A stretch of DNA of 53,691 nucleotides from a virus. Lineage: Duplodnaviria > Caudoviricetes. Numbering within the stretch: position 1 is the first letter of the stretch; each line of letters starts with the position of its first letter. A program made the position numbers and the translations under genes. Below, in pieces: positions 1-53,691 of this stretch. The notes under the pieces are model-generated. The model made no database searches. It was not told where the DNA came from and worked only from the letters and a program-made list of their open reading frames with translations. The DNA is taken from positions 1 through 53,691 of the IMG/VR virus record IMGVR_UViG_3300030430_003901; one strand, written 5' to 3'.

Positions 1-2
1 CT

Positions 3-3000
3 GTATATGGTGCTGTCATAGATGGAAAGGTATTTTTAAATCCAAAACATCAAAGCATGAATGCTGCCATACACGAGTTTGGTCACATATGGCTAAACAC
101 AGCTAAGACTGCACGACCTGATTTATATAAAAAAGGATTGGAGCTTGTGTCAGATAGTCAGTATATAGATGACATTAAAAATGATAGAGCTTACCAAAGA
201 ATTATAAAGGAAATGGAGAAGGAAGGTAGAAGTCAGGAAATGATAGACAACTTCATAAAAGAAGAAGCATTGGCTACTGCTATAGGGGATAAAGGAGAAG
301 CTTTTGTACTAGCGTCTAAAGAAAGAGGCTTTAAGGTTTGGCTTAAAAAATTATTCAATTACATAAAATCCTTGATGGGTTTATCTAAAAAAACCAAGAA
401 AGATATTACCAACATGACAATGGATGACTTTGTAGAAGGGGTTGTTGTTGATTTGCTTTCAGGAGAACCTGTGTTTGCAGGATTTGAAGCCAATAATTTA
501 GAGAATACATTTCAAATGATGGCTAAGAAAGATGCTACGAAATCTACCATGGCTGACATAATTGAAACAGCACGACAGATGGAAATATCTGATGCTGCAA
601 TAAAATTATATTTAAGAAAACGAGGTTTCAAAGTTGCTGAAATAAATGATGCAATGAAAATTGCCACAGACCTATTTGAAAGTGTGCCTCAAATGTTTGG
701 TAATATAAATGGAGGTATGAGTGTTGGAATGCAGGTGTATGGAAGAGTAATGCAAGAGGTCAATAAGTTTGTTAAGAAAAGAAATACTACTTTGTCAGAA
801 GCAAGAGCTAAAGCTCAAGAGATTCTGAAACAACAACCTGAGTTTCAGGAACTGAATAAAACACTACAAGATGATTTACTTGTTGCCCTAGACAAACAGT
901 TGGGGATTCAAAGAAACATTGAGATTGCCAATGACATCAAGAAAATGAAAGAAAGAACAAGGCAACAAAAACTTGGAGCTAGACAATTAAGTGAATTACA
1001 AAGGGAGATGAAGAATTTTATATTCAAGAATATGCCAAAGACCAAATGGACTTCTCCACAAGTAAAAAAGTTTTTGAATAATATTGCAGACGCTAAGTTC
1101 TATAAAGATTTCTATACTGTAAAACAACCTGATGATATCAGAATGGTTTTGGATAATGTAATCCAAATGATTAACAAGCAAAACACTAGAGATTCATTTA
1201 GTGTTTTTGACAAAATACTTGGGACCAAACTCAAAGTAAAAGCTAGTGCAAGATTCAAAGGAAAGTTTCTACCCAACCTTCAGGATGCTATAAATAAATT
1301 AAAGAACAATATCATAACCACCAACCCAACAAATGAAGAAGATGTAACTGCTATAAACAATAAGATAACAGAACTTAAAAAAGAGTTTGATAAAATTAAA
1401 AACAAGAATGTATATTCAGTAGATGATGAAATTAATCTCGAGACTCTACAAATAGCCATATTGTATAACGAAGCAAGATTGATGGATGACACCAATCCAC
1501 ACAAATCTTCTACATTAGATGAGGCAACCACATTATTAAAAGAACTTTTTGTTCAGGGTCGTCAACAGTTCAAGGCTGATATGGAGCAAAGAAGGGTGAG
1601 ATACAATGAGCTAAAAAGAAAATTATATAAAGATGTTTCAGGGCTTGACAATGACTTTAACGACAAGAAGCAAACCAATGATGCACTTAGAAAACTAAAC
1701 AACACATTAAAAAGGATTGACAACAACACTTTAACTAAGTACGCCACTAAATTAGCTGCTGCATTCAAAAGCTTTTTTACCGGAAATATGGGTATAGATG
1801 TTCTCTCCGAACAAATATCTAGAGAGTCGACTGATATATATAGCACAGAAGCAAACAAGTTAATATACGACCCTATATATAGAGCTAGGCTTGAAAGAGA
1901 TAAAGGTGTGGTTTATATGCAGGATTTAATTCGTTCCAAAATGGAAGAGTATTTTGGTAAAAATTATGAATTGATATTGGATGACTTCAGTAAAGTTACA
2001 ATTGCTTTTGAAGCCAATCCAAAAAGGGCTGCTGAAATAAAACAAAAACTAAAAACCCTTGACAAACAATCCATAGAGTTTCAGGAGCTTACAAACGAAT
2101 TGAGTGATATGACCATTCAACTCACACAAAATCAAATGTATTATATATATAATCAAGGATTAGATACTGCTAACCACCCGGGTCTTCAGAACAATGAATT
2201 GCTACAAGACAGTCAATTTAATTTGAAAGAATTACTAAAACAGATAGATGAAAAATTAGACCCAAGAATAAGAAGATGGGCAGAGTGGCAGGTGCAAGAG
2301 TTTTTCCCTAGTGTATACCCAAGATATAATTCTGTCTATAAGGATATATACCGAACCAATATGCCATGGAACAGTAAGTATGCAGGAAGATTGCAAAGAA
2401 CTTTAGAGCAAGAAGAAGTAGGTATCTTAGATTTGAAAGATATGAATAACAAAAAATATCAAACAAATATTGGTGGTCAATCTACTATAGCAAGGATAAA
2501 TAATGCAGCACCTATACAGTTTGTTGATGGAAACCAACAGTTGAGAAGATATATTCAAGACATGGAAAACTTCAGAGCTTATGCTATACCACTTAGAGAT
2601 GTGAACAAACTTCTGAATGAGAGTCTTATTAAACAAGCAATGAACTACAAAGTTGGGTTTGACATCCATAATATGATTTATCAAAATCTACAAATGGTAG
2701 CCAATCCTTATGGTAAAAGGTCTACAGGACCGGTAGATAAGTTATTTGATAAATTCTTTGACATCACATCAGGGTTATATATATACAAAGCCCTAGCTGC
2801 CAATCCCACAATCATGCTAAAACAGTTTTCTTCTGCTATGGCTTTTGCGGGTTACATAGGTTATAGAAATTGGTTTACTTATGCCACAAAAGAATTAAGA
2901 AATGGAATAGGCACTTGGAATACAACATGGCAAGAAATGTACAAGAACTCGCCTACCTTACAGCAAAGATATACAAGAAGGGATTTCGCTAGAATGTTTG

Positions 3001-4049
3001 AGGGGTATAATCAAAGACCAAGCAAAAGTTTTTTTGATAGGCTTAATGTAAAGATTCCAAAAAGCATCAACGAAAAGTTAAGTCGTAAAAAAATTGACCT
3101 TGCCCGAGTAGTCGATGCAATGATGTGGTTTGTTAAAACAGGAGATAAAGGTGGTGTTATGGGTAGCATACCTGCTTATAGTTATTACAAAGACCAATTC
3201 AAAAAAGACAACCCACAGTCAACTGACAAACAAGCAATAGATTTTGCATTGGATAAAGTGATGAAACAAATAATAACTACTCAGCAAGATTTTGATGCAC
3301 TCAACAGAGACGCATATCAAAACAATAGATATATGAGGTTGTTTCAGTTGTTTACATCCTCGCCTAGAGCTTTGCTAAGGAGAGATATACAAAACATGGT
3401 AGGGTTGTACACTAAGATGATTAAGCTAGACCCAAACGCAGGTAAGGGTACGCTAGGTCAGAACTTAAGAGGTGTGTTTACTTATCACTTGTTGTTACCT
3501 TTGACATTTCAATTCATTGCATCAGGCTTCCCCGGTATAGCACGAGAGTGGAGAGACGAAGATGATTTTGATTTTATTAGGGCAGCTATAGTGGGGACTT
3601 TCAATTCAGCTTTTATAGTCGGTGACCTTTTAACTTATATATTTGATTCGATGTCCAACAAGCCTTGGGCAAAGCCAATACGAAACATACCTATCCTTGA
3701 CCAACTTAAAGCTGTCAATGATGACTACACATTATATAAGAATGCTAAGTCAGAAGCAACTGCAGAGAAATATCAATTCAGAACAATGGTCAAGTTGGCT
3801 GAACTCTTTGGTGTACCTGCTAACAACTTTGCTAAGTTCTATGAGAATTATTCTAAAATAATGTTTGGCGATGTCAAGAGTCCCGGAGAGGCTTTCTTGA
3901 GAATGTTTAACTATTCGGAATATCAAATCTATGGTTACGAAGAGTTAAAACGAAGAGCAAACACAAAGACATCTTCTTCGAGACGAACAAAGAAAAAAAG
4001 AAAAAGATATTCTAAAAAAGAAACAGAAGAATTTGATTGGTTACAGTAA
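3..4049 (+). CDS. Large virion/ejection-type polyvalent protein with a zincin-like (HExxH) domain, 5'-truncated by window edge
   Basis: Frame is open from base 3 (VYGAVIDGKVFLNPKHQSMNAAIHEFGHIW). The YG..DGKVFLN...HEFGH...EEALA pattern resembles MPTase-like domains of large polyvalent phage proteins. The remainder is long and helical. Confidence 0.6.
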   Translation, partial: VYGAVIDGKVFLNPKHQSMNAAIHEFGHIWLNTAKTARPDLYKKGLELVSDSQYIDDIKNDRAYQRIIKEMEKEGRSQEMIDNFIKEEALATAIGDKGEAFVLASKERGFKVWLKKLFNYIKSLMGLSKKTKKDITNMTMDDFVEGVVVDLLSGEPVFAGFEANNLENTFQMMAKKDATKSTMADIIETARQMEISDAAIKLYLRKRGFKVAEINDAMKIATDLFESVPQMFGNINGGMSVGMQVYGRVMQEVNKFVKKRNTTLSEARAKAQEILKQQPEFQELNKTLQDDLLVALDKQLGIQRNIEIANDIKKMKERTRQQKLGARQLSELQREMKNFIFKNMPKTKWTSPQVKKFLNNIADAKFYKDFYTVKQPDDIRMVLDNVIQMINKQNTRDSFSVFDKILGTKLKVKASARFKGKFLPNLQDAINKLKNNIITTNPTNEEDVTAINNKITELKKEFDKIKNKNVYSVDDEINLETLQIAILYNEARLMDDTNPHKSSTLDEATTLLKELFVQGRQQFKADMEQRRVRYNELKRKLYKDVSGLDNDFNDKKQTNDALRKLNNTLKRIDNNTLTKYATKLAAAFKSFFTGNMGIDVLSEQISRESTDIYSTEANKLIYDPIYRARLERDKGVVYMQDLIRSKMEEYFGKNYELILDDFSKVTIAFEANPKRAAEIKQKLKTLDKQSIEFQELTNELSDMTIQLTQNQMYYIYNQGLDTANHPGLQNNELLQDSQFNLKELLKQIDEKLDPRIRRWAEWQVQEFFPSVYPRYNSVYKDIYRTNMPWNSKYAGRLQRTLEQEEVGILDLKDMNNKKYQTNIGGQSTIARINNAAPIQFVDGNQQLRRYIQDMENFRAYAIPLRDVNKLLNESLIKQAMNYKVGFDIHNMIYQNLQMVANPYGKRSTGPVDKLFDKFFDITSGLYIYKALAANPTIMLKQFSSAMAFAGYIGYRNWFTYATKELRNGIGTWNTTWQEMYKNSPTLQQRYTRRDFARMFEGYNQRPSKSFFDRLNVKIPKSINEKLSRKKIDLARVVDAMMWFVKTGDKGGVMGSIPAYSYYKDQFKKDNPQSTDKQAIDFALDKVMKQIITTQQDFDALNRDAYQNNRYMRLFQLFTSSPRALLRRDIQNMVGLYTKMIKLDPNAGKGTLGQNLRGVFTYHLLLPLTFQFIASGFPGIAREWRDEDDFDFIRAAIVGTFNSAFIVGDLLTYIFDSMSNKPWAKPIRNIPILDQLKAVNDDYTLYKNAKSEATAEKYQFRTMVKLAELFGVPANNFAKFYENYSKIMFGDVKSPGEAFLRMFNYSEYQIYGYEELKRRANTKTSSSRRTKKKRKRYSKKETEEFDWLQ

Positions 4050-4207
4050 TGCCGTTTACAAAAATAGGAAATAATAAAAATCAGAGTCCGAGTGGTAGGA
4101 TATTCACAGACGCACAAGTCAGGTTGTATTATGCTACAGATGGATTCAAAAAAAAATCCCCTAAGAAACCTAGGGGATTAAGACCATCTAAAAGATACGG
4201 AGGTTAA
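4049..4207 (+). CDS. Small basic protein, 52 aa (MPFTKIGNNKNQSPSGRIFTDAQVRLYYATDGF...), not in ORF track
   Basis: ATG overlaps the TAA of the previous gene (TAATG); its stop overlaps the convergent gene's stop (TTAA 4204-4207). Confidence 0.65.
   Translation: MPFTKIGNNKNQSPSGRIFTDAQVRLYYATDGFKKKSPKKPRGLRPSKRYGG
4148..4179 (-). terminator. Intrinsic terminator closing the minus-strand arm
   Basis: Minus strand AATCCCCTA-ggtttct-TAGGGGATT followed by a T-run, about 25 nt after the stop of 4204-4653. Confidence 0.75.
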
Positions 4208-4653
4208 TATCCTTCTCCTGAAATAATACTTCTTTTGAAATGATAAGCTTTCTCATAGTATGAGTTTGCTCTCCATTGTCCACAGTTCCAACTATCCATG
4301 TGTTTGCCGTTGACAATCGCTGTCAAATGGGATGTGGTTGTTATGATGTATCTGCCCCTTGGTTTAGCAGGGAAGTGTCTAACCTCATAAGTTTTATTAT
4401 TGTCGTTACGCATGGGTCTTCTTTTTACCCATCCATGTGACTCAAGAAATTTTGTATAAGTTTGTTCTTGATTGGGAAGAAACATAGTTTCTTTAGACTT
4501 ATCCAATAGACCATTGAATACTGTTTTATAATCCATGCCTGTTGCGTGTACAATAGCACGGATTACACAGTCGCCTGTCTGAACATTCTTTTTTGTTCTT
4601 TGTTTTTTAGGGAAAATCTTTTCCCTTGGGTTTGATTTTACAAATGTATTCAT
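4204..4653 (-). CDS. Phage protein with putative papain-like Cys-His-Asp triad
   Basis: GDCVIRAI (Cys), SHLTAI (His), HMDSWN (Asp) in papain-like order; has its own promoter. Confidence 0.5.
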   Translation of the reverse strand: MNTFVKSNPREKIFPKKQRTKKNVQTGDCVIRAIVHATGMDYKTVFNGLLDKSKETMFLPNQEQTYTKFLESHGWVKRRPMRNDNNKTYEVRHFPAKPRGRYIITTTSHLTAIVNGKHMDSWNCGQWRANSYYEKAYHFKRSIISGEGY

Positions 4654-4677
4654 AGTGTTTTGATTTTAAAATTTGAA

Positions 4678-4709
4678 CAAAGATACGAAAAAAATTCGAC
4701 ATATCCAAA
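4678..4709 (-). promoter_or_regulatory. Early-class promoter, copy 1 of conserved 32-bp motif
   Basis: TTTG-GATATGTCGAATTTTTTTCG-TATCTTTG matches the Bacteroidetes -33 TTTG / -7 TAnnTTTG layout. Confidence 0.8.
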
Positions 4710-4722
4710 TCCTTCCTGTTGG

Positions 4723-5136
4723 CTAATAAAATTTGAAGTAACGAAAAGTCTTTTGTTTTGGATAATAAATCATCAGCTCTTGGTCATTGACAGCACCCTC
4801 CCTTGGCTTTCTTCCACCCCATCTTACTTCACCTTTTATCTCTGTTGGTTTGCCATATATAATACCGTCATCACACGCCCATATAATAACAGGATTTAAT
4901 CTCTTGTCACATATCTTTACTACCTTTCTCGCAGCAATCGGTAAAGGATAAGCTTGGCTCAGGGTTTTATATCTACCTTTTACTTCTGCGTATGCAATAA
5001 GACTACCTTCTTTATCATATACTCGGTAATCTACATCATTAGGTCCGAGCTTTTTGAAGGAGCCTTGAAACCTATCTACAAAAAATTGTATTGCCTTCTT
5101 CTCTCTGCTTAAATCTTTTTCTTTTTCAAATCTCAT
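4723..5136 (-). CDS. PD-(D/E)XK restriction-endonuclease-fold protein
   Basis: N-terminal REKK helix, then DVDYRV...YAEVKGR (D...ExK). Confidence 0.6.
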   Translation of the reverse strand: MRFEKEKDLSREKKAIQFFVDRFQGSFKKLGPNDVDYRVYDKEGSLIAYAEVKGRYKTLSQAYPLPIAARKVVKICDKRLNPVIIWACDDGIIYGKPTEIKGEVRWGGRKPREGAVNDQELMIYYPKQKTFRYFKFY

Positions 5137-5526
5137 TTAATTATAATGTATTTCTGCGTGGCATCTACAACAAAGAACAACGCATTTGTCAATTTCTTTT
5201 TGTATTTTTTTTACTGAATATCCTTTGTGACCTCCATCTCCTATAGCAAATAATTTATTGTCTTGAGGATGATGAAACTGTAAGGCTGAAGAGGTAAAGT
5301 TTGAATGAGTTTTTTTTGAATATCCACATTTTACGCAACTCAAATTTTCTTTATATGAATGTATCCAAGCTCTTGACTTGGCTCTTTTTTCTCTATTGTA
5401 AACAACCTTACAAGGTTTACACAAAGTATCTCTTATAATACTTCCATCTTTTTTTTTATGTCCACTTGCAAAAAAATTATCTTCCCTTTTAAATTTTTTA
5501 CATCGTCTGCATTTTTTATATTTCAT
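5137..5526 (-). CDS. HNH endonuclease with N-terminal Zn ribbon
   Basis: CRRC, CKPC, CVKCG, LQFHH, KCVVLCCRCHAEIH motifs. Confidence 0.8.
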   Translation of the reverse strand: MKYKKCRRCKKFKREDNFFASGHKKKDGSIIRDTLCKPCKVVYNREKRAKSRAWIHSYKENLSCVKCGYSKKTHSNFTSSALQFHHPQDNKLFAIGDGGHKGYSVKKIQKEIDKCVVLCCRCHAEIHYN

Positions 5527-5704
5527 CCTGTAAAGAGTCCGACAACGATTTAAGTTTGATTTGTAATTTATCTATTGCTTCTCTAGTAACAGCATATTCT
5601 TTGTCACAAAGGCTTTCGTAAATTTGGCAATGGTGGTCATTGAACTCATTCATCAAAGCATTGATGTGATGCATTCTTTCCTGCTCAAGTGCCGTTATGA
5701 CCAT
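5516..5704 (-). CDS. Hypothetical protein
   Basis: Fits the operon and overlaps the next gene's start. Confidence 0.55.
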   Translation of the reverse strand: MVITALEQERMHHINALMNEFNDHHCQIYESLCDKEYAVTREAIDKLQIKLKSLSDSLQDEI

Positions 5705-5745
5705 AATTTTATGTGGATTTGCTACAATTTAGGATTAAATTTTTA

Positions 5746-6180
5746 CTAATCCAATTCTTCGAGCTTCAATTTTTCTTTTAAGTAGTAATTTTCTTCCATC
5801 AAAATCTCTTTTTCTTCACGCAGAATATCATTACTAGCTTGTAATTCTACATATTTTTTTTGCAACTCAGACATAGTCATATCATAAACAGGAGAGTGAT
5901 GATTTTCAAACATAAGTAGGCACGAATCATACTTAGTTTTTAAATCAGGGTCTTGCTTTAAATAACTCGGTGCATTATTTAATAGATATAAAACAGTTGC
6001 ATGATTTTTATTTATTGATTTACCTATTTTGCTTAAGCCAAGTCCTCTGTTTCTTAATATATAACTGTAAACTAATCGTGCATCTACATGAACTCTTGTC
6101 CTTCTTAGGCTAGAAACATCTACTTGAAACTCATTGCTGACTATTTGTTTCAAGTAGTTTATCTTTTCTTCTGTTATCAT
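5746..6180 (-). CDS. DnaA domain IV-like HTH protein with C-terminal coiled coil
   Basis: RRTRVHVDARLVYSYILR...LSKIGKSINKNHATVLY resembles the DnaA C-terminal signature (R..AMYL....SL..IG..F.RDHTTV). Confidence 0.7.
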   Translation of the reverse strand: MITEEKINYLKQIVSNEFQVDVSSLRRTRVHVDARLVYSYILRNRGLGLSKIGKSINKNHATVLYLLNNAPSYLKQDPDLKTKYDSCLLMFENHHSPVYDMTMSELQKKYVELQASNDILREEKEILMEENYYLKEKLKLEELD

Positions 6181-6496
6181 TTAATTTAATTGTTAAGTTT
6201 TCATTATAATAATCTAGGTAGTCATCAACATCTATTTCTGCTAAGTCTAAAAGTATGGGTGGCTCTCCTGCTTCCCTAACATACTCACATTCAAAATAAT
6301 ATGGTCGGTTTAATACAGTAGAAACTCCTGCTATTTTTTGTGTCCAATACTCTTTTGACTTTAGTTGGTCTATAGACCTATCAATTTGAGTAGCCACATT
6401 AATACCAAGTTTGCTAGGTAAGTCTCTGATTTTATCAACAAACCAATCATCAACTTCGTAGTGCTTAACCTCCCCTATATATTTCTGTCTTAGCAT
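6131..6496 (-). CDS. Hypothetical protein
   Basis: Operon-consistent ORF; start uncertain. Confidence 0.55.
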   Translation of the reverse strand: MLRQKYIGEVKHYEVDDWFVDKIRDLPSKLGINVATQIDRSIDQLKSKEYWTQKIAGVSTVLNRPYYFECEYVREAGEPPILLDLAEIDVDDYLDYYNENLTIKLNDNRRKDKLLETNSQQ

Positions 6497-6704
6497 ATTT
6501 TTTCAATTCTTTAATTCTAAATTTTTGTAACTCAGACACCACACCATCAGGTTTTTTACATTCTACAAATAAAACTTCTGAATCAGGTGGTATAGCAATT
6601 AAATCAGGTATACCATTTTTATTTGTAACAGTTAACTTGATTACATAGTAACCCTCTGCTTCAAGTTCCTTTATTCTTTTCTTCTGTATTTGTTGCTCTG
6701 TCAT
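6465..6704 (-). CDS. VRR-NUC domain nuclease (Holliday junction resolvase-like)
   Basis: EQQIQ...GIPDLIA...FVECKKPDG...SELQ; lies near a SNF2 helicase, as is typical. Confidence 0.85.
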   Translation of the reverse strand: MTEQQIQKKRIKELEAEGYYVIKLTVTNKNGIPDLIAIPPDSEVLFVECKKPDGVVSELQKFRIKELKKYAKTEIYRGG

Positions 6705-6876
6705 TTCTATAATCTAATATAAAACCTATTGCTACAATCACATTCATTCCTACAGAACTTAGCAGTTCATATAGGTCATGGAAGGTGTGAACAGAAAGAT
6801 GTATATGACCCACTACCCAAAAAGGTATTGCTAAATTTTGGCTTATCCATATAAGTAAGAACTTAACAAACCTCAT
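6661..6876 (-). CDS. Small membrane protein
   Basis: Two hydrophobic segments. Confidence 0.5.
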   Translation of the reverse strand: MRFVKFLLIWISQNLAIPFWVVGHIHLSVHTFHDLYELLSSVGMNVIVAIGFILDYRNDRATNTEEKNKGT

Positions 6877-6877
6877 C

Positions 6878-8113
6878 TTACAAAGATAACAAATCCTTTT
6901 TGAAATGATTTACCGTATAATCTTTCTTCTTAACCACAGTCTTGTATATATCTTTTTCAATACCATCCTTAGCAAAAACCCAATAGACATTGTTCTTTAA
7001 CCTTTCTTTAGTGGTCATCCTGTCCCTTGATTGCCAATAGGAAGTAGCAGAAAAGTCTATGTTATAATACACCAAACACTTTGCTTTAGATAAACTAATC
7101 CCCTCCCTCCCACTAACAATCTGTAGGGCAATATTCTTGTCCGTGCTATTGAACTCTTCAAGCTCAGTCGTGAGTGAACCACTAAACACTTCTTTCAAAG
7201 CTTTGTATTCAGCACGGAACTTATAGAATATTGCAATCTTTTTTCCTTTAAAATGCTCTTGGATAAAATGAGCCTTGGTGGAATCAAGTATCATAGAGTT
7301 ACCTGACTCAAACTTAACAGTCCCTGAACACATTTGATGAACCTTACTCATTAATTTTACAGGTGTATCTCCAAGTATGACTTCTTGTATACCCTCTACC
7401 ACTCTGTCTCTTTTCAACATCTTAATATAGTTGTAAGTTTGTGGCATCATTTCAACTTCTAAGATATTTTCCGTAGTCTCTACCTTGAACCCTGCTTCTT
7501 TTTGAGAGTAACTAATAGTATAAGGCTTCATTTCATCTAAGATACTAAGCCTACCCTTAGAGTAATCGTTTATATATAAAGAGTTTATTTTTTTTCGTGT
7601 GACAGAAATATACCTTTGGGCAAACGCATAAAAGTTTTTGAAAGTTTTAAAAGGATTGAGGGGTATACCATACACCTGATGATACATTTGACTATAACTC
7701 TCAGGGGTTGGTGTTCCTGATAACAAACAAACAGCAGGGTCATATTTTTTTATAAAGTCACGGACATCCTTTGCTCTTTTACTTGGCTTAGGGAAAGCAC
7801 CCAATCCATGTGCCTCATCAAGAACTAGAAAATCACATCTACTTATATCAAGTTTATGCATCGACTCGTAGTTAATTATCTTGATAAAAAAATTAGGTTG
7901 TAATAATTCGTAGTCTTTAATTATAGAACTTATTGCTTTTTTCTTGGTTAAGAATACTACATTCTTGTAACCACAGGCTCGTGCTATTCCCAAAGCAGTT
8001 AAAGTTTTACCTGTCCTAACTTCCATGGCTAAGTAAACAAATCTATACTTGTTTACAACCTCTCTACCTTGGTTAATTATTTTCTTTTGGTACGGTCTCC
8101 AATTTAGTTTCAT
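6878..8113 (-). CDS. SF2 (SNF2-like) helicase
   Basis: Walker A variant EVRTGKT, LVLDEAH, LSGTP, SGREGISL, QSRDR. Confidence 0.9.
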   Translation of the reverse strand: MKLNWRPYQKKIINQGREVVNKYRFVYLAMEVRTGKTLTALGIARACGYKNVVFLTKKKAISSIIKDYELLQPNFFIKIINYESMHKLDISRCDFLVLDEAHGLGAFPKPSKRAKDVRDFIKKYDPAVCLLSGTPTPESYSQMYHQVYGIPLNPFKTFKNFYAFAQRYISVTRKKINSLYINDYSKGRLSILDEMKPYTISYSQKEAGFKVETTENILEVEMMPQTYNYIKMLKRDRVVEGIQEVILGDTPVKLMSKVHQMCSGTVKFESGNSMILDSTKAHFIQEHFKGKKIAIFYKFRAEYKALKEVFSGSLTTELEEFNSTDKNIALQIVSGREGISLSKAKCLVYYNIDFSATSYWQSRDRMTTKERLKNNVYWVFAKDGIEKDIYKTVVKKKDYTVNHFKKDLLSL

Positions 8114-8318
8114 AGTGTTTTATTGATTTTTTTATTCTTTCTCTAACCTGTCTATCTGAATCATCATCATATAGATATACCTCTATTTCAGTTGCTTTTT
8201 TTCCCCTACCCACTTTTTGTTTTGTGGTTATACTCATAACATTATCTAAAACTCTAAGTTGTTTCAAAGTTTCTTCAATAGAGTAACCTCTGTCTGTGTA
8301 GTCAATTATCTCTTTCAT
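8073..8318 (-). CDS. Hypothetical protein
   Basis: Operon-consistent ORF. Confidence 0.55.
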   Translation of the reverse strand: MKEIIDYTDRGYSIEETLKQLRVLDNVMSITTKQKVGRGKKATEIEVYLYDDDSDRQVRERIKKSIKHYETKLETVPKENN

Positions 8319-8532
8319 TTAAAAACTTATATATTTTAGTACATTTTTCATACTCTTCCTCACCTGCAAAATAATCACTCATGTCTTTTAATAATTTTTT
8401 AGATATAGGTTTGGATGGATGGTGTATAAAAAAACCGACATTGCCTTTTATTAATTCAGAAGCATCTTTGCCGTTAAGAATAACTTCATAGGAATTTCTA
8501 AACGCCATATCTATTTCTTCATAAAACTCCAT
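8302..8532 (-). CDS. Hypothetical protein with UVR-like EEYEKC motif
   Basis: YFAGEEEYEKCTKI; start coupled to the primase stop. Confidence 0.55.
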   Translation of the reverse strand: MEFYEEIDMAFRNSYEVILNGKDASELIKGNVGFFIHHPSKPISKKLLKDMSDYFAGEEEYEKCTKIYKFLNERDN

Positions 8533-10952
8533 TACAACAAACTTGTTTGTGTATTAATTTCTTCTTTTGTTTTTAATCTTATCCATCTACCTGAATTATC
8601 TCTACCTTCTTCAGGGGCTACGCTTGTTTTATATACTGCATAAGCCACCATCCATTTATTAAATTTTATTCTTGATATTGTCAACTTTGCTTTGGGTCCA
8701 TAGTCAGGGTATTGCTCTATAAAATCAAAGTAACAGTCTTGCAGAGATACTCTTGTATCTATTTTTAATTTTTCATTCTCTGTGGTTCCGTTTATTATTC
8801 CACACCATTCAATGAAATCATGACAAGTTTCGGCTGACAACTGTCTTATCTTCAAATTTACAAATTTACTTTGAACCAATCCTTTGCTTAAAAATATCTG
8901 CAAACAATTTATCATATAATTATCAAACCTACACCATTCAGCATCATCCCAATCACCAAACATAAGTTTATTAAACTCATCTAAAGGTGAGAAGTTTTTG
9001 TTATAATGCTGATGCAATTCCAACTCCCACTTCCTTCTAACAAAAGAATTACCTGCACCTTTGATTGCATAGTTGGTGGTGATTGCTATTTTTGGTGACT
9101 TGCTGAAAGGTATTTTGATTGCGTCTTTGTTTTTCTTTTCTAATGTCAATCCTTCAGTCACAACTGAAAACAGTCTTTCAAAATCAAATGCTTTTTTTAC
9201 ATCATCAAACACGAGTATCTGAGTGTCAGCAGAAACTAATTGATAAGCAAAACTTCTTTCAAAGTAAAAAGATTTACCGTCAATAGTTACAACCTTTTTC
9301 ATTTGTGCCAAAGCATTCATAAATATTCCCTTGCCTGTCCCACCTTCAGGGTTATCGGATATAACCTCATCATTAAGAATGACAGCAGGACAATAACTTA
9401 AATTTTTATATCCATGCATAAGGAAACCTATTGTGCTTTCCATAGAAAGTTTTCTATCTTCCTGTTGTTTACATATGTTACCAATAAATTTTTTATAATC
9501 ACTACCTGAATAATCACACTTGGTGAAGTTTCTATTGATGACATGGTCTTTCCAAACATAACCACCCAAGTCTATATAGTCTAGCACATCAAGTGAATCT
9601 TTTGTTACTTTGATGGCACAGTTTTTATAATACAAGTAAGAAGTTGTTTTGGTGTCTTCAATAAAATATATGTCTATGGTAGAAAGCAATGAGAGAAACT
9701 CCTCTCTAAAAAACCTTGTGTTATCAGCAAAGTAATTGTAGATAGATGCATCGTCAAGTTCAATGAGATGATTCAAAACAAAATCTTTGATTTGTTTCTC
9801 ATCTGTGTGGTCTATCAGATTGTTTGTAACTTTTACAAAAACATAGTTCTTACTTCCTTCAGGACAAAACTTATAGAAACCATTGTCTTCTAAAAACTGC
9901 TTAAATAATATATGTACAACCTTTATAACTCCCTTGTCACTCTTTGTCCAAAACTTCTGCTCTTTATTTTCCTCATCAACCCTTTGTAATACCGAGTCAA
10001 TGACATCGCTTTCAATACTTGCGTCTTGTAGTTGAGATTTTATTTCTTTTTTAGATACCCCTCGTCTTAATTTTACTTTTATATTATTTATTCTTTCATC
10101 GTCCTCATAGTATTTGGTTCCGAAGTTTTGTGTTTGTGCGTAAGCAGAGTCTATGGTTCTATTGATTTCTCTGATGCCAAAATCTTTTGTTTGATAATTA
10201 CTCAACACATAATTAGCAAGAGACTTGTTGATACCATAATCATTAAATGCAGATGCTAAAACAAACACATTGTTATTTCTTTGACCCTCGACCATAGGAT
10301 ACTTTTTCAACCACCACTTTGTAAGTATATCAACTATTTTATTCTCATCTGTGATGGGTATAGTAGGTGCATCTCTGAGTGTATGTCGTTCTTGATATTC
10401 TTTTTCTTCAATCTTGTCCCATACACTTGAGTTTTCATTTATATATATAAGGGGGTCATAACTTTCGTAACATACACGAGATATGTTTTTACAGGTCGTA
10501 TCAAATCTTGGGTTGTCAAAATGTTTTTCTAAAGAGTTGAAATAGTTAACATGATTCTCTGCATCATTTGGTATTTTAACAATGACCTTTAGACCCTGAC
10601 CTGAAGGAGAAATAAAAGCAGAGAACACAAAGTTATTTTTAGTTAAGTTTTCTTTGTCTTGCAGTAATTCTTTTTGCTTTTCATACCCATCAAAATCTAA
10701 GCATATAAACCCTGTGTGTTCTTGAATTGCATTGTCGTTTCTTTTATTAAATATTCCTGAGAAACATATAGCAGGTAAGTTTTTTTTGAGTTCGTTTCTT
10801 TCAACTTTTCTTTTCTCTTGTCGTATTTGTTTTACCAATTCTTTGGTTGAGCCGTTTTTTATTCGTTGAAGAATGTGTCCAATAGGTCTGTGAAAAGGAG
10901 TGTCTGTTTCCTTAATGTTTTTGAATATAGTTATACTTTGTTCTAATGACAT
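8532..10952 (-). CDS. Primase-helicase: BT4734/VirE-N-like primase domain + PriCT + P-loop helicase
   Basis: KKNLPAICFSG, GFICLDFD, FISPSGQGLK, EGQRNN (PriCT), Walker A GGTGKG, Walker B LVFDD, ITTN. Confidence 0.85.
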   Translation of the reverse strand: MSLEQSITIFKNIKETDTPFHRPIGHILQRIKNGSTKELVKQIRQEKRKVERNELKKNLPAICFSGIFNKRNDNAIQEHTGFICLDFDGYEKQKELLQDKENLTKNNFVFSAFISPSGQGLKVIVKIPNDAENHVNYFNSLEKHFDNPRFDTTCKNISRVCYESYDPLIYINENSSVWDKIEEKEYQERHTLRDAPTIPITDENKIVDILTKWWLKKYPMVEGQRNNNVFVLASAFNDYGINKSLANYVLSNYQTKDFGIREINRTIDSAYAQTQNFGTKYYEDDERINNIKVKLRRGVSKKEIKSQLQDASIESDVIDSVLQRVDEENKEQKFWTKSDKGVIKVVHILFKQFLEDNGFYKFCPEGSKNYVFVKVTNNLIDHTDEKQIKDFVLNHLIELDDASIYNYFADNTRFFREEFLSLLSTIDIYFIEDTKTTSYLYYKNCAIKVTKDSLDVLDYIDLGGYVWKDHVINRNFTKCDYSGSDYKKFIGNICKQQEDRKLSMESTIGFLMHGYKNLSYCPAVILNDEVISDNPEGGTGKGIFMNALAQMKKVVTIDGKSFYFERSFAYQLVSADTQILVFDDVKKAFDFERLFSVVTEGLTLEKKNKDAIKIPFSKSPKIAITTNYAIKGAGNSFVRRKWELELHQHYNKNFSPLDEFNKLMFGDWDDAEWCRFDNYMINCLQIFLSKGLVQSKFVNLKIRQLSAETCHDFIEWCGIINGTTENEKLKIDTRVSLQDCYFDFIEQYPDYGPKAKLTISRIKFNKWMVAYAVYKTSVAPEEGRDNSGRWIRLKTKEEINTQTSLL

Positions 10953-10974
10953 TTAATTTAGTGGTTTTATAAAA

Positions 10975-11028
10975 GGAGAAGGAATGTGGCTTGAAACCCT
11001 GCAGAGTTCACCACCACAATCCCCCTCC
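10975..11028 (-). terminator. Long imperfect hairpin / attenuator between SSB and primase
   Basis: Minus strand GGAGGGGGATTGTGG...CCACATTCCTTCTCC then TTTT. G-U pairs form only in the minus-strand RNA. Confidence 0.55.
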
Positions 11029-11034
11029 TGTTTG

Positions 11035-11292
11035 TTAAAATGGTAGGTCTGCTTCAGCTTTCGTTGAAGATTCCTGTTGTGTTTTCGGTACAAAAGTGTC
11101 AAGTTCCATATAGTAACTACCACTCTTTGCTTGATTGATATTCAAGTTGACCCATCCACCTTTATGATGTTTCTTCATAAAAGCAATTGCATCATCCACC
11201 TTAGCACTTACTCTACCGACTACAAAGTCAGGAGCATTGTCTCTCTTTTTAAATGAGAAACCATCAGCAAAAATTTTTTCTTCATTTGCCAT
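11035..11292 (-). CDS. Putative single-stranded DNA-binding protein
   Basis: Small beta-rich protein with acidic C-terminal DLPF tail, next to recombination genes. Confidence 0.65.
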   Translation of the reverse strand: MANEEKIFADGFSFKKRDNAPDFVVGRVSAKVDDAIAFMKKHHKGGWVNLNINQAKSGSYYMELDTFVPKTQQESSTKAEADLPF

Positions 11293-11527
11293 AGTCTTTG
11301 ATTTTAATTTCTCGTTCCATTAATTGAATAGTTGAGTCTACTAAATCATAGTAGTCATGGATATTGTCTTGCTCTAACGGAACCTCAATAACAAAACTCT
11401 TCCTTTTTATTTTATTTTCAACCCAACTATATAATCGAGCTGATAAAATGTAACTTAACATTTTCAGTAGCGTTCTTTCCATAATATTTTTTATAAACTT
11501 CAGTTGCTCTTTCAACTTTTTCTTCAC
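11282..11527 (-). CDS. Hypothetical protein (start uncertain)
   Basis: Fills the gap between exonuclease and SSB; the annotated 5' part overlaps the exonuclease. Confidence 0.4.
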   Translation of the reverse strand: MKKKLKEQLKFIKNIMERTLLKMLSYILSARLYSWVENKIKRKSFVIEVPLEQDNIHDYYDLVDSTIQLMEREIKIKDYGK

Positions 11528-12236
11528 CCCTGTCGTAACTTACCTCAGATAAAGGGTGCATTGCAAGTTGTAATGTACGCTTATCAACAACAAGAAACAA
11601 TATTGGCTTTCCAAACAACTCTCTATATATATAACCCTGAGAGTCATAGTTATAAGTTCGTACACTCTGATGAAATTTCAGCACATCAGAACTTGTTTTT
11701 AAATCAACGACAGCACCATCAGGAAACTCAACCCATTGATAAGTTGAATTGAATGGGTCATGTACTTTGATAGCAAAACCATTTGGATTTATTATATCTG
11801 CTTTACCTTTCCACATTTCACCTTTGATTTGTGCTATGCTTGGCTCCTCGTATGTGATGTTACTACCTTTTATAAGTTCACTAAACTCAAATATGGATAA
11901 CATTTTATCTGCCCACTCATGACATTGTTCTTGCTCAGGTTTTAATAAAGCAGAGGGGATGAGATGGTCTGAACAAAACTCTTTGTATGCTTTTGAGTTT
12001 CGGCTTGATACAGGAGCCACAAGATATTCTTTGGCTTTCTCAGGTTCAAGAATGTATGCATGGAAGTATCTCCCCACAAGCATTTCTTTTGTTTCCTCTT
12101 TCGGCACACCAAACTTATCAGGTTCTCTAAGCAAAGTATAAATATCTGAGTTAGATAAATACTCTTTGCCTACACCCCCATAATACTCTGCATCTGACTT
12201 GAGGAGTTCTAATACATCTTTACTTTTTGATACCAT
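11427..12236 (-). CDS. RecE/Exo VIII-like PD-(D/E)XK exonuclease (DUF3799-like)
   Basis: YLSNSDI, GRYFHAYILEP, KGKADII, VVDLKTS, YDSQGYIY. Confidence 0.8.
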   Translation of the reverse strand: MVSKSKDVLELLKSDAEYYGGVGKEYLSNSDIYTLLREPDKFGVPKEETKEMLVGRYFHAYILEPEKAKEYLVAPVSSRNSKAYKEFCSDHLIPSALLKPEQEQCHEWADKMLSIFEFSELIKGSNITYEEPSIAQIKGEMWKGKADIINPNGFAIKVHDPFNSTYQWVEFPDGAVVDLKTSSDVLKFHQSVRTYNYDSQGYIYRELFGKPILFLVVDKRTLQLAMHPLSEVSYDRGEEKVERATEVYKKYYGKNATENVKLHFISSII

Positions 12237-12753
12237 CTTGTAGTGTTTTCTTTATTTTGTTTTTGACTTTAGTTGTTACATTGTACTTGGTAGAAATGTT
12301 ATCTACAATCCATTGCAACCCCTTGGTTTTATTATCTACAACATATCTTAAAACATCTTCCATCTTTTCTTCATTGATGTCAAGTAAAATGTTTTTTGGT
12401 TTCTCCTCTTGTTGTGCTATAGCATTTTGTACCTCGTCTGCTGATGCAACTGAAGTCTCCAACCCAATACCAAAGTTTGCCAATGCTCTACCCCATGCTG
12501 AAGTTTCGCAGTTCTCTACATAAGAAGTTTTATTTATAAAGGTACTTCCTCTTTCTTCCTCTGCCATTCCTGTTGCGATTACTTTTCCTTCATCGTTAGA
12601 AATTGTAGCAAGGATAAGGATTGATTTGTCTGTTTTCTCTAACACTTCTGATGTTAGTGAAAAGTTTGGAAAGTTTTTTCTGAAATAAATAAGTCTCTCA
12701 TTTACTTCAACATACTCTTTGCCTTTGATGTTTATGGTTTTCAATTTAGTCAT
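12220..12753 (-). CDS. Putative ssDNA-annealing recombinase (Rad52/Sak-like)
   Basis: KGKEYVEVNERL, ENCETSAWGRAL..G.G...ASADEV; adjacent to exonuclease and SSB. Confidence 0.65.
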   Translation of the reverse strand: MTKLKTINIKGKEYVEVNERLIYFRKNFPNFSLTSEVLEKTDKSILILATISNDEGKVIATGMAEEERGSTFINKTSYVENCETSAWGRALANFGIGLETSVASADEVQNAIAQQEEKPKNILLDINEEKMEDVLRYVVDNKTKGLQWIVDNISTKYNVTTKVKNKIKKTLQDGIKK

Positions 12754-13153
12754 TTTTAATTTGATTTAATTTATTACTAATATAATTATATTTATCTAAA
12801 ATTCGGACTCTTGCCGACTTCAAAGATTGGATTTGCTTTGGATTCCTTTTGCCATTAACTTCACTTCGCATTGAAAGTTCTATCTTACCAAGTTTGAAAA
12901 TACAGTTTTGTAGTGCAACTTTATACACTCCGTATCTCCAACCACCTTCAAAGAAAAAGTTAATCTCAAACTCATCAAGTTCTTTATAATAGTCCCCACC
13001 CTTTGTGGTATTATAAATAGTGACATCGTTTGTTCCATTGTCTAAAACTATTTTCACACCAAATAAAGTTCTAGCACAGTAACCATCGCCATCCAACTTA
13101 CAAGCGTAGTCGTCTTGCTCTGCTTCATACCAAATGTCAGCAAGACCGTACAC
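12746..13153 (-). CDS. Hypothetical protein
   Basis: Operon-consistent ORF. Confidence 0.6.
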   Translation of the reverse strand: MYGLADIWYEAEQDDYACKLDGDGYCARTLFGVKIVLDNGTNDVTIYNTTKGGDYYKELDEFEINFFFEGGWRYGVYKVALQNCIFKLGKIELSMRSEVNGKRNPKQIQSLKSARVRILDKYNYISNKLNQIKND

Positions 13154-13452
13154 TATACTTCAACTACATTTAAGTTATCAAGAACTTTCTTGTAGTCTTG
13201 GTCCTTGAGCATTTGCTCTTTAACCATTTGAATGCCATGGATGATACTTGAATGTCCTATTATATATCCTCGCTGACCCATATACTTCTGAATGTATTTG
13301 AGTTTCATTGGTCTATGATAACACAGATAGTATATCAAATGTCTCGCATCCACAACATCTCTCCTCTTTGATTTCTCAAAGATTTCTTCCTGACTTATGT
13401 TAAATAGTTTTGCAACCTGTTCTACATAAGCGTCAAAAATGTTTTGCTTCAT
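13153..13452 (-). CDS. Second DnaA domain IV-like HTH protein
   Basis: SKRRDVVDARHLIYYLC...GHSSIIHG; parallels 5746-6180. Confidence 0.7.
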   Translation of the reverse strand: MKQNIFDAYVEQVAKLFNISQEEIFEKSKRRDVVDARHLIYYLCYHRPMKLKYIQKYMGQRGYIIGHSSIIHGIQMVKEQMLKDQDYKKVLDNLNVVEV

Positions 13453-13750
13453 TCTTTAAATTTATTAATTTATCTTTGATGACTTGCTCATCCTTCTTTA
13501 CTTGCACCTTATATAATATAAGATACCCAATGATATCGGATACAGTATCCTCTACCAAATCGTTTAACCCCTTATGTTTGATACGACTTAACTTGTCATC
13601 AAGTCTTGCAAGTATACCTTCCTTTGCAGATAGTTTTGAAAATATCTGCGGTGGGTTATTTGCCGTATCACCATACGATTTATTCTTTTCCAAAAGAAGT
13701 TGCACAACCTCTCGTGCAACCTCTTTAATTAATTCCTCTGTAGTTTTCAT
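13433..13750 (-). CDS. DUF1599 / nucleotide-modification-associated domain 1 (MazG-like fold)
   Basis: KNKSYGD...RLDDKLSRI...EDTVSDIIGYLIL. Confidence 0.75.
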   Translation of the reverse strand: MKTTEELIKEVAREVVQLLLEKNKSYGDTANNPPQIFSKLSAKEGILARLDDKLSRIKHKGLNDLVEDTVSDIIGYLILYKVQVKKDEQVIKDKLINLKNEAKHF

Positions 13751-13884
13751 GCAGTCTCCTTTTGTTTTTCTAAAGTATCAAGAAATGGGTCAACATGAGA
13801 TGCTACAAAGTTTGGGATTTCGCTGATATATTCCTCTGTGCCGTCCTCCCATTTGATTTTTAAAGTCCAATGTGTTATTCTCAT
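13747..13884 (-). CDS. Small protein, 45 aa (MRITHWTLKIKWEDGTEEY...), not in ORF track
   Basis: Starts just after the stop of 13886-14176; ATGA overlap with 13750. Confidence 0.6.
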   Translation of the reverse strand: MRITHWTLKIKWEDGTEEYISEIPNFVASHVDPFLDTLEKQKETA

Positions 13885-13885
13885 T

Positions 13886-14176
13886 TTATATATATTTAAT
13901 TAAATCACTCACTTTAACATACCAATACCCATCTTTCAAAAATCTTTTGCAGTTATTCCAAAAGGTAGGTTTGGTTTTGATGAAACCTAACTGCATTGCT
14001 ATAGGCAGTTTTAAATTTATGGCTTCAAATAATTCATCTTTGCTTTCAATCAGAGACTCAGTCTCATCATCATACAAGACATACAACTCAATCGCTTCTG
14101 AGTCGTATATAGACACGGCTTTGTCGGTGACATCCCACCAACAAAATCCATCTGAAAAAGTTATTAGTCTATTCAT
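13886..14176 (-). CDS. Hypothetical protein
   Basis: First gene after promoter copy 2, with AAAACACT-ATG leader. Confidence 0.65.
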   Translation of the reverse strand: MNRLITFSDGFCWWDVTDKAVSIYDSEAIELYVLYDDETESLIESKDELFEAINLKLPIAMQLGFIKTKPTFWNNCKRFLKDGYWYVKVSDLIKYI

Positions 14177-14198
14177 AGTGTTTTAGAATAAAGTTTGA

Positions 14199-14230
14199 CA
14201 ATATTACGAAAAGAAATCGACATACGCAAA
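14199..14230 (-). promoter_or_regulatory. Early-class promoter, copy 2
   Basis: TTTG-CGTATGTCGATTTCTTTTCG-TAATATTG. Confidence 0.75.
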
Positions 14231-14245
14231 TCTTTGATTAATTAT

Positions 14246-14512
14246 TTATAAATGACCTCCTATCTTTAATTCGTCACACTCAAATCTCCACTCTGATTCT
14301 GACTCAGGTTCGTTCATTCCATTGTAATCATCTACTCCATTGCCATACTCAAAGTTAGCTTCACTCATTGCTTTGTCTATCTTATCTACATAGATGTCTT
14401 CATTCTCCCATAGATACTCAAGTACTTGCTCCTCAGTTAAATTGTTGGGTACTTCTACTTCTACCTCAGCGAACTTGTGGTAAACACTTCTTTGTTGAAT
14501 TTTTACTTTCAT
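14246..14512 (-). CDS. Hypothetical acidic early protein
   Basis: ORF preceded by (AT)n leader. Confidence 0.65.
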   Translation of the reverse strand: MKVKIQQRSVYHKFAEVEVEVPNNLTEEQVLEYLWENEDIYVDKIDKAMSEANFEYGNGVDDYNGMNEPESESEWRFECDELKIGGHL

Positions 14513-14523
14513 ATATATATATA

Positions 14524-15039
14524 TTAAATTAAGATTGCTTCATCGTAATCGCTACCTTGTACATTGATTTCACCTTGTATCTCGTAGCCACCTTTTTCAA
14601 GCAGAATTTTTCGTGCAGATTCCGAGTCTTTTGCCATTATCCTGTATTCTAAAGAACAAGGAACGCTAAATGTGAACTCTTGCTTTGGTTTTCTATACTC
14701 TCTGATATACTCTTGCAGGATAGTTGGGCTTGATTGACCACCGATATTCCAAGTTTGTAACTTTGACTTGGTGTAGTTGAGGTCATAAGTTTTCCAATCA
14801 TATATAGTAAACTGACCTGTCCTTCCATCATCGTCTGTGATTTCAATGACCCATTCCATTTGACACTTTCCATCACCACTCTCACCTAAGGTGGCTTCGC
14901 CAAACATTTCTACTAATTCAAGGTAAGTAACATCTACATATCCTTGCAGACATCCACCTACATATTCATCGAATCTATCTTTATACTCTTGGTTTGTTAA
15001 AGGTTCAAGAGTGCAACCTTTCCATTTAATTATATTCAT
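14524..15039 (-). CDS. Hypothetical early protein
   Basis: Protein-like pattern (FGEAT...DGKCQMEW...FTIYDWK...WNIGG); no function recognised. Confidence 0.65.
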   Translation of the reverse strand: MNIIKWKGCTLEPLTNQEYKDRFDEYVGGCLQGYVDVTYLELVEMFGEATLGESGDGKCQMEWVIEITDDDGRTGQFTIYDWKTYDLNYTKSKLQTWNIGGQSSPTILQEYIREYRKPKQEFTFSVPCSLEYRIMAKDSESARKILLEKGGYEIQGEINVQGSDYDEAILI

Positions 15040-15057
15040 ATCTATTAATTATTAAAG

Positions 15058-15294
15058 TTAATCTTCTTGGGGTGGTAAAAAACATGATGCATCCTCATCA
15101 ATTGCATCTTTAATAACTTGATACACATGCTCTGATTTGAACACCCTTTCCAATACACCCAATGCGTCTGCTTGGGTGCAATTGTAATTCTCCTGCACAT
15201 CGTCTTTGTGCCACATGATTTCAACAAACCAACCTCGTCTTTCTAATTCGTCTTTGAGGTCATCTGCGTCCATTTGTTTTATATCTATACTCAT
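15058..15294 (-). CDS. Hypothetical early protein
   Basis: Operon-consistent ORF. Confidence 0.6.
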   Translation of the reverse strand: MSIDIKQMDADDLKDELERRGWFVEIMWHKDDVQENYNCTQADALGVLERVFKSEHVYQVIKDAIDEDASCFLPPQED

Positions 15295-15295
15295 C

Positions 15296-15466
15296 TTAAT
15301 ACAGTTTTAATTCTGTCCACTCTATATCAAAAGTAAGTAATGACTCATGCTCATCCTCATCTCTTTCAGAGTTGTTATCTATTAACCATTTGTCAACATC
15401 ATTTGTGATGTCAACGATGTATGTGTATCCTGTGTTGTCAGTAAATCTGATAATTGCTACTTTCAT
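15296..15466 (-). CDS. Hypothetical early protein (start moved to MKVAIIRF)
   Basis: The track start at 15535 lies inside the tRNA-like element; ATG at 15466 follows an AT-rich leader. Confidence 0.6.
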   Translation of the reverse strand: MKVAIIRFTDNTGYTYIVDITNDVDKWLIDNNSERDEDEHESLLTFDIEWTELKLY

Positions 15467-15486
15467 GTCTATTAAATTAAAATTAG

Positions 15487-15603
15487 AGGGCAAGTCAGGA
15501 TTCGAACCTGCTTCTATAACTAAGGTATGTGTCAAATCAGTAGAGGTTTATGACTTCTCTACCTATACCACTCCCCTCCACCCATGTGGAGATTACTTGC
15601 CCT
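15487..15603 (-). ncRNA. tRNA-like element 1: acceptor-like stem + T-arm with about 85-nt structured insert, no anticodon arm
   Basis: AGGGCAAGT...CAGG-TTCGAAT-CCTG-ACTTGCCCT; internal hairpins CTCCAC/GTGGAG and GTAGAG/CTCTAC; D-loop-like AGTGG. Confidence 0.65.
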
Positions 15604-15607
15604 GTCT

Positions 15608-15652
15608 GATGGTTTGTTTTTGGACTATCGCATAGCCATAAGAGTAACCACC
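15608..15652 (-). other. Hairpin between stop codon and tRNA-like element 1
   Basis: GGTGGTT...GGCTAT-gcg-ATAGTC...AACCATC, directly after the TAA at 15653. Confidence 0.5.
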
Positions 15653-16213
15653 TTACGAAACCTCTTGCTCTTTCTCAACGAAGTCATACTTCTGTCTAAG
15701 ATTGCCTTCATGACAGTCGACAGGAAACCACTTCTCCAACAACCTCTTTCTCTCACCATAGAGCCATTGGGTGCCATTGTTTTTCAACATATCCCTCACA
15801 TCTTGACCAATCCAACTATAACGAAACCCCTTGGTGTGTGCCTTGTTTGTATCTTTTAAGTCATCATAGTCAGGCAACCTCTCATGAAGTAATTCAAACA
15901 TTACCTCCTCGCTGATGTCTTTATACCATCGTTGATTACCTGCCTTATCATATAGTTTACTCTCATGATAGTCTCCAACCATTATGATTTCATCACCTGC
16001 CCATGTGCCTTTGTATCGGATGAATTTACTTGTGCCTTCATGCCACTCACCCCAACCCCCACTACAAGTAGTGATTAGATGTCCAAGTGCCTGTAAGACA
16101 GACCCTCTGTCTCCATTACTTATAATTTCTCCATGCTTACAGCCACTACCAAATGTCATTGGCTCAAGTACCTGCTTCTTGGTTTTGTTTACGATTTTAA
16201 AATATTGTCCCAT
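15653..16213 (-). CDS. Conserved phage hypothetical protein (MGQY..VN..K / WAGD..VGDY type)
   Basis: Motif pattern recalled from uncharacterised phage proteins. Confidence 0.7.
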   Translation of the reverse strand: MGQYFKIVNKTKKQVLEPMTFGSGCKHGEIISNGDRGSVLQALGHLITTCSGGWGEWHEGTSKFIRYKGTWAGDEIIMVGDYHESKLYDKAGNQRWYKDISEEVMFELLHERLPDYDDLKDTNKAHTKGFRYSWIGQDVRDMLKNNGTQWLYGERKRLLEKWFPVDCHEGNLRQKYDFVEKEQEVS

Positions 16214-16214
16214 A

Positions 16215-16445
16215 TTATATTTTTTTATTAATTAATCTCAGTAAAGTTGAAATATCGCCTATGGCAAATTCCATGTCGGTATCAAGCATATCACATTGTT
16301 CAATAAGAAACATATGCACGATATCGCATTGTTTGATGAGGTGTTTCATCTCACTCTTCAAATCTTTTTTTGTATTAGTGGTATTGGATAGGGAAAGAGC
16401 ATCCTCCAATTCTGAATTAGTTATTGATATATTAATTTTACTCAT
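16215..16445 (-). CDS. Hypothetical early protein
   Basis: AAACACT-ATG leader after tRNA-like element 2. Confidence 0.65.
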   Translation of the reverse strand: MSKINISITNSELEDALSLSNTTNTKKDLKSEMKHLIKQCDIVHMFLIEQCDMLDTDMEFAIGDISTLLRLINKKI

Positions 16446-16460
16446 AGTGTTTATATTTGT

Positions 16461-16503
16461 GGAGTTGGGGGACTCGAACCCCCTGTTTTTCCATTAAGAC
16501 TCC
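16461..16503 (-). ncRNA. tRNA-like minihelix 2
   Basis: GGAGTc-TTAATGGAAAAACA-GGGGG-TTCGAGT-CCCCC-aACTCC-ACA. Confidence 0.65.
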
Positions 16504-16530
16504 TTGCTTGGCAACCCACCAAACATTCGA

Positions 16531-16562
16531 CAATAATACGACAAAAAATCGACATATGCAAG
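16531..16562 (-). promoter_or_regulatory. Early-class promoter, copy 3
   Basis: CTTG-CATATGTCGATTTTTTGTCG-TATTATTG. Confidence 0.7.
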
Positions 16563-16596
16563 TTTTTGTCCAACTATTTTTTTAGTAACTTCGTTA

Positions 16597-16821
16597 CTAT
16601 CTGTCGTTTGCAATTTCAAATTCAAAATCAGAATTGTCGTTGCACTCATGACACGGTGTGCTGTATGCCATGTCACAATAATAATCTGAATGCCATATCT
16701 CACCCTCACCACCACACACCTCACACTCATCATTATAAAAGTCTGCGTGTTCCAAACACTCAGAACATATGTCGGTCTCCCACTTTGGTGGGGCATCACA
16801 ACAGTTACTTAATTCACTCAT
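16597..16821 (-). CDS. Small Cys-rich Zn-finger protein
   Basis: SNCCDAP...ICSECLEH, DnaJ-like CEVCGGEG, PCHEC. Confidence 0.65.
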   Translation of the reverse strand: MSELSNCCDAPPKWETDICSECLEHADFYNDECEVCGGEGEIWHSDYYCDMAYSTPCHECNDNSDFEFEIANDR

Positions 16822-16964
16822 AGATATTTATATTTAGATTGTTTTGCTTTCCATTGCTTATGCCAATACGCATACTCAGAGTCCTGAGGTCGCAACACTT
16901 GGATGCGACCCCCCTCCTCCTTCTGAACACATATGACATTTGTATTTAACTTCTTAACTATCAT
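16818..16964 (-). CDS. Small hypothetical protein (start moved to MIVKKLN)
   Basis: The shorter start overlaps the upstream gene's end; ATGA coupling downstream. Confidence 0.5.
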   Translation of the reverse strand: MIVKKLNTNVICVQKEEGGRIQVLRPQDSEYAYWHKQWKAKQSKYKYL

Positions 16965-18276
16965 CGTTCTCAAGTTTTGCAAGATACTCAAATTGTGCAT
17001 CGTTCTGCTTTCCAAACAACTCGATGAAGTGTTGTTCGTTATGCTCCTCCTTCACATACTCGCTATCGAATGCACCCTTGAAAACTAAATCGCCTTGACA
17101 CGCATGAGACAGGTCATATATAATTTTACTATCATTAGGGTATTTGACAATCAAATTGCAATGACCATATCTCTTGGCAGGATATCCATTACTACCATAG
17201 GTTGTTGATGACTTGTCAGAAGTATAGACCTTACAGTTTGGGAACTTCTCTTGTAGTTTTCTTTTACTCTCAAGCAAGAAAACTTCTCGCCTTTGTTCTG
17301 CCTGTACCTTTTGGGTTTCTGTCTTAACCCACGCCCTATGGTCTAACATATATGTAGTGAAGTTGACAGTTCTCCTTGTTTCACTCCATCGATTAGTCAT
17401 TTTATAGTTCACAACCTTCCTGTCATATCCACTCCTTTTAGTAACCAAATTTCCTGTCAAAAGACTGACTGACTTGTCCTCATCGTATCGAGAACCTTTG
17501 ATGCTATAGTACAGTTTGGCTTCTCCCTTCTGCTTATATAATAAACCTCGGTTAGCGTCCCTGAAATTAAAGGTTACCTCCAACAGTTTACCCACAGTAT
17601 AACCATAACCTGATACTCCAAAAGATAAAGTTATCGAGTGTGTGTCTCTATCGTTAGACCAAACATCGTCCTCGAAGGTTATCTCATTGCCAATTACACC
17701 ATTGTACTCATCAGTATACCAATCCTTTCGTCTCTCAACGATTGGTTTCTCTTTATACTGCTGAATAAAACTTTTAATTTTGAGGTATTCGTCATAGTCC
17801 TCCCACGCACTATACATACGCATAGCGAGTTGGTCGCATAGATGATACTTAATCATTGAAATAAGTGCGATGTCAGGGACTAACTCACCTTTGATTCTTT
17901 TGAACTCGTGTAAGGTGTTACGCCATTTACTGACCTCTCCAACCTTATATATATACTCCCCTTCATTGTCAGAGTTTTTATACATCTTTGATATCAAGTC
18001 CTCATGCTTGAGTAAATCCATCCAAAAATCATTATGCTCTTGTTTGACAACAGCCCCTTGATATTCAGTTACAACCTTTGGTTGAGGTAGTGTCTTGTCA
18101 CTACTATAATGCTTGGCACTATCGTAGTCAGGGTTCGCCAAGAAGTCCTGTGTCGTGATTGTCGCACTCTCTATATAGGTGTCAAAGTTCTCGAATATTT
18201 CATTCACAAGAGCAACCTTGTGGATTGGATTCCTGAGTCTGCTTTCAGACATTTTCTGTTTTAGTGTTTTTTCCAT
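16954..18276 (-). CDS. Hypothetical protein, about 440 aa (start moved to MEKTLKQ)
   Basis: The track start at 18339 is the ATG inside the hammerhead CTGATGA core; ATG at 18276 follows an A-rich leader. Confidence 0.75.
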   Translation of the reverse strand: MEKTLKQKMSESRLRNPIHKVALVNEIFENFDTYIESATITTQDFLANPDYDSAKHYSSDKTLPQPKVVTEYQGAVVKQEHNDFWMDLLKHEDLISKMYKNSDNEGEYIYKVGEVSKWRNTLHEFKRIKGELVPDIALISMIKYHLCDQLAMRMYSAWEDYDEYLKIKSFIQQYKEKPIVERRKDWYTDEYNGVIGNEITFEDDVWSNDRDTHSITLSFGVSGYGYTVGKLLEVTFNFRDANRGLLYKQKGEAKLYYSIKGSRYDEDKSVSLLTGNLVTKRSGYDRKVVNYKMTNRWSETRRTVNFTTYMLDHRAWVKTETQKVQAEQRREVFLLESKRKLQEKFPNCKVYTSDKSSTTYGSNGYPAKRYGHCNLIVKYPNDSKIIYDLSHACQGDLVFKGAFDSEYVKEEHNEQHFIELFGKQNDAQFEYLAKLENDDS

Positions 18277-18291
18277 AATATAATTTTTTTT

Positions 18292-18348
18292 ATACCTAAG
18301 AACCCGAAGGTTCTTTCGTGCCATTTCAGGACTACTCATCAGAGGTAT
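18292..18348 (-). ncRNA. Hammerhead ribozyme 1 (type I)
   Basis: ATACCT-CTGATGA-GTAGTCCTGAAATGGCAC-GAAA-GAACC-TTCG-GGTTC-TT/AGGTAT. Stems I and III perfect, stem II imperfect. CUU triplet, predicted cut between 18298 and 18297. Confidence 0.8.
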
Positions 18349-18738
18349 TTAACACATCGCATTGAAGTGTCTTTCGATATCAGTAGCGATTATCTTTATC
18401 TCATTGAAGGAGTGTCGATAATCAGAACTCTCTACCTCATCTCTGACTTCAACTTTCATTCTCCTTGGCAACTCGTTATATATATCTATACCCTTCTCGT
18501 ATTTCTGTAGGGCTTCCCACACATACTTCTCACGACCATGCTTGAGGTAGTGCGTGTTAATCAATCTCGCACCTTCATATATATAATTAAGTGCGTGGTC
18601 TTTCTTGGTCTCATACGAGTTCTGTATGAGGTCTGAAGTAGATTTCCAAATCTTATTCAAGATTTCTTTCTGCTCCTTGTTGACACCTTGTGTCTCGAGA
18701 GCAATCAACTGTGTTTGTATTTCGAGTATTGGGTTCAT
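18349..18738 (-). CDS. Hypothetical early protein
   Basis: First gene after promoter copy 4; its stop directly abuts hammerhead 1. Confidence 0.7.
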   Translation of the reverse strand: MNPILEIQTQLIALETQGVNKEQKEILNKIWKSTSDLIQNSYETKKDHALNYIYEGARLINTHYLKHGREKYVWEALQKYEKGIDIYNELPRRMKVEVRDEVESSDYRHSFNEIKIIATDIERHFNAMC

Positions 18739-18757
18739 AGTGCTTTGAAAATTTCGA

Positions 18758-18789
18758 CAAACATACGAAAAGATTTCGACATATGCAAA
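18758..18789 (-). promoter_or_regulatory. Early-class promoter, copy 4
   Basis: TTTG-CATATGTCGAAATCTTTTCG-TATGTTTG. Confidence 0.8.
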
Positions 18790-18813
18790 TCTTTTTTTTG
18801 TCTGTCAGGTTAG

Positions 18814-18856
18814 GTTCAGGGAAGGGAATCGAACCCTTCTGCGTCCAACCCTGAAC
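18814..18856 (-). ncRNA. tRNA-like minihelix 3
   Basis: GTTCAGGG-TTGGACGCAG-AAGGG-TTCGATT-CCCTT-CCCTGAAC, a 13-bp coaxial stack. Confidence 0.7.
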
Positions 18857-18875
18857 TACAGGCATATATATATAA

Positions 18876-19334
18876 CTAAAAATCACCCTCTGCTACCTGA
18901 AAGCAGGGTATCCCATTCCTTCTCCACATCTTGACAACTTTATTCCTGTCATCAAAGACAGCAATTACTCTGTTCCTGTCAATGATTTGTGGGTCGTTCA
19001 ACCATGACTCCTTCAGTTCATCATCAGGCATCATGAGTTTGTCTAAAGGTCTCATAATCAGTGCCTTCCAAGGAACCTTATGCTCCTTCAACCACTTGAC
19101 AGTAGCGTCTTGTGTTGCTATACTTCTGCCACTAAATATATATATATCGTGGTTGAAATTGTCGAGTTCTCTCGCTGTCTTTATGACTGCGTGATTAGGT
19201 TTGTCCATGTCGATGTTCTTGGGGTCAAAAAATTTGTTCCAATCAATCTTACCTTCAGGAGTGCTTGAGTAATCTCTCCTGTCTTGGATGTCAGCGAGTG
19301 TGCCATCCAAATCAAAAATGTAAATGTCTCTCAT
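18876..19334 (-). CDS. Stand-alone HAD phosphatase, T4 PseT/PNK 3'-phosphatase-like domain
   Basis: IFDLDGTLAD, FSGR, LIMRP, FDDRNKVVKMWRRNGIPCFQVAEGDF; no kinase P-loop. Confidence 0.85.
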   Translation of the reverse strand: MRDIYIFDLDGTLADIQDRRDYSSTPEGKIDWNKFFDPKNIDMDKPNHAVIKTARELDNFNHDIYIFSGRSIATQDATVKWLKEHKVPWKALIMRPLDKLMMPDDELKESWLNDPQIIDRNRVIAVFDDRNKVVKMWRRNGIPCFQVAEGDF

Positions 19335-19343
19335 ATCTGTAAA

Positions 19344-19535
19344 TTAAGTTAAGTTATTTATTATTCTGTTCAACTTCCCACTCTCAACCTGATAAGTCAA
19401 ATCATCAACCATACCAAGTTCTCTATCTCGTTCTAACCGAGCGAGTTCGTCTTGGTAGATTTCCAATAGGTCTTTTTCTGCCATTGCTTTTCTGTTCCAA
19501 GCGTCTGCTTTTATTTGCCACTTTGTTTTTCTCAT
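19344..19535 (-). CDS. Hypothetical early protein
   Basis: (AT)n leader after tRNA-like element 4. Confidence 0.6.
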   Translation of the reverse strand: MRKTKWQIKADAWNRKAMAEKDLLEIYQDELARLERDRELGMVDDLTYQVESGKLNRIINNLT

Positions 19536-19555
19536 ATATATAAATTAAAATTAGT

Positions 19556-19596
19556 TTCAGGGGGTGGAATCGAACCACCCTGCAACCATTCCTGAA
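19556..19596 (-). ncRNA. tRNA-like minihelix 4
   Basis: TTCAGG-AATGGTTGCA-GGGTGG-TTCGATT-CCACCC-CCTGAA, a 12-bp stack. Confidence 0.7.
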
Positions 19597-19597
19597 T

Positions 19598-19644
19598 GAA
19601 GGACAATCACACCCCTCATAAATGAGGGGGGTGTGATTTCCTTC
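19598..19644 (-). other. Strong hairpin between stop codon and minihelix 4
   Basis: GAAGGAAATCACACCCCCCTCAT-TT-ATGAGGGGTGTGATTGTCCTTC; no U-tract. Confidence 0.7.
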
Positions 19645-19649
19645 GCTGA

Positions 19650-20066
19650 TTATACATTTAACCTTCTCTCCTTGATAGCGTCACAGAGTATCTCTCTGTA
19701 CTCTTGGCTACCTCTCCTGATAGCACCCAAAACATCGCCCTCCAAGACCGAGGTCATGAACGAACCTTCACCTTTTTTCATGGTGAACTTCATATCTATT
19801 TCACCATTGTCAGTCAGGTAGTATGCACACCTCGAACCGATATAACTGTCTGACTCATAATTCAAGTTTGATAACCCATCCATATCATTTATATTTTTAC
19901 ACAGGGCTGTAGTTAGAACCACTAACATTTGGTATCCTTCCCAATTAACCAAGTATTCGTAACTCTTGTAATGACCTGTTGGATGCACACCATCTGCTAA
20001 AGGTCTGCTTAGACACTTCGGTACGAAGTACTCGTTGATTTCGATTTTATTTGATTGTTTTTCCAT
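19650..20066 (-). CDS. Hypothetical early protein
   Basis: (AT)n leader directly after hammerhead 2. Confidence 0.7.
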   Translation of the reverse strand: MEKQSNKIEINEYFVPKCLSRPLADGVHPTGHYKSYEYLVNWEGYQMLVVLTTALCKNINDMDGLSNLNYESDSYIGSRCAYYLTDNGEIDMKFTMKKGEGSFMTSVLEGDVLGAIRRGSQEYREILCDAIKERRLNV

Positions 20067-20088
20067 CGTATATATATATTTAAAAATT

Positions 20089-20139
20089 TCTGTTTCGTCC
20101 TTTTGGACTCATCAGGATAGGCACACACCTATCGACAGA
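20089..20139 (-). ncRNA. Hammerhead ribozyme 2 (type III)
   Basis: TCTGTC/GATAGG-TGTGTG-CCTATC-CTGATGA-GTCC-AAAA-GGAC-GAAA-CAGA. All core bases and three stems present. GUC triplet, cut between 20134 and 20133. Confidence 0.93.
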
Positions 20140-20157
20140 GGGGGTCTTGCGACCCCC
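20140..20157 (-). other. GNRA-tetraloop hairpin immediately 5' of hammerhead 2
   Basis: GGGGGTC-GCAA-GACCCCC. Confidence 0.75.
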
Positions 20158-20164
20158 ATCTCGA

Positions 20165-21121
20165 TTACTTCCCCTCGAGAACATAGTCGACTGCTCTCGC
20201 TGACTTTGTCAGAGCCGATACAACTGCTTTCGAGTCCTCCATCTTAACCCTCTTGACCCATCCATTGATGTATGCTTGAGAGTTGGTTTCATCGTCACCA
20301 CAGTCAGTACAGATACCTGAGAGACCTGATAACATCATCGCACCACTCTCAGCAATCAGTTCCTCAAAAGCATATCTGTCAGCACCAAAGAAGGTGAAAT
20401 CAACTATGCCCTCTCTCTTGAGTCTGCTCTCATGACCTGTTGAGTGAATCATCTCATGGAACAGCGTCTTGTAGTAGTTATCTATTTTCTTGAACTGCTT
20501 CTTTTCAGGCATCACTATTTTGTCCTCTGTTGGACTGTAGTACGCTCTGTTTTGGTTGACATCCTTGATGGTCAACTTCTTGTTCGCCTTCTTGTAATCT
20601 CTGATTACCTTTTCAGCACTCTCGATTGGAGTAATCTCAACTTCCTCTGTTGGAACTCTTTTTGGTTTGATGTCGCCCTCTATCTGAGATATATTATATA
20701 CTCTGAAGTAGAACATCGAGAAATTTGTGTATACATCACTCTCCTCACATTTTTCCTTCCTGATACACTCATCAAGTTTTGTGTACCACTTACCTGAACC
20801 TTTAGGTTTGAATACGCAGTAGGAAATTTTCCAATTGTACACCTCAGAGTATTTCGTCATCTCATCTGTTTTTACTCTGTAACCTGCTTTCACGATTGAG
20901 TTCAGAGTAGCCCATTCGTTGACTGTGTACTCTCTCGCCCTCATCACATGGTTGAGGAAAAACTGATTGATACCTCTGTACTCTCTACCTGAGAAGTGGT
21001 TGATGGGGTGATTGTCCCCTGATTTCCATGGTCGGAACCATTGTAGACCTTCCTTCTGAAGACCTTCGAGAAGTGCCTGTTTGACCTTCTCTGTTACATC
21101 GAATTTAGATTTTTTTGTCAT
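20165..21121 (-). CDS. ardC: ArdC-like antirestriction ssDNA-binding protein with zincin-like C-terminal domain
   Basis: WFRPW, N..SGREYRGIN, RAYYSP..D.I.MP, TLFHEMIHSTGH..RL.R, YAFEELIAE. Confidence 0.88.
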   Translation of the reverse strand: MTKKSKFDVTEKVKQALLEGLQKEGLQWFRPWKSGDNHPINHFSGREYRGINQFFLNHVMRAREYTVNEWATLNSIVKAGYRVKTDEMTKYSEVYNWKISYCVFKPKGSGKWYTKLDECIRKEKCEESDVYTNFSMFYFRVYNISQIEGDIKPKRVPTEEVEITPIESAEKVIRDYKKANKKLTIKDVNQNRAYYSPTEDKIVMPEKKQFKKIDNYYKTLFHEMIHSTGHESRLKREGIVDFTFFGADRYAFEELIAESGAMMLSGLSGICTDCGDDETNSQAYINGWVKRVKMEDSKAVVSALTKSARAVDYVLEGK

Positions 21122-21160
21122 TTTTCAAAATTTTGGCTTTCGCCTGTTATATATATATTT

Positions 21161-21209
21161 CCTGTTTCGCCTTCTTTGGCTCATCAGCACAGGGTCACCT
21201 GTGGACAGG
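21161..21209 (-). ncRNA. Hammerhead ribozyme 3 (type III)
   Basis: CCTGTC/CACAGG-TGAC-CCTGTG-CTGATGA-GCC-AAAGAA-GGC-GAAA-CAGG. GUC triplet, cut between 21204 and 21203. Confidence 0.92.
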
Positions 21210-21227
21210 GGGGAACCGAAGTCCCCC
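21210..21227 (-). other. cUUCGg hairpin immediately 5' of hammerhead 3
   Basis: GGGGGAC-TTCG-GTTCCCC. Confidence 0.75.
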
Positions 21228-21232
21228 TCAGA

Positions 21233-21427
21233 CTACGCTACTCTGTCCTCGAATCCATAGAGGTCGCCAAGCGTTTGAAAGATGTTGTCTCTCTCTACCT
21301 CATATTCCTCCTCTGTAATCCAACCTTGAGCAAATAGTTTCTCGAGGTTGTCCTCAAGGAAAAATAAGTGTCTTGCTTCTTGAGTAGTGTTATCTGTTGT
21401 GTTAGTATTTGTAATATTCGTATTCAT
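21233..21427 (-). CDS. First early gene, hypothetical (start moved to MNTNITN)
   Basis: The track start at 21481 lies inside the promoter; ATG at 21427 follows a leader shared with ardC. Confidence 0.6.
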   Translation of the reverse strand: MNTNITNTNTTDNTTQEARHLFFLEDNLEKLFAQGWITEEEYEVERDNIFQTLGDLYGFEDRVA

Positions 21428-21478
21428 ATCTGTTAATTTTTGTGGCTCTCGCCTGTTATATTTATTTAAATTCATGCT

Positions 21479-21509
21479 CAAATATAGTTCAATTTTCGTT
21501 CAATCCAAA
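21479..21509 (-). promoter_or_regulatory. Leading early promoter (Bacteroidetes primary-sigma type)
   Basis: TTTG-GATTGAACGAAAATTGAAC-TATATTTG. Confidence 0.7.
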
Positions 21510-21521
21510 ATAAATTTCATT

Positions 21522-21589
21522 CAAATTGTTGATAAGTCAGTTCTTGTCTTTGTAAATCGTTGACTATCAAGCAGTTAGATTGTTGATAA
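21522..21589. promoter_or_regulatory. Cluster of DnaA-box-like and IHF-like sites
   Basis: TGTTGATAA at 21527 and 21581; TATCAAGCAGTTA (WATCAANNNNTTR) at 21565-21577. Confidence 0.45.
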
Positions 21590-21923
21590 ATATTTACTTT
21601 TGTTTGCGTAGATTTTGGTTCGTCTGAGGTTACCGAGGGAAGTCTCTTGTGTAAACTCTCTGTTTATATCATGCGTCACGAGGGAAGGACACCCTGAAAC
21701 GACTTGACACACTCTAACAGAGGTAGATTTTCAGCTCTTACAGGGGTAACAGTAAACTTTATATATATGAGGTAGAGACCCAAAAATAAAAACGGCAAAA
21801 AATCAGAGATGCACCTCAAGAAATGCGACCCCCCCAACAAAAAAAATTTGTGTTTTGCTGTATGGCACAGCAGCGTGTCAGGCATATATAACCCAACTAC
21901 TCCAAGTGTCTAAATAAATTTAT

Positions 21924-21931
21924 TATCTTTG
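21924..21931 (+). promoter_or_regulatory. -7 element TATCTTTG, first of a plus-arm series
   Basis: TAnnTTTG also lies just upstream of genes at 22465, 24984, 26820, 27415, 29686, 37974, 41457, 42149 and 51077. Confidence 0.65.
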
Positions 21932-21944
21932 TAGAAAAAGAATT

Positions 21945-22145
21945 ATGCATTTTAAAATTCCACCATCAATGCAGGGGTATGAAGTAAAGAACGGCAGACT
22001 AATTAACAATGCTGCTCCGTTACAGACCGGATTACAAACTGCATTAGAACTAAAGAAATCAATGAAGAGAGCAAAGAAGGTTCAAATGATTGCAGAAGGC
22101 AATGAACTAGCAAATGCTAACATAGACTTATTTAAGAAACTATAA
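21945..22145 (+). CDS. Hypothetical protein
   Basis: Has its own promoter and terminator. Confidence 0.65.
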   Translation: MHFKIPPSMQGYEVKNGRLINNAAPLQTGLQTALELKKSMKRAKKVQMIAEGNELANANIDLFKKL

Positions 22146-22217
22146 TCAATTTTCATATAGTTAGTTGTTTTGATTAGGTAGAGATTGTTTTTAGTAGTGT
22201 TTTGACAATCTTGTAAT

Positions 22218-22249
22218 AAAGGGACCACCTCATAGGTCCCTTTTCCTTT
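22218..22249 (+). terminator. Intrinsic terminator
   Basis: AAAGGGACC-acctcata-GGTCCCTTT-TCCTTT. Confidence 0.65.
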
Positions 22250-22253
22250 GATA

Positions 22254-22455
22254 TGTGTTAACAATAATATAGTTTGTGTTGACTTTGTGTTGACTTTGTG
22301 TTAACTTTTTTTTACTTAACTAACTGATAATCAATTACTTAATAATATTTGTGTTAACTTTACAACTTAAAGGGGGTCATAGACGGAAATAAAATATAAT
22401 GTAATATAAAAGAGAGAGAGAGTATAAAGAATAAAACTTAACACTCAACACAAAA
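22254..22455. repeat. Iteron-like 11-bp repeats TTTGTGTTRAC, candidate origin
   Basis: Tandem copies at 22273, 22284, 22295; further copy at 22348; partial at 22254; inverted near-copy at about 22444-22454; IHF-like AATCAATTACTTA at 22329-22341. Confidence 0.65.
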
Positions 22456-22495
22456 AAAAATTATTATCTTTGCATAATAATTAAATGCAATATTA

Positions 22496-24097
22496 ATGAA
22501 TCCAAAAGAACTACACTTCGATAGTGATGGACGAAATAAACTGCTTAGTGGAATTACGAAAATAGCGAAAGCAGTTAAGTCTACTTTAGGTCCACAAGGA
22601 AACACAGTCTTAATAGAATCACAAGAACATACAGGAGGAATTACTGTGACGAAAGATGGAGTAACAGTTGCTAAATCAATAAACCTGTTGGACTCAGTTG
22701 AGAATCTTGCAGTAAGAATAATGAAAGAAGCCGCAGATAAAACCGCAACCTCAGCCGGTGATGGAACTACAACTGCTATAGTATTAACTGAATCTTTAGT
22801 TGCTCATGGTCTACAACACTTTAATGACCAAGTCACAAATAGAACTGAAGTATTAAAATTATTGCAGAGTGAATGTGATAATATAATTAAAAGACTAAAG
22901 AAGGATTCAAAAAAAATAACAGGCAAGAAACTAAAAGATGTTGCGGTCATCTCAGCAAACAATGACGATAAGATTGGTAATTTAATTTACAAGGTTTATA
23001 GTGAGGTTGGTAAAGATGGTATAGTAACGGTTGAGAAATCAAAGAACCATGAAACTTATTATGAAACCACACAGGGAATGAAAATAGATAGAGGATATAG
23101 TTCACCTTTATTTATAAACAATCAAAAACATGATGAGTGTATTTATGAAGACATAAAAGTTTTAGTAGCCGATGCAGAGATATCAAACATACTACAAATT
23201 GAAAATGCACTAAAGCCACTAATAAATAAAAAAGAAAAACTATTAATCATTGCACCATGCACAACTCAGTTTACAAATACTCTTGCTGCGAATGTAATGA
23301 AGAATGGTCTAAAGCTTGTAAGCATAGCACCTCCTGAGTTTGGTTACAGACAACATGAACTTATGCAAGATATTGCTTTGTCAGTTGGTGCAACATATTT
23401 TAGCGAGAAGACAGGTGACGATTTAAGTCTCATCCGCTATGACGACTTGGGTCATTGTGCCAAGGTGATAGTTGGTCGTGATTCTACAGTCGTCATAAAA
23501 GATGAGCATGATAAAAAATCTTCTGAGATAAAAGATAGAGTAGATGAACTTTGGGTTGCATATGAAAACTCAAAAAGAAAAGAAGATAAATCATTTATAC
23601 AAAAAAGAATAGCTTCACTAACCGGAGGTATAGGTGTTATGTTTGTGGGAGGCAACACAGACTTAGAACAGAAAGAACTATACGATAGAGTGGACGATGC
23701 AGTTTGTGCTGTGAAGTCAGCTTTGGAAGAGGGTATACTTCCGGGTGGTGGACTTAGCTTATATCATTTAGGGAATGAATATGAAGTAGCAACTATAGAT
23801 GAAGAAAATTTAGAAAAAAAAATTGCTTACGCAATTTTAGCAAAAGCTCTACAATCTCCCTTAGAACAAATACTTTCCAACGCAGGATATGATAATGTTT
23901 ATCTTGGAAAGAAAACAGAAAAGAACGAAGGGTTCGATGTTAAGAATGAGAGATGGGGAAATATGTATGACATGGGAATCATTGACCCTATGAAAGTAAC
24001 AAGGTCAGCTTTGCAAAACGCAATAAGCGTTGCTGTAACTTTACTTTCAACCAACGCAATAGTAACTATTAAAAGAAAACAAGATGCCAATATTTAA
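22496..24097 (+). CDS. groEL: Phage-encoded chaperonin GroEL
   Basis: AVKSTLGPQG, VTKDGVTVAK, AGDGTTTA, RVDDAVCA, EEGILPGGG, GIIDPMKV; lacks the GGM tail. Confidence 0.97.
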   Translation: MNPKELHFDSDGRNKLLSGITKIAKAVKSTLGPQGNTVLIESQEHTGGITVTKDGVTVAKSINLLDSVENLAVRIMKEAADKTATSAGDGTTTAIVLTESLVAHGLQHFNDQVTNRTEVLKLLQSECDNIIKRLKKDSKKITGKKLKDVAVISANNDDKIGNLIYKVYSEVGKDGIVTVEKSKNHETYYETTQGMKIDRGYSSPLFINNQKHDECIYEDIKVLVADAEISNILQIENALKPLINKKEKLLIIAPCTTQFTNTLAANVMKNGLKLVSIAPPEFGYRQHELMQDIALSVGATYFSEKTGDDLSLIRYDDLGHCAKVIVGRDSTVVIKDEHDKKSSEIKDRVDELWVAYENSKRKEDKSFIQKRIASLTGGIGVMFVGGNTDLEQKELYDRVDDAVCAVKSALEEGILPGGGLSLYHLGNEYEVATIDEENLEKKIAYAILAKALQSPLEQILSNAGYDNVYLGKKTEKNEGFDVKNERWGNMYDMGIIDPMKVTRSALQNAISVAVTLLSTNAIVTIKRKQDANI

Positions 24098-24221
24098 TCA
24101 CACATTTGAAGCTTTTCATAAAAGAGAAAAAGAGATAGAGGATGCAAAAAAGCTTTTGCTAAAAAACGGTTATAAAGTACAAAAATTAAAAAAGCATGAA
24201 CTGTCCACATTGCAATACTGA
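24084..24221 (+). CDS. Small protein, 45 aa (MPIFNHTFEAFHKREKEI...), not in ORF track
   Basis: Overlaps the groEL end and fills the operon gap. Confidence 0.5.
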   Translation: MPIFNHTFEAFHKREKEIEDAKKLLLKNGYKVQKLKKHELSTLQY

Positions 24222-24351
24222 AATAATTTGGGGAGGCGACCATAGCTATGAAGACTTTGCAATTGATGATGAAGACGGTATAGTAAGCAACTATACTTGT
24301 CCTAATGATGATTGTCAAGTAGAACTTATAGAAATCTATAACGCTATATGA
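24196..24351 (+). CDS. Small Zn-ribbon protein, 51 aa (MNCPHCNTEIIWGGDH...TCPNDDC), not in ORF track
   Basis: CxxC...CxxxxC; ATGA overlap with groES. Confidence 0.7.
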   Translation: MNCPHCNTEIIWGGDHSYEDFAIDDEDGIVSNYTCPNDDCQVELIEIYNAI

Positions 24352-24605
24352 AACCTATATCAAAATATATTTTACTCAACCACATAGAAGAAGAAGTAAA
24401 AACTGAATCCGGTATATTGTTAAGTGGAGACGAAGCTAACAAAAGAAGATACCATAAAGGCAAAGTCGTATCAGTTGGAGAAGAAGTAAATGCCATCGCT
24501 AAAGATGATGTAGTTTACTATGACCATCGAGGTGCACATACTTTGATTATAGAAGGTATTCAGATTACTGTTATTCAGGAGAGGGATGTAGTAATTGTTT
24601 TATAA
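24348..24605 (+). CDS. groES: Co-chaperonin GroES
   Basis: MKPI..YILL, mobile loop KTESGILL, GKVVSVG, DVVYY. Confidence 0.9.
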   Translation: MKPISKYILLNHIEEEVKTESGILLSGDEANKRRYHKGKVVSVGEEVNAIAKDDVVYYDHRGAHTLIIEGIQITVIQERDVVIVL

Positions 24606-24969
24606 AGTTTCTATATAGTTTATCCGTATATACTTTATCAGAAAAAGAAGTAGTAGGTATTACCTCACCATTTAGTTTTTTATATACAGAACTTAAAACT
24701 CTTTTTGATTTGAATGATAGTTGATACTTTGCTCGATGCTTACCAACTCTTTTTCTAAATACTTCTATCCACCCCTGCTGTCTTAATCTTTCAAATCTTG
24801 ATTTGTCCCAACTTAATAGTTCGTTAAACTCTTGAAAGTTTTCTTTAGAAAACCTACCTTCAGATTTTAAGAACAATAACATTTCCAAATCTGATGTAGT
24901 TAAATTATATTTCTTTTTGATGAAGTATCTGACCACACGCCAATACTTTAAATAGTCTTCAGATTGCAT
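24571..24969 (-). CDS. Winged-HTH (MarR-like) putative regulator
   Basis: YNLTTSDLEMLLFL...FERLRQQGWIEVF...YQLSFKSKR; the only credible minus-strand gene in the plus arm. Start moved to MQSEDY. Confidence 0.6.
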   Translation of the reverse strand: MQSEDYLKYWRVVRYFIKKKYNLTTSDLEMLLFLKSEGRFSKENFQEFNELLSWDKSRFERLRQQGWIEVFRKRVGKHRAKYQLSFKSKRVLSSVYKKLNGEVIPTTSFSDKVYTDKLYRNFIKQLLHPSPE

Positions 24970-25007
24970 TAAATTAAATTTAGTAAATTTGTACAAAGAT
25001 AAATATT

Positions 25008-25256
25008 ATGCCGGACTCTGATAAAGATAAAAAGAAAGAAGACAAGAAAGAAGAAAAAAAATCTACCCTTCAAGAAAGGCTTGATGCTATAGAGGCTGCA
25101 AAAAATTTAGCTATTAAAAATATTAATGCGAGGATTGCCACCGATGAGCCTAATAATACTTATAAAAGAAAACCAACCAAAATGCGTAAATTGGTAGGGT
25201 TAAAAAAATTCAAAGGCTTCAAAGGCGGAGGTAAAGAAAAACAAGAAGTAGTCTAA
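25008..25256 (+). CDS. Lys-rich small protein
   Basis: ORF track; follows a -7 element. Confidence 0.6.
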   Translation: MPDSDKDKKKEDKKEEKKSTLQERLDAIEAAKNLAIKNINARIATDEPNNTYKRKPTKMRKLVGLKKFKGFKGGGKEKQEVV

Positions 25257-25423
25257 TGTCTAAAAGAAAAAGCAAAAAGAAAGGAAATAAAATTTGCCCT
25301 GCAGGGATAGCTTGGGCAAAAAGAACTTTTGATAGATACCCGTCTGCATACGCAAACATGGCGGCAAGTAAATATTGCAAAGACCCAAACTATGCTAAAG
25401 GTGCAAAAAAGAAAAAGAAATAA
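25256..25423 (+). CDS. Lys-rich 55-aa protein with YPSAYAN motif (DUF5872-like N-part), not in ORF track
   Basis: MSKRKSKKKGNKICPAGIAWAKRTFDRYPSAYANMAASKYCKDPNY...; TAATG coupling. Confidence 0.7.
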   Translation: MSKRKSKKKGNKICPAGIAWAKRTFDRYPSAYANMAASKYCKDPNYAKGAKKKKK

Positions 25424-25425
25424 TT

Positions 25426-25638
25426 ATGAGTAATAAATGTAAAGTCTTAATTTTAGGAGAGAAGAAAGCTTATGCTGATAATGAAGAAAAAAGAAATCAA
25501 CAGATTCAGCAAATAAAAGATTGTAGAAAACAAAAGTTCGAGACATTCAAACAAAAATTTAACAAAGGTTTGAAGGATGTAAAAGGAATAGTAACGGGAG
25601 ATAAAAAAATTGGTGTATTGGATAATAAAAAAAAATAA
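25426..25638 (+). CDS. Lys-rich small protein
   Basis: ORF track; tight packing. Confidence 0.55.
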   Translation: MSNKCKVLILGEKKAYADNEEKRNQQIQQIKDCRKQKFETFKQKFNKGLKDVKGIVTGDKKIGVLDNKKK

Positions 25639-25640
25639 CT

Positions 25641-25766
25641 ATGGATAAAAGTTTAAGGTCAGTAGTGTCTCAATTAAAGAAAGCATCTAAGATGCATTTG
25701 GCACAATCTAAAATAATTGAAAAGCATATCAAGGATATGCAAAAAATGTCAAAGAAAAAAAAGTGA
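25641..25766 (+). CDS. Lys-rich 41-aa protein (MDKSLRSVVSQLKKASKMH...), not in ORF track
   Basis: Starts 2 nt after the previous stop. Confidence 0.55.
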   Translation: MDKSLRSVVSQLKKASKMHLAQSKIIEKHIKDMQKMSKKKK

Positions 25767-26035
25767 TAGATATTTCAATATATAAAAAACCTAATATTAT
25801 TGAACAAAGAATATTAGAACTTAAATTGAAACATCCATTATCACCAAAAGAAAAAATTAAATTACAAAAACTACAACAGAGTTATGAGTAAATTAAAAAA
25901 GCCAAGAAAGAAAAAAGGAGGCTTAGGTATGCAAAGCGTTATATATGGATTAGACAATAATCCAAACATAACTGCTGCTGACCCTAAAGCTAAATTTATA
26001 GCAAAAAAAAATAAATAAATATTAATAATAAAGTT

Positions 26036-26176
26036 ATGCCAACAGTAACAGTAAACGGAAAGAAAAAAGTATTCCCATACAACGCAGTAGGTAAAGCACA
26101 AGCTGATGCTTTTGCAAAACTACATGGAGGAAAAAAGAAAGACAACCCGGGCTACTACACAGAAAAAAATATGTAG
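26036..26176 (+). CDS. Small basic 46-aa protein (MPTVTVNGKKKVFPYNAVGKAQA...), not in ORF track
   Basis: AT-rich leader, tight packing. Confidence 0.6.
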   Translation: MPTVTVNGKKKVFPYNAVGKAQADAFAKLHGGKKKDNPGYYTEKNM

Positions 26177-26181
26177 CAACC

Positions 26182-26424
26182 ATGGGGGAACTCAAAAAGT
26201 GGAGAGAACAGAAGTGGGTTCGTATAGGAACCGATGGTTCTATTCTTGGTGCATGTGGAACGAGCAAGAATAAAAAGAACCCTGACCGGTGTTTGCCTTT
26301 AGCGAAAGCAAAGTCAATGACAAAAGCTGAAAGAGCCGCCACAGCTAAAAAGAAAAAAAGAGAAGGCGGAAGTAGAAGACAGTTTGTAAGTAACACAAGT
26401 GCCGGAAGAGTTAGAAACGCATAG
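26182..26424 (+). CDS. Basic protein, DUF5872-like
   Basis: LKKWREQKW...CG...CLP.AKAKSMTKAER. Confidence 0.65.
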   Translation: MGELKKWREQKWVRIGTDGSILGACGTSKNKKNPDRCLPLAKAKSMTKAERAATAKKKKREGGSRRQFVSNTSAGRVRNA

Positions 26425-26528
26425 CGAGGATTGGTATGTTTCACAGTACAATCGAAACAGAGACAGTAAAGATTGGGTGAAAAATTATAATGAGTTCAAA
26501 CAACTCATGAAATCTTTAAGTAAAAGAG

Positions 26529-26819
26529 ATGGCAGATAAATCTAAAATGAAATGTAATGTTGTTGTAAAAAGCGACAGAGCAGGTAAAAAGAAAATGGTC
26601 AAAGCTTGTGAGGGAGGTAAAGAAAAACTCATACACTTCGGAGCTACAGGTTATGGTCATAATTATTCTGCTGCTGCAAGAAAAAGTTTTAGAGCTAGAC
26701 ATAAATGTGGTAGTGCCAAATCAAAACTAACAGCAAGGTATTGGGCTTGTAAAACTTTATGGTCCGGACCGGGTGGAAGCAAGAAGTCTTCTCCGAAAAA
26801 TAGGCAAGGAAAATATTAG
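26529..26819 (+). CDS. Basic protein, DUF5754-like
   Basis: KLIHFGATGY...RKSFRARHKC...TARYWACKTLW. Confidence 0.7.
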   Translation: MADKSKMKCNVVVKSDRAGKKKMVKACEGGKEKLIHFGATGYGHNYSAAARKSFRARHKCGSAKSKLTARYWACKTLWSGPGGSKKSSPKNRQGKY

Positions 26820-26854
26820 TATATTTGTAAAATAAACTTTTTAAAAAATTAGAA

Positions 26855-27070
26855 ATGAAACATCAAGGTTATAACGCAAGACTAGACGAATCAATCGGTA
26901 ACAAAGATAAAGGTCCTAAAAGCCAAAGCTTAAAAGACCGTAGAGACGAGTCTAAAGGCGAATCAAAACATTTGACAGGTCACGCTTATTCAGGAGACCA
27001 CTCAATGAAAGAAGATAAGCACTATCCAAAAGATGTCCACGGACACTTAGGTAGTTTAATTAGTAAATAA
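26855..27070 (+). CDS. Small hydrophilic protein
   Basis: QGYNARLDES...QSLKDRRDESKG; follows a -7 element. Confidence 0.65.
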   Translation: MKHQGYNARLDESIGNKDKGPKSQSLKDRRDESKGESKHLTGHAYSGDHSMKEDKHYPKDVHGHLGSLISK

Positions 27071-27072
27071 TT

Positions 27073-27267
27073 ATGGCTGAAAAAAAAGGCTTAGGCGAAA
27101 TGATTAGCAAAGATAATCAGGGAAAGTTCACGGCATGGGCGAAAAAGAATATGCCGGGTAAATCTGTGTGTGCGGCAGCAAGTGCTGTTATGAAGAACAA
27201 AGATAAATACAAAGCACCTGTAGTCAAGATGGCTAACTTTGCTAAGAATTTCGGTTGTAAAAAATAA
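27073..27267 (+). CDS. Small basic protein
   Basis: GKFTAWAKK...ANFAKN. Confidence 0.65.
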   Translation: MAEKKGLGEMISKDNQGKFTAWAKKNMPGKSVCAAASAVMKNKDKYKAPVVKMANFAKNFGCKK

Positions 27268-27272
27268 TTATT

Positions 27273-27413
27273 ATGGGAAAATTATTAGTAAAGTTAGGCT
27301 ATTGGATTCAGAAAGTTTGGTGTAAGTTATTATGCAAGTGGAATTGGTTGATATCAAAACTTATAGTTGATGTCAAGGATTGTCCTGTAGCAGAATGCTT
27401 GTGTAAAAAATAA
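27273..27413 (+). CDS. Small Trp/Cys-rich amphipathic protein, 46 aa, not in ORF track
   Basis: MGKLLVKLGYWIQKVWCKLLCKWNWL...CPVAECLCKK; fills the gap exactly. Confidence 0.55.
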   Translation: MGKLLVKLGYWIQKVWCKLLCKWNWLISKLIVDVKDCPVAECLCKK

Positions 27414-27426
27414 TTATCTTTGTGCT

Positions 27427-27630
27427 ATGATATTGAATGGTAAATATAAAAAACCTTTACCTTACAAATCACCAAGAGCCTCAAGAGGACTTGGAGATAC
27501 AATAGAAAAATTTACAACTGCAACCGGAATCAAAAAAGTAGTTGATACAATTAGTGAAGCTACAGGAACTGATTGCGGATGCGGACAAAGACGGGATACT
27601 CTGAACAGGATATTCCCTTATAAAAGATAA
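27427..27630 (+). CDS. Conserved small phage protein (GLGDT...DCGC..R...LN)
   Basis: Motif pattern; follows a -7 element. Confidence 0.7.
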   Translation: MILNGKYKKPLPYKSPRASRGLGDTIEKFTTATGIKKVVDTISEATGTDCGCGQRRDTLNRIFPYKR

Positions 27631-27635
27631 AAGAA

Positions 27636-28148
27636 ATGGGATATTTAAAAAATACAATTAATGTTCAACACGCACAAGCACCGTTGGTGACTACTTTTGG
27701 GGATAGTCCAATAGTGGACCAAACCACAAAGAGTGTTGAGCTTACAATCAGTTCAGTAGTAAATGCAGATAGAAAAATATTTTGTGCTCCGTCTGTAGGA
27801 ACAGATAATTTACTACAAGCCGGTATCAAACCCGGAATGGTAATTATAAATGCAAACGGCTTTGGAAGAGAAATTGAAACTGTAGCTGATGATTTTATTA
27901 TTGTAAACACATCAGGTAACTTTTTTACAAATCAAAAAATATTTGCTTACGCAGCAAAAACGGATGGTGTTTTAGTTTATATTGGACAATGTGGTGCAGA
28001 TGCAGATATAGAAGTTGAAACAGCAGGAGGAGAAACAGTAAACTTTAAGTTTGCACAAGATGCGGCTCCACAAATATTACCTGTGCAAGTTGTAAAAGTA
28101 AACTCTGTAGCAGGTGCAGTAGGTAGCTCAGTTTTATATCTATTTTAA
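27636..28148 (+). CDS. Beta-rich putative structural protein
   Basis: Composition and C-terminal ILPVQVVKV motif. Confidence 0.55.
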   Translation: MGYLKNTINVQHAQAPLVTTFGDSPIVDQTTKSVELTISSVVNADRKIFCAPSVGTDNLLQAGIKPGMVIINANGFGREIETVADDFIIVNTSGNFFTNQKIFAYAAKTDGVLVYIGQCGADADIEVETAGGETVNFKFAQDAAPQILPVQVVKVNSVAGAVGSSVLYLF

Positions 28149-28217
28149 AATGAATTATTGGACAGCAGATAACACTACAGGAATTGAAGAATTAGAAGTA
28201 ACATATGAAGTAGTGTC

Positions 28218-28376
28218 ATGCAATTCGAAGATTTAAAACTTTACGGAATCAACTCTAGCGTCTTCGCAATATCTTTTACTGAGATAGAAATGGCATTGAA
28301 AATTATCCTCCTTATAGCAACCATCGTTTACACAGTCCAAAAAATTTACAACAATTCAAAGAAAGATAAGTCTTAG
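28218..28376 (+). CDS. Holin-like small membrane protein, 52 aa, not in ORF track
   Basis: MQFEDLKLYGINSSVFAISFTEIEMALKIILLIATIVYTVQKIYNNSKKDKS; TM helix plus basic tail, upstream of the endolysin. Confidence 0.55.
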   Translation: MQFEDLKLYGINSSVFAISFTEIEMALKIILLIATIVYTVQKIYNNSKKDKS

Positions 28377-28501
28377 TGGCTAAAAGAATTACATTCCTTT
28401 ATTCTTTTCGGCACAAAAAAAAGAGACCCGGGGTTCATTCTAAGAACGCAAGTCGGAGTCAAACAGCCTATAAAAAAAAATATAGAGGTCAAGGAAGATG
28501 A
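28376..28501 (+). CDS. Basic 41-aa peptide ending KKYRGQGR, not in ORF track
   Basis: GTG start overlapping the previous TAG; ATGA overlap with the SET gene. Confidence 0.6.
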   Translation: MAKRITFLYSFRHKKKRPGVHSKNASRSQTAYKKKYRGQGR

Positions 28502-28890
28502 GCCAAGACAAAACCGGATACCAAAAAATGTTATCTGACCTAAACTGTAGTGAAGATAAGATGCAGAGTGTTACTAATATGTTAGAGGTCATAAGCTTGT
28601 ATAATCCTCATGTAGAAAAAAAGAAGTCTGACATTCATGGTTATGGTATGTTTGCTAGGAAGACAATTAAAAAAAACACAATTATAGGATTGGGCACTAT
28701 TAACGGGATTTACAAAACAAATATTGGTAGATATACCAATCATTCTTCTAATCCAAATATTGAGTTTAAGTTTTTAAATAATGAAGATGCAATAGCTATA
28801 GCATCAAAAGATATTAAAAAAAACAAAGAAATTTTGGTTGATTACAAAAACCATATATTAAATCATAGATACTATGAGAGAGATAAATAA
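28498..28890 (+). CDS. SET-domain protein (putative lysine methyltransferase)
   Basis: SDIHGYGMFARKTIKK (motif I), GRYTNHSSNPN (RxxNHS), KDIKKNKEILVDY (ELxxDY). Confidence 0.88.
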   Translation: MSQDKTGYQKMLSDLNCSEDKMQSVTNMLEVISLYNPHVEKKKSDIHGYGMFARKTIKKNTIIGLGTINGIYKTNIGRYTNHSSNPNIEFKFLNNEDAIAIASKDIKKNKEILVDYKNHILNHRYYERDK

Positions 28891-29287
28891 AATAATACTG
28901 CATTGCTCTGCAACAAGAGAGGGCGATGACTCGGTTGATGTAGATGTCATTGACCGTTGGCACAAGTCAAGAGGGTGGCGTGGTTGTGGATACCATTATG
29001 TTATATTGATAGACGGAACCATTCAGTTTGGAAGAATGGTTGATGAGGTTGGAGCTCATGTGAAAAACATGAATAAATCTAGCATAGGTATTTGCTATAT
29101 TGGAGGAGTAGAAAAAGATGGTAAAACACCAAAGGACACTAGAACACTTGAACAAAAAGAAAGTATATTAACCTTGTTGTTGTTTCTAAAAAAATGTTTT
29201 CCTGAAGCAACTATACATGGACACAATGAATTTTCTACTAAAGCGTGTCCAAGTTTTAATGTATCTTCGCATTACGGAATGTTATGA
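28874..29287 (+). CDS. Endolysin, N-acetylmuramoyl-L-alanine amidase (T7 lysozyme-like)
   Basis: IILHCSAT, GYHYVI, GAHV, SIGICY.GG, GHNEFSTKACPSF. Confidence 0.93.
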   Translation: MREINKIILHCSATREGDDSVDVDVIDRWHKSRGWRGCGYHYVILIDGTIQFGRMVDEVGAHVKNMNKSSIGICYIGGVEKDGKTPKDTRTLEQKESILTLLLFLKKCFPEATIHGHNEFSTKACPSFNVSSHYGML

Positions 29288-29685
29288 AAGAAATATTAAA
29301 TAAAATTTTTGGTAAAATAGGAGGGGGTATTGCTGAGAAGATAAGCGGCATTGTCGCAGAGCATACTTTCAGTAAAGAAGAAAAAGCAAAGTTTGAAAAA
29401 GATATGACAGAAATATTTATTCAGGCTGAAGCAGATATGCAAAAGAATGTAACTGAGAGATGGCGAACAGACATGACCTCAGACTCTTGGCTTTCAAAAA
29501 ATGTCAGACCTATGGTCCTTATATTTTTGATAGTATGCACAATGCTATTAATTTTTATAGAAGCAGGTTCAATAAAGTTTGAAGTAAAAGAAGAATGGAT
29601 ATCTCTTTTACAATTAATTTTAGCAACCGTTATTGCTTCTTATTTTGGAGGAAGGTCTTGGGAAAAGATAAAAAATAAAAAATAG
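29284..29685 (+). CDS. Holin, 3TM (GTA-holin-like)
   Basis: ERW..DM.SDSWLSKNVRP, TM helices, YFGGRS.EK. Confidence 0.8.
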   Translation: MKEILNKIFGKIGGGIAEKISGIVAEHTFSKEEKAKFEKDMTEIFIQAEADMQKNVTERWRTDMTSDSWLSKNVRPMVLIFLIVCTMLLIFIEAGSIKFEVKEEWISLLQLILATVIASYFGGRSWEKIKNKK

Positions 29686-29714
29686 TATCTTTGTATAAAT
29701 TAAATTAAATAAAA

Positions 29715-29948
29715 ATGAGTAAAGAAGTAAAATTAACTGAAGAAGAATTAAAAAAGCTCAGAGAGGCAACTGATTCTTTAAACAAAGTAAAGTTAGCTTT
29801 GGGTAACCTAGAGGTTCAAAAGCTAGAATATTATGGTCAAATAAATGCTTTGACCCAACAGTTTAATAAGTTAGAATTAGAACTTATAGAAAAATATGGA
29901 AAAGACTCTGTCATTAATATACAGACAGGAGAAGTAAAAAAGAAATAA
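29715..29948 (+). CDS. Small coiled-coil protein
   Basis: Heptad pattern ending KYG...INIQTGE; directly before the tail fibre. Confidence 0.65.
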   Translation: MSKEVKLTEEELKKLREATDSLNKVKLALGNLEVQKLEYYGQINALTQQFNKLELELIEKYGKDSVINIQTGEVKKK

Positions 29949-29949
29949 T

Positions 29950-32220
29950 ATGGCTAAAATATCTACCTATGTAATTGATTCCACACCTCAACTTACTGAT
30001 AAAGTTATTGGTACGGATGTTAACGATAATAATATAACTAAGAACTATACCATAGGTGATATCATTAGTTTAGTTCCATCGATTCCAAGTGTTGTTACAG
30101 ATTTATTTATTCCTATATCTAATGGAGTTGATTATGTAGATTCAGTAATAACACAAGATTCCACAACCGTGCCAACTACAATAAATGTTGGTGGATTGAT
30201 TGGAATTACAGGTACAGGCGAGTCAGTATTTGTTGGTAAAGGTGCAGGAGTTTTATCAGATAAAACAGTTCCTCAATTCAATATTGGTATTGGAGACGGT
30301 GCTTTAGAATCATTTACTTCAGGAATAAACCCTGTTAGTGGTGGTGCTGAACCCGGTGCAAATGTTGCTTTGGGTGTAGGAGCTTTGGCAAAATCAATAC
30401 AATCAACAAATAACATTGCTATTGGTGTTGATTCACTAAAAGAAAATATAGAAGGTTTTAATAATGTTGCTATATCTAAAAACGCATTAGGCTCATCAGT
30501 CAATGCAGCCACCCAAGGAATTACAAATAATCAAGGGAGCATAGGGATAGGTTTTTCTGCAGGTAATCCAAATACAGGTTCAGAACTACCGGTTGGTCAT
30601 ATCAATGATACAATTGTAGGTCATCAAGCGATGGCAGATGTGTTTTATCTTACTAATAATGCACCAAAACAAAATGCCGTATTAGGTATGAGAGCTTTCC
30701 GAAATGTAGGTGTAAGCGGTTATGGTTCTACTCTTGAAGGAAATGTAGTAATTGGAGCCTCTGCAGGATTAGGAATAAAAGCAGGTGTTCAGTCAGCAAA
30801 TCCCGGGCAAGGAGACCAACAAAACCTTACAGCAACAAACAATGTCTTTATTGGTAAGAATGCAGGTAACAATGTTCGAAGCACAACTATTGCAAACAAT
30901 ATAATATTAGGTGCAACAGGTAATGTTGCAAAATATATATCAAGAGGAAATGTTATTGTTGAAACAGGTGGAGCAGGAAACCAACTAGGAAACTCTTCAA
31001 CAGGTCGTGCAGTAGATGATAACTTTATTGTAGGTAGTAGAACTGCCGCATACACCGATAAAAATATTTGTATTAACCCAAACAGATATAGTGTAAACCA
31101 AGCACAACCAAATCAGTTTGGAACACCGAACATAGCAAATGCTAATGGGCTCAATGCTGTTATTAATAATATTATTCTTGGAGATAAGGTTAGTAAAATA
31201 ACAAATCAGTATTCAAACAACAAGTTGTTCTTTGAAGACCCACAAGGTCTCGCAGTATCTGTGGGTAACATACAGGGTGCTTTTATTGTTAACTCAACAC
31301 AGACTTCTATGCTATCAAATAATGATGCAACCATGGAAGGCAATGTTGTTATTAATGGTGATAGCAACTCTTTTACAAGTAATCTAACTTCGACAGATTT
31401 TAACCACAACAGAAATAATTATGTTCTCGGTAGTTCAAATGTACAATTGGTAGATTCAGGGCGTAACTTTATTTTTGCGTCTGAATTTCCAAATCCAACT
31501 CAGTTACAGTTTAAAAACCAAAACTTTATGTTTGGTGTTGTTAACTATAACGGAGCTCAAGCACTATCCGGTAACCTTGGTAGTTATAACTTTTTATTCA
31601 ATACTGACAGTCTTACTCTTACAGGAAGCAATAATATTGTATATGGAGTTGGTGCATTAGCGATTGGGGGTGACAAAAATACATCATTCAACTCAACCGG
31701 AGATGTTGACGGTGAAGGTAATGTTCTTTTAGGCGGTTCTAATCACACAGTTATAGGGAATGTTAATGTTCTTGCGGGTACTAATTTAATTACAGCTAGT
31801 GGCTCACAAAGAACTTTAAATATAGGTTTTGGAAATGAAGTAGGTTTAGGTTCATCTGCCAACAATAGTGTGGCGATAGGGAACAATGGAAGAATTAATG
31901 ATGGAGCCAATACTGCTGTTTTTGGTAGCAACCTAAATGCAGACGGAGGAAATATTACCGTTGTAGGACAAAACAATGACGACTCTGTAAATGCTACTCA
32001 AGGCAAATCATCGTTTCAAGTTGGTATAGGTTCAGGAACAGGAAACAGAGGTAATGCTATAAATGTAGTAAGGGCGGCAAATCCTTTGAAGGGTGTTATA
32101 TACATGGACCAATTGGTCAATCAAAACTACGCAAATGATGTAGACGCAGCAGCAGCAGGAATCGGACTAGGAGGATTATATCATACTAACGGAGTAGTAA
32201 AAATAAATATTACACCGTAA
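29950..32220 (+). CDS. Tail fibre/spike with beta-roll (YadA-like N.AIG..A) repeats
   Basis: Gly/Asn-rich repeats NVALGVGAL, NIAIGVDSL, NVFIGKNAG; C-terminal YAND..AAAAG...GGLYHT.G.VKI. Confidence 0.75.
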   Translation: MAKISTYVIDSTPQLTDKVIGTDVNDNNITKNYTIGDIISLVPSIPSVVTDLFIPISNGVDYVDSVITQDSTTVPTTINVGGLIGITGTGESVFVGKGAGVLSDKTVPQFNIGIGDGALESFTSGINPVSGGAEPGANVALGVGALAKSIQSTNNIAIGVDSLKENIEGFNNVAISKNALGSSVNAATQGITNNQGSIGIGFSAGNPNTGSELPVGHINDTIVGHQAMADVFYLTNNAPKQNAVLGMRAFRNVGVSGYGSTLEGNVVIGASAGLGIKAGVQSANPGQGDQQNLTATNNVFIGKNAGNNVRSTTIANNIILGATGNVAKYISRGNVIVETGGAGNQLGNSSTGRAVDDNFIVGSRTAAYTDKNICINPNRYSVNQAQPNQFGTPNIANANGLNAVINNIILGDKVSKITNQYSNNKLFFEDPQGLAVSVGNIQGAFIVNSTQTSMLSNNDATMEGNVVINGDSNSFTSNLTSTDFNHNRNNYVLGSSNVQLVDSGRNFIFASEFPNPTQLQFKNQNFMFGVVNYNGAQALSGNLGSYNFLFNTDSLTLTGSNNIVYGVGALAIGGDKNTSFNSTGDVDGEGNVLLGGSNHTVIGNVNVLAGTNLITASGSQRTLNIGFGNEVGLGSSANNSVAIGNNGRINDGANTAVFGSNLNADGGNITVVGQNNDDSVNATQGKSSFQVGIGSGTGNRGNAINVVRAANPLKGVIYMDQLVNQNYANDVDAAAAGIGLGGLYHTNGVVKINITP

Positions 32221-32236
32221 TTTAATTTTAAATTAA

Positions 32237-32467
32237 ATGGACATTCGAAAAATCTCAGTAGGTCCTGATTACAAATCAGGAGGTATGCACTATATAGTTG
32301 GGCAGTCTGTTCTAAACGGTGGCTACGAGATTCATTTAATTAAATACAACCAAGAAGAAGACGCATATCAGATTTTTATATTAGACACAAGCGAAGGTGA
32401 AGTTTTGTTGTGGAAGCAATTTAATTCTACTATGCCCGTTACTCTTGAGTTTAATATAAATTTTTAA
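32237..32467 (+). CDS. Conserved hypothetical protein
   Basis: IRKISVGPDYK..MHY.VGQ; first gene of the packaging block. Confidence 0.7.
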   Translation: MDIRKISVGPDYKSGGMHYIVGQSVLNGGYEIHLIKYNQEEDAYQIFILDTSEGEVLLWKQFNSTMPVTLEFNINF

Positions 32468-33042
32468 TGAAATCACCCACACAATTTCTTGTCAAGCCCA
32501 AAGGCAATCAAAGATATAGCAACACAAAACAATACGAGGGATTAAACTTAATTCTTGATACTTCTGAAGAGTCTGCATCTTTTTCTAATAGAGAAGCAAT
32601 TGTTGTTGAGACGCCAATAATGTATGACGGTCCTGTTGAAAAGGGTGATATACTTTTGGTTCATCACAATGTCTTTAAGTTTTATAATGATATGTATGGC
32701 AAAAGACAAAGCGGTAAGAGTTATTTCAAAGACAACACTTTTTTTGTGGATGAAACTCAATATTATATGTTTTATAAAAATAATGAGTGGAACGCTGTTG
32801 ACCCTTTTTGTTTTGTTTCGCCTTTACCTGCAATTGAAACTTATATATATAAACCATTTTCAAATGAACCATTGATGGGTGTGATGGAATATCCTGCAGA
32901 ATCTATAAAAAAACACGGGATAAAAAAAGGAGATATTGTTACCTTTATGCCCGACTCAGAATATGAATTTAAATTTAACAATAATAAATTGTATAGAATC
33001 AGAACTAACAACATAGTGGCATATGAACCTCAAAGAAACTAA
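32467..33042 (+). CDS. Tandem GroES-like-fold protein
   Basis: Two GroES-like halves: FLVKP...AIVVETP...VEKGDILLV and FVSPL...GVMEY...IKKGDIVTF...LYRI. Confidence 0.5.
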   Translation: MKSPTQFLVKPKGNQRYSNTKQYEGLNLILDTSEESASFSNREAIVVETPIMYDGPVEKGDILLVHHNVFKFYNDMYGKRQSGKSYFKDNTFFVDETQYYMFYKNNEWNAVDPFCFVSPLPAIETYIYKPFSNEPLMGVMEYPAESIKKHGIKKGDIVTFMPDSEYEFKFNNNKLYRIRTNNIVAYEPQRN

Positions 33043-33295
33043 GCTTAAAATAATAAATGCAGGATACAGGGCTGTAGAGCAACTTATAAAAGTTGCAAAG
33101 GAAGATATAATCAAACCCGACCCCGATGATGAGTTGGCTGCAGATAGGTTGAAAAACGCTGCTGCCACAAAAAAATTATGTATCATGGATGCATTTGAAA
33201 TATTAAATAAGATAGAAGCAGAAAAAGAAGCTTTAGAAATTGTAAACGAACCTTCTAATTCTAAGCAAGGTTTTGCAGAAAGAAACTCTAAATGA
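33023..33295 (+). CDS. Probable terminase small subunit
   Basis: Small helical protein coupled (ATGA) to TerL; positional call. Confidence 0.45.
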   Translation: MNLKETKLKIINAGYRAVEQLIKVAKEDIIKPDPDDELAADRLKNAAATKKLCIMDAFEILNKIEAEKEALEIVNEPSNSKQGFAERNSK

Positions 33296-35514
33296 TAAAA
33301 GAATTAAAAAATTATATACCAAAATCAGTTCTTGTAAACAAAAACAGGGCTAGAACATGGTTGTATGGATATAATTTAAAATATGATTTGGTTATCATTT
33401 CAAAGACAGGTCAGATAGAAAGGGTGATAGAAATATCAAATGTCCGAATCGGATTACCAAAAGCTCCAAAAGAAATACACAAAAGACATGAAAAAAAGTA
33501 TGAGCAGTATTGGGAAAGAAGGGAGACCCCAAAACAATTAGACAAAATTCGTTCTATATTTCAATGGAATGAAATGCCAAGAGATTTCAAAAATCGTTGG
33601 GTTGATTATATAGAAAAAGAATTTGTATATCGTGATGAAGGTTATTGGTTCTACAATAATGGAAAGCCAACATACATAACAGGTTCTCATTATATGTATT
33701 TGCAATGGACAAAGATTGATGTGGGATATCCTGATTTTAGAGAAGCCAATCGGGCTTTGTATTTATTTTGGGAGGCGTGTAAGGCAGACTCAAGAAGTTA
33801 TGGAATGATATATTTAAAAATCAGAAGGTCAGGCTTTTCATATATGAGTTCTTCAGAGTGTGTTAACAAAGCTACAATATCAAAAGATTCAAGAATAGGT
33901 ATACTTTCCAAAACAGGAGCAGATGCAAAAAAAATGTTTACTGATAAAGTAGTTCCTATATCAAACAGTCTTCCGTTCTTTTTCAAACCTATTCAAGACG
34001 GAATGGACAAACCCAAATCTGAACTAGCATATAGAGTTCCTGCTTCAAAAATTACCAAGAAAAATATGCACGAGGTTTTTGAGGATGATTTAGAAGGTTT
34101 GGATACCACGATTGATTGGAAAAATACTGACGACAACTCTTATGACGGAGAAAAACTTTTACTGCTTGTACATGATGAAAGTGGTAAATGGATAAAACCC
34201 AACAACATTCTAAACAATTGGGGTGTTACAAAAACCTGTTTAAGATTGGGTAGCAAAATTATAGGTAAGTGTATGATGGGCTCTACTTCTAATTCATTAG
34301 AAAAAGGCGGGGATAATTTTAAAAAGCTTTTTGAAAGTTCAAATGTTTTAAATAGAAACGCTAATGGTCAAACCAAAAGTGGATTGTATTCTTTATTCAT
34401 ACCAATGGAATGGAACATGGAGGGTTTTATAGATATACACGGACAGCCTGTATTAGAAAAACCAAAAGCAGAAATACAAGGAGTTGATGGTGACTATATA
34501 TATACAGGGAGTATTGATTATTGGAAGGCTGAAGTAGATTCACTTAAGAATGATGCAGATGCATTGAATGAATTTTACAGGCAGTTCCCTAGGACTGAAG
34601 CTCATGCTTTTAGAGATGAAAGCAAGTCATCTATATTTAATCTAAGCAAAATATATCAGCAGATTGATTTTAATGATTCAGTTATTAGAGAGCATAATAT
34701 TACACAGGGTAAATTTATTTGGCAAGACGGTATCAAAGACACAAAGGTGATTTGGGTCCCTACAAAAAAAGGAAGGTTTTATGTATCTTGGTTACCGGCT
34801 GTACATATTCAAAATAATTTTAGTGAACGAAACGGACTCAAATATCCGGGGAACGAACACCTAGGTGTATTTGGTTGCGACTCTTATGATATTAGTGGAG
34901 TTGTAGGTGGGGGAGGTTCTAACGGTGCTTTGCACGGTTTGACTAAATTTTCAATGGACGATGCTCCAAGTAATGAATTTTTTTTAGAATACATTGCGAG
35001 ACCTCAAACTGCAGAGTTGTTTTTTGAAGATGTATTAATGGCTTGTGTTTTTTACGGTATGCCAATCCTCATAGAAAACAATAAACCAAGGTTATTATAT
35101 CATTTTAAAAATAGAGGATATAGGAAGTTTTGTTTAAACAGACCGGACAAACATTCAACAAAACTTTCAAGGTCCGAAAAAGAATTAGGCGGTATACCAA
35201 ATACAAGTGAGGAGGTAAAACAAGCTCATGCCGCAGCAATCGAATCTTATATAGAAAAATATATAGGATTGGATACAGAAGAAGTGTTTAGACCTAGTGA
35301 TGAAATGGGAACGATGCCTTTTAATCGTACTCTTTTAGATTGGGCTAAATTTGATATTAACAACAGAACCCGTTACGATGCTACGATAAGCTCAGGTTTA
35401 GCTCTTATGGCTAATCAAAAACATCTTTATACTCCTGTAAAAAAAGAGTCAAAAATAAAGATTAACTTTGCAAGGTATACAAACACGGGAATAAAAAGCG
35501 AATTAATTAGATGA
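33292..35514 (+). CDS. terL: Terminase large subunit
   Basis: LKIRRSGFSY (Walker A variant), LLVHDESGKW (Walker B), MGST, FGCDSYD (RNase H-like), IENNK, YDATI. Confidence 0.9.
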   Translation: MIKELKNYIPKSVLVNKNRARTWLYGYNLKYDLVIISKTGQIERVIEISNVRIGLPKAPKEIHKRHEKKYEQYWERRETPKQLDKIRSIFQWNEMPRDFKNRWVDYIEKEFVYRDEGYWFYNNGKPTYITGSHYMYLQWTKIDVGYPDFREANRALYLFWEACKADSRSYGMIYLKIRRSGFSYMSSSECVNKATISKDSRIGILSKTGADAKKMFTDKVVPISNSLPFFFKPIQDGMDKPKSELAYRVPASKITKKNMHEVFEDDLEGLDTTIDWKNTDDNSYDGEKLLLLVHDESGKWIKPNNILNNWGVTKTCLRLGSKIIGKCMMGSTSNSLEKGGDNFKKLFESSNVLNRNANGQTKSGLYSLFIPMEWNMEGFIDIHGQPVLEKPKAEIQGVDGDYIYTGSIDYWKAEVDSLKNDADALNEFYRQFPRTEAHAFRDESKSSIFNLSKIYQQIDFNDSVIREHNITQGKFIWQDGIKDTKVIWVPTKKGRFYVSWLPAVHIQNNFSERNGLKYPGNEHLGVFGCDSYDISGVVGGGGSNGALHGLTKFSMDDAPSNEFFLEYIARPQTAELFFEDVLMACVFYGMPILIENNKPRLLYHFKNRGYRKFCLNRPDKHSTKLSRSEKELGGIPNTSEEVKQAHAAAIESYIEKYIGLDTEEVFRPSDEMGTMPFNRTLLDWAKFDINNRTRYDATISSGLALMANQKHLYTPVKKESKIKINFARYTNTGIKSELIR

Positions 35515-37946
35515 AGGATGTAAAAATAGACATTAAGTCCGCAGCTTTTCCTGACCAATTTGTTTCAGACGCAGAAAAGGCTACAGACGAATATGGATTA
35601 AAAATAGGACAGGCTATACAATACGAATGGTTTCGTAGGGATGGAATGAGCTGTAGGTTTTACGACCAATTTAGACAGTTTCATAGATTACGATTATATG
35701 CAAGGGGAGAACAATCAATTAGAAAATACAAAGATGAATTAGCTATTGATGGTGATTTATCTTATCTAAATTTAGATTGGACACCTGTTCCTGTAATACC
35801 AAAGTTTGTGGATATAGTAGTAAATGGAATGTCTGATAGACTGTTTAAGGTTAGTGCTTATGCACAGGACGCTATGTCACAAGCTAAAAGAAGTAAATAT
35901 CAAGACATGGTAGAAGCCCAAATGGTTTCTAAAGAATTTTTGACCAAGATAAAAGAACAATCTTCTCTTGACCCATTTACTGTTTCACCGGAGGAACTAC
36001 CCAATAGCGATGAAGAGTTGTCTCTTTTTATGCAACTTAATTACAAACCATCTATAGAGATTGCTGAAGAGGAAGCTATAAACACAATATTTGAAGAAAA
36101 CCATTATATAGATTTAAGAAAAAGACTTGACTATGATTTAACCGTACTAGGTATAAGTGTTGCAAAGCATGAGTTTTTACCGGGTTCGGGGGTAAAGGTA
36201 AGTTATGTAGACCCTGCCAATATAGTATATAGTTACACAGAAGACCCTCACTTTAAAGATTGTTTCTATTGGGGAGAAATTAAAACACTACCAATGACAG
36301 AGCTTTTGAAGATAGACCCAAGCTTAACAAACGAGCAACTAGAGGAGATTAGTAAATACAGTCAAAATTGGTATGATTATTATAATGTCGCACAGTATTA
36401 CGAAAACGATATGTTTTATAGAGATACCTGCACCTTATTGTATTTTAATTATAAATCTACAAACAAGATTGTATATAAGAAAAAAATAATGGAAACCGGA
36501 GGGAGCAAGGTTATTGAGAAGGATGACCAATTTAATCCACCGGAAACCGTAATGGAAGAGGGAAGGTTTGAAAAAATAGAAAAAACTATTGATGTTTGGT
36601 ATGATGGAGTTATGGTTATGGGGACAAATATTCTTTTGAAATGGGAGTTATCTCATAACATGGTAAGACCAAAATCTGCAAGTCAACACGCCATACCTAA
36701 TTATGTGGCTGTAGCACCTCGAATGTATAAGGGTGTTGTAGAATCTCTTGTAAGAAGAATGATACCTTTTGCAGATTTAATTCAAATAACTCACTTGAAA
36801 CTTCAGCAAGTTATTGCTCGAGTAGTTCCTGATGGAGTATTCATAGATGCGGATGGATTGAATGAGGTAGACTTAGGAACAGGCAACGCTTATAATCCTG
36901 AAGATGCATTGCGTTTGTATTTTCAAACAGGTAGTGTAATCGGTAGAAGTTATACTCAAGATGGTGATTTTAACCAAGCAAGAGTACCTATCAAAGAGAT
37001 TAACTCCAACTCAGGTGCAAGTAAAACACAAATGCTTATTGCAAATTATAATCACTATCTAAATATGATTAGAACAGTCACAGGCTTAAATGAAGCTAGA
37101 GATGGTAGTACACCTGACCCTAATTCTTTGGTTGGCTTACAAAAACTTGCAGCCTTAAATTCAAATGTGGCAACAAGACATATTCTTGATGGAGCCCTTT
37201 ATATATATAGAACATTAGCAGAAGCTTTGACTTATAGGGTTGCTGATATATTAGAGTATTCAGATTTTAAAGATGACTTTGTAAACAAAATAGGTAAATT
37301 CAATGTTAGTATTCTAAATGATATACAAGACTTATATATATATGATTTTGGAATCTTTATAGATGTAGCTCCTGATGAAGAGCAAAAAGCAAAACTTGAA
37401 GCTAATATACAAATGGCTTTATCAAAGAATGATATTAATTTAGAAGATGCAATTGACATTAGAGAGCTTAAAAATATAAAACTTGCTAATCAACTTTTAA
37501 AACTTAAAAGAAAACAAAAGCAAGAAAAGGAAAATGAAAGGGAAATGCAAAAGCAGCAGCAACAAGCTCAGATTAATATGCAGTCTCAGCAGATGGCAGC
37601 ACAAGCGGCAATGCAAAAAATGCAACTTGAAGGTCAACAAAAGATGCAAATTAAACAAGCAGAGATTGCTTTTGAAATTGAAAAGATGAAAAATGAAGCT
37701 CAGTTGAAATCTCAATTGATGGCGGAAGAGTTCCAATATAATCAACAGCTTAGAAATATTTCAGAAACTGCCTTACAGCAAAGAGAAACACAAAGAGAAA
37801 AAGCTAAGAGTCAAAGAATATCACAACAAAACTCAGAACAATCTCAACTTATAAATCAGAGAAAAAATAATCTTCCTGCTCAAAGGTTTGAGTCGAATGA
37901 AGATAGTTTAGATGGTTTTGACTTAGCTGAATTTGACCCTAGATAG
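35511..37946 (+). CDS. Portal protein
   Basis: Follows TerL; about 800 aa with Gln-rich C-terminal coiled barrel, as in podovirus/crAss-like portals. Confidence 0.85.
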   Translation: MKDVKIDIKSAAFPDQFVSDAEKATDEYGLKIGQAIQYEWFRRDGMSCRFYDQFRQFHRLRLYARGEQSIRKYKDELAIDGDLSYLNLDWTPVPVIPKFVDIVVNGMSDRLFKVSAYAQDAMSQAKRSKYQDMVEAQMVSKEFLTKIKEQSSLDPFTVSPEELPNSDEELSLFMQLNYKPSIEIAEEEAINTIFEENHYIDLRKRLDYDLTVLGISVAKHEFLPGSGVKVSYVDPANIVYSYTEDPHFKDCFYWGEIKTLPMTELLKIDPSLTNEQLEEISKYSQNWYDYYNVAQYYENDMFYRDTCTLLYFNYKSTNKIVYKKKIMETGGSKVIEKDDQFNPPETVMEEGRFEKIEKTIDVWYDGVMVMGTNILLKWELSHNMVRPKSASQHAIPNYVAVAPRMYKGVVESLVRRMIPFADLIQITHLKLQQVIARVVPDGVFIDADGLNEVDLGTGNAYNPEDALRLYFQTGSVIGRSYTQDGDFNQARVPIKEINSNSGASKTQMLIANYNHYLNMIRTVTGLNEARDGSTPDPNSLVGLQKLAALNSNVATRHILDGALYIYRTLAEALTYRVADILEYSDFKDDFVNKIGKFNVSILNDIQDLYIYDFGIFIDVAPDEEQKAKLEANIQMALSKNDINLEDAIDIRELKNIKLANQLLKLKRKQKQEKENEREMQKQQQQAQINMQSQQMAAQAAMQKMQLEGQQKMQIKQAEIAFEIEKMKNEAQLKSQLMAEEFQYNQQLRNISETALQQRETQREKAKSQRISQQNSEQSQLINQRKNNLPAQRFESNEDSLDGFDLAEFDPR

Positions 37947-37997
37947 CTGAAAAAAATTCATAAAAATATTTATTAACTTTGTTTAAAATTTAATTCA

Positions 37998-39143
37998 ATG
38001 GATATAAAAGTAAAAGACATTGGGGTAAAGGAAGAAAAGTCTTTGTCCCAAAAAGAAGAAGAAGTAATTAATAATGCTTCAGAAAATGTTAAAGAAACAA
38101 GTGCTCCCGTGGAGCAAGTGGATACAAGCAATGAGAGTGCCACCCCCACACAAGAGCAAGAAAGTGTACAGCCGGAAAGCGAAGCACAAGAAAATATAAC
38201 TCAGTCCTCAGAGTTAAAAGAGGAAGATGTTCTTAAATATATTAAGAATACTTATAACAAAGATGTCAGTTCAGTAAATGATTTGTTTACTGAAAAAGAG
38301 AAGCCACAGGAGTTACCTGAAGATGTTTCAGCATTTTTGGAATACAGAAAAAAGACAGGTCGTGGATTTGAAGACTATGTTAAATTAAACAGAAACTTCA
38401 AAGACATGGATGAAACGCAGCTTCTGCGAGAATATTACCAAGCAACTGAAGAGGATTTAGATGCTGAAGATATTCAATACATGATGGAAGACTTTGCTTA
38501 TGATAGCGAAGTTGATGAAGAGAATGTAATTAAAAAGAAGAAGTTAGCGTTTAAAAAAGAGATTGGTAAAGCTCGTAAGTTTTTTGAAGAGCAAAAGGAG
38601 ATGTACAAAGAGCCACTTGAGTCAAGTACGGCATCTATCTCTAAAGAGCAAGAAGAACAACTTGCAGCTTATGACCAATATGTTAAGGATGCTCAAACCT
38701 ATGAAGAAGAAATAAAGAGAAGACGAGATTGGTTTCTAAAAGAAACTGACAAGGTTTTCGACACAGAGTTCAAAGGTTTTGACTTTAAAGTTGGAGAAGA
38801 CAAAGTAATAACTTTTCTACCTTCTAAAGATGTTGAGGGAATTAAAAAGGTAAACTCAGGAGCCAATGCATTAGCAGAGGTTTATTTAGATAGTGAAACC
38901 GGATTAATTAAAGATGCATCAGGATACCATAGGGCAATATCCGTAGCACGAAATCCTGAAAGGTTTGCTAAGTTCTTTTATGAGCAAGGCAAAGCTGACG
39001 CAACAGAGGATGTGACTAAGAAAATTAAAAATGTCAATATGACAACACGGTCAGCTCCTCAAGTTGTAAAGAAGGATGGAATGACAATTAGAGCACTCAA
39101 TCCAAGTGAGGGTAGGGGGCTCAAAATTAGAAGTAAAAAGTAA
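37998..39143 (+). CDS. Capsid scaffolding protein
   Basis: Very acidic, helical, between portal and capsid, with a basic C-terminus. Confidence 0.7.
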   Translation: MDIKVKDIGVKEEKSLSQKEEEVINNASENVKETSAPVEQVDTSNESATPTQEQESVQPESEAQENITQSSELKEEDVLKYIKNTYNKDVSSVNDLFTEKEKPQELPEDVSAFLEYRKKTGRGFEDYVKLNRNFKDMDETQLLREYYQATEEDLDAEDIQYMMEDFAYDSEVDEENVIKKKKLAFKKEIGKARKFFEEQKEMYKEPLESSTASISKEQEEQLAAYDQYVKDAQTYEEEIKRRRDWFLKETDKVFDTEFKGFDFKVGEDKVITFLPSKDVEGIKKVNSGANALAEVYLDSETGLIKDASGYHRAISVARNPERFAKFFYEQGKADATEDVTKKIKNVNMTTRSAPQVVKKDGMTIRALNPSEGRGLKIRSKK

Positions 39144-39169
39144 ATTATTAATTTTTAAAATATAAAAAA

Positions 39170-40633
39170 ATGGCAGGAAATTTTGCAGCAAGTCCAACAT
39201 TCTCGTTGCAGCCATCGGCTCAACAAGTTCCGTTGTCGACTAATTATATTACCAACTTTGATTTCTTGAATCAGTATCTTCCTGATACATATGAAAAAGA
39301 ATTTGAAAGGTATGGTAACAGAACACTTTCATCATTTATTAAAATGGTGGGTGCAGAAATGCCTTCTAACTCTGACCTTATTAAATGGGCAGAACAAGGA
39401 AGGTTACATATCAAATATGAAAATGTAACATCAGGAGCAGCAGCAGGTCAAAATACCGCTACATTAACGGTAAATGACTCAGCTATTGGAGCTAACCCTG
39501 TTGGTACTGTAATTACAGGTGAAAACCCATACTCAGCACAAGGCGGTATCGCTGTGAGAATAGGTCAAACAGTTGTAATCTCAGACAATGCAGGTGGTGG
39601 TGAAAATAAAGCAGTTGTAACTGATGTAGATTTAGCAAACAGTACATTCGATGTAGCATACTATGAAGCAGCAGGTCAAATTGCAGCTCAAGGTGCGGCT
39701 ACTACTGTTTTCATTTACGGTTCAGAATTTGAAAAAGGAACAGCAGGAATGCAAGGTTCATTACAATCCGATGACTACATCTTCGAAAACAACCCAATCA
39801 TCCTAAAGGACACTTACTTAGTAAATGGTTCTGACATGGCTCAAATTGGTTGGATTGAAATTTCAACAGAAGACGGTGGTTCAGGATATTTATGGTATTT
39901 AAAGTCTGAGCACGAAACAAGGCTAAGATTTGATGATTACCTAGAAACATCTATGATTGAAGCAGTACCGGCTGAGGCTAACTCAGGTGCAGCAGGAGCA
40001 GGTCTGATTGGTTCAGAAGGTGTATTCCACGCAGTTGGCACAAGAGGTAACTTATGGACAGGAGGTAATCCTGATGCATTAGCAGACTTCGATGCGGTCA
40101 TTGATAGATTAGATAAGCAAGGTGCAATAGAGGAAAATGTAATTTTCTTAAACAGACAATTCGGTTTCGATATTGACGATATGTTAGCAGCTCAAAACTC
40201 ATATGGAGCAGGTGGTACATCTTATGGACTATTTGACAACGATGAGGAAATGGCGTTAAATTTAGGTTTCACAGGATTCCGTAGAGGTTATGACTTCTAC
40301 AAGTCTGATTGGAAATACCTAAATGACCCAACAATGAGAGGCGGTTTATCAAGTGTCCCTGCAGTTGTGGGTTCAGGTGCAATCACAGGTTTATTAGTAC
40401 CGGCAGGTTCTACAAGTGTTTATGACCAAGTTCTTGGTAAAAATGCTAAGAGACCTTACCTTCATGTAAGATATCGAGCTTCAGAAACTGAAGACAGAAG
40501 ATATAAGACATGGATTACAGGGTCTGCAGGTGGAGCAGCTACTACAGACATTGATGAAATGAAGGTTAACTTCTTATCAGAAAGATGTGTTTGTGTAATG
40601 GGTGCGAACAACTTTGTATTATTTGAAGAATAA
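39170..40633 (+). CDS. Major capsid protein
   Basis: Position and size, followed by a strong terminator. Confidence 0.85.
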   Translation: MAGNFAASPTFSLQPSAQQVPLSTNYITNFDFLNQYLPDTYEKEFERYGNRTLSSFIKMVGAEMPSNSDLIKWAEQGRLHIKYENVTSGAAAGQNTATLTVNDSAIGANPVGTVITGENPYSAQGGIAVRIGQTVVISDNAGGGENKAVVTDVDLANSTFDVAYYEAAGQIAAQGAATTVFIYGSEFEKGTAGMQGSLQSDDYIFENNPIILKDTYLVNGSDMAQIGWIEISTEDGGSGYLWYLKSEHETRLRFDDYLETSMIEAVPAEANSGAAGAGLIGSEGVFHAVGTRGNLWTGGNPDALADFDAVIDRLDKQGAIEENVIFLNRQFGFDIDDMLAAQNSYGAGGTSYGLFDNDEEMALNLGFTGFRRGYDFYKSDWKYLNDPTMRGGLSSVPAVVGSGAITGLLVPAGSTSVYDQVLGKNAKRPYLHVRYRASETEDRRYKTWITGSAGGAATTDIDEMKVNFLSERCVCVMGANNFVLFEE

Positions 40634-40647
40634 TACATACTCTAAAT

Positions 40648-40681
40648 GATACGGGAGCCTTCGGGCTCCCTTATCTTTTTT
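40648..40681 (+). terminator. Intrinsic terminator after MCP
   Basis: GGGAGCC-TTCG-GGCTCCC-TTATCTTTTTT. Confidence 0.85.
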
Positions 40682-40703
40682 AATAAAATTTAAATTTAAT
40701 ATA

Positions 40704-41450
40704 ATGAAAAAAAAAGCAGAAATAAAAGACCGAGTCTATAGACTCACAAGAAAATCAGCTCCTTTGAGCTTCATGTTACCATCCAAAAGTTCCAAGCGTA
40801 ATCCACTCCTTTGGTTTGACGAAGAGAACGGAACCAATAGAGAATTAAGGTACGCAACAAACCAACAAAGCCCTTTTAAAGACGAGCAAGACGGAAATGC
40901 AATAGTCAGACCTATTGTTTTTGAAAATGGGTTATTACAGGTTCCAAAAAGAAATCAAGCATTACAAACATTCCTTAGTTACCATCCTATGAATGGTGTT
41001 AAATTTGAAGAGGTAGACTTAGCAAAAGATGCAGCTAGTGAAGTTGAAAACTTGAATGTTGAAGTAGATGCATTGATAGCCGCTAAAGAACTTACTTTAG
41101 AACAAACTGAAATGTTAGGAAAAGTAATTCTGTTTGGAAATGTATCTCAAATGTCTAGTGCAGAATTAAAAAGAGATGTACTTATATATGCCAAAAAATA
41201 TCCAAAAGAATTTTTAGCTGCAATATCGGACCCCGGATTACAATTAAACTCTACAATCCAAACATTTTTTGATGAAAAATTATTGATATTTAAAAATCAA
41301 AAAAAGGATGTATATTTTAATTTGCCCGGAAATAAAAAGAGATTAATACAAATTCCATTTGGCGAAGACCCTGTATATATTTTAGCATCTTATTTCAAAT
41401 CAGATGAAGGAATTGATAAGCTAGAATACTTGGAAAAAAAGCTTGGATAA
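40704..41450 (+). CDS. Conserved hypothetical protein downstream of MCP
   Basis: ORF track. Confidence 0.75.
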   Translation: MKKKAEIKDRVYRLTRKSAPLSFMLPSKSSKRNPLLWFDEENGTNRELRYATNQQSPFKDEQDGNAIVRPIVFENGLLQVPKRNQALQTFLSYHPMNGVKFEEVDLAKDAASEVENLNVEVDALIAAKELTLEQTEMLGKVILFGNVSQMSSAELKRDVLIYAKKYPKEFLAAISDPGLQLNSTIQTFFDEKLLIFKNQKKDVYFNLPGNKKRLIQIPFGEDPVYILASYFKSDEGIDKLEYLEKKLG

Positions 41451-41493
41451 AATTTGTATATTTGTTCTTTAGTAACTTATAAAAAATTCGAGC

Positions 41494-42087
41494 ATGGCAA
41501 TACCAAATGGAACTAAGTTTCACGGAGTCGCACCTGATGTTGAAACTCAAAACAAGGGTTCACAACTTTCAAATTCAGATAGAGATGTTTACACATTTCC
41601 TAATGATTTTGATTTAGCGACTTACACATATACAGGAACAATCGTAAATTTTGCTTACACCACACCCGAAGACCCATTTGGAGGAAACACCGTGATGTGG
41701 GGTGGTATACAATTTCCTTTCACTCAAACTTCCGTATTGATGTTTCCTGAAACAGTACAAGTTTCATCGGTGTTTTTCAAAGCATGTAAATCACTTGGAA
41801 CGGCTACTGCTGATTTTAATTATGTGTTTAATTTTTACACATCAAATGATTTGAATGCTAACCCAACTGTTGCAGGGACTTGGACTCAAAGTGGTTCTTT
41901 AGTGACTGAATTGACTGATGCTGATATGCCTACACCGGGTTTCATAGAAGATGTTGCGGCAGGTCAAAAATTAATAGTACCGCAAGGAACTATGTTAGCT
42001 ATGGCAGGTATTCAACTTGCAGGAAGCATAACTGCTGAGAATGCAGAAGCGGTAGTAGGCTTGGTAGCCAAACCTGTTATAGTGTAA
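41494..42087 (+). CDS. Putative decoration/structural protein
   Basis: Beta-rich; own -7 element and terminator. Confidence 0.5.
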   Translation: MAIPNGTKFHGVAPDVETQNKGSQLSNSDRDVYTFPNDFDLATYTYTGTIVNFAYTTPEDPFGGNTVMWGGIQFPFTQTSVLMFPETVQVSSVFFKACKSLGTATADFNYVFNFYTSNDLNANPTVAGTWTQSGSLVTELTDADMPTPGFIEDVAAGQKLIVPQGTMLAMAGIQLAGSITAENAEAVVGLVAKPVIV

Positions 42088-42109
42088 TTGAAACTTATTT
42101 ATCAATATC

Positions 42110-42145
42110 AAAAAGAGGACTAAAAATTAGCCCTCTTTTTTTTTT
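42110..42145 (+). terminator. Intrinsic (possibly bidirectional) terminator
   Basis: AAAAAGAGGACTAA-aaa-TTAGCCCTCTTTTTTTTTT. Confidence 0.8.
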
Positions 42146-42172
42146 GTTTATCTTTGTAAAAAAGATTTATAG

Positions 42173-42898
42173 ATGATAAATTCAGTTAGACAAACTGTCT
42201 TGTCTATTCTTAATAAGAATAATTACGGTTATGTATCTCCAAGCGATTTTAACTTGTTTGCAAAACAGGCACAGTTAGATATATTTGAAGATTACTTTTA
42301 TCAATATAATTATCAAATTAATAAAGAAAACGCAAGACAATCAGGAACAGGGTATGCTGATATTAAAAAAGGATATGAAGAAGTTATAGATACCTTTGGT
42401 GTTATAGCCCCTTTGATACAAACTGTTCCGGGTTCTCCGGGTTCAAATACTTGGAATATGCCGTCTGATTATTATTTAATAAATAAAATATTATATACGG
42501 ATGGAGCTCGTCAAAATGAAGTAGAAAGAGTTCATCAAAACAAAATCACTTTATTGAATCAGTCGATGCTAACTGCACCATCGTCTCTTTATCCTGCATA
42601 CACTCAAGCAGGTAGTATTGTAACGGCATTTCCTAGCACAATAAATAACGTAGGTGATTTAACTTGTCAGTATATTCGATTCCCAAAAGACCCTGTTTGG
42701 ACATATATTACATTAGCAGGTGGTGAGCCGGTGTTTGACCAAACGGCTGCAGACTATCAAGACTTTGAATTACCACTTGATGACGAACCAAGTTTGATAA
42801 ATAAAATATTGCAATTTGCAGGTATGTCAATTAGAGAAATACAAGCTGTTCAGTTTGGACAGGCACAAGAGGCTTTGGAGGACCAACAAGAAAAATAG
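42173..42898 (+). CDS. Head-tail adaptor / tail ring protein
   Basis: FNLFAKQAQLDIF, MPSDYY, YIRFP..P; position after capsid genes. Confidence 0.6.
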   Translation: MINSVRQTVLSILNKNNYGYVSPSDFNLFAKQAQLDIFEDYFYQYNYQINKENARQSGTGYADIKKGYEEVIDTFGVIAPLIQTVPGSPGSNTWNMPSDYYLINKILYTDGARQNEVERVHQNKITLLNQSMLTAPSSLYPAYTQAGSIVTAFPSTINNVGDLTCQYIRFPKDPVWTYITLAGGEPVFDQTAADYQDFELPLDDEPSLINKILQFAGMSIREIQAVQFGQAQEALEDQQEK

Positions 42899-42901
42899 AT
42901 T

Positions 42902-43825
42902 ATGTCATATATAACACCATATCAATATTACGAGAACGGAGGAAATCTTCCCGAGAATGCTAATTGGGGGTCTTATCAATATGTGAGCCTACAAGACATC
43001 ATAACTAATTTTCAATTGATGTATTCAGGCAATCACTCTTTAGTAAACAACGAAGAGAGGTATAAGATTCTTTTTCATGCCAAAAGAGCAATACAAGAAT
43101 TAAATTATGACGCATTCAAAGAAGTTAAAATATTAGAACTAGATGTTTGTAAAGAGATGCGATTTGTACTTCCACAGGATTATGTAAATTGGGTACGAAT
43201 ATCTTGTTTTAAAAACGGATTACTTTATCCTTTAACAGAAAACATTCAAACCAACTATGCAGGTGCATACTTACAGGATGATAAATGTAGAATTTTATTT
43301 GACCATGATGGGAATATATTGAAACCTGAAAACTCAAATTTAGATTTGGAAAGAATAACGGGGGGTTTGAAAAGTATTTACCTAAATAAAAATAGCATAT
43401 TTTATGGGTACGAAGGATATTGTTGTGATGGTTATTGGTATTTTGACTACACTATAGGTTCTCGATTTGGATTGAATACAGAAACTGCAAACGCAAACCC
43501 TACATTTAGCATAGATAATAAAGGTGGAGTGATTAATTTTAGTTCAGGCATGGCAGGAGAAAAATGTGTTCTTGAGTATATTTCTGACGGCATGGAGCAA
43601 GGAGATAATTCCAAAATTACAGTAAACAAATTATTTGAAGAATATATTTATGCATATATCGAATTTGCTATTTTAAGTTCAAAATTAGGTGTACAAGAAT
43701 ACATAGTAAACAGGGCGAGAAAAAGAAAAAGTGCTTTGTTGAGAAATGCCAAAATAAGAATTAGCAATATACATCCCGGTAGATTATTAATGAATCTAAG
43801 GGGTAGAGATAAATGGATAAAGTAG
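42902..43825 (+). CDS. Second tail ring / tubular protein
   Basis: AKRAIQEL, LPQDYVNW, LEYISDG; position. Confidence 0.6.
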   Translation: MSYITPYQYYENGGNLPENANWGSYQYVSLQDIITNFQLMYSGNHSLVNNEERYKILFHAKRAIQELNYDAFKEVKILELDVCKEMRFVLPQDYVNWVRISCFKNGLLYPLTENIQTNYAGAYLQDDKCRILFDHDGNILKPENSNLDLERITGGLKSIYLNKNSIFYGYEGYCCDGYWYFDYTIGSRFGLNTETANANPTFSIDNKGGVINFSSGMAGEKCVLEYISDGMEQGDNSKITVNKLFEEYIYAYIEFAILSSKLGVQEYIVNRARKRKSALLRNAKIRISNIHPGRLLMNLRGRDKWIK

Positions 43826-43826
43826 A

Positions 43827-46800
43827 ATGGCAAATGTAACTAGAAATTTTGTAGCAGGTAAGATGAACAAAGGTCTTGATGAGAGACTCTTGCCTAATGG
43901 TCAGTATATAGATGCTGTCAATGTTCGTTTAGGTTCTACTGAAGTTACAGAGATTGGAGCAGTTGAACTAGCTAAAGGTAACGAACAACTCACCACTCTA
44001 TCATTTAACAACACACCTTTATCGTCTGATGCCAAATGCATAGGGGCTTTTGAAAATGGAGAAAACGAAATTCTTTATTGGTTTGTCCATGACCCAAATT
44101 TTCCTGTAGGTGCTACCGGCAAGTGCGATATGATAGTATCTTTTGATACTACAAATAATTTACTTGTATATCACATAGTAAGTATTGATGACGGAGGCGG
44201 AATAAATACCACATTAAATTTTGATGAAAAAGAATTAGTATTGGGGGTCAACCTTATTGAGAACTTATTATTTTTTACTGACAACTTTAATCCACCTAGA
44301 TTTATAAGCACCACAAAAAACTATCCTAACCCTGTTTTAAATGTAGACCAATTTTCTGCAGAGGATATTCTTGTTATAAAGAGACCCCCGGCTTTTGCCC
44401 CGATTATAACACCATTACCATCTAATTCAGCCAACAACTATATGGAAGATAGGTTTTTATCTTTTGCTTATAGATATAGGTATGCAGACAATGCATTTTC
44501 TGCAACATCTCCATTCTCTCCTCCGGCTTTTATACCCGGTCCTTTTAATTTTGAGTTTGACACTTTTTTAAACGGTGGTATGTTAAATTCTACAAACATA
44601 GTTAGAATTGAATATAATACAGGTGGACCGCTAGTGGTTGGAGTAGACCTTTTGTTTAAGGATAACAGCACGAATGTGATTAAAGTCATAGAGTCTTTTA
44701 ATAAAGAAGATTTAGGACTACCGGACAACTCAACAGAAACATATACATTTAGTAACAGTAAAGTATTTCAAGTTTTACCCGACACAGAGATATTCAGGAC
44801 ATTTGACAATGTGCCATTGAAAGCCAAGGCTCAAACTCTTATGGGTAACAGATTGATGTATGGAAACTATTTTGATGGTAATGATGTCGTAGATGAATTT
44901 GGTTCTCCTGTTAAATTAGAATATTTTACTAACTCTATTAGTGAAGAAGTTGATAACGAATCATTAACTGTAACCTTTGATACAGGAACTTATAATATAG
45001 ACCCAACTGCTCAAGGAGAACAAATACCTAATAGTGTTTTAGTTTTAGATTTTTCAACAGTAGATTTGGTTCAAGGAGCCGCATTTACAGTAGATGCAGA
45101 TTTATCTCATGCTGACTTTACAAGTGACACATTAACAGAAACAAATGATAATATAGCGATTGATTTTACATTCTTACTTCCTGCGAGTTATAATGACGCT
45201 TTTACCATGGCAAATTCTCAAGAATTTATTGATGCTGTATCTGCGATTGAGGCAAACTTTGCAGACTCTTGTAATGGAACTTCATTAACTGACCAATACA
45301 ATTGTGACGCATTGAATACTTTAAATGATACAACTAATAATACTGCATATGATAAATCAGGTAGTGGTGTAGATGGATTGGGCGAAGGATTTAAAATTAT
45401 TGCTTCTCAGGCAACTCCCAATATTATTAAAATACAACTTAATGCACTTGAATATACCGATACTGCTAACCCCGGCAATGTATCTTATGAGTATCAAAGT
45501 ATAAGTCTTGCTACTGCAGAGTTTACTAAGATAGCAAACGCAACAAGTCTTCATAGCAACAGGGGATATGAAATAGGTATAATATATTTAGATGAATTTT
45601 CTAGAGCCACTACAGCCTTGGTTAGTGAAAACAATAACGAATATTTCCCTTGTGGAAGTTCAGTAAGTCAAAATAAAATACAAGTAGAAATACCTCCTGC
45701 TCAATTAGCTCCACCATGGGCGAAGTATTATAAGTTTTGCATAAAGCCTGATAAAGAAAATTATGACATTATATACTCAAACTTGTTTTTTGAGGATGTC
45801 ACTTTAGGTTCTACATGGTTTTTGCTAGAGGGTGAAAATAGCAGAAAGATAGAAGAAGGAGATGAGCTTATTGTAAAAGCTGATACTGATGGACCAATAA
45901 CTCGATGTACGAGAGTAAAGGTGTTATCTAAAGAGGCGAAGGGAAGTAACTTTATTCTTCCACCCCCACTTGATGATGCAGGAAATCCTATTGGTGGTTT
46001 TGACGAAGATGGTAATGAGTTGCCCGGTGTTCCTGCAGGAACATATATGAGATTACGAACCAATCAGTTTACAACTGCATCGGGTGATAACCCTTTTCAA
46101 GAAGATAGTGCCAAGGGAAGTGCTCAAAGAGATGGTTTCTTAGGTCCACCTGAATGTAAAACTTTAAAATTACAAATAGGAAGTATAGATAACCCTGACA
46201 CTCCTACAGGTGCATATAACCCTCTTGTCCCTTCAACTTTTGATAGAATAGATTTAGATATACCTGCAGGTTCAACTTTAAGAGTTACAATAGATAATAA
46301 AAGAAACGGAGGTAGTGGTGATAAATGTGAATTAGTAGAATATTTAACAGATGTTACCGTGACAGCATCTCAAGATTATGCGAATGTATTTGATTTTTTT
46401 AATGCTCAGAATATTTATGGAGCCATGGTTTCAGCACAAAGTGCACGAACAGATACCAATGCCTCACCACCTGAATTAGTATATCCTGACCAAACTTTAC
46501 AAAATGGGGCTCCACAAGGTTTACCTTGTAATTCAGGTGATGTCTCAATAGCATGGACAAGAGATAATTCAAATGCAGGTGAAAAAGGTCAACTTAGATT
46601 TCATGTTAGAAGTAGCAAGTCATGTGGTGAAAACAAAAACAGAAGAGTAAACTTAAAAATTAGCATGACGCTAATTCGTAGGAACACTTTGATTGTGTTT
46701 GAAACTGTTCCACAAGATGCAGCTCCTGACCTTTGGTATGAAAGTGCAGATACCTTTGCTGTATTTCCTGATGGAACTCATGAAGGTAATGTACAATCAC

Positions 46801-49244
46801 AAACTGCAAATCAAAATGCTATTATAGATACTGACTTTTTTAATTGTTACACTTTTGGAAATGGTGTTGAAAGCAGCAAGATAAGAGATTCTATAGTAGG
46901 TAAACCATTGGAACTAGGTAATAGAACAACAAGCACATCCGAGAAAGAATTTGAATTAGCACATCGTTTTGCTGATATAACCTATAGTGGTGTATTTAAT
47001 GCTGAAAGCAATGTCAATAAACTCAATGAGTTTAATTTAGGACTTCTTAACTTTAAAACATTAGAAGATGAGTATGGTCCTATATCTTTGATGGATGGAA
47101 GAGCTACTGATATTCTTGTGTTACAAGAGGATAAAATATCTTATGTTTTACAGGGTAAAAACTTATTAAGTGATTCAACAGGAGGGGGTGCTGTAACATC
47201 AGTCCCACAGGTTTTAGGTACACAAATAGCTCGAATAGAAGATTATGGGAATAGCAACAATCCTGAAAGTTTTGCAAAATGGGGTGCAGATAAATTCTTT
47301 ACTGATGCAAAACGAGGAGCTGTATTGCAACTTAAAGGCAGTTCGGCACAAAACGAAACTTTACAAGTAATATCTGAAACAGGGATGCGTTCTTATTTTA
47401 GAGATTTATTTATAAATAACTTTAATACATTTAAGTTGGGTGGCTATGACCCATACATGGATGAATATGTATTAAGTAATACAAATAGACAAATACCCGT
47501 CCCTGAAGTAGAGATACCATGTGGTATCACACAAAGTTTTACTTTAGGTAAAAACTTATCAGAAGAATTTTTATATAACTTAGGTTTTGATATTGGAAAT
47601 GTTGAGGTGGACTTTACAGTTTCAGGGTTACAAGCAGGTGAAGAAGTAGAAATTACAGGTATATACCCCTCCCCTTCAGGTCCTCAAGTTTTCAATCAAA
47701 TTATAAATGCAGACGGTTCTTATGCTTTGACATTTAATAAAAGTTTTGTAAATCAAAACTTACTAAAAGTTACGGTTGAAAAAGCGGGGGCGTTAACGGG
47801 TCAGCCTATTGATATTAACCTGACGGTATTTTGTCCTGATGCGGTGCAAATGAATGTAGTACAAGTGGCAATCACTAGCAACAATGAAGCAGGTAAATTT
47901 ATACATGATGAATACAGATGGAACGATACCACTTTTTTAAGTGCATTGCAGTCAGAACAAATAGAGTTTGAATCAGGAACAGGATTAATAGTTTCTCAGT
48001 TTTCTTCTGTGCAAGGTGCACAGGGAGGAAATATAGCACCGGCTGATGGAGCAACAGTAAAAATTATCAGTAATAAGATACCCGCTTTAGGAGATGACTT
48101 CAACTTTAATATAAATAGTAACTCATTTAAGTTTTTAAGAACAAGCACTACTTATCTCAACACCCCCACAGATATTGCTAATTTATTAGCAGCCGCTAAT
48201 GATATACCAAATATAACAGGCGGTGGAAATCAATTCGAAGGACAATTTACTATGCCTACATCAAATGACTCTAATTTATATTTAATATATGACTATAGAG
48301 ACCCAACTGAAGCTGAGTTATGTTATTCTTCAAGCGATGCAACTGATGCTTGTTGTGGATGTTCTTCAGGTGATACACCTTCAAATAGAGTAGCTACCCT
48401 TTGTAGAAAATATACTTCAGGTTCAATCGTTATAAATAACACATCCGGAAGTCCTGACTCGGTAATTATACCACCCACTTTAGGCGTGACACTCAATACA
48501 TTTGTAACCATAACAGGTGTGAGCAATGATTGTGAGTACAGAGTAGGGGCAGAAACTCCTGACGCATCAACACATACTGTCAATAATATTATAGTAAATC
48601 AAACAAATTGTAATCAAAGTGCCGGAACTTATACGGTAACAGCTACAGGAGCTGATGCAATAATAACAATCACAGATTCTTCGGGTACCACATTTACAGA
48701 GGAAATCCCTCAAACTGAAGAAAGAACTTATTGTGCGAGAGTTATATCTGTTGACCAAGGAAACCCTGTAATTAATTACACAGATTGTGGATGTTCTGCA
48801 TTAAATCTGATAGTAGAGAGGTGTGATGTATATAAGACAAATGGAATTACATCTGAAATAATAAGTCTTATAGCACAAAATAATATACCTTTATCTGCAG
48901 TTGCAATTGGTGATTTCGTAACATTAGCAGGTGTTGGTAACGCAGGGTGTATTTACGAGGTAGTTGGAACAACAAATCAAGTAGCCACAGAAGTAGCTCA
49001 ATCTTTTGCTAATGGTACTTGTAGTGCTGCATGTGGTACTTATGATTTATTCAACGGACAAGCAGAGAATATCACATTTGGATATTTAGATTGTCAGGGT
49101 AATCCAACCTTATTAACAGTTCCCGCAGGGGCATCAACAACTGTTTGCATGAGAGCTGATTCAATATTACAAGGAAATATAGGTGGTGGATTCCAAAATT
49201 TAACAACAACATTCTTAAATTGCGGATGTATAGCACCGGTATAA
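43827..49244 (+). CDS. Tail stabilisation / nozzle-like protein with Cys-rich C-terminal modules
   Basis: GKMNKGLDERL.PNGQY.DA.N, LFFTDN.NPPR, FAYRY.Y, GNRLMYGNY, NPESFA...FFTDAKRGAVL resemble crAss-like/P22 gp10-type proteins. Confidence 0.7.
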   Translation: MANVTRNFVAGKMNKGLDERLLPNGQYIDAVNVRLGSTEVTEIGAVELAKGNEQLTTLSFNNTPLSSDAKCIGAFENGENEILYWFVHDPNFPVGATGKCDMIVSFDTTNNLLVYHIVSIDDGGGINTTLNFDEKELVLGVNLIENLLFFTDNFNPPRFISTTKNYPNPVLNVDQFSAEDILVIKRPPAFAPIITPLPSNSANNYMEDRFLSFAYRYRYADNAFSATSPFSPPAFIPGPFNFEFDTFLNGGMLNSTNIVRIEYNTGGPLVVGVDLLFKDNSTNVIKVIESFNKEDLGLPDNSTETYTFSNSKVFQVLPDTEIFRTFDNVPLKAKAQTLMGNRLMYGNYFDGNDVVDEFGSPVKLEYFTNSISEEVDNESLTVTFDTGTYNIDPTAQGEQIPNSVLVLDFSTVDLVQGAAFTVDADLSHADFTSDTLTETNDNIAIDFTFLLPASYNDAFTMANSQEFIDAVSAIEANFADSCNGTSLTDQYNCDALNTLNDTTNNTAYDKSGSGVDGLGEGFKIIASQATPNIIKIQLNALEYTDTANPGNVSYEYQSISLATAEFTKIANATSLHSNRGYEIGIIYLDEFSRATTALVSENNNEYFPCGSSVSQNKIQVEIPPAQLAPPWAKYYKFCIKPDKENYDIIYSNLFFEDVTLGSTWFLLEGENSRKIEEGDELIVKADTDGPITRCTRVKVLSKEAKGSNFILPPPLDDAGNPIGGFDEDGNELPGVPAGTYMRLRTNQFTTASGDNPFQEDSAKGSAQRDGFLGPPECKTLKLQIGSIDNPDTPTGAYNPLVPSTFDRIDLDIPAGSTLRVTIDNKRNGGSGDKCELVEYLTDVTVTASQDYANVFDFFNAQNIYGAMVSAQSARTDTNASPPELVYPDQTLQNGAPQGLPCNSGDVSIAWTRDNSNAGEKGQLRFHVRSSKSCGENKNRRVNLKISMTLIRRNTLIVFETVPQDAAPDLWYESADTFAVFPDGTHEGNVQSQTANQNAIIDTDFFNCYTFGNGVESSKIRDSIVGKPLELGNRTTSTSEKEFELAHRFADITYSGVFNAESNVNKLNEFNLGLLNFKTLEDEYGPISLMDGRATDILVLQEDKISYVLQGKNLLSDSTGGGAVTSVPQVLGTQIARIEDYGNSNNPESFAKWGADKFFTDAKRGAVLQLKGSSAQNETLQVISETGMRSYFRDLFINNFNTFKLGGYDPYMDEYVLSNTNRQIPVPEVEIPCGITQSFTLGKNLSEEFLYNLGFDIGNVEVDFTVSGLQAGEEVEITGIYPSPSGPQVFNQIINADGSYALTFNKSFVNQNLLKVTVEKAGALTGQPIDINLTVFCPDAVQMNVVQVAITSNNEAGKFIHDEYRWNDTTFLSALQSEQIEFESGTGLIVSQFSSVQGAQGGNIAPADGATVKIISNKIPALGDDFNFNINSNSFKFLRTSTTYLNTPTDIANLLAAANDIPNITGGGNQFEGQFTMPTSNDSNLYLIYDYRDPTEAELCYSSSDATDACCGCSSGDTPSNRVATLCRKYTSGSIVINNTSGSPDSVIIPPTLGVTLNTFVTITGVSNDCEYRVGAETPDASTHTVNNIIVNQTNCNQSAGTYTVTATGADAIITITDSSGTTFTEEIPQTEERTYCARVISVDQGNPVINYTDCGCSALNLIVERCDVYKTNGITSEIISLIAQNNIPLSAVAIGDFVTLAGVGNAGCIYEVVGTTNQVATEVAQSFANGTCSAACGTYDLFNGQAENITFGYLDCQGNPTLLTVPAGASTTVCMRADSILQGNIGGGFQNLTTTFLNCGCIAPV

Positions 49245-49254
49245 TAATATAATT

Positions 49255-50193
49255 ATGGCAACATTAGGAACATTTTTTTTAGACGGACCAACATTAGAAA
49301 CTAGCACAACTGTTTTTACAGATGCTACTTTAACAACTGCCGCAGCAGACGGTTGGTATTCTGATTCCGTAAACTATAGACAACAAATAAATGGTATTTT
49401 AGGTCCTGTAGTGGCGTGTCCTTCGTGTGTGACTCCATGTGGAAGTGCTTTAACTTTTAACGGTGCTAACGGTCTTTACGAAATATCTTATGGTATAGGT
49501 ACTGACCTAGGTGCTATAATTGTTTATTTTGACCCGCAAAATGTTGTTGATGGAATTAGTTGTGTTTTTGGAAACCAAGTCTTTAACACAGCAACAAGTC
49601 CTCAATTCGGTTTTCTTGGTAGCGGAAGCACATATAATTTCTTAGGGGCTAATAATGCTTCAGGTGCAAATAATATTGGTCCCACATTAGATGCAGGAGG
49701 ATATACAGGGCAAGATTTTTATTTGGCAGATGCCAATGGTAACTTTCCAAATACCCCAACAAACTCAAATGGAGTAGTAACAGGTTCAAGTGCTGATGTT
49801 AATTTAACTCCTACTATAGGACCGGGTGATGTTACTATAGTAATTCCAAGAACAAGTGTTGCGTTTACAACCATAACGCTAAGAGCGTTTGGACCTCCGG
49901 GTGCGACTACTGCATGGGATGCAACAGTCAATTGCCCTGTGGCATTAACACCAACTCCAATTTCTGCACCTAATTCAGATTGTAGTGTAGCTTCTTTTCC
50001 TGATACAGTTTATGCAGCACCAAACATAAATGGAACACCGGGTAGCCCTGCAATAAACGAATTTGCTTTTTCAGATGCAAATGGCGAGATAGGATTCCCA
50101 CCCGGGAATGATTATGTTATAAATCTAGGTGCATCAACTGCATTGATTGATATAGACCAAAACCATGTAATAACTTCTTATACTCCTTGTTAA
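49255..50193 (+). CDS. Putative tail-associated structural protein
   Basis: Gly/Thr/Asn/Pro-rich beta protein with AADGWYSD and CPSC motifs. Confidence 0.6.
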   Translation: MATLGTFFLDGPTLETSTTVFTDATLTTAAADGWYSDSVNYRQQINGILGPVVACPSCVTPCGSALTFNGANGLYEISYGIGTDLGAIIVYFDPQNVVDGISCVFGNQVFNTATSPQFGFLGSGSTYNFLGANNASGANNIGPTLDAGGYTGQDFYLADANGNFPNTPTNSNGVVTGSSADVNLTPTIGPGDVTIVIPRTSVAFTTITLRAFGPPGATTAWDATVNCPVALTPTPISAPNSDCSVASFPDTVYAAPNINGTPGSPAINEFAFSDANGEIGFPPGNDYVINLGASTALIDIDQNHVITSYTPC

Positions 50194-50194
50194 T

Positions 50195-51070
50195 ATGCCA
50201 ACTTATACTCCCATAACCGAAGAATTTAAAAGAACAATTACTTATAGTGAGGACTCACAAGGTTTTCCATCTTTCTATTCTTACAACCCTGATTATATAA
50301 TTGGTATGAATCAGTTCCTATATACATTTAAAAATGGAAATCTATATAGGCATAATACCAACAACACAAGGAATGAATATTATGGAGAGCAGTTTCCGGC
50401 TCAAATTGAAAGTGTATTCAATGACCAACCATTAGAAAATAAAATATTCAAAACCCTAAACTTAGAAGGAGATGATGCGTGGTCTGCAAAGTTTACATCA
50501 GACATACAGATATATGGAGAAATAGACGCAGATTACTTTGTTAAAAAAGAGGGAGCATGGTTTGCATTCTTAAGAAGTAACAGTCCTACAGGTGGTGTTG
50601 GTGCAAGTGCATCCATACCGGTGGGTGCAAATTTAAATTTAAGAAGTATAAATGGTATTGGTCAAAGTATAGATACAGACCAAACAGACCCTGCTGCTAT
50701 ATTTATATTATTTGATATAGATAAACCATTGGGGAGTTTATATAATTTGGGTGACTTTGTTTATTTTAAAGATGGAGCTGATATTATTTTCTTAGGAACG
50801 CTAGTAGGAACTGCAATGGATTCATCATTTACGGGCTCACCTCTTGCAGGTATTATTGTTAATAGTACCAACGCAGGAACATATCCTGCACCTCAACCTA
50901 CAGCACCCCTCCCTATACAGATTGGGTCATTTTTCTTTACACTAAAGAATCCTGTCGCTGAATCACATGGCATACTCGGACATTATGGCATATTTCAATT
51001 AGAGATAGAAGCCAATACGGCATCAGAGTTATTTGTGGTAGAATCGGAGGTCATGAAATCTTTTCCTTAA
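50195..51070 (+). CDS. Protein resembling the C-terminal part of the stabilisation protein
   Basis: TITYSE...GFPSFYSY.PD...LYTFKNG.LY.HN...N.YYG...KIFKT..LEG...KEG.WFA. Confidence 0.55.
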   Translation: MPTYTPITEEFKRTITYSEDSQGFPSFYSYNPDYIIGMNQFLYTFKNGNLYRHNTNNTRNEYYGEQFPAQIESVFNDQPLENKIFKTLNLEGDDAWSAKFTSDIQIYGEIDADYFVKKEGAWFAFLRSNSPTGGVGASASIPVGANLNLRSINGIGQSIDTDQTDPAAIFILFDIDKPLGSLYNLGDFVYFKDGADIIFLGTLVGTAMDSSFTGSPLAGIIVNSTNAGTYPAPQPTAPLPIQIGSFFFTLKNPVAESHGILGHYGIFQLEIEANTASELFVVESEVMKSFP

Positions 51071-51092
51071 TTTTAGTATCTTTGTAATTAAT

Positions 51093-51635
51093 ATGGGTGT
51101 ATTATCTTTGACTAAAAGAAAAAAAACTTATAGACCTGAACAGATTTTAAATGCAGTACATCATCACCGTGGATTATTATGGGAAAAGATAGAGGCATTT
51201 AAACACTTGATAAGCTCTGTAGATGGAACGGCTACTCATAAGATAGGTGAGCCGCAAGAAAAGTTAATGAAAAAATACTACCCATTAAAACATCATTTTG
51301 AAGGTGGTTTATATACAAGAGAAATATTTATGCCCCAAGGGCATATATGTGTTTCTTTTATTCATAAACAACAACACCCTTCTTTTTTAGTCAAGGGTAA
51401 GCTTTCATATTTAAATGATGAAGGTGAAGTAAAAAATATTGAAGCACCTCATACGGTTTTTACTCAAATAGGAACTCAAAGAGTGTTTTACATACATGAA
51501 GATACCACTTGGATTTGTGTTTATAAAACAGATGCAGACAATGTGGAAGACGCAGAAAAAGAAATTTACGCAGATTCATTTGTGGAACTGCCAAAAGAAA
51601 TTATTAATAAAGCTTTAGAATTATGTCAGGATTAG
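51093..51635 (+). CDS. Cupin (RmlC-like) fold protein
   Basis: KHHFEGGLYTREIFMP.G...IHKQQH..FL.KG...EAP...GT.RV.Y.HEDT.W. Confidence 0.65.
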   Translation: MGVLSLTKRKKTYRPEQILNAVHHHRGLLWEKIEAFKHLISSVDGTATHKIGEPQEKLMKKYYPLKHHFEGGLYTREIFMPQGHICVSFIHKQQHPSFLVKGKLSYLNDEGEVKNIEAPHTVFTQIGTQRVFYIHEDTTWICVYKTDADNVEDAEKEIYADSFVELPKEIINKALELCQD

Positions 51636-52660
51636 GAGCAGCCGGAATAGCGGCAATAGTAAGTGCAGGTATAGGTGCTACAGGAGCAGGTCTTTCTTTT
51701 GCTCAAGCAGGTAAAGCAAGACGAGCTGCAAGAGACGCTGAAAGTAAAGCAGCCGAAGCTATGCGTTTAGCAAGAAAAAGACTAGAGATTAATTATCTAG
51801 ATGAATTAGCAATACAAAAAGAGCCTTATGAATTAGCTCGTGAAGCAGCACTTCAACAAGGAGCAACAGCACTAGAAGCCGCAAGAGAAGGAGACCAAAG
51901 AGGTATCGCTGCTACTGCCGGAAGATTAGAGGTAGCTCAAGATGCTGCTCAAGGACAGATAAGAACTCAAATGGGTAAAGAGATGTCAAACCTAGATAGG
52001 TTGGTTGCCGAGGAAGATGCTAGGCTAAGAGACCTCAATGTCCAACTAGACTTGGGTGAGGTACAAGGATTTCAAGCTCAAGCTGCGAATCAAGAAGCTA
52101 TGGCAAATCAAGCAATGATGCAGGGATTTCAAGGAGCAGCCGATGCTTTAACATCAGCAGCTCAGGTAGTTCCTTTATATTCACAAAATATAGATGCTCA
52201 ACAACAAGCTATCGGAAGTCAATACCTTAGTGCAGACCAAACAAAAGCCTTAAAAGATAGTGGTAATGTTACCTTTACTGTAAGAGAGGGAAAGTTTTTG
52301 CCCGGTATATTTGGTAAAAAAATACAAAAGAATATTGACCCAACCAATCAAGATTTGATATCAACTTTAGACAATAGAGTATTTAGAAAATTTGATAAAA
52401 GCTTAAGTGATACTCAAAGAGCAAACTTGAAAGGTAGAAGTTTCTTAGAGATGTATAATCTACAACAAGGGTTAGGTGTGGCTGACCCAAAAAATCCGGC
52501 ACAAACGGAAAGACAATTGACAATAGAACAAGCTAAAAGGTCAGGAGAAAAGAGGTTTATGAAACAAGTTGAAATTCTAGATGATGACGGCAAAGGAACA
52601 GGAGAGTTCAAAGAAGTTATGATGACCAACGCAGAAATAGCTAAAATATTAGGCATATAA
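51623..52660 (+). CDS. Internal virion / DNA ejection protein
   Basis: Gly/Ala-rich hydrophobic N-terminus followed by an Ala/Gln helical body. Confidence 0.65.
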   Translation: MSGLGAAGIAAIVSAGIGATGAGLSFAQAGKARRAARDAESKAAEAMRLARKRLEINYLDELAIQKEPYELAREAALQQGATALEAAREGDQRGIAATAGRLEVAQDAAQGQIRTQMGKEMSNLDRLVAEEDARLRDLNVQLDLGEVQGFQAQAANQEAMANQAMMQGFQGAADALTSAAQVVPLYSQNIDAQQQAIGSQYLSADQTKALKDSGNVTFTVREGKFLPGIFGKKIQKNIDPTNQDLISTLDNRVFRKFDKSLSDTQRANLKGRSFLEMYNLQQGLGVADPKNPAQTERQLTIEQAKRSGEKRFMKQVEILDDDGKGTGEFKEVMMTNAEIAKILGI

Positions 52661-52661
52661 C

Positions 52662-53691
52662 ATGAGCACAGGTTACGGATATGTGGATAGACAAGTCGAC
52701 AGTCAAATTGATTGGTCAGCAGTCGCATCAGTCTTTACAGATACTCTACAAGCAGAAATTGCAGGAAGACAAGCAAAAAAAGACGAGCTTGATAAAGCAG
52801 CTCGTGAAATGCAAGAACGACTTGCTAATGCTCCTTCAGGTACTTATACTGAAGCAAATGAGTTTGCTGCTCAATTTGCTGCTGATGGTGCAGCTACTAT
52901 GTTAGCAGCTAATCGTGCATTAAAAGCAGGTTTACTACAACCCCGTCAATACTCTTTAATAGCAGCCAACCTTAATAGTTCAACCGACAAGATTTATGGT
53001 ATGGCTAAAAAATACGAAGAAGTATACAAGCTCAAAATGGAAAGGCAAAAAAATGGTTTATCTCAAGCATATGAAGGTTGGGAGATGGACCAAATAGGAG
53101 GTCTTTATAATATCCAAAACACAAAAGCATTGATTAATCAAAACAATGGTATGGTTTCTATTGGTCATTGGGAGGATGGAAAAATGGATGGAGACCCAAA
53201 TCAATTTATGACTGTCAACCAAATGACTGCCGCACTAAATTCTCAATATGATAATTTTGATTTACAAAAAGCCATCAAAGATGACAAGTCAAGACTTGGT
53301 ATAATTGATTCACTAAAAATGCAGTATGGTGATGAGGGAGATTTAGAATACTTAATAAAGACTAGGTCCCAAGGTGGCATGTATGGTGATGATGAAGAAA
53401 TTAAATTATATCAAGAATGGAGAGATGAAACCACAGCAAGATTTATGGTGAATGAATGGGATGTTGTATCTATTTTAACTGACGAGGGCTTGACGGCTCC
53501 CAACGGTAAACCATATACTTTTAGTAAAGACCCTGCCGACAAGGGTAAAGAAGGTATAATATTTATTGATACATCAAAATCCGCTAGAGGCGTACCTGAT
53601 TTGACTGAAAAACAAAGGAAGGCAGCAGAAGAACATATCAAAGGGCAAATAGATGCTTCAATAGATAAAGAAATAACTACTCAAACAAGTA
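52662..53691 (+). CDS. Second internal virion protein, 3'-truncated (MSTGYGYVDRQVDSQIDWSAVAS...), not in ORF track
   Basis: ATG 1 nt after the previous stop; frame open to the window end. Confidence 0.75.
   Translation, partial: MSTGYGYVDRQVDSQIDWSAVASVFTDTLQAEIAGRQAKKDELDKAAREMQERLANAPSGTYTEANEFAAQFAADGAATMLAANRALKAGLLQPRQYSLIAANLNSSTDKIYGMAKKYEEVYKLKMERQKNGLSQAYEGWEMDQIGGLYNIQNTKALINQNNGMVSIGHWEDGKMDGDPNQFMTVNQMTAALNSQYDNFDLQKAIKDDKSRLGIIDSLKMQYGDEGDLEYLIKTRSQGGMYGDDEEIKLYQEWRDETTARFMVNEWDVVSILTDEGLTAPNGKPYTFSKDPADKGKEGIIFIDTSKSARGVPDLTEKQRKAAEEHIKGQIDASIDKEITTQTS

What the first reader, a model, noticed from the sequence alone, without database searches (positions are those of the whole stretch)
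15487..15603. 117-nt tRNA-like RNA with tmRNA/Y-RNA-like topology
Seen: same 13-bp acceptor/T-arm frame as the minihelices, but the linker is expanded. It reads hairpin CTCCAC-ATGG-GTGGAG, then GAGTGG, then a domain closed by TATAG/TTATA containing a GTAGAG/CTCTAC hairpin, then GAAG before the T-arm (compare GCAG in elements 3 and 4). The insert sits where elements 3 and 4 have 2 nt after TGG. Inference: the minihelix is a scaffold that can carry a cargo domain, which may be a novel sRNA.
Basis: partly seen in the sequence, partly recalled or inferred. Interest (0 to 1): 0.72.

Follow-up and report, generated by a model that had tools for sequence, protein, structure and literature searches.

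The report
Phage tRNA-shaped RNA with expandable arm
A marine phage carries a gene for a small RNA that folds like a transfer RNA but has an enlarged lower arm unsuited to ordinary codon reading; related phages keep the same fold, so it is a working RNA whose job is still unknown.

Summary
The element is real. It lies on the minus strand (15487-15603), between two minus-strand ORFs of a 53.7-kb marine phage record.

It belongs to a conserved, phage-only RNA family. I found 37 occurrences, giving 24 distinct sequences, of which 22 are full length.

Covariation supports four helices (95.5% of cells paired; 14 of 20 pairs show compensatory changes; 0 of 500 shuffles reach this):
- an 8-bp acceptor stem, with a possible 9th pair;
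- a compact D-hairpin with a UGG loop;
- an inner stem, GUGGU/GACAC;
- a 4-bp T stem with an invariant UUCGAAU loop.

The inner stem is capped in one of two ways. Either it ends in a hypervariable 9-18-nt loop, or it carries a distal hairpin. In 11 of 14 distal hairpins the loop displays UCAUA, which resembles a Met/Ile anticodon loop.

ARAGORN and Rfam do not call it a tRNA, tRNA-Sec or tmRNA; the best match is tRNA-Sec at 24-26 bits against a cutoff of 47. The closest known kind is the irregular allo-tRNA / tRNA-Sec-like RNAs.

The best reading is a non-decoding tRNA mimic, cut from the early operon transcript by tRNA-processing enzymes. A decoy role is inferred, not shown. I class it as a new variant of a known kind.

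The parts
15487..15603 (-). Whole tRNA-like RNA, including the possible 9th acceptor pair A15603:U15487. The core called by the covariance models is 15488-15602 (115 nt).
   Evidence: R1 153 bits and R2 87.6 bits. Rfam tRNA-Sec 24.3 bits over 15488-15602, below the cutoff of 47. The 9th pair is pairable in 19 of 19 relatives whose flanks could be read: A:U in most, G:C in L216 and L244, G:U in L235.
15595..15602 (-). Acceptor stem, 5' strand (GGGCAAGU).
   Evidence: 8 pairs, 100% paired in 22 sequences; 7 of the 8 show compensatory changes.
15488..15495 (-). Acceptor stem, 3' strand (ACUUGCCC).
   Evidence: The 8th pair U8:G/A is pairable in 19 of 19, whereas a 5th T-stem pair is possible in only 4 of 19.
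15576..15591 (-). D-arm-like hairpin CUCCAC-AUGG-GUGGAG: a 6-bp stem with a 4-nt loop carrying GG.
   Evidence: In relatives the stem is 3-4 bp and covaries (ACC/GGU, GAC/GUC, AGC/GCU, CGC/GCG). Its 3 aligned pairs are 100% paired and 2 of them are compensatory. This is the arm that aligns to the tRNA-Sec D-arm.
15567..15571 (-). Inner stem (anticodon-arm position), 5' strand GUGGU.
   Evidence: RNAalifold predicts GUG/CAC. Three pairs show compensating variants: U:A to G:U in L245, G:C to A:U in L124, and G.A to G:C (L124, L245) or U:A (L246).
15529..15533 (-). Inner stem, 3' strand GACAC, preceded by the conserved AUUU.
15539..15563 (-). Distal hairpin GGUAGAG / 11-nt loop / CUCUACU. The loop is 15546-15556 and holds UCAUA at 15549-15553. 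This is the optional 'cargo'.
   Evidence: A hairpin is present in 14 of 22 relatives, with unrelated stem sequences. UCAUA lies in the predicted loop in 11 of those 14.
15511..15528 (-). Variable region AUACCUUAGUUAUAGAAG. It holds the conserved AC(G/C)UUAG and has no hairpin in this member.
15496..15510 (-). T arm CAGG-UUCGAAU-CCUG.
   Evidence: 4 pairs, 100% paired, 2 compensatory (CAGG, GAGG, GGGG, GCGG, AAGG). The loop is invariant in 22 of 22.
15467..15486 (-). Trailer CUAAUUUUAAUUUAAUAGAC, running up to the ATG (15466) of the next ORF. The N-C-N-A-A trailer is shared by the family and the minihelices.
15604..15652 (-). 49-nt leader between the stop of the upstream ORF and the RNA. Its last bases, ACA, recur in many relatives.
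   Evidence: No sigma-70-like promoter lies here; the nearest on this strand is at 16241-16214.
15653..16213 (-). Upstream ORF, 186 aa, with no family assigned.
   Evidence: Two relatives at 41-50% identity have no RNA downstream.
15296..15466 (-). Downstream ORF, 56 aa from the ATG at 15466. The longer TTG-started ORF (15296-15535) would overlap the RNA.
   Evidence: Downstream genes differ between family subgroups while the RNA is kept.

Best explanation
This is a gene for a conserved, phage-specific, tRNA-shaped non-coding RNA.

Shown here:
- Four helices sit in cloverleaf order: a long acceptor stem of 8 bp (perhaps 9), a short T stem of 4 bp, a compact D-hairpin with a GG loop, and a canonical T loop.
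- The junction sequences are conserved.
- The anticodon-side arm ends in a hypervariable loop or an added hairpin, not in a fixed 7-nt anticodon loop.

Inferred:
- The RNA is transcribed with its neighbours as part of the early minus-strand operon.
- Host tRNA enzymes excise it: RNase P at G1, then 3' trimming and CCA addition. They would recognise its acceptor/T helix and elbow.
- It does not decode. It works as a tRNA mimic that occupies a factor which recognises the upper half of tRNAs.
- The lower arm is an exchangeable display site. In this member it shows a Met/Ile-type U-CAU-A loop on a stalk about twice the normal length.
- My preferred target class is a tRNA-directed host defence nuclease or tRNA-handling enzyme, which would make this a decoy. 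That last step is speculation.
For: Real and selected:
- 37 occurrences on 14 IMG/VR and 23 metagenome contigs, giving 24 distinct sequences.
- On 22 full-length sequences, 95.5% of cells pair and 14 of 20 pairs show double changes. The covariation score is 0.551 against 0.196 for shuffles (0 of 500 reach it). Slid controls give 0.07-0.14.
- RNAalifold finds the same helices on its own.

tRNA-like:
- The T loop UUCGAAU is invariant and the D loop carries GG.
- The best Rfam match is tRNA-Sec, through the acceptor, D and T arms.

Non-decoding:
- ARAGORN calls none of them.
- The cap of the inner stem is 9, 9 and 12 nt with different sequences in the near-identical L216, L235 and L244. It is 9-18 nt in 8 members, and in 14 others it is replaced by hairpins with loops of 5-11 nt.
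- In this member the CAU loop has 11 nt and sits about 12 layers from the junction.

Independent gene:
- The flanking gene families differ between subgroups while the RNA is kept.

Co-transcription:
- It has the same strand as its neighbours. The next start codon lies 15-25 nt downstream in 10 of 21 loci, counting the 56-aa ORF that my filter dropped in the window, L225 and L228.
- No sigma-70-like promoter lies in the leader.
- Metatranscriptome contigs of four runs cover the element plus its leader.

Phage-only:
- The pattern scan found 0 matches in one genome each of about 185,000 prokaryote species.

Plausibility of upper-half decoys:
Against: - No experiment or read-level data show a discrete processed RNA, a CCA end or any partner. 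The RNA evidence is contigs only and may include DNA carry-over.
- The strongly conserved junction sequences are not explained by a generic upper-half decoy.
- Acceptor-stem sequences vary freely, so no identity element is evident.
- No tRNA-related enzyme gene is consistently nearby. The only one found is a HAD_PNKP phosphatase-domain ORF 3.3 kb upstream.
- The adjacent 400-460-aa protein family has no recognisable fold or family.
- Only 5 of 81 primase-related loci hold the RNA within the 10 kb searched on either side, so it is dispensable for most relatives.
Confidence: 0.45

Rival explanations
1. mRNA punctuation. The tRNA-like element, together with the three minihelices a few kb upstream, serves mainly as an RNase P / 3'-end processing site. 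It would cut the early polycistronic transcript between ORFs and set mRNA ends and stability. The excised RNA would be a by-product.
For: - All four elements lie in intergenic gaps on the coding strand of one operon-like block.
- The next start codon lies 15-25 nt after the RNA in about half of the loci.
- Minihelices with covarying acceptors and the same CUAA trailer recur in relatives (11 hits in 81 sources).
- One RNA contig stops exactly at the last acceptor base, 15488, and another stops 4 nt inside the 5' end. This is a weak hint.
Against: - A processing signal needs only the acceptor/T half. Here the junction sequences (GGAGUGGU, UUUGACAC, ACGUUAG), the D-hairpin and the UCAUA loop are conserved while the acceptor sequence drifts.
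- Contigs cannot show RNA ends reliably.
Confidence: 0.2
2. A decoding tRNA of irregular shape: an allo-tRNA-like tRNA with a CAU anticodon that reads AUG or AUA on the ribosome.
For: - 11 of 14 distal loops hold U-CAU-A. L126 has an exact 7-nt AUCAUAA loop.
- The L246 loop resembles that of a genuine phage tRNA-Met in L124.
- 8/4 tRNAs are known to be active and occur in phages (PMC5389517, passages read).
Against: - The loop holding CAU is 11 nt in this member and 6-10 nt in most of the other loops that hold it (CAU or, in L243, ACAUAA).
- It sits on the inner stem, an internal loop and a second stem, about 6 layers too long for standard tRNA geometry (inference).
- 8 of 22 members lack the hairpin altogether, and 3 of 14 lack the motif.
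- ARAGORN and Rfam reject all of them.
- A 13-bp acceptor/T helix would disfavour EF-Tu (recalled, not tested).
Confidence: 0.1
3. RNA subunit or specific ligand of a phage protein, for example the uncharacterised 400-460-aa protein often encoded next to it. The tRNA shape would be only a scaffold.
For: - The protein family of window 16954-18339 is directly adjacent to the RNA in 7 loci (L124, L125, L126, L127, L222, L236, L243). It lies 2-3 genes away in the window and L225.
- Conserved single-stranded junction sequences suit sequence-specific protein binding.
Against: - The protein is absent within 4 kb in the other 12 of 21 loci.
- Those nine loci are close relatives, so adjacency may be simple synteny.
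- The protein has no detectable family or fold.
Confidence: 0.15
4. A decaying tRNA pseudogene, or a chance fold or coding sequence with no RNA function.
For: Standard tRNA finders fail. The TTG-started ORF 15296-15535 overlaps the 3' part.
Against: - Compensatory changes occur in 14 of 20 pairs, and the cloverleaf is kept over 22 distinct sequences whose acceptor stems differ at almost every position.
- The overlapping ORF is not conserved: downstream genes differ between subgroups.
- The ATG at 15466 gives a non-overlapping ORF.
Confidence: 0.03

Closest known systems
allo-tRNAs and irregular allo-tRNA-like RNAs (Mukai et al. 2017, PMC5389517; review PMC7609411)
   Same: - A longer acceptor stem with a shorter T stem: the 8/4 model fits 19 of 19, against 4 of 19 for 7/5.
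- A D-arm with a long stem and a tetraloop, as in tRNA-Sec. This holds for this member.
- A relation to type II/Ser-like tRNAs. Genuine tRNA-Ser(GCU) genes matched my first pattern through GAGUGGU and UUUGCUACA.
- Presence in phages.
- The papers also mention inactive, possibly regulatory allo-tRNA-like forms and five-stem junctions (passages read).
   Different: - Allo-tRNAs have a normal 7-nt anticodon loop and a long variable arm, and several were shown to translate.
- Here the anticodon-side arm ends in a hypervariable loop or a stalked extra hairpin.
- Most members have no variable-arm hairpin (14 of 19).
- A 9th acceptor pair may make the helix 13 bp rather than 12.
- The family is confined to marine phage contigs.
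- I could not see the supplementary figures on phage 8/4 tRNAs and irregular polycistrons.
tRNA-Sec (Rfam RF01852)
   Same: It is the best Rfam match (24.3-25.8 bits). The acceptor, the 6-bp/4-nt D-arm and the T arm all align. A 13-bp acceptor/T helix in a 9/4 split is possible.
   Different: - The score is far below the gathering score of 47.
- There is no UCA anticodon in a 7-nt loop, and no long variable arm in this member.
- The 9/4 split is the archaeal/eukaryal form (recalled), whereas the host is probably a flavobacterium.
tRNA-like domain of tmRNA, and bacterial Y-RNA-like YrlA
   Same: A tRNA upper half (acceptor plus T arm, with GG for the elbow) joined to a non-tRNA lower part.
   Different: - There is no tag reading frame or pseudoknots, and the length is 88-133 nt.
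- ARAGORN's tmRNA mode finds nothing.
- Rfam tmRNA matches only 17-nt T arms of two minihelices.
- In YrlA the RNA ends lie in the Ro-binding stem, not the acceptor stem (recalled). No such family matched.
Phage-encoded tRNAs that counter tRNA-targeting defences (for example the T5 tRNA against PARIS, PMC11464382)
   Same: They are phage-borne, tRNA-shaped and encoded in an early region near other anti-defence-like genes. Here an ArdC-like ORF lies at 20165-21121.
   Different: Those are functional replacement tRNAs. This RNA probably cannot decode, and a decoy role is only inferred. Of that paper I saw the search listing only.
tRNA-like processing signals (mitochondrial tRNA punctuation, MALAT1 mascRNA) and the small stable RNAs in the T4 tRNA cluster (all recalled)
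   Same: tRNA-like folds embedded in longer transcripts and excised by RNase P and 3'-end processing.
   Different: No homology was tested. Nothing of the kind has been described for flavobacterial phages in the library I searched.

Membership tests
canonical tRNA (Rfam RF00005 / ARAGORN) | Called by tRNA finders or reaches the Rfam gathering score | tested here: not met
   ARAGORN finds 0 genes in the window and none at the family members in 80 related loci. There is no RF00005 match at the element even at E <= 10.
canonical tRNA (Rfam RF00005 / ARAGORN) | 5-bp anticodon stem with a 7-nt loop and a conserved anticodon | tested here: not met
   The inner stem is capped by 9-18 nt of variable sequence or by an extra hairpin. 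In this member the distal loop is 11 nt.
canonical tRNA (Rfam RF00005 / ARAGORN) | T loop UUCRANY and D-loop GG for the elbow | tested here: met
   UUCGAAU is invariant and the D-hairpin loop carries GG in 22 of 22 sequences.
tRNA-Sec (RF01852) | Reaches the gathering score of 47 bits | tested here: not met
   24.3 bits for the window; 25.8 for L216 and 24.6 for L236.
tRNA-Sec (RF01852) | UCA anticodon in a 7-nt loop, and a long variable arm | tested here: not met
   The loop reads AAGUCAUAAAC. UCA occurs only out of register: G would take the place of U33 and U the place of purine 37. The variable region has no hairpin.
tRNA-Sec (RF01852) | 13-bp acceptor/T helix, and a 6-bp D stem with a 4-nt loop | tested here: inconclusive
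   The D arm meets this in the window member only; relatives have 3-4 bp. The 9th acceptor pair is pairable in 19 of 19 but rests on one lineage switching from A:U to G:C or G:U.
allo-tRNA (8/4 or 9/3) | 12-bp acceptor branch split 8/4 or 9/3 | tested here: met
   8 acceptor pairs and 4 T pairs are 100% paired. The 8/4 model fits 19 of 19 and the 7/5 model 4 of 19. A 9th pair would make it 9/4.
allo-tRNA (8/4 or 9/3) | Functional anticodon arm and long variable arm; Ser identity; active in translation | tested here: not met
   There is no standard anticodon arm. A variable-arm hairpin is present in only 5 of 19 members and not in the window member. Aminoacylation cannot be tested with these tools.
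tmRNA | tRNA-like domain plus a tag ORF and pseudoknots; called by ARAGORN or Rfam RF00023 | tested here: not met
   ARAGORN finds no tmRNA. RF00023 matches only 17 nt at two other elements, at 12-14 bits against a cutoff of 47.
YrlA / Y-RNA-like, skipping-rope and other curated tRNA-like motifs | Match to the curated Rfam model | tested here: not met
   No such family appears among the 8 matches at E <= 10 over 15300-19800, and none at gathering score over the window.
minihelix elements of this phage group | Acceptor stem joined to the T arm by a 10-12-nt linker (AAUGGUUGCAG type), 12-13 bp in all, with a CUAA trailer | tested here: inconclusive
   The frame and trailer are shared. However, neither covariance model of the 115-nt family scores the minihelices, and the linker is replaced by three helices.

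The most novel reading that the evidence does not exclude
Flavobacterial phages of the ocean may carry a modular RNA anti-defence. It would be a tRNA-shaped decoy with two properties:
- Its 13-bp acceptor/T helix keeps it out of translation.
- Its exchangeable lower arm displays baits, here a Met/Ile-type anticodon loop on a stalk, for host tRNA-cleaving immune nucleases or tRNA enzymes.

The bare minihelices in the same operon would be the minimal version of the same device. Processing of these elements would at the same time punctuate the early transcript.
Probability: 0.2. Interest if true: 0.85.

Novelty: new variant of a known kind. Interest (0 to 1): 0.6.

Why it matters
Phage tRNAs have recently been recognised as counter-measures to tRNA-cleaving immunity.

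A conserved phage RNA that keeps the tRNA upper half and core, but has given up a normal anticodon arm, would extend that theme. The move would be from replacement tRNAs to tRNA mimics or decoys, or to tRNA-guided transcript processing in phages.

It also gives a natural example of a tRNA scaffold that tolerates inserts at two defined sites. That is of interest for tRNA engineering.

The family is abundant enough in marine metagenomes to be studied comparatively: 37 occurrences here, and DNA holders in several studies. It has 22 sequences with clear covariation, which is enough to seed a curated RNA family.

Tried and rejected
Searches for relatives that found nothing:
- An exact 24-nt scan of IMG/VR found nothing.
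My filter found no homologue.
- Relatives of the upstream 186-aa ORF (2 loci) have no RNA.
- The 461-aa ORF gave no relatives by the search for related loci.
- blastn against GenBank phages found nothing, both for 2.5 kb and for the element alone.
- The closest GenBank relative by primase is MW202828.1 (72%). It has no member in the 11.7 kb upstream of its primase; the best match is 11.7 bits.
- The prokaryote genome scan gave 0 matches.

Function and target tests:
- A possible GUU(A)/(U)AAC variable-region stem is seen in about half of the members by eye. It is invariant where present and absent in the window, so it was not adopted.
- Antisense targets of the conserved single strands within the window were only 10-11-mers, about what chance gives.

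The adjacent protein family:
- It has no Pfam, PHROG or NCBIfam family, no PDB profile match and no usable Atlas hit.

RNA evidence:
- The RNA runs are contigs only. Parts without cover mean nothing.
- The single contigs ending at 15488 and 15598 are a weak hint at most.

Other:
- Literature searches for a prior description found none.
- Supplements of PMC5389517, which show phage 8/4 tRNAs and irregular polycistrons, could not be read and may contain similar RNAs.

Full report
**1. What is in the sequence**

The window is an IMG/VR virus record of 53,691 bases with about 35% G+C. The finding lies in a block of tightly packed minus-strand ORFs.

Read on the minus strand, 15487-15603 gives an RNA with these parts:
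- an 8-bp acceptor stem, GGGCAAGU/ACUUGCCC, which A15603:U15487 can extend to 9 bp;
- a hairpin CUCCAC-AUGG-GUGGAG;
- GGGAGUGGU;
- a 7-bp hairpin GGUAGAG/CUCUACU with the 11-nt loop AAGUCAUAAAC;
- GAUUUGACACAUACCUUAGUUAUAGAAG;
- a T arm CAGG-UUCGAAU-CCUG abutting the acceptor 3' strand.

The minimum-energy fold is -40.7 kcal/mol, against -31.3 +/- 3.8 for shuffles (z -2.49).

ARAGORN finds no tRNA or tmRNA in the window. Rfam finds nothing at gathering score. At E <= 10 the element's only match is tRNA-Sec, at 24.3 bits against a cutoff of 47. That match aligns through the acceptor, D and T arms, with the middle 58 nt unaligned.

**2. Relatives**

Direct approaches failed:
- an exact scan;
- relatives of the two neighbouring ORFs;
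- blastn against GenBank phages.

The primase (8532-10952, minus strand) has 133 relatives in IMG/VR. The 80 best were fetched with up to 10 kb of flank on each side. They come from phages of about 60 kb. By tblastn their nearest cultured kin are Flavobacterium, Polaribacter and Cellulophaga phages.

The family was then built up in steps:
- A single-sequence covariance model found homologues in L127, L125 and L126.
- My frame scan added L124.
- A second model (R2) scored those five at 88-111 bits and nothing else comparably in 83 sources.
- Gapped patterns built from conserved motifs then found members in IMG/VR.
- One metagenome scan gave 23 stretches, and all 23 are R2 matches of 56-111 bits.
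- The same pattern has no match in one genome each of about 185,000 prokaryote species.

Altogether there are 37 occurrences and 24 distinct sequences. Of these, 22 are full length, at 88-133 nt.

**3. Structure from comparison**

On the model-based alignment of the 22 sequences:
- The acceptor stem (8 pairs) is paired in every cell. Seven pairs show compensatory changes.
- The D-hairpin's three aligned pairs and the four T-stem pairs are also 100% paired, each with two compensatory pairs.
- The whole structure scores 0.551 for covariation, against 0.196 for shuffles (0 of 500 reach it) and 0.07-0.14 for slid controls.

RNAalifold predicts the same helices without my input.

The inner stem GUGGU/GACAC is nearly invariant, but the few variants compensate:
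- L124 has GUAGU/GCUAC;
- L245 has GGGGU/GCCUC;
- L246 turns the usual G.A into U:A.

The 8th acceptor pair (U:G or U:A) fits 19 of 19 sequences, while a fifth T-stem pair fits only 4 of 19. The flanks allow a 9th pair in 19 of 19, with A:U replaced by G:C or G:U in one lineage. The frame is therefore 8/4, possibly 9/4.

It pairs in 63.7% of cells, which is no better than the controls.

**4. What varies**

The cap of the inner stem is the variable site:
- Eight members have 9-18 nt of U/A-rich sequence there. It differs even among the near-identical L216, L235 and L244.
- Fourteen members carry a hairpin, or two in L246, with unrelated stem sequences.
- In 11 of those 14 the predicted loop contains UCAUA. 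It is a clean 7-nt AUCAUAA in L126. In L246 it resembles the anticodon loop of a genuine tRNA-Met found by ARAGORN in L124.

A second optional hairpin, CAUC...GAUG, sits in the variable region of five members.

The junction strands are the most conserved sequence outside the T loop: GGA(A)GUGGU, UUUGACAC and AC(G/C)UUAG.

So 'scaffold plus insert' describes the variation well. But the scaffold is a four-helix tRNA-like core, not a bare minihelix.

**5. Context**

- The flanking gene families differ between subgroups while the RNA is retained. That argues for an independent gene. It argues against a leader of one particular ORF and against coding sequence.
- The TTG-started ORF 15296-15535 overlaps the RNA but is not conserved. 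The ATG at 15466 gives a non-overlapping 56-aa ORF.
- The RNA is on the coding strand. There is no sigma-70-like promoter in its 49-nt leader (Bacteroidota promoters are not covered by that scan). The next start codon is 21 nt downstream here, and 15-25 nt in about half of the loci.
- An uncharacterised 400-460-aa protein is next to the RNA in seven loci and nearby in two more. It has no recognisable family or solved relative.
- The only RNA-repair-like gene is a PNKP-type HAD phosphatase at 18876-19334.
- Contigs from four metatranscriptome runs cover the element and its leader. One ends exactly at 15488. These are contigs, so they show presence in RNA libraries at best.

**6. Interpretation**

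Shown: a selected, phage-specific, tRNA-shaped RNA with an irregular anticodon side.

Inferred from established tRNA biology (recalled):
- An acceptor/T helix with a proper T loop, and a GG loop for the elbow, is what RNase P, 3'-end nucleases and the CCA-adding enzyme recognise. Excision from the operon transcript is therefore likely.
- The hypervariable or stalked lower arm cannot place an anticodon at the standard distance, so ordinary decoding is unlikely.
- A helix of 13 bp would also disfavour EF-Tu.

I therefore favour a non-decoding tRNA mimic (0.45). A decoy for a tRNA-directed nuclease or enzyme is the most attractive specific role. Upper-half recognition by an immune nuclease is documented for Cas12a3 (PMC12851939, passages read). 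Bacterial Schlafen cleaves, among others, tRNA-Met(CAU) (PMC13056530, passages read).

Rivals:
- pure transcript punctuation, 0.2;
- an RNA partner of a phage protein, 0.15;
- an irregular decoding tRNA(CAU), 0.1;
- a pseudogene or artefact, 0.03.

**7. Comparison with known kinds**

The nearest described kind is the allo-tRNA / tRNA-Sec-like group (PMC5389517 and PMC7609411, passages read). It shares:
- the 8/4 or 9/3 branches;
- a tRNA-Sec-like D arm;
- occurrence in phages;
- some inactive, possibly regulatory forms with extra stems.

This family meets the 8/4 criterion but fails the anticodon-arm and variable-arm criteria. It also fails every curated model. tmRNA and Y-RNA-like readings are not supported.

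I found no description of such RNAs in flavobacterial or marine phages. The supplements of the allo-tRNA paper, which I could not open, might show similar sequences.

**Verdict**

- The 'cargo on a tRNA-like scaffold' idea is partly right.
- The tmRNA/Y-RNA topology is wrong.
- This is a new variant of a known kind. Interest is moderate to high, because the family is well defined and its function is open.

Noticed in passing
window 19556-19596 (-), 18814-18856 (-), 16461-16503 (-); also L124:998-1040 and 1385-1425, L125:3056-3096, L126:1854-1894, L132:2401-2445, L145:1624-1667, L191:2659-2703: A family of 41-45-nt minihelices: a 5-8-bp acceptor-like stem (6-7 bp by the scan), a 10-12-nt linker (AAUGGUUGCAG type, containing GG), a 5-6-bp T stem and a UUCGAUU loop. 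The acceptor sequences covary between relatives, and the trailer is CUAA, as in the 115-nt family. All lie in intergenic gaps on the coding strand.
   Followed up: partly
L182:18948-19062, L158:5696-5804, L146:7256-7362, L148:1017-1085, L145:9295-9369, L169:8319-8420, L160:6270-6357: A second irregular tRNA-like family in related phages. It has a nearly fixed acceptor and T arm (AGUCAGG ... ACAGGUUCGAxUCCUGUCCUGACU, 7/5, followed by A) and a hypervariable middle, at 69-115 nt overall. L158 has a tRNA-Leu-like D arm. L182 and L148 again show a UCAU loop. None is called by ARAGORN.
   Followed up: partly
L214:2156-2227 (-): A Pistol ribozyme (RF02679) at 59.1 bits, above the gathering score of 34.5, lies 1.1 kb from a family member in a related phage contig.
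   Followed up: no
window 16954-18339 (-): A 461-aa protein with no Pfam, PHROG or NCBIfam family, no PDB profile match and a poor Atlas model (pLDDT 0.36). Its relatives (17-48% identity) sit directly beside the RNA in seven related loci.
   Followed up: partly
window 18876-19334 (-): A stand-alone PNKP-type HAD phosphatase domain (PF25109, E 1e-30). It lies between two minihelices, and no kinase or ligase domain was detected nearby.
   Followed up: no
window 20165-21121 (-) and 22496-24097 (+): An ArdC-N plus zincin metallopeptidase (anti-restriction-like) ORF, and a phage-encoded GroEL-type chaperonin at the strand switch.
   Followed up: no
L124:2361-2435, L146:7427-7501; L153, L159, L162, L163, L171, L174, L176 near position 550-875: Genuine tRNA genes in relatives: Met-CAU in two loci and Arg-UCU in seven. 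The window itself has none.
   Followed up: no
L126:3361-3488 and L222:1122-1251: In these two members the variable-arm hairpin is enlarged. In L126 it contains a second copy of an AAUCAUAG-like motif, which suggests an internal duplication.
   Followed up: no

What the first reader, a model, noticed from the sequence alone, without database searches (positions are those of the whole stretch)
16461..19596. Family of about 42-nt anticodon-less tRNA minihelices
Seen: three elements have a canonical 7-nt T-loop (TTCGATT/TTCGAGT) on a 5-6 bp G/C stem, stacked on an acceptor-like stem (10-13 bp in total). The D and anticodon arms are replaced by a 10-14 nt linker that keeps TGG (TTGGACGCAG, ATGGTTGCAG, TTAATGGAAAAACA). 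T-stems covary (AAGGG/CCCTT, GGTGG/CCACC, GGGGG/CCCCC). No CCA is encoded. Established: D-loop GG docks on the T-loop to form the tRNA elbow read by RNase P. Inference: these are elbow mimics acting as processing sites, or released small RNAs acting as decoys for tRNA-targeting defence or stress sensors.
Basis: partly seen in the sequence, partly recalled or inferred. Interest (0 to 1): 0.85.

Follow-up and report, generated by a model that had tools for sequence, protein, structure and literature searches.

The report
Phage tRNA-like minihelix RNA family
Three short RNA elements between the early genes of a marine phage mimic only the top half of a tRNA; they belong to a widespread, phage-enriched RNA family found in no database or paper I could search, and most likely mark sites where host tRNA-processing enzymes cut phage messenger RNAs.

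Summary
E1 (16460-16503), E2 (18813-18856) and E3 (19555-19596) lie on the - strand between co-oriented genes. Each has an acceptor-like stem stacked on a T-arm (11-13 layers) and a short TGG-containing linker in place of the D and anticodon arms. ARAGORN and Rfam call nothing there. A model built only from copies in a distant phage finds E3 and E2. Across 44 distinct sequences from viral contigs, 99% of pair cells are paired (57.5% in shuffles), and all six acceptor pairs covary. The stack length is 12 bp, as in tRNA. CCA is never encoded. The motif closes in 36% of viral pattern hits but only at background level in cellular genomes. I found no description of it in Rfam 15 or in the papers searched. 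Function is inferred. In the window's lineage, the slot after an ArdC-like gene holds a hammerhead ribozyme in three phages and a minihelix in two; the slot before it holds a hammerhead or a pistol. Some members sit inside phage tRNA arrays. My best reading (about 0.5) is that these are RNase P/RNase Z-dependent mRNA punctuation sites, analogous to plant-mitochondrial t-elements. No cleavage data exist, and the ribozyme link is limited to this one lineage.

The parts
19555..19596 (-). Minihelix E3. It has a 6-bp acceptor (TTCAGG/CCTGAA), an 11-nt linker with TGG, a 5-6 bp T-stem (GGTGG/CCACC), T-loop TTCGATT and discriminator A. It lies 19 nt upstream of the start codon at 19535.
   Evidence: Model R1, built only from L009 copies, scores it 27.0 bits, E 7e-5. 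R3 scores it 50.3 bits. Its ortholog in L121 carries a compensated acceptor, TTCGAG/CTCGAA.
18813..18856 (-). Minihelix E2. It has an 8-bp acceptor (GTTCAGGG/CCCTGAAC), a 10-nt linker with TGG, T-stem AAGGG/CCCTT, T-loop TTCGATT and discriminator C. It starts 19 nt after the stop codon of the PNKP-phosphatase gene and lies upstream of a promoter-like motif.
   Evidence: R1 scores it 24.2 bits, E 6e-4. R3 scores it 42.5 bits.
16460..16503 (-). Minihelix E1, a divergent member. It has a 5-bp acceptor (GGAGT/ACTCC) with one unpaired A, a 15-nt A-rich linker with TGG, T-stem GGGGG/CCCCC and T-loop TTCGAGT. It lies downstream of a promoter-like motif and 14 nt upstream of the start codon at 16445.
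   Evidence: R3 aligns it full-length at 18.9 bits, E 0.007. R2 matched only its T-arm. Its positional counterpart in L121 is a longer tRNA-like with a D-like hairpin.
15488..15602 (-). Larger tRNA-like element, not part of the original finding. It has a 7-bp acceptor (GGGCAAG/CTTGCCC), a D-arm with a GG loop, a long central arm with an 11-nt loop, and a 4-bp T-arm with loop TTCGAAT. It is intergenic and lies 21 nt upstream of a start codon.
   Evidence: Rfam tRNA-Sec match at 24.3 bits, E 0.2, below cut-off. Cloverleaf-like fold of -40.7 kcal/mol, z -2.5. ARAGORN does not call it. Its counterpart in L121 has compensated stems.
19605..19638 (-). GC-rich hairpin between the stop codon of ORF 19650-20066 and E3. 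It parallels the hairpins that precede the two hammerheads.
   Evidence: Read. The stem core 19612-19629 is listed.
20087..20141 (-). Type III hammerhead 1, in the slot just downstream of the ArdC-like gene. A GNRA-tetraloop hairpin (about 20140-20157) precedes it.
   Evidence: Rfam RF00008, 46.2 bits against a gathering score of 48.5, E 5e-7. The core and covarying stems are conserved in 6 instances.
21159..21211 (-). Type III hammerhead 2, in the slot just upstream of the ArdC-like gene. A hairpin with loop CTTCGG (about 21209-21227) precedes it.
   Evidence: Rfam RF00008, 37.4 bits, E 1.6e-4. Sequence read. Alignment.
18776..18788 (-). Promoter-like motif TTGCATATGTCGA, followed by TATGTTTG. 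It lies downstream of E2 and upstream of ORF 18349-18738.
   Evidence: 4 matches with at most 1 mismatch on the - strand (4696, 14217, 16549, 18776). Reading it as a Bacteroidota -33/-7 promoter is recalled knowledge, not tested.
16549..16561 (-). A second copy of the same promoter-like motif, upstream of E1.
18876..19334 (-). Context gene: a stand-alone PNKP-type HAD phosphatase domain (152 aa). E3 lies upstream of it, with a 63-aa ORF between them, and E2 lies downstream.
   Evidence: Pfam PF25109, 9.7e-31. PHROG polynucleotide kinase families, 6.5e-37.
20165..21121 (-). Context gene: ArdC-N plus zincin-like metallopeptidase (318 aa). It is the anchor for the synteny comparison.

Best explanation
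E1-E3 are transcribed as parts of phage early mRNAs and fold into a mimic of the tRNA 'top half'. That is a 12-bp coaxial acceptor/T helix whose T-loop is capped by the GG of a short linker, giving a tRNA elbow without an anticodon arm.

They belong to a large, phage-enriched RNA family. This part is shown by covariation and by comparison with cellular genomes.

The rest is inferred. The host's tRNA end-processing enzymes would recognise this shape and cut the polycistronic mRNA at its edges. RNase P would cut at the 5' edge, RNase Z or exonucleases plus the CCA-adding enzyme would act at the 3' edge, or both. This would separate neighbouring cistrons and give them defined, structured ends. 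It is the same job that the hammerhead and pistol ribozymes do autonomously in neighbouring and syntenic slots.

A roughly 45-nt mini-tRNA would be released as a by-product or as a second product.
For: Structure and family (shown):
- A model built from two L009 copies alone finds E3 and E2 in 452,847 bases.
- Alignment A6 holds 64 matches, 44 of them distinct.
- On A6, 99.0% of cells are paired against 57.5% in shuffles (0 of 500 reach it) and 43-57% in slid controls. 10 of 12 pairs change on both sides, and all 6 acceptor pairs covary.
- About 24 of the 510 cells are G-U pairs, which form only on this strand's RNA.
- Acceptor closure is unconstrained by the fetch pattern, yet 30 of 81 unique non-tRNA viral hits close with at least 5 bp. 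Partner-swapped controls give 5.6%.
- Stack length is 12 bp in 28 and 13 bp in 18 of 59 members.
- In a fixed register the 12th layer is paired in 47 of 55 members. The 13th is paired in 22 of 55, which is about chance.
- CCA is encoded in 0 of 59.
- Only 6 of 107 non-tRNA pattern hits in cellular genomes close with at least 6 bp.

Placement:
- 61 of 79 neighbouring genes are co-oriented with the element, p 1e-6.
- The median distance from the upstream stop codon is 16 nt, and to the next start codon 46 nt.
- Copies cluster, for example 4 within 2 kb in G003.

Function (inferred):
- The slot downstream of the ArdC-like gene holds a hammerhead in the window, L006 and L007. It holds a minihelix in L121 and L009.
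- The slot upstream holds a hammerhead in the window, L005 and L121, and a pistol in L009.
- E3 follows a GC-rich hairpin, as both hammerheads do.
- Members lie inside phage tRNA arrays on the tRNA strand in L063, L098, L102, L112, L143 and L076.
- No common protein partner flanks the elements among 53 flanking ORFs, which fits reliance on universal host enzymes.
- Acceptor/T minihelices are known minimal substrates of RNase P, RNase Z and the CCA-adding enzyme (recalled knowledge).
- Plant mitochondrial t-elements work in exactly this way (PMC1920247, passages read).
Against: - There is no direct evidence of cleavage or of a released small RNA.
- The ribozyme link is confined to the window's lineage. 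19 other minihelix loci (144,434 bases, Rfam gathering scores) and 7 multi-copy loci (69,026 bases, E up to 0.01) hold no ribozyme.
- The slot comparison rests on only six independent genomes.
- In L009 the upstream gene's stop codon lies inside, or abuts, the acceptor 5' strand. An RNase P cut there would make non-stop mRNAs.
- Copies within one phage share acceptor sequences while their T-stems differ: E2/E3, the L074 pair, and L090. Shape-only recognition by host enzymes does not explain this.
- Position +1 is A or U more often than G. Position -1 is A in 38 of 55, and position 74 is C in 34 of 55, with a recurrent CUA trailer. These are not the textbook RNase P or RNase Z preferences (recalled), and I cannot explain them.
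- E1 lies after a promoter-like motif and E2 before one, so their position relative to transcription units is not uniform.
- The minimum-energy folds of single sequences do not uniquely give the minihelix.
- A6 was fitted to the model's structure, and most loci were fetched with a pattern that fixes part of the linker and T-arm.
Confidence: 0.5

Rival explanations
1. The functional product is the released minihelix itself. It would be a stable, CCA-tailed mini-tRNA of about 45 nt that acts in trans as a decoy or sponge for host factors that read the tRNA elbow or acceptor end. Candidates are defence nucleases or toxins that act on acceptor ends, RNase P, or the CCA-adding enzyme. Processing would only be the way to make it.
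For: - The conserved GG linker and exact 12-bp stack preserve the full elbow, not merely a hairpin.
- There are several copies per genome, in early or accessory gene regions.
- Conserved -1, 74 and CUA features hint at more than a cleavage signal.
- A PNKP-type phosphatase gene sits between E3 and E2.
Against: - There is no anticodon loop, so the element cannot mimic the target of anticodon nucleases (recalled knowledge).
- No defence-related or RNA-repair partner recurs among 53 flanking ORFs.
- The 461-aa and 129-aa neighbours match no family.
- The swap with self-cleaving ribozymes points to cleavage as the shared function, because a ribozyme releases no tRNA mimic.
Confidence: 0.17
2. The minihelices are not cut. 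They would act as structural caps in cis, as stable tRNA-like 3' or 5' structures that block exonucleases or insulate neighbouring cistrons, or that act as unconventional terminators.
For: - They sit directly after stop codons; 27 of 49 lie within 30 nt.
- E2 and the L009 b and c copies are followed by promoter-like motifs.
- The hairpins next to the hammerheads show that this phage does use protective stem-loops.
Against: - A plain hairpin would serve that purpose. The invariant T-loop, the GG linker and the 12-bp length are not needed for it.
- No terminator-like site coincides with E2 or E3 on the coding strand.
- E3 and E1 lie 14-19 nt upstream of start codons with no room for a promoter after them.
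Confidence: 0.13
3. The elements act at DNA level. They would be repeats at gene-cassette boundaries that promote recombination and module shuffling, or remnants of mobile elements or att sites, and the RNA fold would be incidental.
For: - E3 and its L121 ortholog share the element and its 3' flank, but have different genes on both sides.
- E2 and E3 share acceptor stems and flank a two-gene cassette.
- Within a genome the acceptors are alike.
- An HNH endonuclease gene lies elsewhere in the module.
Against: - Pervasive compensatory changes, including strand-specific G-U pairs, show selection on an RNA helix.
- Orientation is tied to the coding strand.
- No integrase or homing endonuclease recurs next to the elements.
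- There is no exact host tRNA match in the 401 genomes sampled.
Confidence: 0.1
4. The elements are decaying tRNA pseudogenes that lost the anticodon arm by deletion and have no present function.
For: Some members lie in tRNA arrays. The window lineage shows a graded series from long tRNA-likes to minihelices.
Against: - 44 distinct sequences keep 99% pairing and a 12-bp stack, with a conserved linker, across very different phages.
- Closure in cellular genomes, where tRNA pseudogenes also arise, is at background level.
Confidence: 0.03

Closest known systems
Plant mitochondrial t-elements (Forner et al. 2007, PMC1920247; passages read)
   Same: They are non-canonical tRNA-like folds that keep the GGTTCRANYCC T-arm and lie in mRNA leaders or trailers. 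RNase P and RNase Z cut them to make mRNA 5' and 3' ends, and the released element receives non-encoded C and A residues. Some cuts fall inside reading frames, which recalls the L009 copies that overlap stop codons.
   Different: t-elements are organellar, few in number, about 74 nt in the example given, and derived from cloverleaf-like tRNA remnants. The phage elements are about 42 nt, have a defined conserved linker, are a large covarying family, and have not been shown to be cut.
Model acceptor/T-arm minihelix substrates of RNase P, RNase Z, the CCA-adding enzyme and some aminoacyl-tRNA synthetases (recalled from the literature; listings only)
   Same: Both have a 12-bp coaxial acceptor plus T helix with a T-loop.
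   Different: Those are laboratory constructs, usually with no D-loop substitute. These elements are natural, embedded in mRNAs, and keep a GG linker that could complete the elbow.
tRNA-like domain of tmRNA
   Same: It has an acceptor stem, a reduced D-loop analogue with GG, a T-arm and no anticodon arm. Rfam's tmRNA model weakly matches the T-arms of E1 and E2 (14.1 and 12.3 bits).
   Different: The phage elements have no pseudoknots or tag reading frame between the halves, ARAGORN finds no tmRNA, and there are several copies per genome inside mRNAs.
mascRNA / MEN-beta tRNA-like small RNAs of vertebrate long non-coding RNAs (recalled)
   Same: A tRNA-like fold at the end of a long transcript is cut by RNase P and RNase Z, which forms the upstream RNA's 3' end and releases a CCA-tailed small RNA.
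   Different: Those are eukaryotic full cloverleaf mimics with an anticodon-like arm. Nothing in the Rfam scans matched the elements.
Self-cleaving ribozymes in phage intergenic regions (hammerhead, pistol)
   Same: They have the same genomic placement and occupy the same syntenic slots next to the ArdC-like gene.
   Different: Ribozymes cut themselves, and Rfam recognises them by a catalytic core. The minihelix has no such core and would need host enzymes.

Membership tests
Canonical tRNA | Cloverleaf with an anticodon arm, recognised by tRNA finders | tested here: not met
   ARAGORN finds 0 genes in the window. Rfam's tRNA model gives no match at E up to 10 over 14500-20500 or at E up to 0.05 over the whole window. 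Only 10-15 nt lie between the acceptor and T stems.
Canonical tRNA | T-arm with a GTTCRANNC loop, and a 7+5 = 12 bp acceptor/T coaxial stack | tested here: met
   T-loops read. Stack length is 12 in 28 and 13 in 18 of 59 members. The 12th layer is paired in 47 of 55 and the 13th in 22 of 55, about chance.
Canonical tRNA | D-loop GG available to dock on the T-loop | tested here: inconclusive
   TGG is present in E1-E3 and in 7 of 8 genuine elements from the scan that did not require it. It is present in 18 of 36 structural hits not forced by the fetch pattern. Docking itself cannot be tested with these tools.
Canonical tRNA | 3' CCA, either encoded or added | tested here: not met
   CCA is encoded in 0 of 59 members. 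Post-transcriptional addition cannot be tested here.
t-element-type processing signal (functional class) | Non-canonical tRNA-like fold that keeps the GGTTCRANYCC T-arm, lying within an mRNA leader, trailer or intercistronic spacer on the coding strand | tested here: met
   The definition is taken from PMC1920247.
t-element-type processing signal (functional class) | Element edges coincide with mapped mRNA termini, and RNase P or RNase Z cleaves there | not testable with these tools
   This needs transcript-end mapping or enzyme assays.
tmRNA | Tag reading frame and pseudoknots between the two halves of the tRNA-like domain | tested here: not met
   ARAGORN finds no tmRNA. Rfam's tmRNA model matches only 17 nt of the T-arm, at 14.1 and 12.3 bits against a gathering score of 47.
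Any Rfam 15 family | Score at or above the family's gathering threshold | tested here: not met
   There are 0 matches in the window. None overlaps a minihelix in 19 further loci or at permissive thresholds.
Intrinsic terminator | GC-rich hairpin followed directly by a U-tract on the coding strand | tested here: not met
   One search finds no site at E2 or E3 on the - strand. At E1 a site scores only on the + strand.
att-site or tRNA 3'-fragment scar | Identity to the 3' part of a host tRNA gene, with no complementary 5' strand and no compensatory change | tested here: not met
   A complementary 5' strand is present and covaries. E3's 3' half has 0 exact matches and one 2-mismatch match in 401 sampled genomes. 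The host is unknown, so the sample is indicative only.
Hammerhead type III (the neighbouring elements) | CUGAUGA and GAAA cores, a GUC cleavage triplet and three stems | tested here: met
   The scores of 46.2 and 37.4 bits are below Rfam's gathering score of 48.5, so membership by Rfam's own criterion is not met for the two window copies. The L121 copy scores 48.5. Self-cleavage was not tested.

The most novel reading that the evidence does not exclude
Phages carry a dedicated class of anticodon-less mini-tRNAs. Each copy is cut out of an early mRNA by host RNase P and RNase Z and receives a CCA tail. The same cuts punctuate the phage's mRNAs, interchangeably with hammerhead and pistol ribozymes. 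The released molecule, of about 45 nt, then acts in trans on host machinery that reads the tRNA elbow or acceptor end. The acceptor sequences shared within a phage and the conserved -1, 74 and CUA positions would be the identity elements of that second function.
Probability: 0.15. Interest if true: 0.92.

Novelty: new variant of a known kind. Interest (0 to 1): 0.8.

Why it matters
If the family works as inferred, phages from very different hosts use the universal tRNA-processing enzymes as a ready-made way to cut their polycistronic mRNAs. A 42-nt mimic of the tRNA top half would be the signal.

That would do three things:
- It would add a large new class of structured RNA to phage biology. 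Nothing in Rfam 15 or in the papers I could search describes it.
- It would give a bacterial-virus counterpart to mitochondrial tRNA punctuation and t-elements.
- It would bear on an old open question, namely what the many hammerhead, pistol and related ribozymes in phage genomes are for. In this lineage the ribozymes and the minihelices occupy the same slots, so one experiment can test both.

The element is also short, modular and host-independent in principle. That makes it a candidate tool for operon engineering.

Tried and rejected
- **Close DNA relatives in named phage records.** None were found for 14500-21500 or for the fourth element.
- **The 461-aa protein as an anchor for relatives.** No relative was found.
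- **Exact E2/E3 skeleton pattern in viral contigs.** There were 0 matches, though the window's own record may be left out.
- **MAFFT alignments of the elements (A1, A2).** They mis-registered the acceptor strands. I replaced them with model-based alignments.
- **Model R2.** It was too narrow to align E1, L016a or L017a full-length.
- **The weak R1/R2 hit at 21202-21243 (-).** It is the hairpin plus stems of hammerhead 2, not a minihelix.
- **General ribozyme co-occurrence.** I looked for it and did not find it outside the window's lineage. L018 has only a sub-threshold type I hammerhead-like hit.
- **My own hammerhead regex.** It found 0 and then 2 of the 6 known copies, so I dropped it as unreliable.
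- **Flanking-gene association.** Among the 53 flanking ORFs scanned, the only family hit by more than one (two ORFs) is ArdC-like.
- **RNA-repair context.** The 461-aa and 129-aa neighbours match nothing in Pfam, PHROGs, NCBIfam or PDB sequences, and there was no usable Atlas hit.
- **Public RNA data.** No RNA holder was listed, so I did not use read laying.
- **Literature.** Five searches and term look-ups in PMC5737381 and PMC10690425 found no description of an anticodon-less phage minihelix.
- **The single 2-mismatch genome hit to E3's 3' half (L266).** It is the end of a longer, different tRNA-like with another acceptor.

Full report
**1. What is there**

The window is a complete IMG/VR virus record of 53,691 bases, estimated 89% complete. 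Bases 4.2-21.5 kb carry a run of - strand genes: a helicase, a primase-like protein, an exonuclease, an HNH endonuclease, an ArdC-like protein, a PNKP-type phosphatase and many small ORFs with no family.

The three reported elements lie on this strand, between those genes:
- E1, 16460-16503
- E2, 18813-18856
- E3, 19555-19596

Each has a 7-nt T-loop on a 5-6 bp stem. That stem stacks directly on an acceptor-like stem. Read by hand, E2 has 13 pairs, E3 has 12, and E1 has 10 plus a mismatch layer. A linker of 10-15 nt containing TGG stands where the D and anticodon arms would be. No CCA follows.

ARAGORN finds no tRNA in the window. Rfam finds nothing at its gathering scores.

The T-loop word GGTTCGANTCC occurs exactly four times, always on the - strand.

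Folding single sequences gives only modest support. The z-scores are -1.3 to -2.1, and E2 and E3 have alternative minimum-energy folds. The case therefore rests on comparative evidence.

**2. It is a family**

A structural scanner asked for a T-loop, a perfect 5-bp T-stem, an acceptor of at least 5 bp and a linker of 4-22 nt. It gave 16 hits in 506,872 bases of window plus related loci, against 0-3 in each of 20 shuffles.
- Four of the hits were inside real tRNAs, and one was dubious.
- The rest included three copies in L009, which is the same phage as L010. L009 is a distant relative, at 39% identity in the ArdC-like protein. Its stems are entirely different, but it has the same architecture and a TGG linker.

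A covariance model seeded only with two L009 copies found E3 (27.0 bits, E 7e-5) and E2 (24.2 bits, E 6e-4) in 452,847 bases.

I then scanned viral contigs with a pattern that fixes only part of the linker and the T-loop.
- Of the 116 pattern hits, 11 lay in ARAGORN tRNAs.
- Among 81 unique non-tRNA hits with full flanks, 30 closed into an acceptor stem of at least 5 bp, and 29 into one of at least 6 bp.
- Partner-swapped controls closed in 5.6% and 2.6% of cases.
- Several 'non-closers' do close once the T-stem is read as 7 bp.

**3. Covariation and anatomy**

Model R2 found 64 matches at E up to 1e-3 in 955,170 bases, and 44 of them are distinct. On that alignment:
- 99.0% of pair cells are standard pairs, against 57.5% in shuffles (0 of 500 reach it) and 43-57% when the partners are slid.
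- 10 of 12 pairs change on both sides.
- All six acceptor pairs covary, with 3-6 pair types each.
- G-U pairs are tolerated, which fits an RNA read from this strand.

Two caveats apply. The alignment was fitted to the model. The fetch pattern forces part of the linker and T-arm, although it does not constrain the acceptor.

A scan that did not require TGG gave 79 unique non-tRNA structural hits:
- Of the 36 not forced by the fetch pattern, 18 contain TGG.
- Among the 59 TGG-containing members, the stack is 12 bp in 28 and 13 bp in 18.
- None encodes CCA.

In a fixed 12-bp register:
- The 12th layer is paired in 47 of 55 members.
- The 13th is paired in 22 of 55, which is close to chance. The selected length is therefore 12 bp, as in tRNA.
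- Position -1 is A in 38 of 55. Position 74 is C in 34 of 55. The commonest trailer is CUA, in 14 of 55, including E2, E3 and the L121 copy.
- These counts include related variants and are not independent.

The broad model R3, run with filters off, scores E3 at 50.3 bits, E2 at 42.5 bits and E1 at 18.9 bits (E 0.007, full length). It finds no other copy in the window.

**4. Virus-enriched**

There, 13 hits lay in tRNAs or tmRNAs. Only 6 of the other 107 closed with at least 6 bp, which is background level, and only two of those (both in Streptomyces contigs) looked convincing.

**5. Placement**

- Elements lie on the coding strand. 61 of 79 neighbouring genes are co-oriented with them, p 1e-6, by naive gene calls.
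- They usually lie just after a stop codon. The median distance is 16 nt, 27 of 49 are within 30 nt, and several overlap the stop.
- They lie shortly before the next start codon, at a median of 46 nt.
- Copies cluster: four within 2 kb in G003, three within 1.3 kb in G002, and two within 0.6 kb in G005.
- Within a phage the copies tend to share acceptor sequences while their T-stems differ by compensated changes, as in E2/E3, the L074 pair and L090.
- Of 62 loci with members, 11 hold tRNAs in the fetched stretch. In six loci a member lies inside or beside a tRNA array, on the tRNA strand.
- The 53 flanking ORFs share no family.

**6. The ribozyme clue**

A permissive Rfam scan found two type III hammerheads in the window. 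Both fall just below Rfam's cut-off, both have intact cores, and each follows a GC-rich tetraloop hairpin:
- 20087-20141, at 46.2 bits
- 21159-21211, at 37.4 bits

The same hairpin-plus-hammerhead module recurs in L005, L006, L007 and L121, with compensatory changes in stems I and II. L009 has a pistol ribozyme at 67.5 bits.

Synteny mapped by tblastn gives this picture around the ArdC-like gene:

| Slot | Hammerhead | Pistol | Minihelix |
|---|---|---|---|
| Just upstream | window, L005, L121 | L009 | none |
| Just downstream | window, L006, L007 | none | L121, L009 |

- The L121 minihelix is an E3 ortholog with a compensated acceptor.
- E3 itself follows a GC-rich hairpin, as the hammerheads do.
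- L121 also has longer tRNA-like counterparts of E1 and of the fourth element, again with compensated stems.

Against generality:
- 19 other minihelix loci hold no ribozyme at Rfam's gathering scores.
- 7 multi-copy loci hold none at E up to 0.01.
- L008 and L011-L017 show neither element next to their ArdC gene.

**7. Interpretation**

The part that is shown: this is a phage-enriched family of RNA elements of about 42 nt that reproduce the acceptor/T half and, probably, the elbow of tRNA.

The part that is inferred: host RNase P and/or RNase Z and the CCA-adding enzyme treat them as tRNA ends and so cut phage mRNAs between cistrons. This inference rests on:
- the exact 12-bp stack and conserved T-loop and GG, which are the features those enzymes read (recalled knowledge);
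- the presence of members inside tRNA arrays;
- the lack of any phage protein partner;
- the exchange with self-cleaving ribozymes in syntenic slots.

The closest documented precedent is the plant-mitochondrial t-element (PMC1920247, passages read).

Open problems:
- It is unknown which edge is cut. Stop codons inside the L009 acceptor strands argue against a simple RNase P cut there.
- It is unexplained why acceptors are alike within a genome.
- It is unexplained what the conserved -1, 74 and CUA positions mean.

The decoy idea is not excluded, but it has no specific support. Readings as a terminator, an att scar or a pseudogene are disfavoured.

**8. Novelty**

Rfam 15 has no matching family. 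Five full-text searches and two targeted look-ups found no description. The supplementary motif lists of two large surveys could not be opened.

I rate it a new variant of a known kind: tRNA-like processing signals, now as a compact, widespread phage family. Confidence is high for the structure and the family, and about 0.5 for the mechanism.

Noticed in passing
window 20087-20141 (-) and 21159-21211 (-): Two type III hammerhead ribozymes flank the ArdC-like gene. Each follows a GC-rich tetraloop hairpin. Their scores are just under Rfam's cut-off, so a standard annotation would miss them. The hairpin-plus-hammerhead module is conserved in L005, L006, L007 and L121, with covariation.
   Followed up: yes
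window 15488-15602 (-); L121 about 6356-6489 (+): An oversized tRNA-like element of about 115 nt has an acceptor, a D-arm, a long central arm with an 11-nt loop, and a 4-bp T-arm. It lies intergenic, 21 nt before a start codon. ARAGORN does not call it. L121 has a counterpart with compensated acceptor and T stems.
   Followed up: partly
L121 5433-5508 (+): A tRNA-like element with an acceptor, a D-like hairpin, an A-rich linker and a T-arm, but no anticodon arm. It sits after the same promoter-like motif and before a start codon, which is E1's position. This suggests a graded series running from tRNA-like to minihelix.
   Followed up: partly
L009 9791-9857 (+): A pistol ribozyme (67.5 bits against a gathering score of 34.5) lies directly upstream of the ArdC-like gene. 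That is the slot where the window has a hammerhead.
   Followed up: yes
window 4696, 14217, 16549, 18776 (-): A recurrent motif, TTGCATATGTCGA (at most 1 mismatch), is followed about 20 nt later by a TAnnTTTG-like box. It is probably the phage's early promoter and is of the Bacteroidota type, which hints at the host phylum. L121 has the same motif at 5384.
   Followed up: partly
window 18876-19334 (-): A stand-alone PNKP-type HAD phosphatase domain with no kinase domain lies between E3 and E2. It could act on the 2',3'-cyclic phosphate ends left by the hammerheads, but this was not tested. Relatives of this gene in L019-L021 lie about 300 nt downstream of a real tRNA-Gln.
   Followed up: no
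family-wide: In a fixed 12-bp register, position -1 is A in 38 of 55 members, position 74 is C in 34 of 55, and the trailer at 74-76 is CUA in 14 of 55. That is a near-CCA that is never CCA. I cannot explain it.
   Followed up: partly
L039 and about 27 further loci (for example L040, L058): One near-identical minihelix variant (acceptor TGGGATT/GATCTCA, with a G-U at the third pair) recurs in many large contigs of 80-250 kb, mostly from one metagenome. It lies roughly 8-9 kb from a four-gene tRNA cluster.
   Followed up: no
window 22496-24097 (+): The phage encodes a GroEL-like chaperonin of 533 aa (PHROG 5725, E 8e-132).
   Followed up: no
L018 11418-11473 (+): A sub-threshold type I hammerhead-like hit (30.9 bits against a gathering score of 34) lies about 460 nt downstream of the ArdC-like gene of a distant relative.
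   Followed up: no
L266 1385-1526 (+), from genome handle G131: A tRNA-like element of about 140 nt (acceptor GCAGGG/CCCTGC, T-arm GGTGG/CCACC) that ARAGORN does not call, in a cellular genome from the phylum of the Hymenobacter MAG. It could be an intron-bearing or otherwise unusual tRNA.
   Followed up: no

What the first reader, a model, noticed from the sequence alone, without database searches (positions are those of the whole stretch)
18292..18348. Type I hammerhead fused to a stop codon, setting the 5' end of the 440-aa gene
Seen: stem I starts on the base after the TAA of 18349-18738. The predicted cut (CUU) leaves a 21-nt A-rich leader before ATG 18276. Its topology differs from HH2/HH3, suggesting independent acquisition. 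Imperfect stem II and the CUU triplet suggest slower cleavage (inference). The ORF track start at 18339 is just the AUG inside CUGAUGA.
Basis: partly seen in the sequence, partly recalled or inferred. Interest (0 to 1): 0.7.

Follow-up and report, generated by a model that had tools for sequence, protein, structure and literature searches.

The report
Phage intergenic type I hammerhead ribozyme
A genuine self-cutting hammerhead RNA sits directly behind a stop codon in the early operon of an uncultured marine phage, where it most likely cuts the message between two genes; it is a well-supported new example of a kind known in phages since 2011.

Summary
On the minus strand, 18348-18292 reads AUACCU/CUGAUGA/stem II/GAAA/GAACC-UUCG-GGUUC/UU^/AGGUAU. 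TAA 18351-18349 lies directly 5', and ATG 18276 lies 21 nt after the predicted cut.

Rfam alone does not call it: Hammerhead_1 scores 16.8 bits against a gathering score of 34. Comparative evidence does. The same 29-nt core occurs in 20 other contigs. On a model-made alignment, 13 of 17 pairs change on both sides and 95.6% of cells pair. The cleavage triplet is always NUH. A full type I descriptor hits the window once and never in 300 shuffles.

The extra 21 codons are not protein: relatives have leaders of 20, 21 or 22 nt and all share the Met at 18276.

The window is a tailed phage. Its leftward early arm also carries two type III hammerheads flanking an ArdC-like gene, an arrangement Perreault et al. 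described in 2011.

The "imperfect" stem II is invariant across unrelated phages, so it is a selected feature, not decay.

In a broader phage sample, type I copies abut the upstream stop (27 of 39). Type III copies sit about 31 nt after it, behind a hairpin (0 of 15 abut).

Verdict: real, a new member of a known kind. Cleavage is untested.

The parts
18292..18348 (-). Type I hammerhead ribozyme, 57 nt. Stem I is 18348-18343 with 18297-18292. Core CUGAUGA is 18342-18336. Stem II is 18335-18318. GAAA is 18317-18314. Stem III hairpin is 18313-18300. U16.1 is 18299 and U17 is 18298.
   Evidence: Sequence. Descriptor: 1 hit, 0 of 300 shuffles. Own model R1 scores 95.2 bits, though this sequence is in the model. 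Covariation. Rfam Hammerhead_1: 16.8 bits, below the gathering score of 34.
18297..18298 (-). Predicted self-cleavage site, after U17 of the triplet CUU. The upstream product would end in a 2',3'-cyclic phosphate and the downstream product would start with a 5'-OH at A18297.
   Evidence: The position follows from the hammerhead numbering (A15.1-U16.1, H17). Relatives carry CUC, GUC, GUU or GUA at the same place. Cleavage itself was not tested.
18349..18351 (-). TAA stop codon of the upstream 129-aa ORF. It abuts stem I and occupies the conserved A-rich 5' flank of the ribozyme.
   Evidence: The flank AA(A) is present in all 17 distinct rows. The stop lies 0-2 nt from a 5-bp stem I in 13 of 17 copies.
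18277..18297 (-). 21-nt A/U-rich leader left on the downstream message. Its first 6 nt are the 3' strand of stem I.
   Evidence: Relatives have leaders of 20, 21 and 22 nt. The phage lacks Shine-Dalgarno sequences: 1 of 41 genes has an SD-like 4-mer.
16954..18276 (-). Downstream gene, 440 aa, function unknown. Its true start is ATG 18276.
   Evidence: Met invariant in 8 of 8 sequences. No Pfam or PHROG family. AlphaFold2 mean pLDDT 59. No Foldseek match with E<=0.001.
18349..18738 (-). Upstream gene, 129 aa, function unknown.
   Evidence: No Pfam or PHROG family. Homologous in L009, L015, L013, L020 and L022.
20087..20141 (-). The cut follows GUC at 20134. It is preceded by the GC hairpin GGGGGUC-GCAA-GACCCCC (about 20157-20140), which follows the TAA of the ArdC-like gene.
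   Evidence: RF00008 at 46.2 bits (gathering 48.5), E 4.9e-07. Conserved in L013, L005 and L017 with compensatory stem I changes.
21159..21211 (-). Type III hammerhead (context). The cut follows GUC at 21204. It is preceded by the GC hairpin GGGGGAC-UUCG-GUUCCCC (about 21227-21210), which follows the TAG of the 80-aa SHOCT-like ORF.
   Evidence: RF00008 at 37.4 bits (gathering 48.5), E 1.6e-04. Conserved in L013 with a compensatory change.
20165..21121 (-). ArdC-like anti-restriction gene (318 aa), flanked by the two type III hammerheads.
   Evidence: PF08401 ArdcN 9e-15. PF18818 zincin-like peptidase 6.1e-29. phrog_7245 anti-restriction protein 1.3e-54.

Best explanation
The element is a functional type I hammerhead ribozyme, transcribed as part of the leftward early mRNA of a tailed phage.

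Once stem I's 3' strand has been made, the RNA folds and cuts itself after U18298. The upstream piece is the 129-aa cistron. It keeps its stop codon and ends, 51 nt later, in the compact ribozyme fold with a 2',3'-cyclic phosphate. The downstream piece starts with a 5'-OH and an unstructured 21-nt A/U-rich leader in front of the 440-aa gene.

Together with the two type III hammerheads around the ArdC-like gene, it divides one long message into separately stable and separately translatable units. The selected property is probably that every cut message ends in a structured element placed right after its stop codon.

Shown here: the motif, its conservation and covariation, its placement, and the placement rule. 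Inferred: cleavage, co-transcription, and the effects on stability and translation.
For: Identity:
- Every hammerhead core position is present.
- The 29-nt core is found in 4 viral and 16 metagenome contigs. They carry six different combinations of stems I and III, all fully complementary.
- On the model-made alignment of 29 matches (17 distinct rows), 95.6% of cells pair, against 70.2% in shuffles (0 of 500 reach it) and 22-45% when partners are slid.
- In the same alignment, 13 of 17 pairs change on both sides. G10.1-C11.1 is kept in 17 of 17 rows and A15.1-U16.1 in 16 of 16.
- Position 17 is C, U or A, never G.
- Stem II pair 10.2-11.2 switches from U-A to A-U in L023 and L024.
- The descriptor gives 1 hit in the window and 0 of 300 shuffles have any.

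Not coding:
- Met at 18276 is invariant.
- Leaders of 20, 21 and 22 nt break the frame.

Context:
- The phage has two divergent arms, and the three ribozymes lie in the first ~3.5 kb of the replication/early arm.
- No terminator-like site lies on the minus strand between 15500 and 22600.
- The same three-ribozyme layout occurs in L013, and partly in L005 and L017.

Placement rule:
- In a sample of 119 phage contigs, 27 of 39 distinct type I copies with an upstream ORF lie <=3 nt from, or overlap, the stop (median gap 1 nt).
- For type III copies the figure is 0 of 15 (median gap 31 nt), and the gap is mostly a stable hairpin.
- Fisher p = 4e-06.
- The window fits this rule: stop-to-cut is 51 nt for the type I copy, and 29 and 31 nt with GC hairpins for the type III copies.

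Precedent:
- Perreault et al. 2011 (PMC3088659, section 6 read) report clustered hammerheads of mixed types flanking genes in prophages.
- One of their cases is a triple arrangement around the anti-restriction gene ardA.
- Those ribozymes cleave in vitro and in E. coli.
Against: - No cleavage or transcript data exist for this phage.
- Rfam's Hammerhead_1 scores 16.8 bits against a gathering score of 34. None of the type I copies in ten related loci was reported as Hammerhead_1 at E<=0.05.
- Folding energy is not better than shuffles.
- The alignment used for the pair counts was fitted to the model's structure. The core was held fixed by my search pattern, so core conservation among those 21 copies is by construction.
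- L014 is the same virus (100% identical) and adds nothing.
- A repeated promoter- or operator-like motif at 18776-18788 may start a transcript just upstream of the 129-aa gene. In that case the message being cut may be short.
- The consequences of a 5'-OH and a cyclic phosphate in the unknown host are not known.
- The placement survey used a heuristic classifier.
Confidence: 0.8

Rival explanations
1. Ribosome-gated ribozyme. Because the stop codon lies in the ribozyme's 5' flank, a terminating ribosome covers stem I and the CUGAUGA box. Cutting would then be coupled to, and timed by, translation of the upstream gene. On this reading the abutment is regulatory, not just compaction.
For: The stop is 0-2 nt from stem I in 13 of 17 copies of this subfamily. 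It is <=3 nt away or overlapping in 27 of 39 type I copies of the broad sample. The abutting stop is TAA in every case in the subfamily, and it sits in the conserved AA(A) flank.
Against: The A-rich flank is also present where no stop codon lies there, in L007, L018/L019 and L024. The flank therefore seems to be a ribozyme feature that a TAA merely fits. Offsets vary (0, 1, 2, 5 nt, or the stop inside the core). Phage genomes are compact anyway. No experiment bears on this.
Confidence: 0.1
2. A DNA-level role. The conserved ribozyme sequence would serve mainly as a junction for homologous recombination, or as the boundary of a mobile gene cassette, with RNA cleavage secondary.
For: L005 and L017 carry a 57-nt ribozyme identical to that of L013, yet different genes on both sides. 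L013, L020 and L022 have an extra ~170-210 nt that ends exactly at the ribozyme's 5' edge. Perreault et al. note that the flanked genes 'are not constant'.
Against: Compensatory changes in all three helices show selection on the RNA structure, not on DNA identity. Unrelated phages share only the core, which is too short to drive recombination between them. Breakpoints at gene boundaries are expected in mosaic phages whatever lies there.
Confidence: 0.06
3. Chance motif or decayed relic. On this reading 18339-18277 encodes an N-terminal extension of a 461-aa protein, or the ribozyme is inactive.
For: The ORF is open from ATG 18339. One database gene call, P0002, includes the extension. Rfam is below threshold. 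H17 is U and stem II has two bulges.
Against: 0 of 300 shuffles give the descriptor. Covariation is strong. Leaders of 20 and 22 nt in relatives put the internal AUG out of frame. The Met at 18276 is invariant. Stem II is invariant rather than decaying. U17 obeys the NUH rule.
Confidence: 0.03
4. Excision and circularisation. The RNA between a type III cut (20134) and the type I cut (18298) would be released with 5'-OH and cyclic-phosphate ends and then ligated into a circular or spliced RNA.
For: The end chemistry would suit an RtcB-type ligase (recalled). Perreault et al. raise the possibility.
Against: [quoted passage not shown] The ~1.8-kb interval holds four ordinary genes. I found no ligase among the 35 of 70 ORFs that I scanned against PHROGs.
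Confidence: 0.02

Closest known systems
Clustered hammerhead ribozymes flanking genes in prophages and phages (Perreault et al. 2011, PMC3088659; section 6 read)
   Same: Several hammerheads of different topologies lie in one co-directional phage gene block. They flank single genes of varying identity, and an anti-restriction gene is bracketed by ribozymes (ardA there, an ArdC-like gene here). The proposed role is processing of a polycistronic RNA.
   Different: The phage and host lineage differ (a marine phage without Shine-Dalgarno sequences). The anti-restriction family differs. This type I copy belongs to a subfamily with an invariant bulged stem II. The paper's main text does not use the term 'stop codon' (0 occurrences). 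Its Dataset S1 could not be seen, so this subfamily may already be listed there.
Hammerhead ribozyme type I, Rfam RF00163 (clan CL00010)
   Same: Same core, same three-helix junction, stem I open, stems II and III capped, and an NUH cleavage site.
   Different: It scores 16.8 bits against a gathering score of 34. Stem III is long, and stem II has two bulges. Stem I is only 5-6 bp, with conserved A-rich flanks in place of the internal loop of the Schistosoma type (the latter is recalled).
Self-cleaving ribozymes in bacterial 3' UTRs and polycistronic mRNAs, as summarised in Weinberg, Weinberg and Hammann 2019 (PMC6765202; passages of section 13 read)
   Same: The ribozyme sits after a coding region. 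[quoted passage not shown]
   Different: That work used twister reporters. The review states that the purpose is still undefined.
RNase III processing sites of the phage T7 early region (recalled, not checked here)
   Same: An early polycistronic phage message is cut at gene boundaries, and the upstream fragment ends in a hairpin.
   Different: A host protein enzyme does the cutting there. Here the RNA would cut itself, and the end chemistry differs.
Type I hammerheads in 5' UTRs of RNA mycoviruses that enable translation initiation (PMC13725137; abstract read)
   Same: A type I hammerhead lies just upstream of an ORF, and self-cleavage defines the 5' end used for translation.
   Different: Those are eukaryotic RNA viruses using cap-independent translation. 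No such dependence has been shown or is needed in bacteria.

Membership tests
Hammerhead ribozyme (type I) | Conserved core: C3 U4 G5 A6 N7 G8 A9 and G12 A13 A14 | tested here: met
   CUGAUGA at 18342-18336 and GAA at 18317-18315. These are identical in the relatives, although the core was fixed by the search pattern.
Hammerhead ribozyme (type I) | Three helices around the core, supported by covariation | tested here: met
   Pairs with changes on both sides: stem I 5 of 6, stem II 3 of 5, stem III 5 of 6. 95.6% of cells pair, against 22-45% when partners are slid. The alignment was fitted to the model, but the raw sequences show the same thing.
Hammerhead ribozyme (type I) | G10.1-C11.1 closing stem II and A15.1-U16.1 closing stem III | tested here: met
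   GC in 17 of 17 distinct rows and AU in 16 of 16.
Hammerhead ribozyme (type I) | Cleavage site N-U-H, with position 17 not G | tested here: met
   CUU in the window. CUC, GUC, GUU, GUA and AUA in the other copies, never G.
Hammerhead ribozyme (type I) | Type I topology: 5' and 3' ends in stem I, with stems II and III capped by loops | tested here: met
   Sequence order and the descriptor.
Hammerhead ribozyme (type I) | Score at or above Rfam's gathering threshold for RF00163 | tested here: not met
   16.8 bits against 34, E 0.12 in a 151-nt scan. No hit in the whole-window scans. This is a curated cut-off of one general 45-position model, not a structural criterion.
Hammerhead ribozyme (type I) | Tertiary contact between stem I and loop II that gives fast cleavage | tested here: inconclusive
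   Loop II (UGAAAU) and the bulged stem II are invariant. A-rich flanks next to the 5-bp stem I are conserved in all 17 distinct rows. A Watson-Crick pseudoknot between loop II and the upstream flank is possible only in the L003 group, judged by eye.
Hammerhead ribozyme (type I) | Site-specific self-cleavage giving 2',3'-cyclic phosphate and 5'-OH ends | not testable with these tools
   No RNA run was listed as holding the stretch.
Clustered phage/prophage hammerheads (Perreault et al. 2011) | Two or more hammerheads close together on one strand, flanking single genes or short gene blocks of a phage | tested here: met
   Three hammerheads lie within 2.9 kb on the minus strand, at 18292-18348, 20087-20141 and 21159-21211.

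The most novel reading that the evidence does not exclude
Phage hammerheads may follow an undescribed design rule: the cut message must end in a folded element that begins at its stop codon.

Type I copies achieve this by fusing the ribozyme itself to the stop. In this subfamily the TAA lies inside a conserved A-rich flank that, together with an invariant bulged stem II and loop II, may form the tertiary contact. If so, the terminating ribosome and the active fold would compete for the same nucleotides. Type III copies instead recruit a separate hairpin between the stop and the ribozyme.

The subfamily is shared by phages of hosts with and without Shine-Dalgarno sequences and is missed by current Rfam models.
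Probability: 0.2. Interest if true: 0.6.

Novelty: new member of a known kind. Interest (0 to 1): 0.32.

Why it matters
The biological role of the many hammerheads in phage genomes is still called an open question (PMC6155905 and PMC6765202, passages read). This locus adds no new kind of element, but it is a clean, comparatively well-supported case in a compact layout. One early arm of one phage holds two ribozyme topologies, and each is placed so that the upstream message would end in a structure just behind its stop codon. The contrast between type I and type III placement gives a concrete, testable hypothesis for what the cut is for: 27 of 39 type I copies against 0 of 15 type III copies abut the stop. 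It also shows that a widespread phage subfamily escapes Rfam's type I model at its threshold, which matters for annotation.

Tried and rejected
Searches that gave nothing:
- Rfam at gathering found nothing in the window.
- blastn of 16900-21500 against the phage collection gave no match.
- Protein-seeded locus scans found no relatives. This covers the single protein and alignment A1 in viral contigs and in metagenome contigs. I switched to seeding with the RNA core.
- Freeing stem II positions in the pattern gave only one new viral locus, L023, and one genome locus, L024.

Alignment:
- MAFFT alignment A2 misplaced stem III because the loop lengths differ. I replaced it with the model-made alignment A4.

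Transcript evidence:
- No RNA holder was listed.

The 440-aa protein:
- No Pfam or PHROG family.
- AlphaFold2 mean pLDDT 59.
- No Foldseek PDB match with E<=0.001; the top TM-scores were about 0.1.
- The ESM Atlas gave no usable hit.

Ideas rejected:
- A loop II pseudoknot with the upstream flank. It is possible only in the L003 group and absent in the window group, judged by eye.
- A functional link between the ribozymes and the neighbouring stand-alone PNKP-type phosphatase (end healing). L005 and L017 keep the type I ribozyme, and tblastx shows no match to that gene in what we hold of them.

Literature:
- The triplet-kinetics search gave only general statements.
- Three searches of the held library found no paper on stop-codon placement of phage hammerheads. 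Subscription papers and supplements, including Dataset S1 of PMC3088659, could not be seen.

Format slips:
- One search was corrected, and one search was corrected. One search was not repeated.

Full report
THE OBSERVATION

Read on the minus strand, 18351-18274 is TAA | AUACCU CUGAUGA GUAGUCCUGAAAUGGCAC GAAA GAACC-UUCG-GGUUC U U | AGGUAU AAAAAAAAUUAUAUU AUG. Every position that defines a hammerhead is present, in the type I order. Stem I is open, and stems II and III are capped.

The TAA belongs to the 129-aa ORF 18349-18738. The ATG at 18276 opens a 440-aa ORF. The 461-aa ORF listed from 18339 starts on the AUG inside CUGAUGA.

IS IT MORE THAN CHANCE?

Thermodynamics alone says nothing: the fold is -13.7 kcal/mol, z = -0.97, and 36 of 200 shuffles fold as well.

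Rfam does not call it either. There is no match at gathering thresholds. None appears at this place in the whole-window scan at E<=10. In a 151-nt scan, Hammerhead_1 aligns end to end on exactly 18292-18348, but at 16.8 bits against a gathering score of 34.

A descriptor of my own is more telling. It requires stem I >=5 bp, CUGAUGA, a G...C stem II, GAAA, stem III >=4 bp, then U and H. It hits the window once, at these coordinates, and hits none of 300 dinucleotide shuffles.

COMPARATIVE EVIDENCE

Protein-seeded scans for related loci failed, so I seeded with the 29-nt core plus stem II. It occurs exactly in 4 viral and 16 metagenome contigs. One of them, L014, is the same virus (100% identical over 12 kb) and is not independent.

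The others fall into two sets by tblastx against the window:
- Syntenic relatives: L009, L013, L015, L020, L022, L005 and L017.
- Phages with no tblastx match: L003, L007, L016 and L019, the four tested. L004, L006, L008, L010-L012 and L021 carry the L003-type copy, L018 the L019-type copy, and L023 (from a later search) also gave no match.

With the core fixed by the search, stems I and III come in six combinations, each fully complementary. Stem I is AUACCU, CAUCC, CACCC or AGCGU. Stem III is GAACC, GACCC (with a 4-nt or a 16-nt loop), CUAGCUG, CAGC or CGCCUA. The triplet is CUU, CUC, GUC, GUU or GUA.

Freeing stem II in the pattern added L023 (viral) and L024 (a Lachnospiraceae MAG). Both carry a compensatory U-A to A-U change at pair 10.2-11.2.

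I built a covariance model from four equal-geometry copies. It found 29 matches in 23 sources, including more divergent type I copies elsewhere in the same contigs, but no second type I copy in the window. On its alignment (17 distinct rows, 17 pairs):
- 95.6% of cells pair, against 70.2% in shuffles (0 of 500 reach it) and 22-45% when partners are slid.
- 13 of 17 pairs change on both sides.
- G10.1-C11.1 is kept in 17 of 17 rows and A15.1-U16.1 in 16 of 16.

This alignment leans towards the model's structure, but the raw sequences show the same compensation.

THE 21 CODONS ARE NOT PROTEIN

All eight aligned sequences share the Met at 18276. Only one database gene call (P0002) carries the extension. 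In relatives the distance from the cut to that ATG is 20, 21 or 22 nt, which puts the internal AUG out of frame.

CONTEXT

The window is a whole IMG/VR virus record, estimated 89% complete. It is a tailed phage with two divergent arms.
- The rightward arm holds GroEL/GroES-like genes, lysis genes, terminase, portal and virion genes.
- The leftward arm holds helicases, a primase/helicase, an exonuclease and an HNH endonuclease (35 of 70 ORFs were scanned).

The first ~3.5 kb of the leftward arm reads, in order:
- an 80-aa SHOCT-like ORF
- a GC hairpin
- a type III hammerhead (21159-21211, 37.4 bits)
- an ArdC-like anti-restriction gene
- a GC hairpin
- a type III hammerhead (20087-20141, 46.2 bits; gathering 48.5)
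- a 138-aa ORF
- a 63-aa ORF
- a stand-alone PNKP-type HAD phosphatase
- the 129-aa ORF
- the type I hammerhead
- the 440-aa ORF

The type III copies and their hairpins recur in L013, L005 and L017 with compensatory stem I changes. No terminator-like site lies on the minus strand between 15500 and 22600. Only 1 of 41 genes has an SD-like 4-mer, and leaders are 83% A+U, so the 21-nt leader is an ordinary initiation region for this phage.

WHAT IS KNOWN

Perreault et al. 2011 (PMC3088659; section 6 read) describe this kind of arrangement. Several hammerheads of mixed types flank single genes in prophages, and the genes vary. One case is a triple arrangement around the anti-restriction gene ardA. 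Those ribozymes cleave in vitro and in E. coli, and the suggested role is processing of long phage transcripts.

Reviews still call the role open (PMC6155905; PMC6765202; passages read). Several contigs that share this core also carry twister-P1 matches (just under their gathering score), and L003 and L006 a pistol ribozyme above its cut-off. This is the known ribozyme-rich phage context.

WHAT THIS CASE ADDS

First, the 'imperfect' stem II is invariant. G-C and U-A are followed by a bulged A, then G-C, a bulged U, C-G, C-G and the loop UGAAAU. This is identical in 21 copies whose other helices vary freely, and the copies include phages with strong Shine-Dalgarno leaders and phages with none. 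It is therefore a selected module, not decay.

Second, the nucleotides next to a 5-bp stem I are conserved: 5' AA-A, and 3' (G/U/A)-A-(U/A)-A. This holds in all 17 distinct rows, including copies where no stop codon lies there. The TAA thus occupies a conserved flank of the ribozyme. I infer that this flank is the docking site of loop II.

Third, the placement is regular. In this subfamily 13 of 17 copies have 0-2 nt between the TAA and stem I. One ORF ends on the core UGA. Three copies do not fit, with gaps of 5, 31 and 52 nt; one of them has a CCGAUGA core.

I then took a broader sample with the pattern CTGATGAGT-N8-20-ACGAAA. My heuristic classifier called 50 type I and 16 type III and left 59 unclassified. 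After de-duplication there were 47 type I and 16 type III copies. The results were:
- Type I: 27 of 39 copies with an upstream ORF of >=40 codons lie <=3 nt from the stop or overlap it. The median gap is 1 nt, and the stops are 17 TAA, 9 core UGA and 1 TAG.
- Type III: 0 of 15 do so. The median gap is 31 nt, and in most of them the gap is a stable hairpin abutting the ribozyme.
- Fisher p = 4e-06 and Mann-Whitney p = 5e-05.

The distance from stop to cut has a median of 54 nt for type I and 37 nt for type III. The window gives 51 nt for type I and 29 and 31 nt for type III. In both designs the upstream fragment keeps its stop codon and ends in a folded element that begins at that stop.

MECHANISM

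I commit to self-cleavage of the early transcript between the 129-aa and 440-aa cistrons. The cut uncouples the two messages. The upstream one ends in the ribozyme fold with a cyclic phosphate. The downstream one begins with a 5'-OH and a free A/U-rich leader.

The identity as a hammerhead is very likely (about 0.9). The processing and 3'-end-protection role is inferred (about 0.6). The ribozyme is not specific to the 440-aa gene: L005 and L017 keep the identical 57 nt between two other genes, and L013, L020 and L022 have an insertion ending at its 5' edge.

The rivals are ribosome gating, a DNA-level recombination junction, a relic or coding extension, and circularisation. They are scored in their own section.

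The topology is a circular permutation, and stem II differs from the type III copies and is shared with unrelated phages. All three ribozymes predate the split of these relatives, so the history cannot be resolved here.

LIMITS

- There are no cleavage or transcript data; no RNA holder was listed.
- The core is fixed by the search design.
- The survey used a heuristic classifier and a truncated sample.
- Supplements of the key paper could not be seen, so this stem II variant may already be listed there.
- Earlier notes of this scan report similar type I hammerheads at stop codons and stop-hairpin-hammerhead modules in other phages. They were leads, and I tested the placement claim myself.

VERDICT

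This is a real feature and a new member of a known kind, of modest interest. It comes with a testable placement rule as a by-product.

Noticed in passing
window 15498-15508, 16470-16480, 18825-18835, 19566-19576 (all minus strand): Four T-loop-type motifs (GGTTCGANTCC) lie in other intergenic gaps of the same early arm. That is 4 found against 0.03 expected, with 0 of 100 shuffles reaching 4. ARAGORN calls no tRNA in the window. The elements at about 18862-18812 and 19597-19548 look like acceptor-stem plus T-arm minihelices, with compensatory T-stem changes (GAAGG/CCUUC versus GGUGG/CCACC). They may be tRNA-like processing signals occupying the same kind of slot as the ribozymes.
   Followed up: partly
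window 18776-18788 and 16549-16561 (exact); 14217-14229 and 4696-4708 (1 mismatch); all minus strand: The motif TTGCATATGTCGA recurs upstream of genes in the leftward arm. There are 5 matches at <=2 mismatches against 1.36 expected, and 2 of 100 shuffles reach 5. It may be an internal promoter or an operator. One copy lies 38 nt before the ATG of the 129-aa gene, so the transcript cut by the type I hammerhead might start there.
   Followed up: partly
window about 21227-21210 and 20157-20140 (minus strand); also L013, L005, L017: A GC-rich hairpin with a UUCG or GCAA tetraloop sits between the stop codon and each type III hammerhead, and it is conserved in relatives. In a broader sample, type III phage hammerheads lie a median of 31 nt after the stop, mostly behind such a hairpin.
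   Followed up: yes
window about 19640-19605 (minus strand): A long, near-perfect hairpin (about 14 bp, loop UUUA) lies just after the stop of the 138-aa ORF, with no U-run after it. It may be another processing or stabilising element.
   Followed up: no
L003, L006, L008, L021, L023 (gut-type phage contigs sharing the 29-nt core): These contigs are packed with self-cleaving ribozymes. There are several twister-P1 matches (42-64 bits, just under the gathering score of 67.2), a pistol ribozyme in L003 and L006 (62.6 bits, above 34.5), further type I hammerheads, and in L006 a block of 16 tRNA matches. L019 has a type II hammerhead at 34 bits (gathering 37).
   Followed up: partly
L005:1515-1571 and L017:961-1017 versus L013:3534-3590: The identical 57-nt type I hammerhead sits between different genes on both sides. 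L013, L020 and L022 carry an extra ~170-210 nt that ends exactly at the ribozyme's 5' edge. The ribozyme therefore marks a mosaic boundary.
   Followed up: partly
L016:5877-5943 (minus strand): This type I copy has the core CCGAUGA (U4 replaced by C) and no upstream ORF abutting it. It may be inactive.
   Followed up: no
window 18876-19334 (minus strand): A stand-alone PNKP-type HAD phosphatase domain (PF25109, 9.7e-31) lies in the same block as the ribozymes, with no kinase domain. I considered a link to healing of cyclic-phosphate ends, but tblastx shows no match to that gene in the parts of L005 and L017 held, although they keep the ribozyme.
   Followed up: partly
window 22496-24097 and 32467-33042 (plus strand): The phage encodes a GroEL-like chaperonin (phrog_5725, 8.2e-132) and a GroES-like co-chaperonin (phrog_13932, 2.1e-24).
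   Followed up: no

What the first reader, a model, noticed from the sequence alone, without database searches (positions are those of the whole stretch)
20089..21227. ardC is bracketed by two type III hammerheads
Seen: HH3 lies 40 nt upstream of the ardC ATG and HH2 about 25 nt downstream of its stop. Both have full CUGAUGA/GAAA cores and GUC triplets. Their stems differ in sequence but pair fully (CACAGG/CCTGTG vs GATAGG/CCTATC; GCC/GGC vs GTCC/GGAC), which is natural covariation. Loop I starts with U and loop II ends with A, as needed for the activating loop-loop contact. Inference: cleavage excises a monocistronic ardC RNA of about 1.07 kb with 5'-OH and 2',3'-cyclic-P ends. Those ends are RtcB-type ligation substrates, so a circular anti-restriction mRNA is conceivable.
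Basis: partly seen in the sequence, partly recalled or inferred. Interest (0 to 1): 0.85.

Follow-up and report, generated by a model that had tools for sequence, protein, structure and literature searches.

The report
Hammerhead ribozymes flank phage ardC gene
Two real self-cleaving hammerhead RNAs sit on either side of an anti-restriction gene in a marine phage, an arrangement already described for other phages, and they most likely cut a long early transcript into separate hairpin-capped messages rather than make a circular RNA.

Summary
Two type III hammerheads lie on the minus strand at 21209..21161 and 20139..20089. Their predicted cuts are at 21204|21203 and 20134|20133, 39 nt before the ardC start and 25 nt after its stop. 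Both score just under Rfam's cut-off (37.4 and 46.2 bits; cut-off 48.5). A model built from 44 phage hammerheads scores the upstream one, which was not in the training set, at 52.6 bits. Orthologous copies with compensatory changes flank ardC in related phages.

A third hammerhead, type I, lies at 18348..18292.

The arrangement is a known kind. Perreault et al. 2011 described hammerheads flanking single prophage genes, including the anti-restriction gene ardA, and looked for circular products without finding any.

Possibly new, since two literature searches found no description: in this hammerhead subclass a stable hairpin abuts the cleavage strand in 62 of 76 cases, and the next 30 nt are unstructured. 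This fits terminator-independent, hairpin-capped 3' ends.

tRNA-like minihelices occupy other gaps of the same gene block.

The circular mRNA idea has no support here. No RNA-level data could be obtained.

The parts
21479..21509 (-). Promoter-like site (TTTG, 19 nt, TAnnTTTG) upstream of the first gene of the unit. It is the likely start of the transcript that carries ardC.
   Evidence: Pattern match: 9 matches in the window against 4.4 expected, and 3 of them lie in minus-strand intergenic gaps. The consensus is recalled as Bacteroidetes-type and does not come from any call. Inference only.
21233..21481 (-). 82-aa ORF upstream of ardC
   Evidence: ORF list. Weak SHOCT match at 24.7 bits, below the cut-off of 27.
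21210..21227 (-). 7-bp G+C-rich hairpin with a UUCG loop. It ends directly against stem III of the upstream hammerhead and would be the 3'-terminal structure of the upstream cleavage product.
   Evidence: Sequence; part of the MFE fold; class-wide association.
21161..21209 (-). Type III hammerhead upstream of ardC. Predicted cut between 21204 and 21203.
   Evidence: RF00008 37.4 bits. R1 52.6 bits, E 2e-11, not in the training set. The MFE is the canonical three-stem fold. Identical in L003 and orthologous in L004.
21135..21151 (-). 17-nt leader motif with a small GNRA hairpin, repeated at 21460..21444 in the leader of the preceding ORF
   Evidence: 2 matches against 0.05 expected; repeat family D19. 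Function unknown.
20165..21121 (-). ardC (318 aa): ArdC N-terminal domain plus a zincin metallopeptidase domain with HExxH
   Evidence: Pfam; PHROG 7245.
20140..20157 (-). 7-bp G+C-rich hairpin with a GCAA loop that abuts stem III of the downstream hammerhead. It would cap the 3' end of the ardC RNA.
   Evidence: Sequence; fold; orthologous hairpins with GAAA loops in L004 and L005.
20089..20139 (-). Type III hammerhead downstream of ardC. Predicted cut between 20134 and 20133.
   Evidence: RF00008 46.2 bits. Orthologues in L004 and L005 carry compensatory changes in stems I and II. Covariation in alignment A1.
19650..20066 (-). 138-aa ORF of unknown function. Its AT-rich leader starts right after the downstream hammerhead.
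   Evidence: ORF list; no Pfam or PHROG match.
18292..18348 (-). Type I hammerhead between the 129-aa ORF and the 440-aa ORF. Predicted cut between 18298 and 18297 (triplet CUU).
   Evidence: Core and stems read. No Rfam match. Three other distinct homologues in IMG/VR have different, fully pairing stems I and III.
19556..19596 (-). tRNA-like minihelix (acceptor-like stem plus T arm) in the next intergenic gap, preceded by a long hairpin
   Evidence: T-loop motif; sequence; fold.
18814..18856 (-). tRNA-like minihelix after the PNKP-type phosphatase gene
   Evidence: T-loop motif; sequence. The acceptor stem appears in the MFE fold but the T arm does not. Weak tmRNA T-arm hit.

Best explanation
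The two elements are active type III hammerhead ribozymes. Together with a type I hammerhead 1.8 kb further on, they cut a polycistronic early transcript of a marine phage into gene-length mRNAs as it is made.

Each type III unit is a three-part module:
1. A stable hairpin sits directly against the cleavage strand.
2. The ribozyme follows.
3. Then comes an unstructured AT-rich leader and the next start codon.

After the cut, the upstream message (for example ardC) ends in a hairpin plus a 6-nt tail carrying a 2',3'-cyclic phosphate. That is a terminator-like, exonuclease-resistant 3' end made without stopping transcription. The downstream message starts with a 5'-OH and the folded ribozyme body, followed by a free leader.

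ardC is thus uncoupled in stability and translation from its neighbours. It is one of many different genes treated this way.

Shown here: the motifs, their covariation, their conservation at orthologous sites and the hairpin association.
Inferred: cleavage in vivo, the protective role of the hairpin and polycistronic transcription.
For: Core and stems:
- All core positions and the stems were read directly.
- RF00008 gives E 4.9e-07 and 1.6e-04 window-wide.
- R1 gives 52.6 bits for the untrained copy.

Covariation in 44 phage hammerheads of the same architecture:
- 98.5% of cells are paired, against 72.5% in shuffles.
- All 6 stem I pairs covary.
- 0 of 500 shuffles reach the observed covariation score.

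Orthologous copies:
- Upstream of ardC in L003.
- On both sides of ardC in the complete relative G002.
- Downstream of ardC in G003.
- These copies carry compensatory changes.

Hairpin and leader:
- A hairpin lies directly 5' of the cut in 62 of 76 unique members.
- With the conservative control, 56 of 71 members have the hairpin against 216 of 1000 stop-codon flanks without a hammerhead (Fisher p 1e-22).
- The hairpin ends 0-3 nt from the CUGUC in 66 of 76.
- The 30 nt after the ribozyme are unstructured: median -0.1 kcal/mol, and only 2 of 76 are stable.

Context:
- 22 of 34 intervals between two hammerheads hold one ORF that fills the gap.
- No minus-strand terminator-like site lies between 21.5 and 18.9 kb.
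- Perreault et al. 2011 showed such arrays cleave in vitro and in E. coli, one of them around ardA (passages read).
Against: - No RNA-level evidence was obtained. The two metatranscriptome runs hold only one 169-nt contig inside ardC.
- Both hammerheads score below Rfam's gathering score.
- In the nearest-neighbour model the canonical fold of the downstream copy is 4 kcal/mol above the MFE.
- Promoter-like motifs inside the gene block show that not every gene depends on processing.
- The host and its RNases are unknown.
- In Bacillus a 5'-OH made by the glmS ribozyme triggers decay rather than protection (recalled).
- The hairpin could instead serve ribozyme folding, by stacking on the short stem III or by insulating it from the coding sequence.
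Confidence: 0.68

Rival explanations
1. Circular ardC mRNA. After both cuts, the 5'-OH and 2',3'-cyclic phosphate ends of the 1070-nt RNA are joined, either by a host RtcB or by the reverse hammerhead reaction. The result would be an exonuclease-proof, translatable circle.
For: - The end chemistry is right for RtcB (established knowledge).
- The 3' tail of the excised RNA can pair with the stem III strand of the upstream ribozyme body, because both copies share the same stem III sequence.
- RtcB is present in a Bacteroides control genome.
Against: - The end pairing is only 4 bp, -4.0 kcal/mol.
- The shared stem III is a lineage trait. In an unbiased sample stem III varies: 14 of 57 have this sequence.
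- There is no RtcB or RNA ligase in the phage record.
- Perreault et al. could not detect circular or spliced products from tandem arrays.
- A conserved hairpin at the 3' end and a mix of type I and type III units fit linear products better.
- The title listings of one literature search showed no natural phage case.
Confidence: 0.05
2. Decay or timing switch. Cleavage is there to shorten, not lengthen, the life of the flanking messages, or it is conditional. Anti-restriction and other early functions would then be expressed in a brief pulse.
For: - The glmS precedent, where a ribozyme-made 5'-OH recruits RNase J1 (recalled).
- Perreault et al. raise regulated cleavage for phage hammerheads.
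- The genes are early-type genes.
Against: - The cores are full consensus and the loop-loop contact positions are conserved, as in fast constitutive hammerheads.
- No ligand-binding extension is present.
- The 3' hairpin and the structured 5' end look protective.
Confidence: 0.12
3. Translation insulator. The cut frees each AT-rich leader from upstream coding sequence and ribosome traffic, so that initiation without a Shine-Dalgarno sequence is context-independent. This is what the engineered RiboJ element does.
For: - Leaders after the ribozyme are unstructured.
- The next start codon lies within 45 nt in 24 of 34 intervals.
- No Shine-Dalgarno-like sequence is visible before the starts read.
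- A 2026 paper reports ribozymes used for translation initiation in RNA viruses (abstract only).
Against: - It does not explain the hairpin on the upstream side.
- Many members of the class in other phages do carry GGAG-type sites.
- It overlaps with the main explanation rather than excluding it.
Confidence: 0.1
4. Selfish or relic cassettes, or chance motifs. The hairpin-plus-hammerhead units spread between phage intergenic regions without benefit to the phage, or no longer cleave.
For:
- The bracketed genes vary.
- Both window copies are under Rfam's cut-off.
Against: - Stems covary while staying fully paired.
- Orthologous positions are kept at 57-85% ArdC protein identity.
- Placement relative to stop and start codons is precise.
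Confidence: 0.04

Closest known systems
Tandem hammerheads flanking single genes in prophages (Perreault et al. 2011, PMC3088659), especially the Agrobacterium tumefaciens triple array around ardA
   Same: - Several hammerheads on one strand bracket individual genes of a phage-type early region.
- One bracketed gene is an anti-restriction gene.
- The proposed role is processing of long phage transcripts into gene-length mRNAs.
- The circular-product idea was already raised there (passages read).
   Different: - Here the gene is ardC, not ardA.
- The phage is an uncultured marine one.
- Types I and III are mixed.
- The main text of that paper does not mention a hairpin next to the cleavage strand: 0 occurrences of 'terminator' or 'stem-loop', and its 2 uses of 'hairpin' are about other things. 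Its supplements were not seen.
Rfam RF00008, hammerhead ribozyme type III
   Same: - Full core.
- GUC triplet.
- Open stem III with capped stems I and II.
- Full-length alignment to the model, positions 1-54 of 54.
   Different: - Scores of 37.4 and 46.2 bits are under the gathering score of 48.5.
- Loop II is 4 nt shorter than the model consensus.
Shared gene neighbourhoods of twister, hammerhead, pistol and related ribozymes (Weinberg et al. 2015, as summarised in the review PMC6765202)
   Same: Different ribozyme classes occupy equivalent places near the same kinds of genes. Near ardC homologues I found hammerhead, pistol, twister-like and RAGATH-1-like hits in 8 of 14 loci.
   Different: - Only the pistol hits exceed Rfam's cut-off.
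- I could not read the 2015 paper (not held), so I do not know whether ArdC-type genes are on its list.
Engineered ribozyme devices: the RiboJ insulator and Tornado circularisation (recalled, no call)
   Same: - RiboJ: a hammerhead plus a hairpin is used to standardise a downstream leader.
- Tornado: flanking ribozymes plus RtcB give circles.
   Different: - In RiboJ the hairpin lies downstream of the ribozyme. Here it lies upstream, on the released 3' end.
- Tornado needs a long stem joining the ends. Here only 4 bp are available.

Membership tests
Hammerhead ribozyme, type III | Conserved core: CUGAUGA, GAAA, the A15.1-U16.1 pair and an NUH cleavage triplet | tested here: met
   Both copies have every core position and a GUC triplet.
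Hammerhead ribozyme, type III | Three stems around the core, with stem III open and stems I and II capped by loops | tested here: met
   cmscan alignments over model positions 1-54. The MFE of the upstream copy is this fold. For the downstream copy stems I and II are in the MFE, and the full canonical fold is 4 kcal/mol above it.
Hammerhead ribozyme, type III | Stems supported by covariation among relatives | tested here: met
   Alignment A1 of 44 sequences: 98.5% of cells paired, 9 of 15 pairs changed on both sides, and 0 of 500 shuffles reach the score. Slid controls give 34-49% paired. Four stem III pairs and the core were fixed by the search pattern and say nothing.
Hammerhead ribozyme, type III | Score at or above Rfam's curated gathering score | tested here: not met
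   37.4 and 46.2 bits against 48.5. This is a curated threshold, not a structural feature. E-values are 1.6e-04 and 4.9e-07 for the window.
Hammerhead ribozyme, type III | Loop I to loop II tertiary contact positions | tested here: inconclusive
   The first loop I base is U in at least 90% of 44 sequences and the last loop II base is A in 44 of 44. That these two bases form the contact is recalled from structural work and was not tested.
Hammerhead ribozyme, type III | Site-specific self-cleavage | not testable with these tools
   No raw RNA reads were available. The contigs give no ends.
Gene-flanking hammerhead arrays of phages (Perreault 2011) | Two or more hammerheads on the coding strand that bracket a single gene or short gene block in a phage genome | tested here: met
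   The window is a virus record. There are three hammerheads on the minus strand, and ardC fills the interval between two of them.
Ribozyme-plus-ligase RNA circles (retrozyme or Tornado type) | Ends held together by a stem or a re-formed ribozyme, a ligase at hand, and junction-spanning RNA | tested here: inconclusive
   Only 4 bp join the ends. No RtcB or Rnl in the phage record. The host is unknown. No joint was seen in contigs, which cannot exclude one.
ArdC anti-restriction protein | ArdC N-terminal ssDNA-binding domain followed by a zincin metallopeptidase domain | tested here: met
   Pfam ArdcN 55.4 bits and MPTase-PolyVal 101.1 bits, both over their cut-offs. The HExxH motif is visible in the frame read.

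The most novel reading that the evidence does not exclude
The excised 1070-nt ardC RNA is closed into a translatable circle. The 3' tail would dock into the upstream ribozyme body, which shares its stem III sequence, and the ends would be sealed by the reverse hammerhead reaction or by a host RtcB. The phage would then have an exonuclease-proof anti-restriction message. A less bold but likelier reading is that phage early operons are punctuated by interchangeable cutters (type I and III hammerheads, pistol, twister, tRNA-like minihelices), all arranged so that the upstream product ends in a stable hairpin.
Probability: 0.05. Interest if true: 0.85.

Novelty: new member of a known kind. Interest (0 to 1): 0.4.

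Why it matters
What bacterial and phage self-cleaving ribozymes are for is still an open question; the review read says so. This locus does not change the picture by itself, because ribozyme-bracketed anti-restriction genes have been in print since 2011.

What it adds is a testable design rule. In this large phage subclass the cut is placed right after a strong hairpin and right before an unstructured leader. In the same gene block, tRNA-like minihelices sit where ribozymes might be expected. If the hairpin proves protective, these modules are a terminator-free way to give each early gene its own mRNA ends and lifetime. That would also be useful as a compact part for operon engineering.

Tried and rejected
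Rfam default scan: nothing passes the gathering scores, so the hammerheads appear only in E-value mode.

Similar DNA in GenBank phages: no match.

RNA evidence:
- One search for runs and one laying were made.
- The two metatranscriptome runs hold a single 169-nt contig inside ardC (20411-20576).
- The DNA runs cover the whole stretch.
- No joints, loose ends or end pile-ups were reported.
- Contigs cannot show RNA ends, so this says nothing for or against cleavage or circles.

Type I hammerhead: Rfam has no match for it even in a 171-nt search. It rests on manual reading and on homologues.

Idea that the shared stem III sequence signals trans-docking between copies: rejected. An unbiased pattern shows stem III varies and covaries across phages.

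Idea that hammerhead brackets mark ArdC in general: rejected. 0 of 10 bracketed ORFs from other phages have any Pfam match and none resembles ArdC by BLASTP. PHROGs gave only unknown-function families, for 2 of 8.

A promoter between the upstream hammerhead and ardC: none fits.

Sigma-70 and terminator scans: not enriched over shuffles.

ARAGORN: no tRNA in the window.

Minihelix folds: these are not clearly better than shuffles, with z from -0.7 to -2.9. No minihelix was found in the closest relatives L003-L005.

Papers: Weinberg 2015, Felletti 2017 and Hammann 2012 are not held. Supplements of Perreault 2011 (figures S1-S3, alignments) were not seen and may show hairpins or the circle tests.

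Correction: my notebook says 9 of 14 ArdC loci have ribozyme hits. The recount is 8 of 14.
Full report
WHAT IS THERE

The window is a single IMG/VR virus record of 53,691 bases, estimated 89% complete. It recurs in marine metagenomes. Genes from about 21.9 kb down to 4.2 kb run on the minus strand and are of replication or early type:
- ArdC
- a PNKP-type HAD phosphatase
- a DnaA-like HTH protein
- an exonuclease
- a primase-helicase and a helicase

Reading the minus strand confirms the finding to the base.

After the stop of an 82-aa ORF come, in order:
- a 7-bp G+C hairpin with a UUCG loop (21227..21210)
- a type III hammerhead (21209..21161, C17 at 21204)
- 39 nt of AT-rich leader
- ardC (21121..20165)

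After the ardC stop come, in order:
- 7 nt
- a 7-bp hairpin with a GCAA loop (20157..20140)
- a second type III hammerhead (20139..20089, C17 at 20134)
- 22 nt of AT-rich leader
- a 138-aa ORF

IS IT MORE THAN CHANCE?

Rfam's default scan lists nothing, because both copies fall just under the Hammerhead_3 gathering score: 46.2 and 37.4 bits against 48.5. In E-value mode they are the two best hits of the whole window, at 4.9e-07 and 1.6e-04, with full-length alignments.

From 44 equal-length, distinct members I built alignment A1 and model R1.
- R1 scores the upstream copy, which was not in the training set, at 52.6 bits (E 2e-11).
- R1 finds no further type III copy in the window with filters off.
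- On A1, 98.5% of cells pair against 72.5% in shuffles.
- All six stem I pairs and two stem II pairs change on both sides.
- Sliding the partners drops pairing to 34-49%.
- The core and four stem III pairs were fixed by the pattern, so only stems I and II and the outer stem III pair carry evidence.
- The first base of loop I (U, at least 90%) and the last base of loop II (A, 44 of 44) were not fixed and are conserved.

RELATIVES

Fourteen IMG/VR loci encode ArdC relatives at 35-85% identity.
- L003 (85% identity) has the identical upstream hammerhead; its contig ends inside ardC.
- G002, the complete 57-kb relative that contains L004 (59% identity), has type III hammerheads on both sides of ardC and two type I hammerheads further down the same strand.
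- G003, which contains L005 (57% identity), starts inside ardC. It has the downstream type III copy and two type I copies.
- The orthologous downstream copies differ from the window's in stem I (several pairs) and stem II (one pair swapped) but stay paired.

So wherever a flank of ardC is visible in this lineage, a hammerhead is there.

In the more distant ArdC loci I found other ribozyme classes nearby:
- pistol, 67.5 bits, over its cut-off (L007, L008)
- a twister-P1-like hit, 43 bits, under its cut-off (L011)
- a RAGATH-1-hammerhead-like hit at the ardC stop, 36 bits, under its cut-off (L013)
- a type I hammerhead hit, 30.9 bits, under its cut-off (L016)

In all, 8 of 14 loci have a hit and 6 have none.

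A THIRD HAMMERHEAD

At 18348..18292 the minus strand carries a type I hammerhead with these parts:
- an open 6-bp stem I
- a full core
- a bulged stem II
- a 5-bp stem III with a UUCG loop
- the triplet CUU, with the cut at 18298|18297

It lies between the stop of a 129-aa ORF and the start (18276) of a 440-aa ORF. Rfam does not see it.

A scan for its stem II word found five stretches, which reduce to three further distinct sequences. Their stems I and III are different and fully paired, and their triplets are CUC, GUC and AUC.

THE HAIRPIN RULE

In the CUGUC subclass, 62 of 76 unique members have a hairpin in the 30 nt before the cleavage strand at or below -8.3 kcal/mol. That value is the 5th percentile of random 30-mers from the same loci. 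The hairpin ends 0-3 nt from the strand in 66 of 76. The 30 nt after the ribozyme are unstructured, with a median of -0.1 kcal/mol.

Against a stricter control the figures are 56 of 71 against 216 of 1000. The control took the best of six windows after stop codons that are not followed by a hammerhead.

In an unbiased sample of type III hammerheads, the hairpin is present in 13 of 14 CUGUC members and 18 of 43 others. It is therefore strongest in this subclass.

The hairpin sequences differ widely and often carry UUCG or GNRA loops, which argues for a role as RNA.

In type I units the ribozyme's own stem III hairpin ends 2 nt before the cut. In both permutations, then, the upstream product finishes with a stable hairpin and a short tail.

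I found no description of this in Perreault et al.'s main text or in two literature searches. The held library is incomplete and supplements were closed.

HOW IT MOST LIKELY WORKS

A promoter-like site at 21509..21479 (the consensus is recalled) would start a transcript through the 82-aa ORF, ardC and the next genes. No terminator-like site interrupts it. Each hammerhead folds and cuts as it emerges. The consequences would be:
- The ardC message would run from 21203 to 20134.
- It would begin with the folded ribozyme body and a 5'-OH.
- It would end with a hairpin plus six bases and a 2',3'-cyclic phosphate.
- By established knowledge, such a 3' end is a poor substrate for 3' exonucleases and cannot be polyadenylated.

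This reading is inference; no RNA ends could be examined.

The published precedent is close. Perreault et al. 2011 report hammerheads that flank single genes in prophages and propose processing into gene-length mRNAs. They show cleavage in vitro and in E. coli for an array around ardA. They state that they could not detect spliced or circular products. A 2019 review notes that unrelated ribozyme classes share gene neighbourhoods and that the reason is unknown.

THE CIRCLE

The end chemistry would suit RtcB, and the 3' tail can pair with the upstream ribozyme's stem III strand. Against this:
- The pairing is only 4 bp, -4.0 kcal/mol.
- The shared stem III is a lineage trait, not a general one.
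- The phage record has no RtcB, Rnl2-type or T4 Rnl1-type ligase (the last family rang in no control genome).

I keep this idea at about 5%.

OTHER BRACKETS

Among the fetched loci, 34 intervals lie between two type III hammerheads on one strand (the window and L004 included, not de-duplicated). In 22 of them, one ORF fills the gap with 3-42 nt before it and 13-57 nt after it. Ten such ORFs were tested: 0 of 10 have a Pfam match. By BLASTP they form recurrent families of about 300, 190 and 80 residues, unrelated to ArdC. The bracket is therefore a general device of these phages and not an ardC feature.

VERDICT

The monocistronic-release inference is reasonable and has precedent. The circular mRNA is unsupported. 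The added value lies in the hairpin-ribozyme-leader module and the co-occurring tRNA-like elements, both of which give concrete experiments for an open question.

Noticed in passing
window 19596..19556, 18856..18814, 16503..16461, 15602..15488 (all minus strand): Four tRNA-like elements lie in intergenic gaps of the same gene block. Each has a T-loop word flanked by an acceptor-like stem. There are 4 matches against 0.74 expected, and 0 of 100 shuffles reach 4. ARAGORN calls none a tRNA. Folds show the minihelix or a cloverleaf-like shape, but the z-scores are weak. They may be RNase P or RNase Z processing sites that do the same job as the hammerheads. A long hairpin precedes the one at 19.6 kb.
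   Followed up: partly
L007 2791-2857, 3876-3925, 4262-4310: In a distant ArdC phage (39% identity) the order is: a pistol ribozyme (67.5 bits, over the cut-off), a short ORF, ardC, then a T-arm minihelix that overlaps the ardC stop. A second minihelix follows the next gene. This is a mixed 'punctuation' around the same gene.
   Followed up: partly
window 19334..18876 (-): A stand-alone 152-aa PNKP-type HAD 3'-phosphatase domain (Pfam 9.7e-31, PHROG 'polynucleotide kinase') lies in the same transcription direction. No kinase domain or RNA ligase was found in the record. It could act on the cyclic-phosphate ends that ribozymes make. Untested.
   Followed up: partly
window 18794..18741, 16567..16514, 14235..14182, 4714..4661 (minus strand): A 54-nt repeat family occurs in 4 copies, 65-83% identical to the reference copy. 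Two of the copies carry a TTTG ... TAnnTTTG pattern upstream of genes. These are probably promoters of a Bacteroidetes-type host; the consensus is recalled. Start codons read here lack Shine-Dalgarno sequences.
   Followed up: partly
window 21151..21135 and 21460..21444 (-): A 17-nt motif with a small GNRA hairpin is repeated in the leaders of ardC and of the preceding ORF: 2 matches against 0.05 expected. It is present in L003 but not in L004. Function unknown.
   Followed up: no
L041, L049, L084, L125 and L042, L043, L063, L064, L083, L133: Two protein families of unknown function, about 300-336 aa and about 190 aa, recur between pairs of type III hammerheads in other marine phages. Neither has a Pfam match. 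The ~190-aa family (L042) matches only unknown-function PHROGs, and the two ~300-aa members tested match none.
   Followed up: partly
window 22496..24097 (+): A phage-encoded chaperonin (Cpn60/TCP-1 family, 3e-55) opens the plus-strand block. Repeated GTYAACACAAA words and a bidirectional terminator-like hairpin lie in the divergent region 22200-22350.
   Followed up: no
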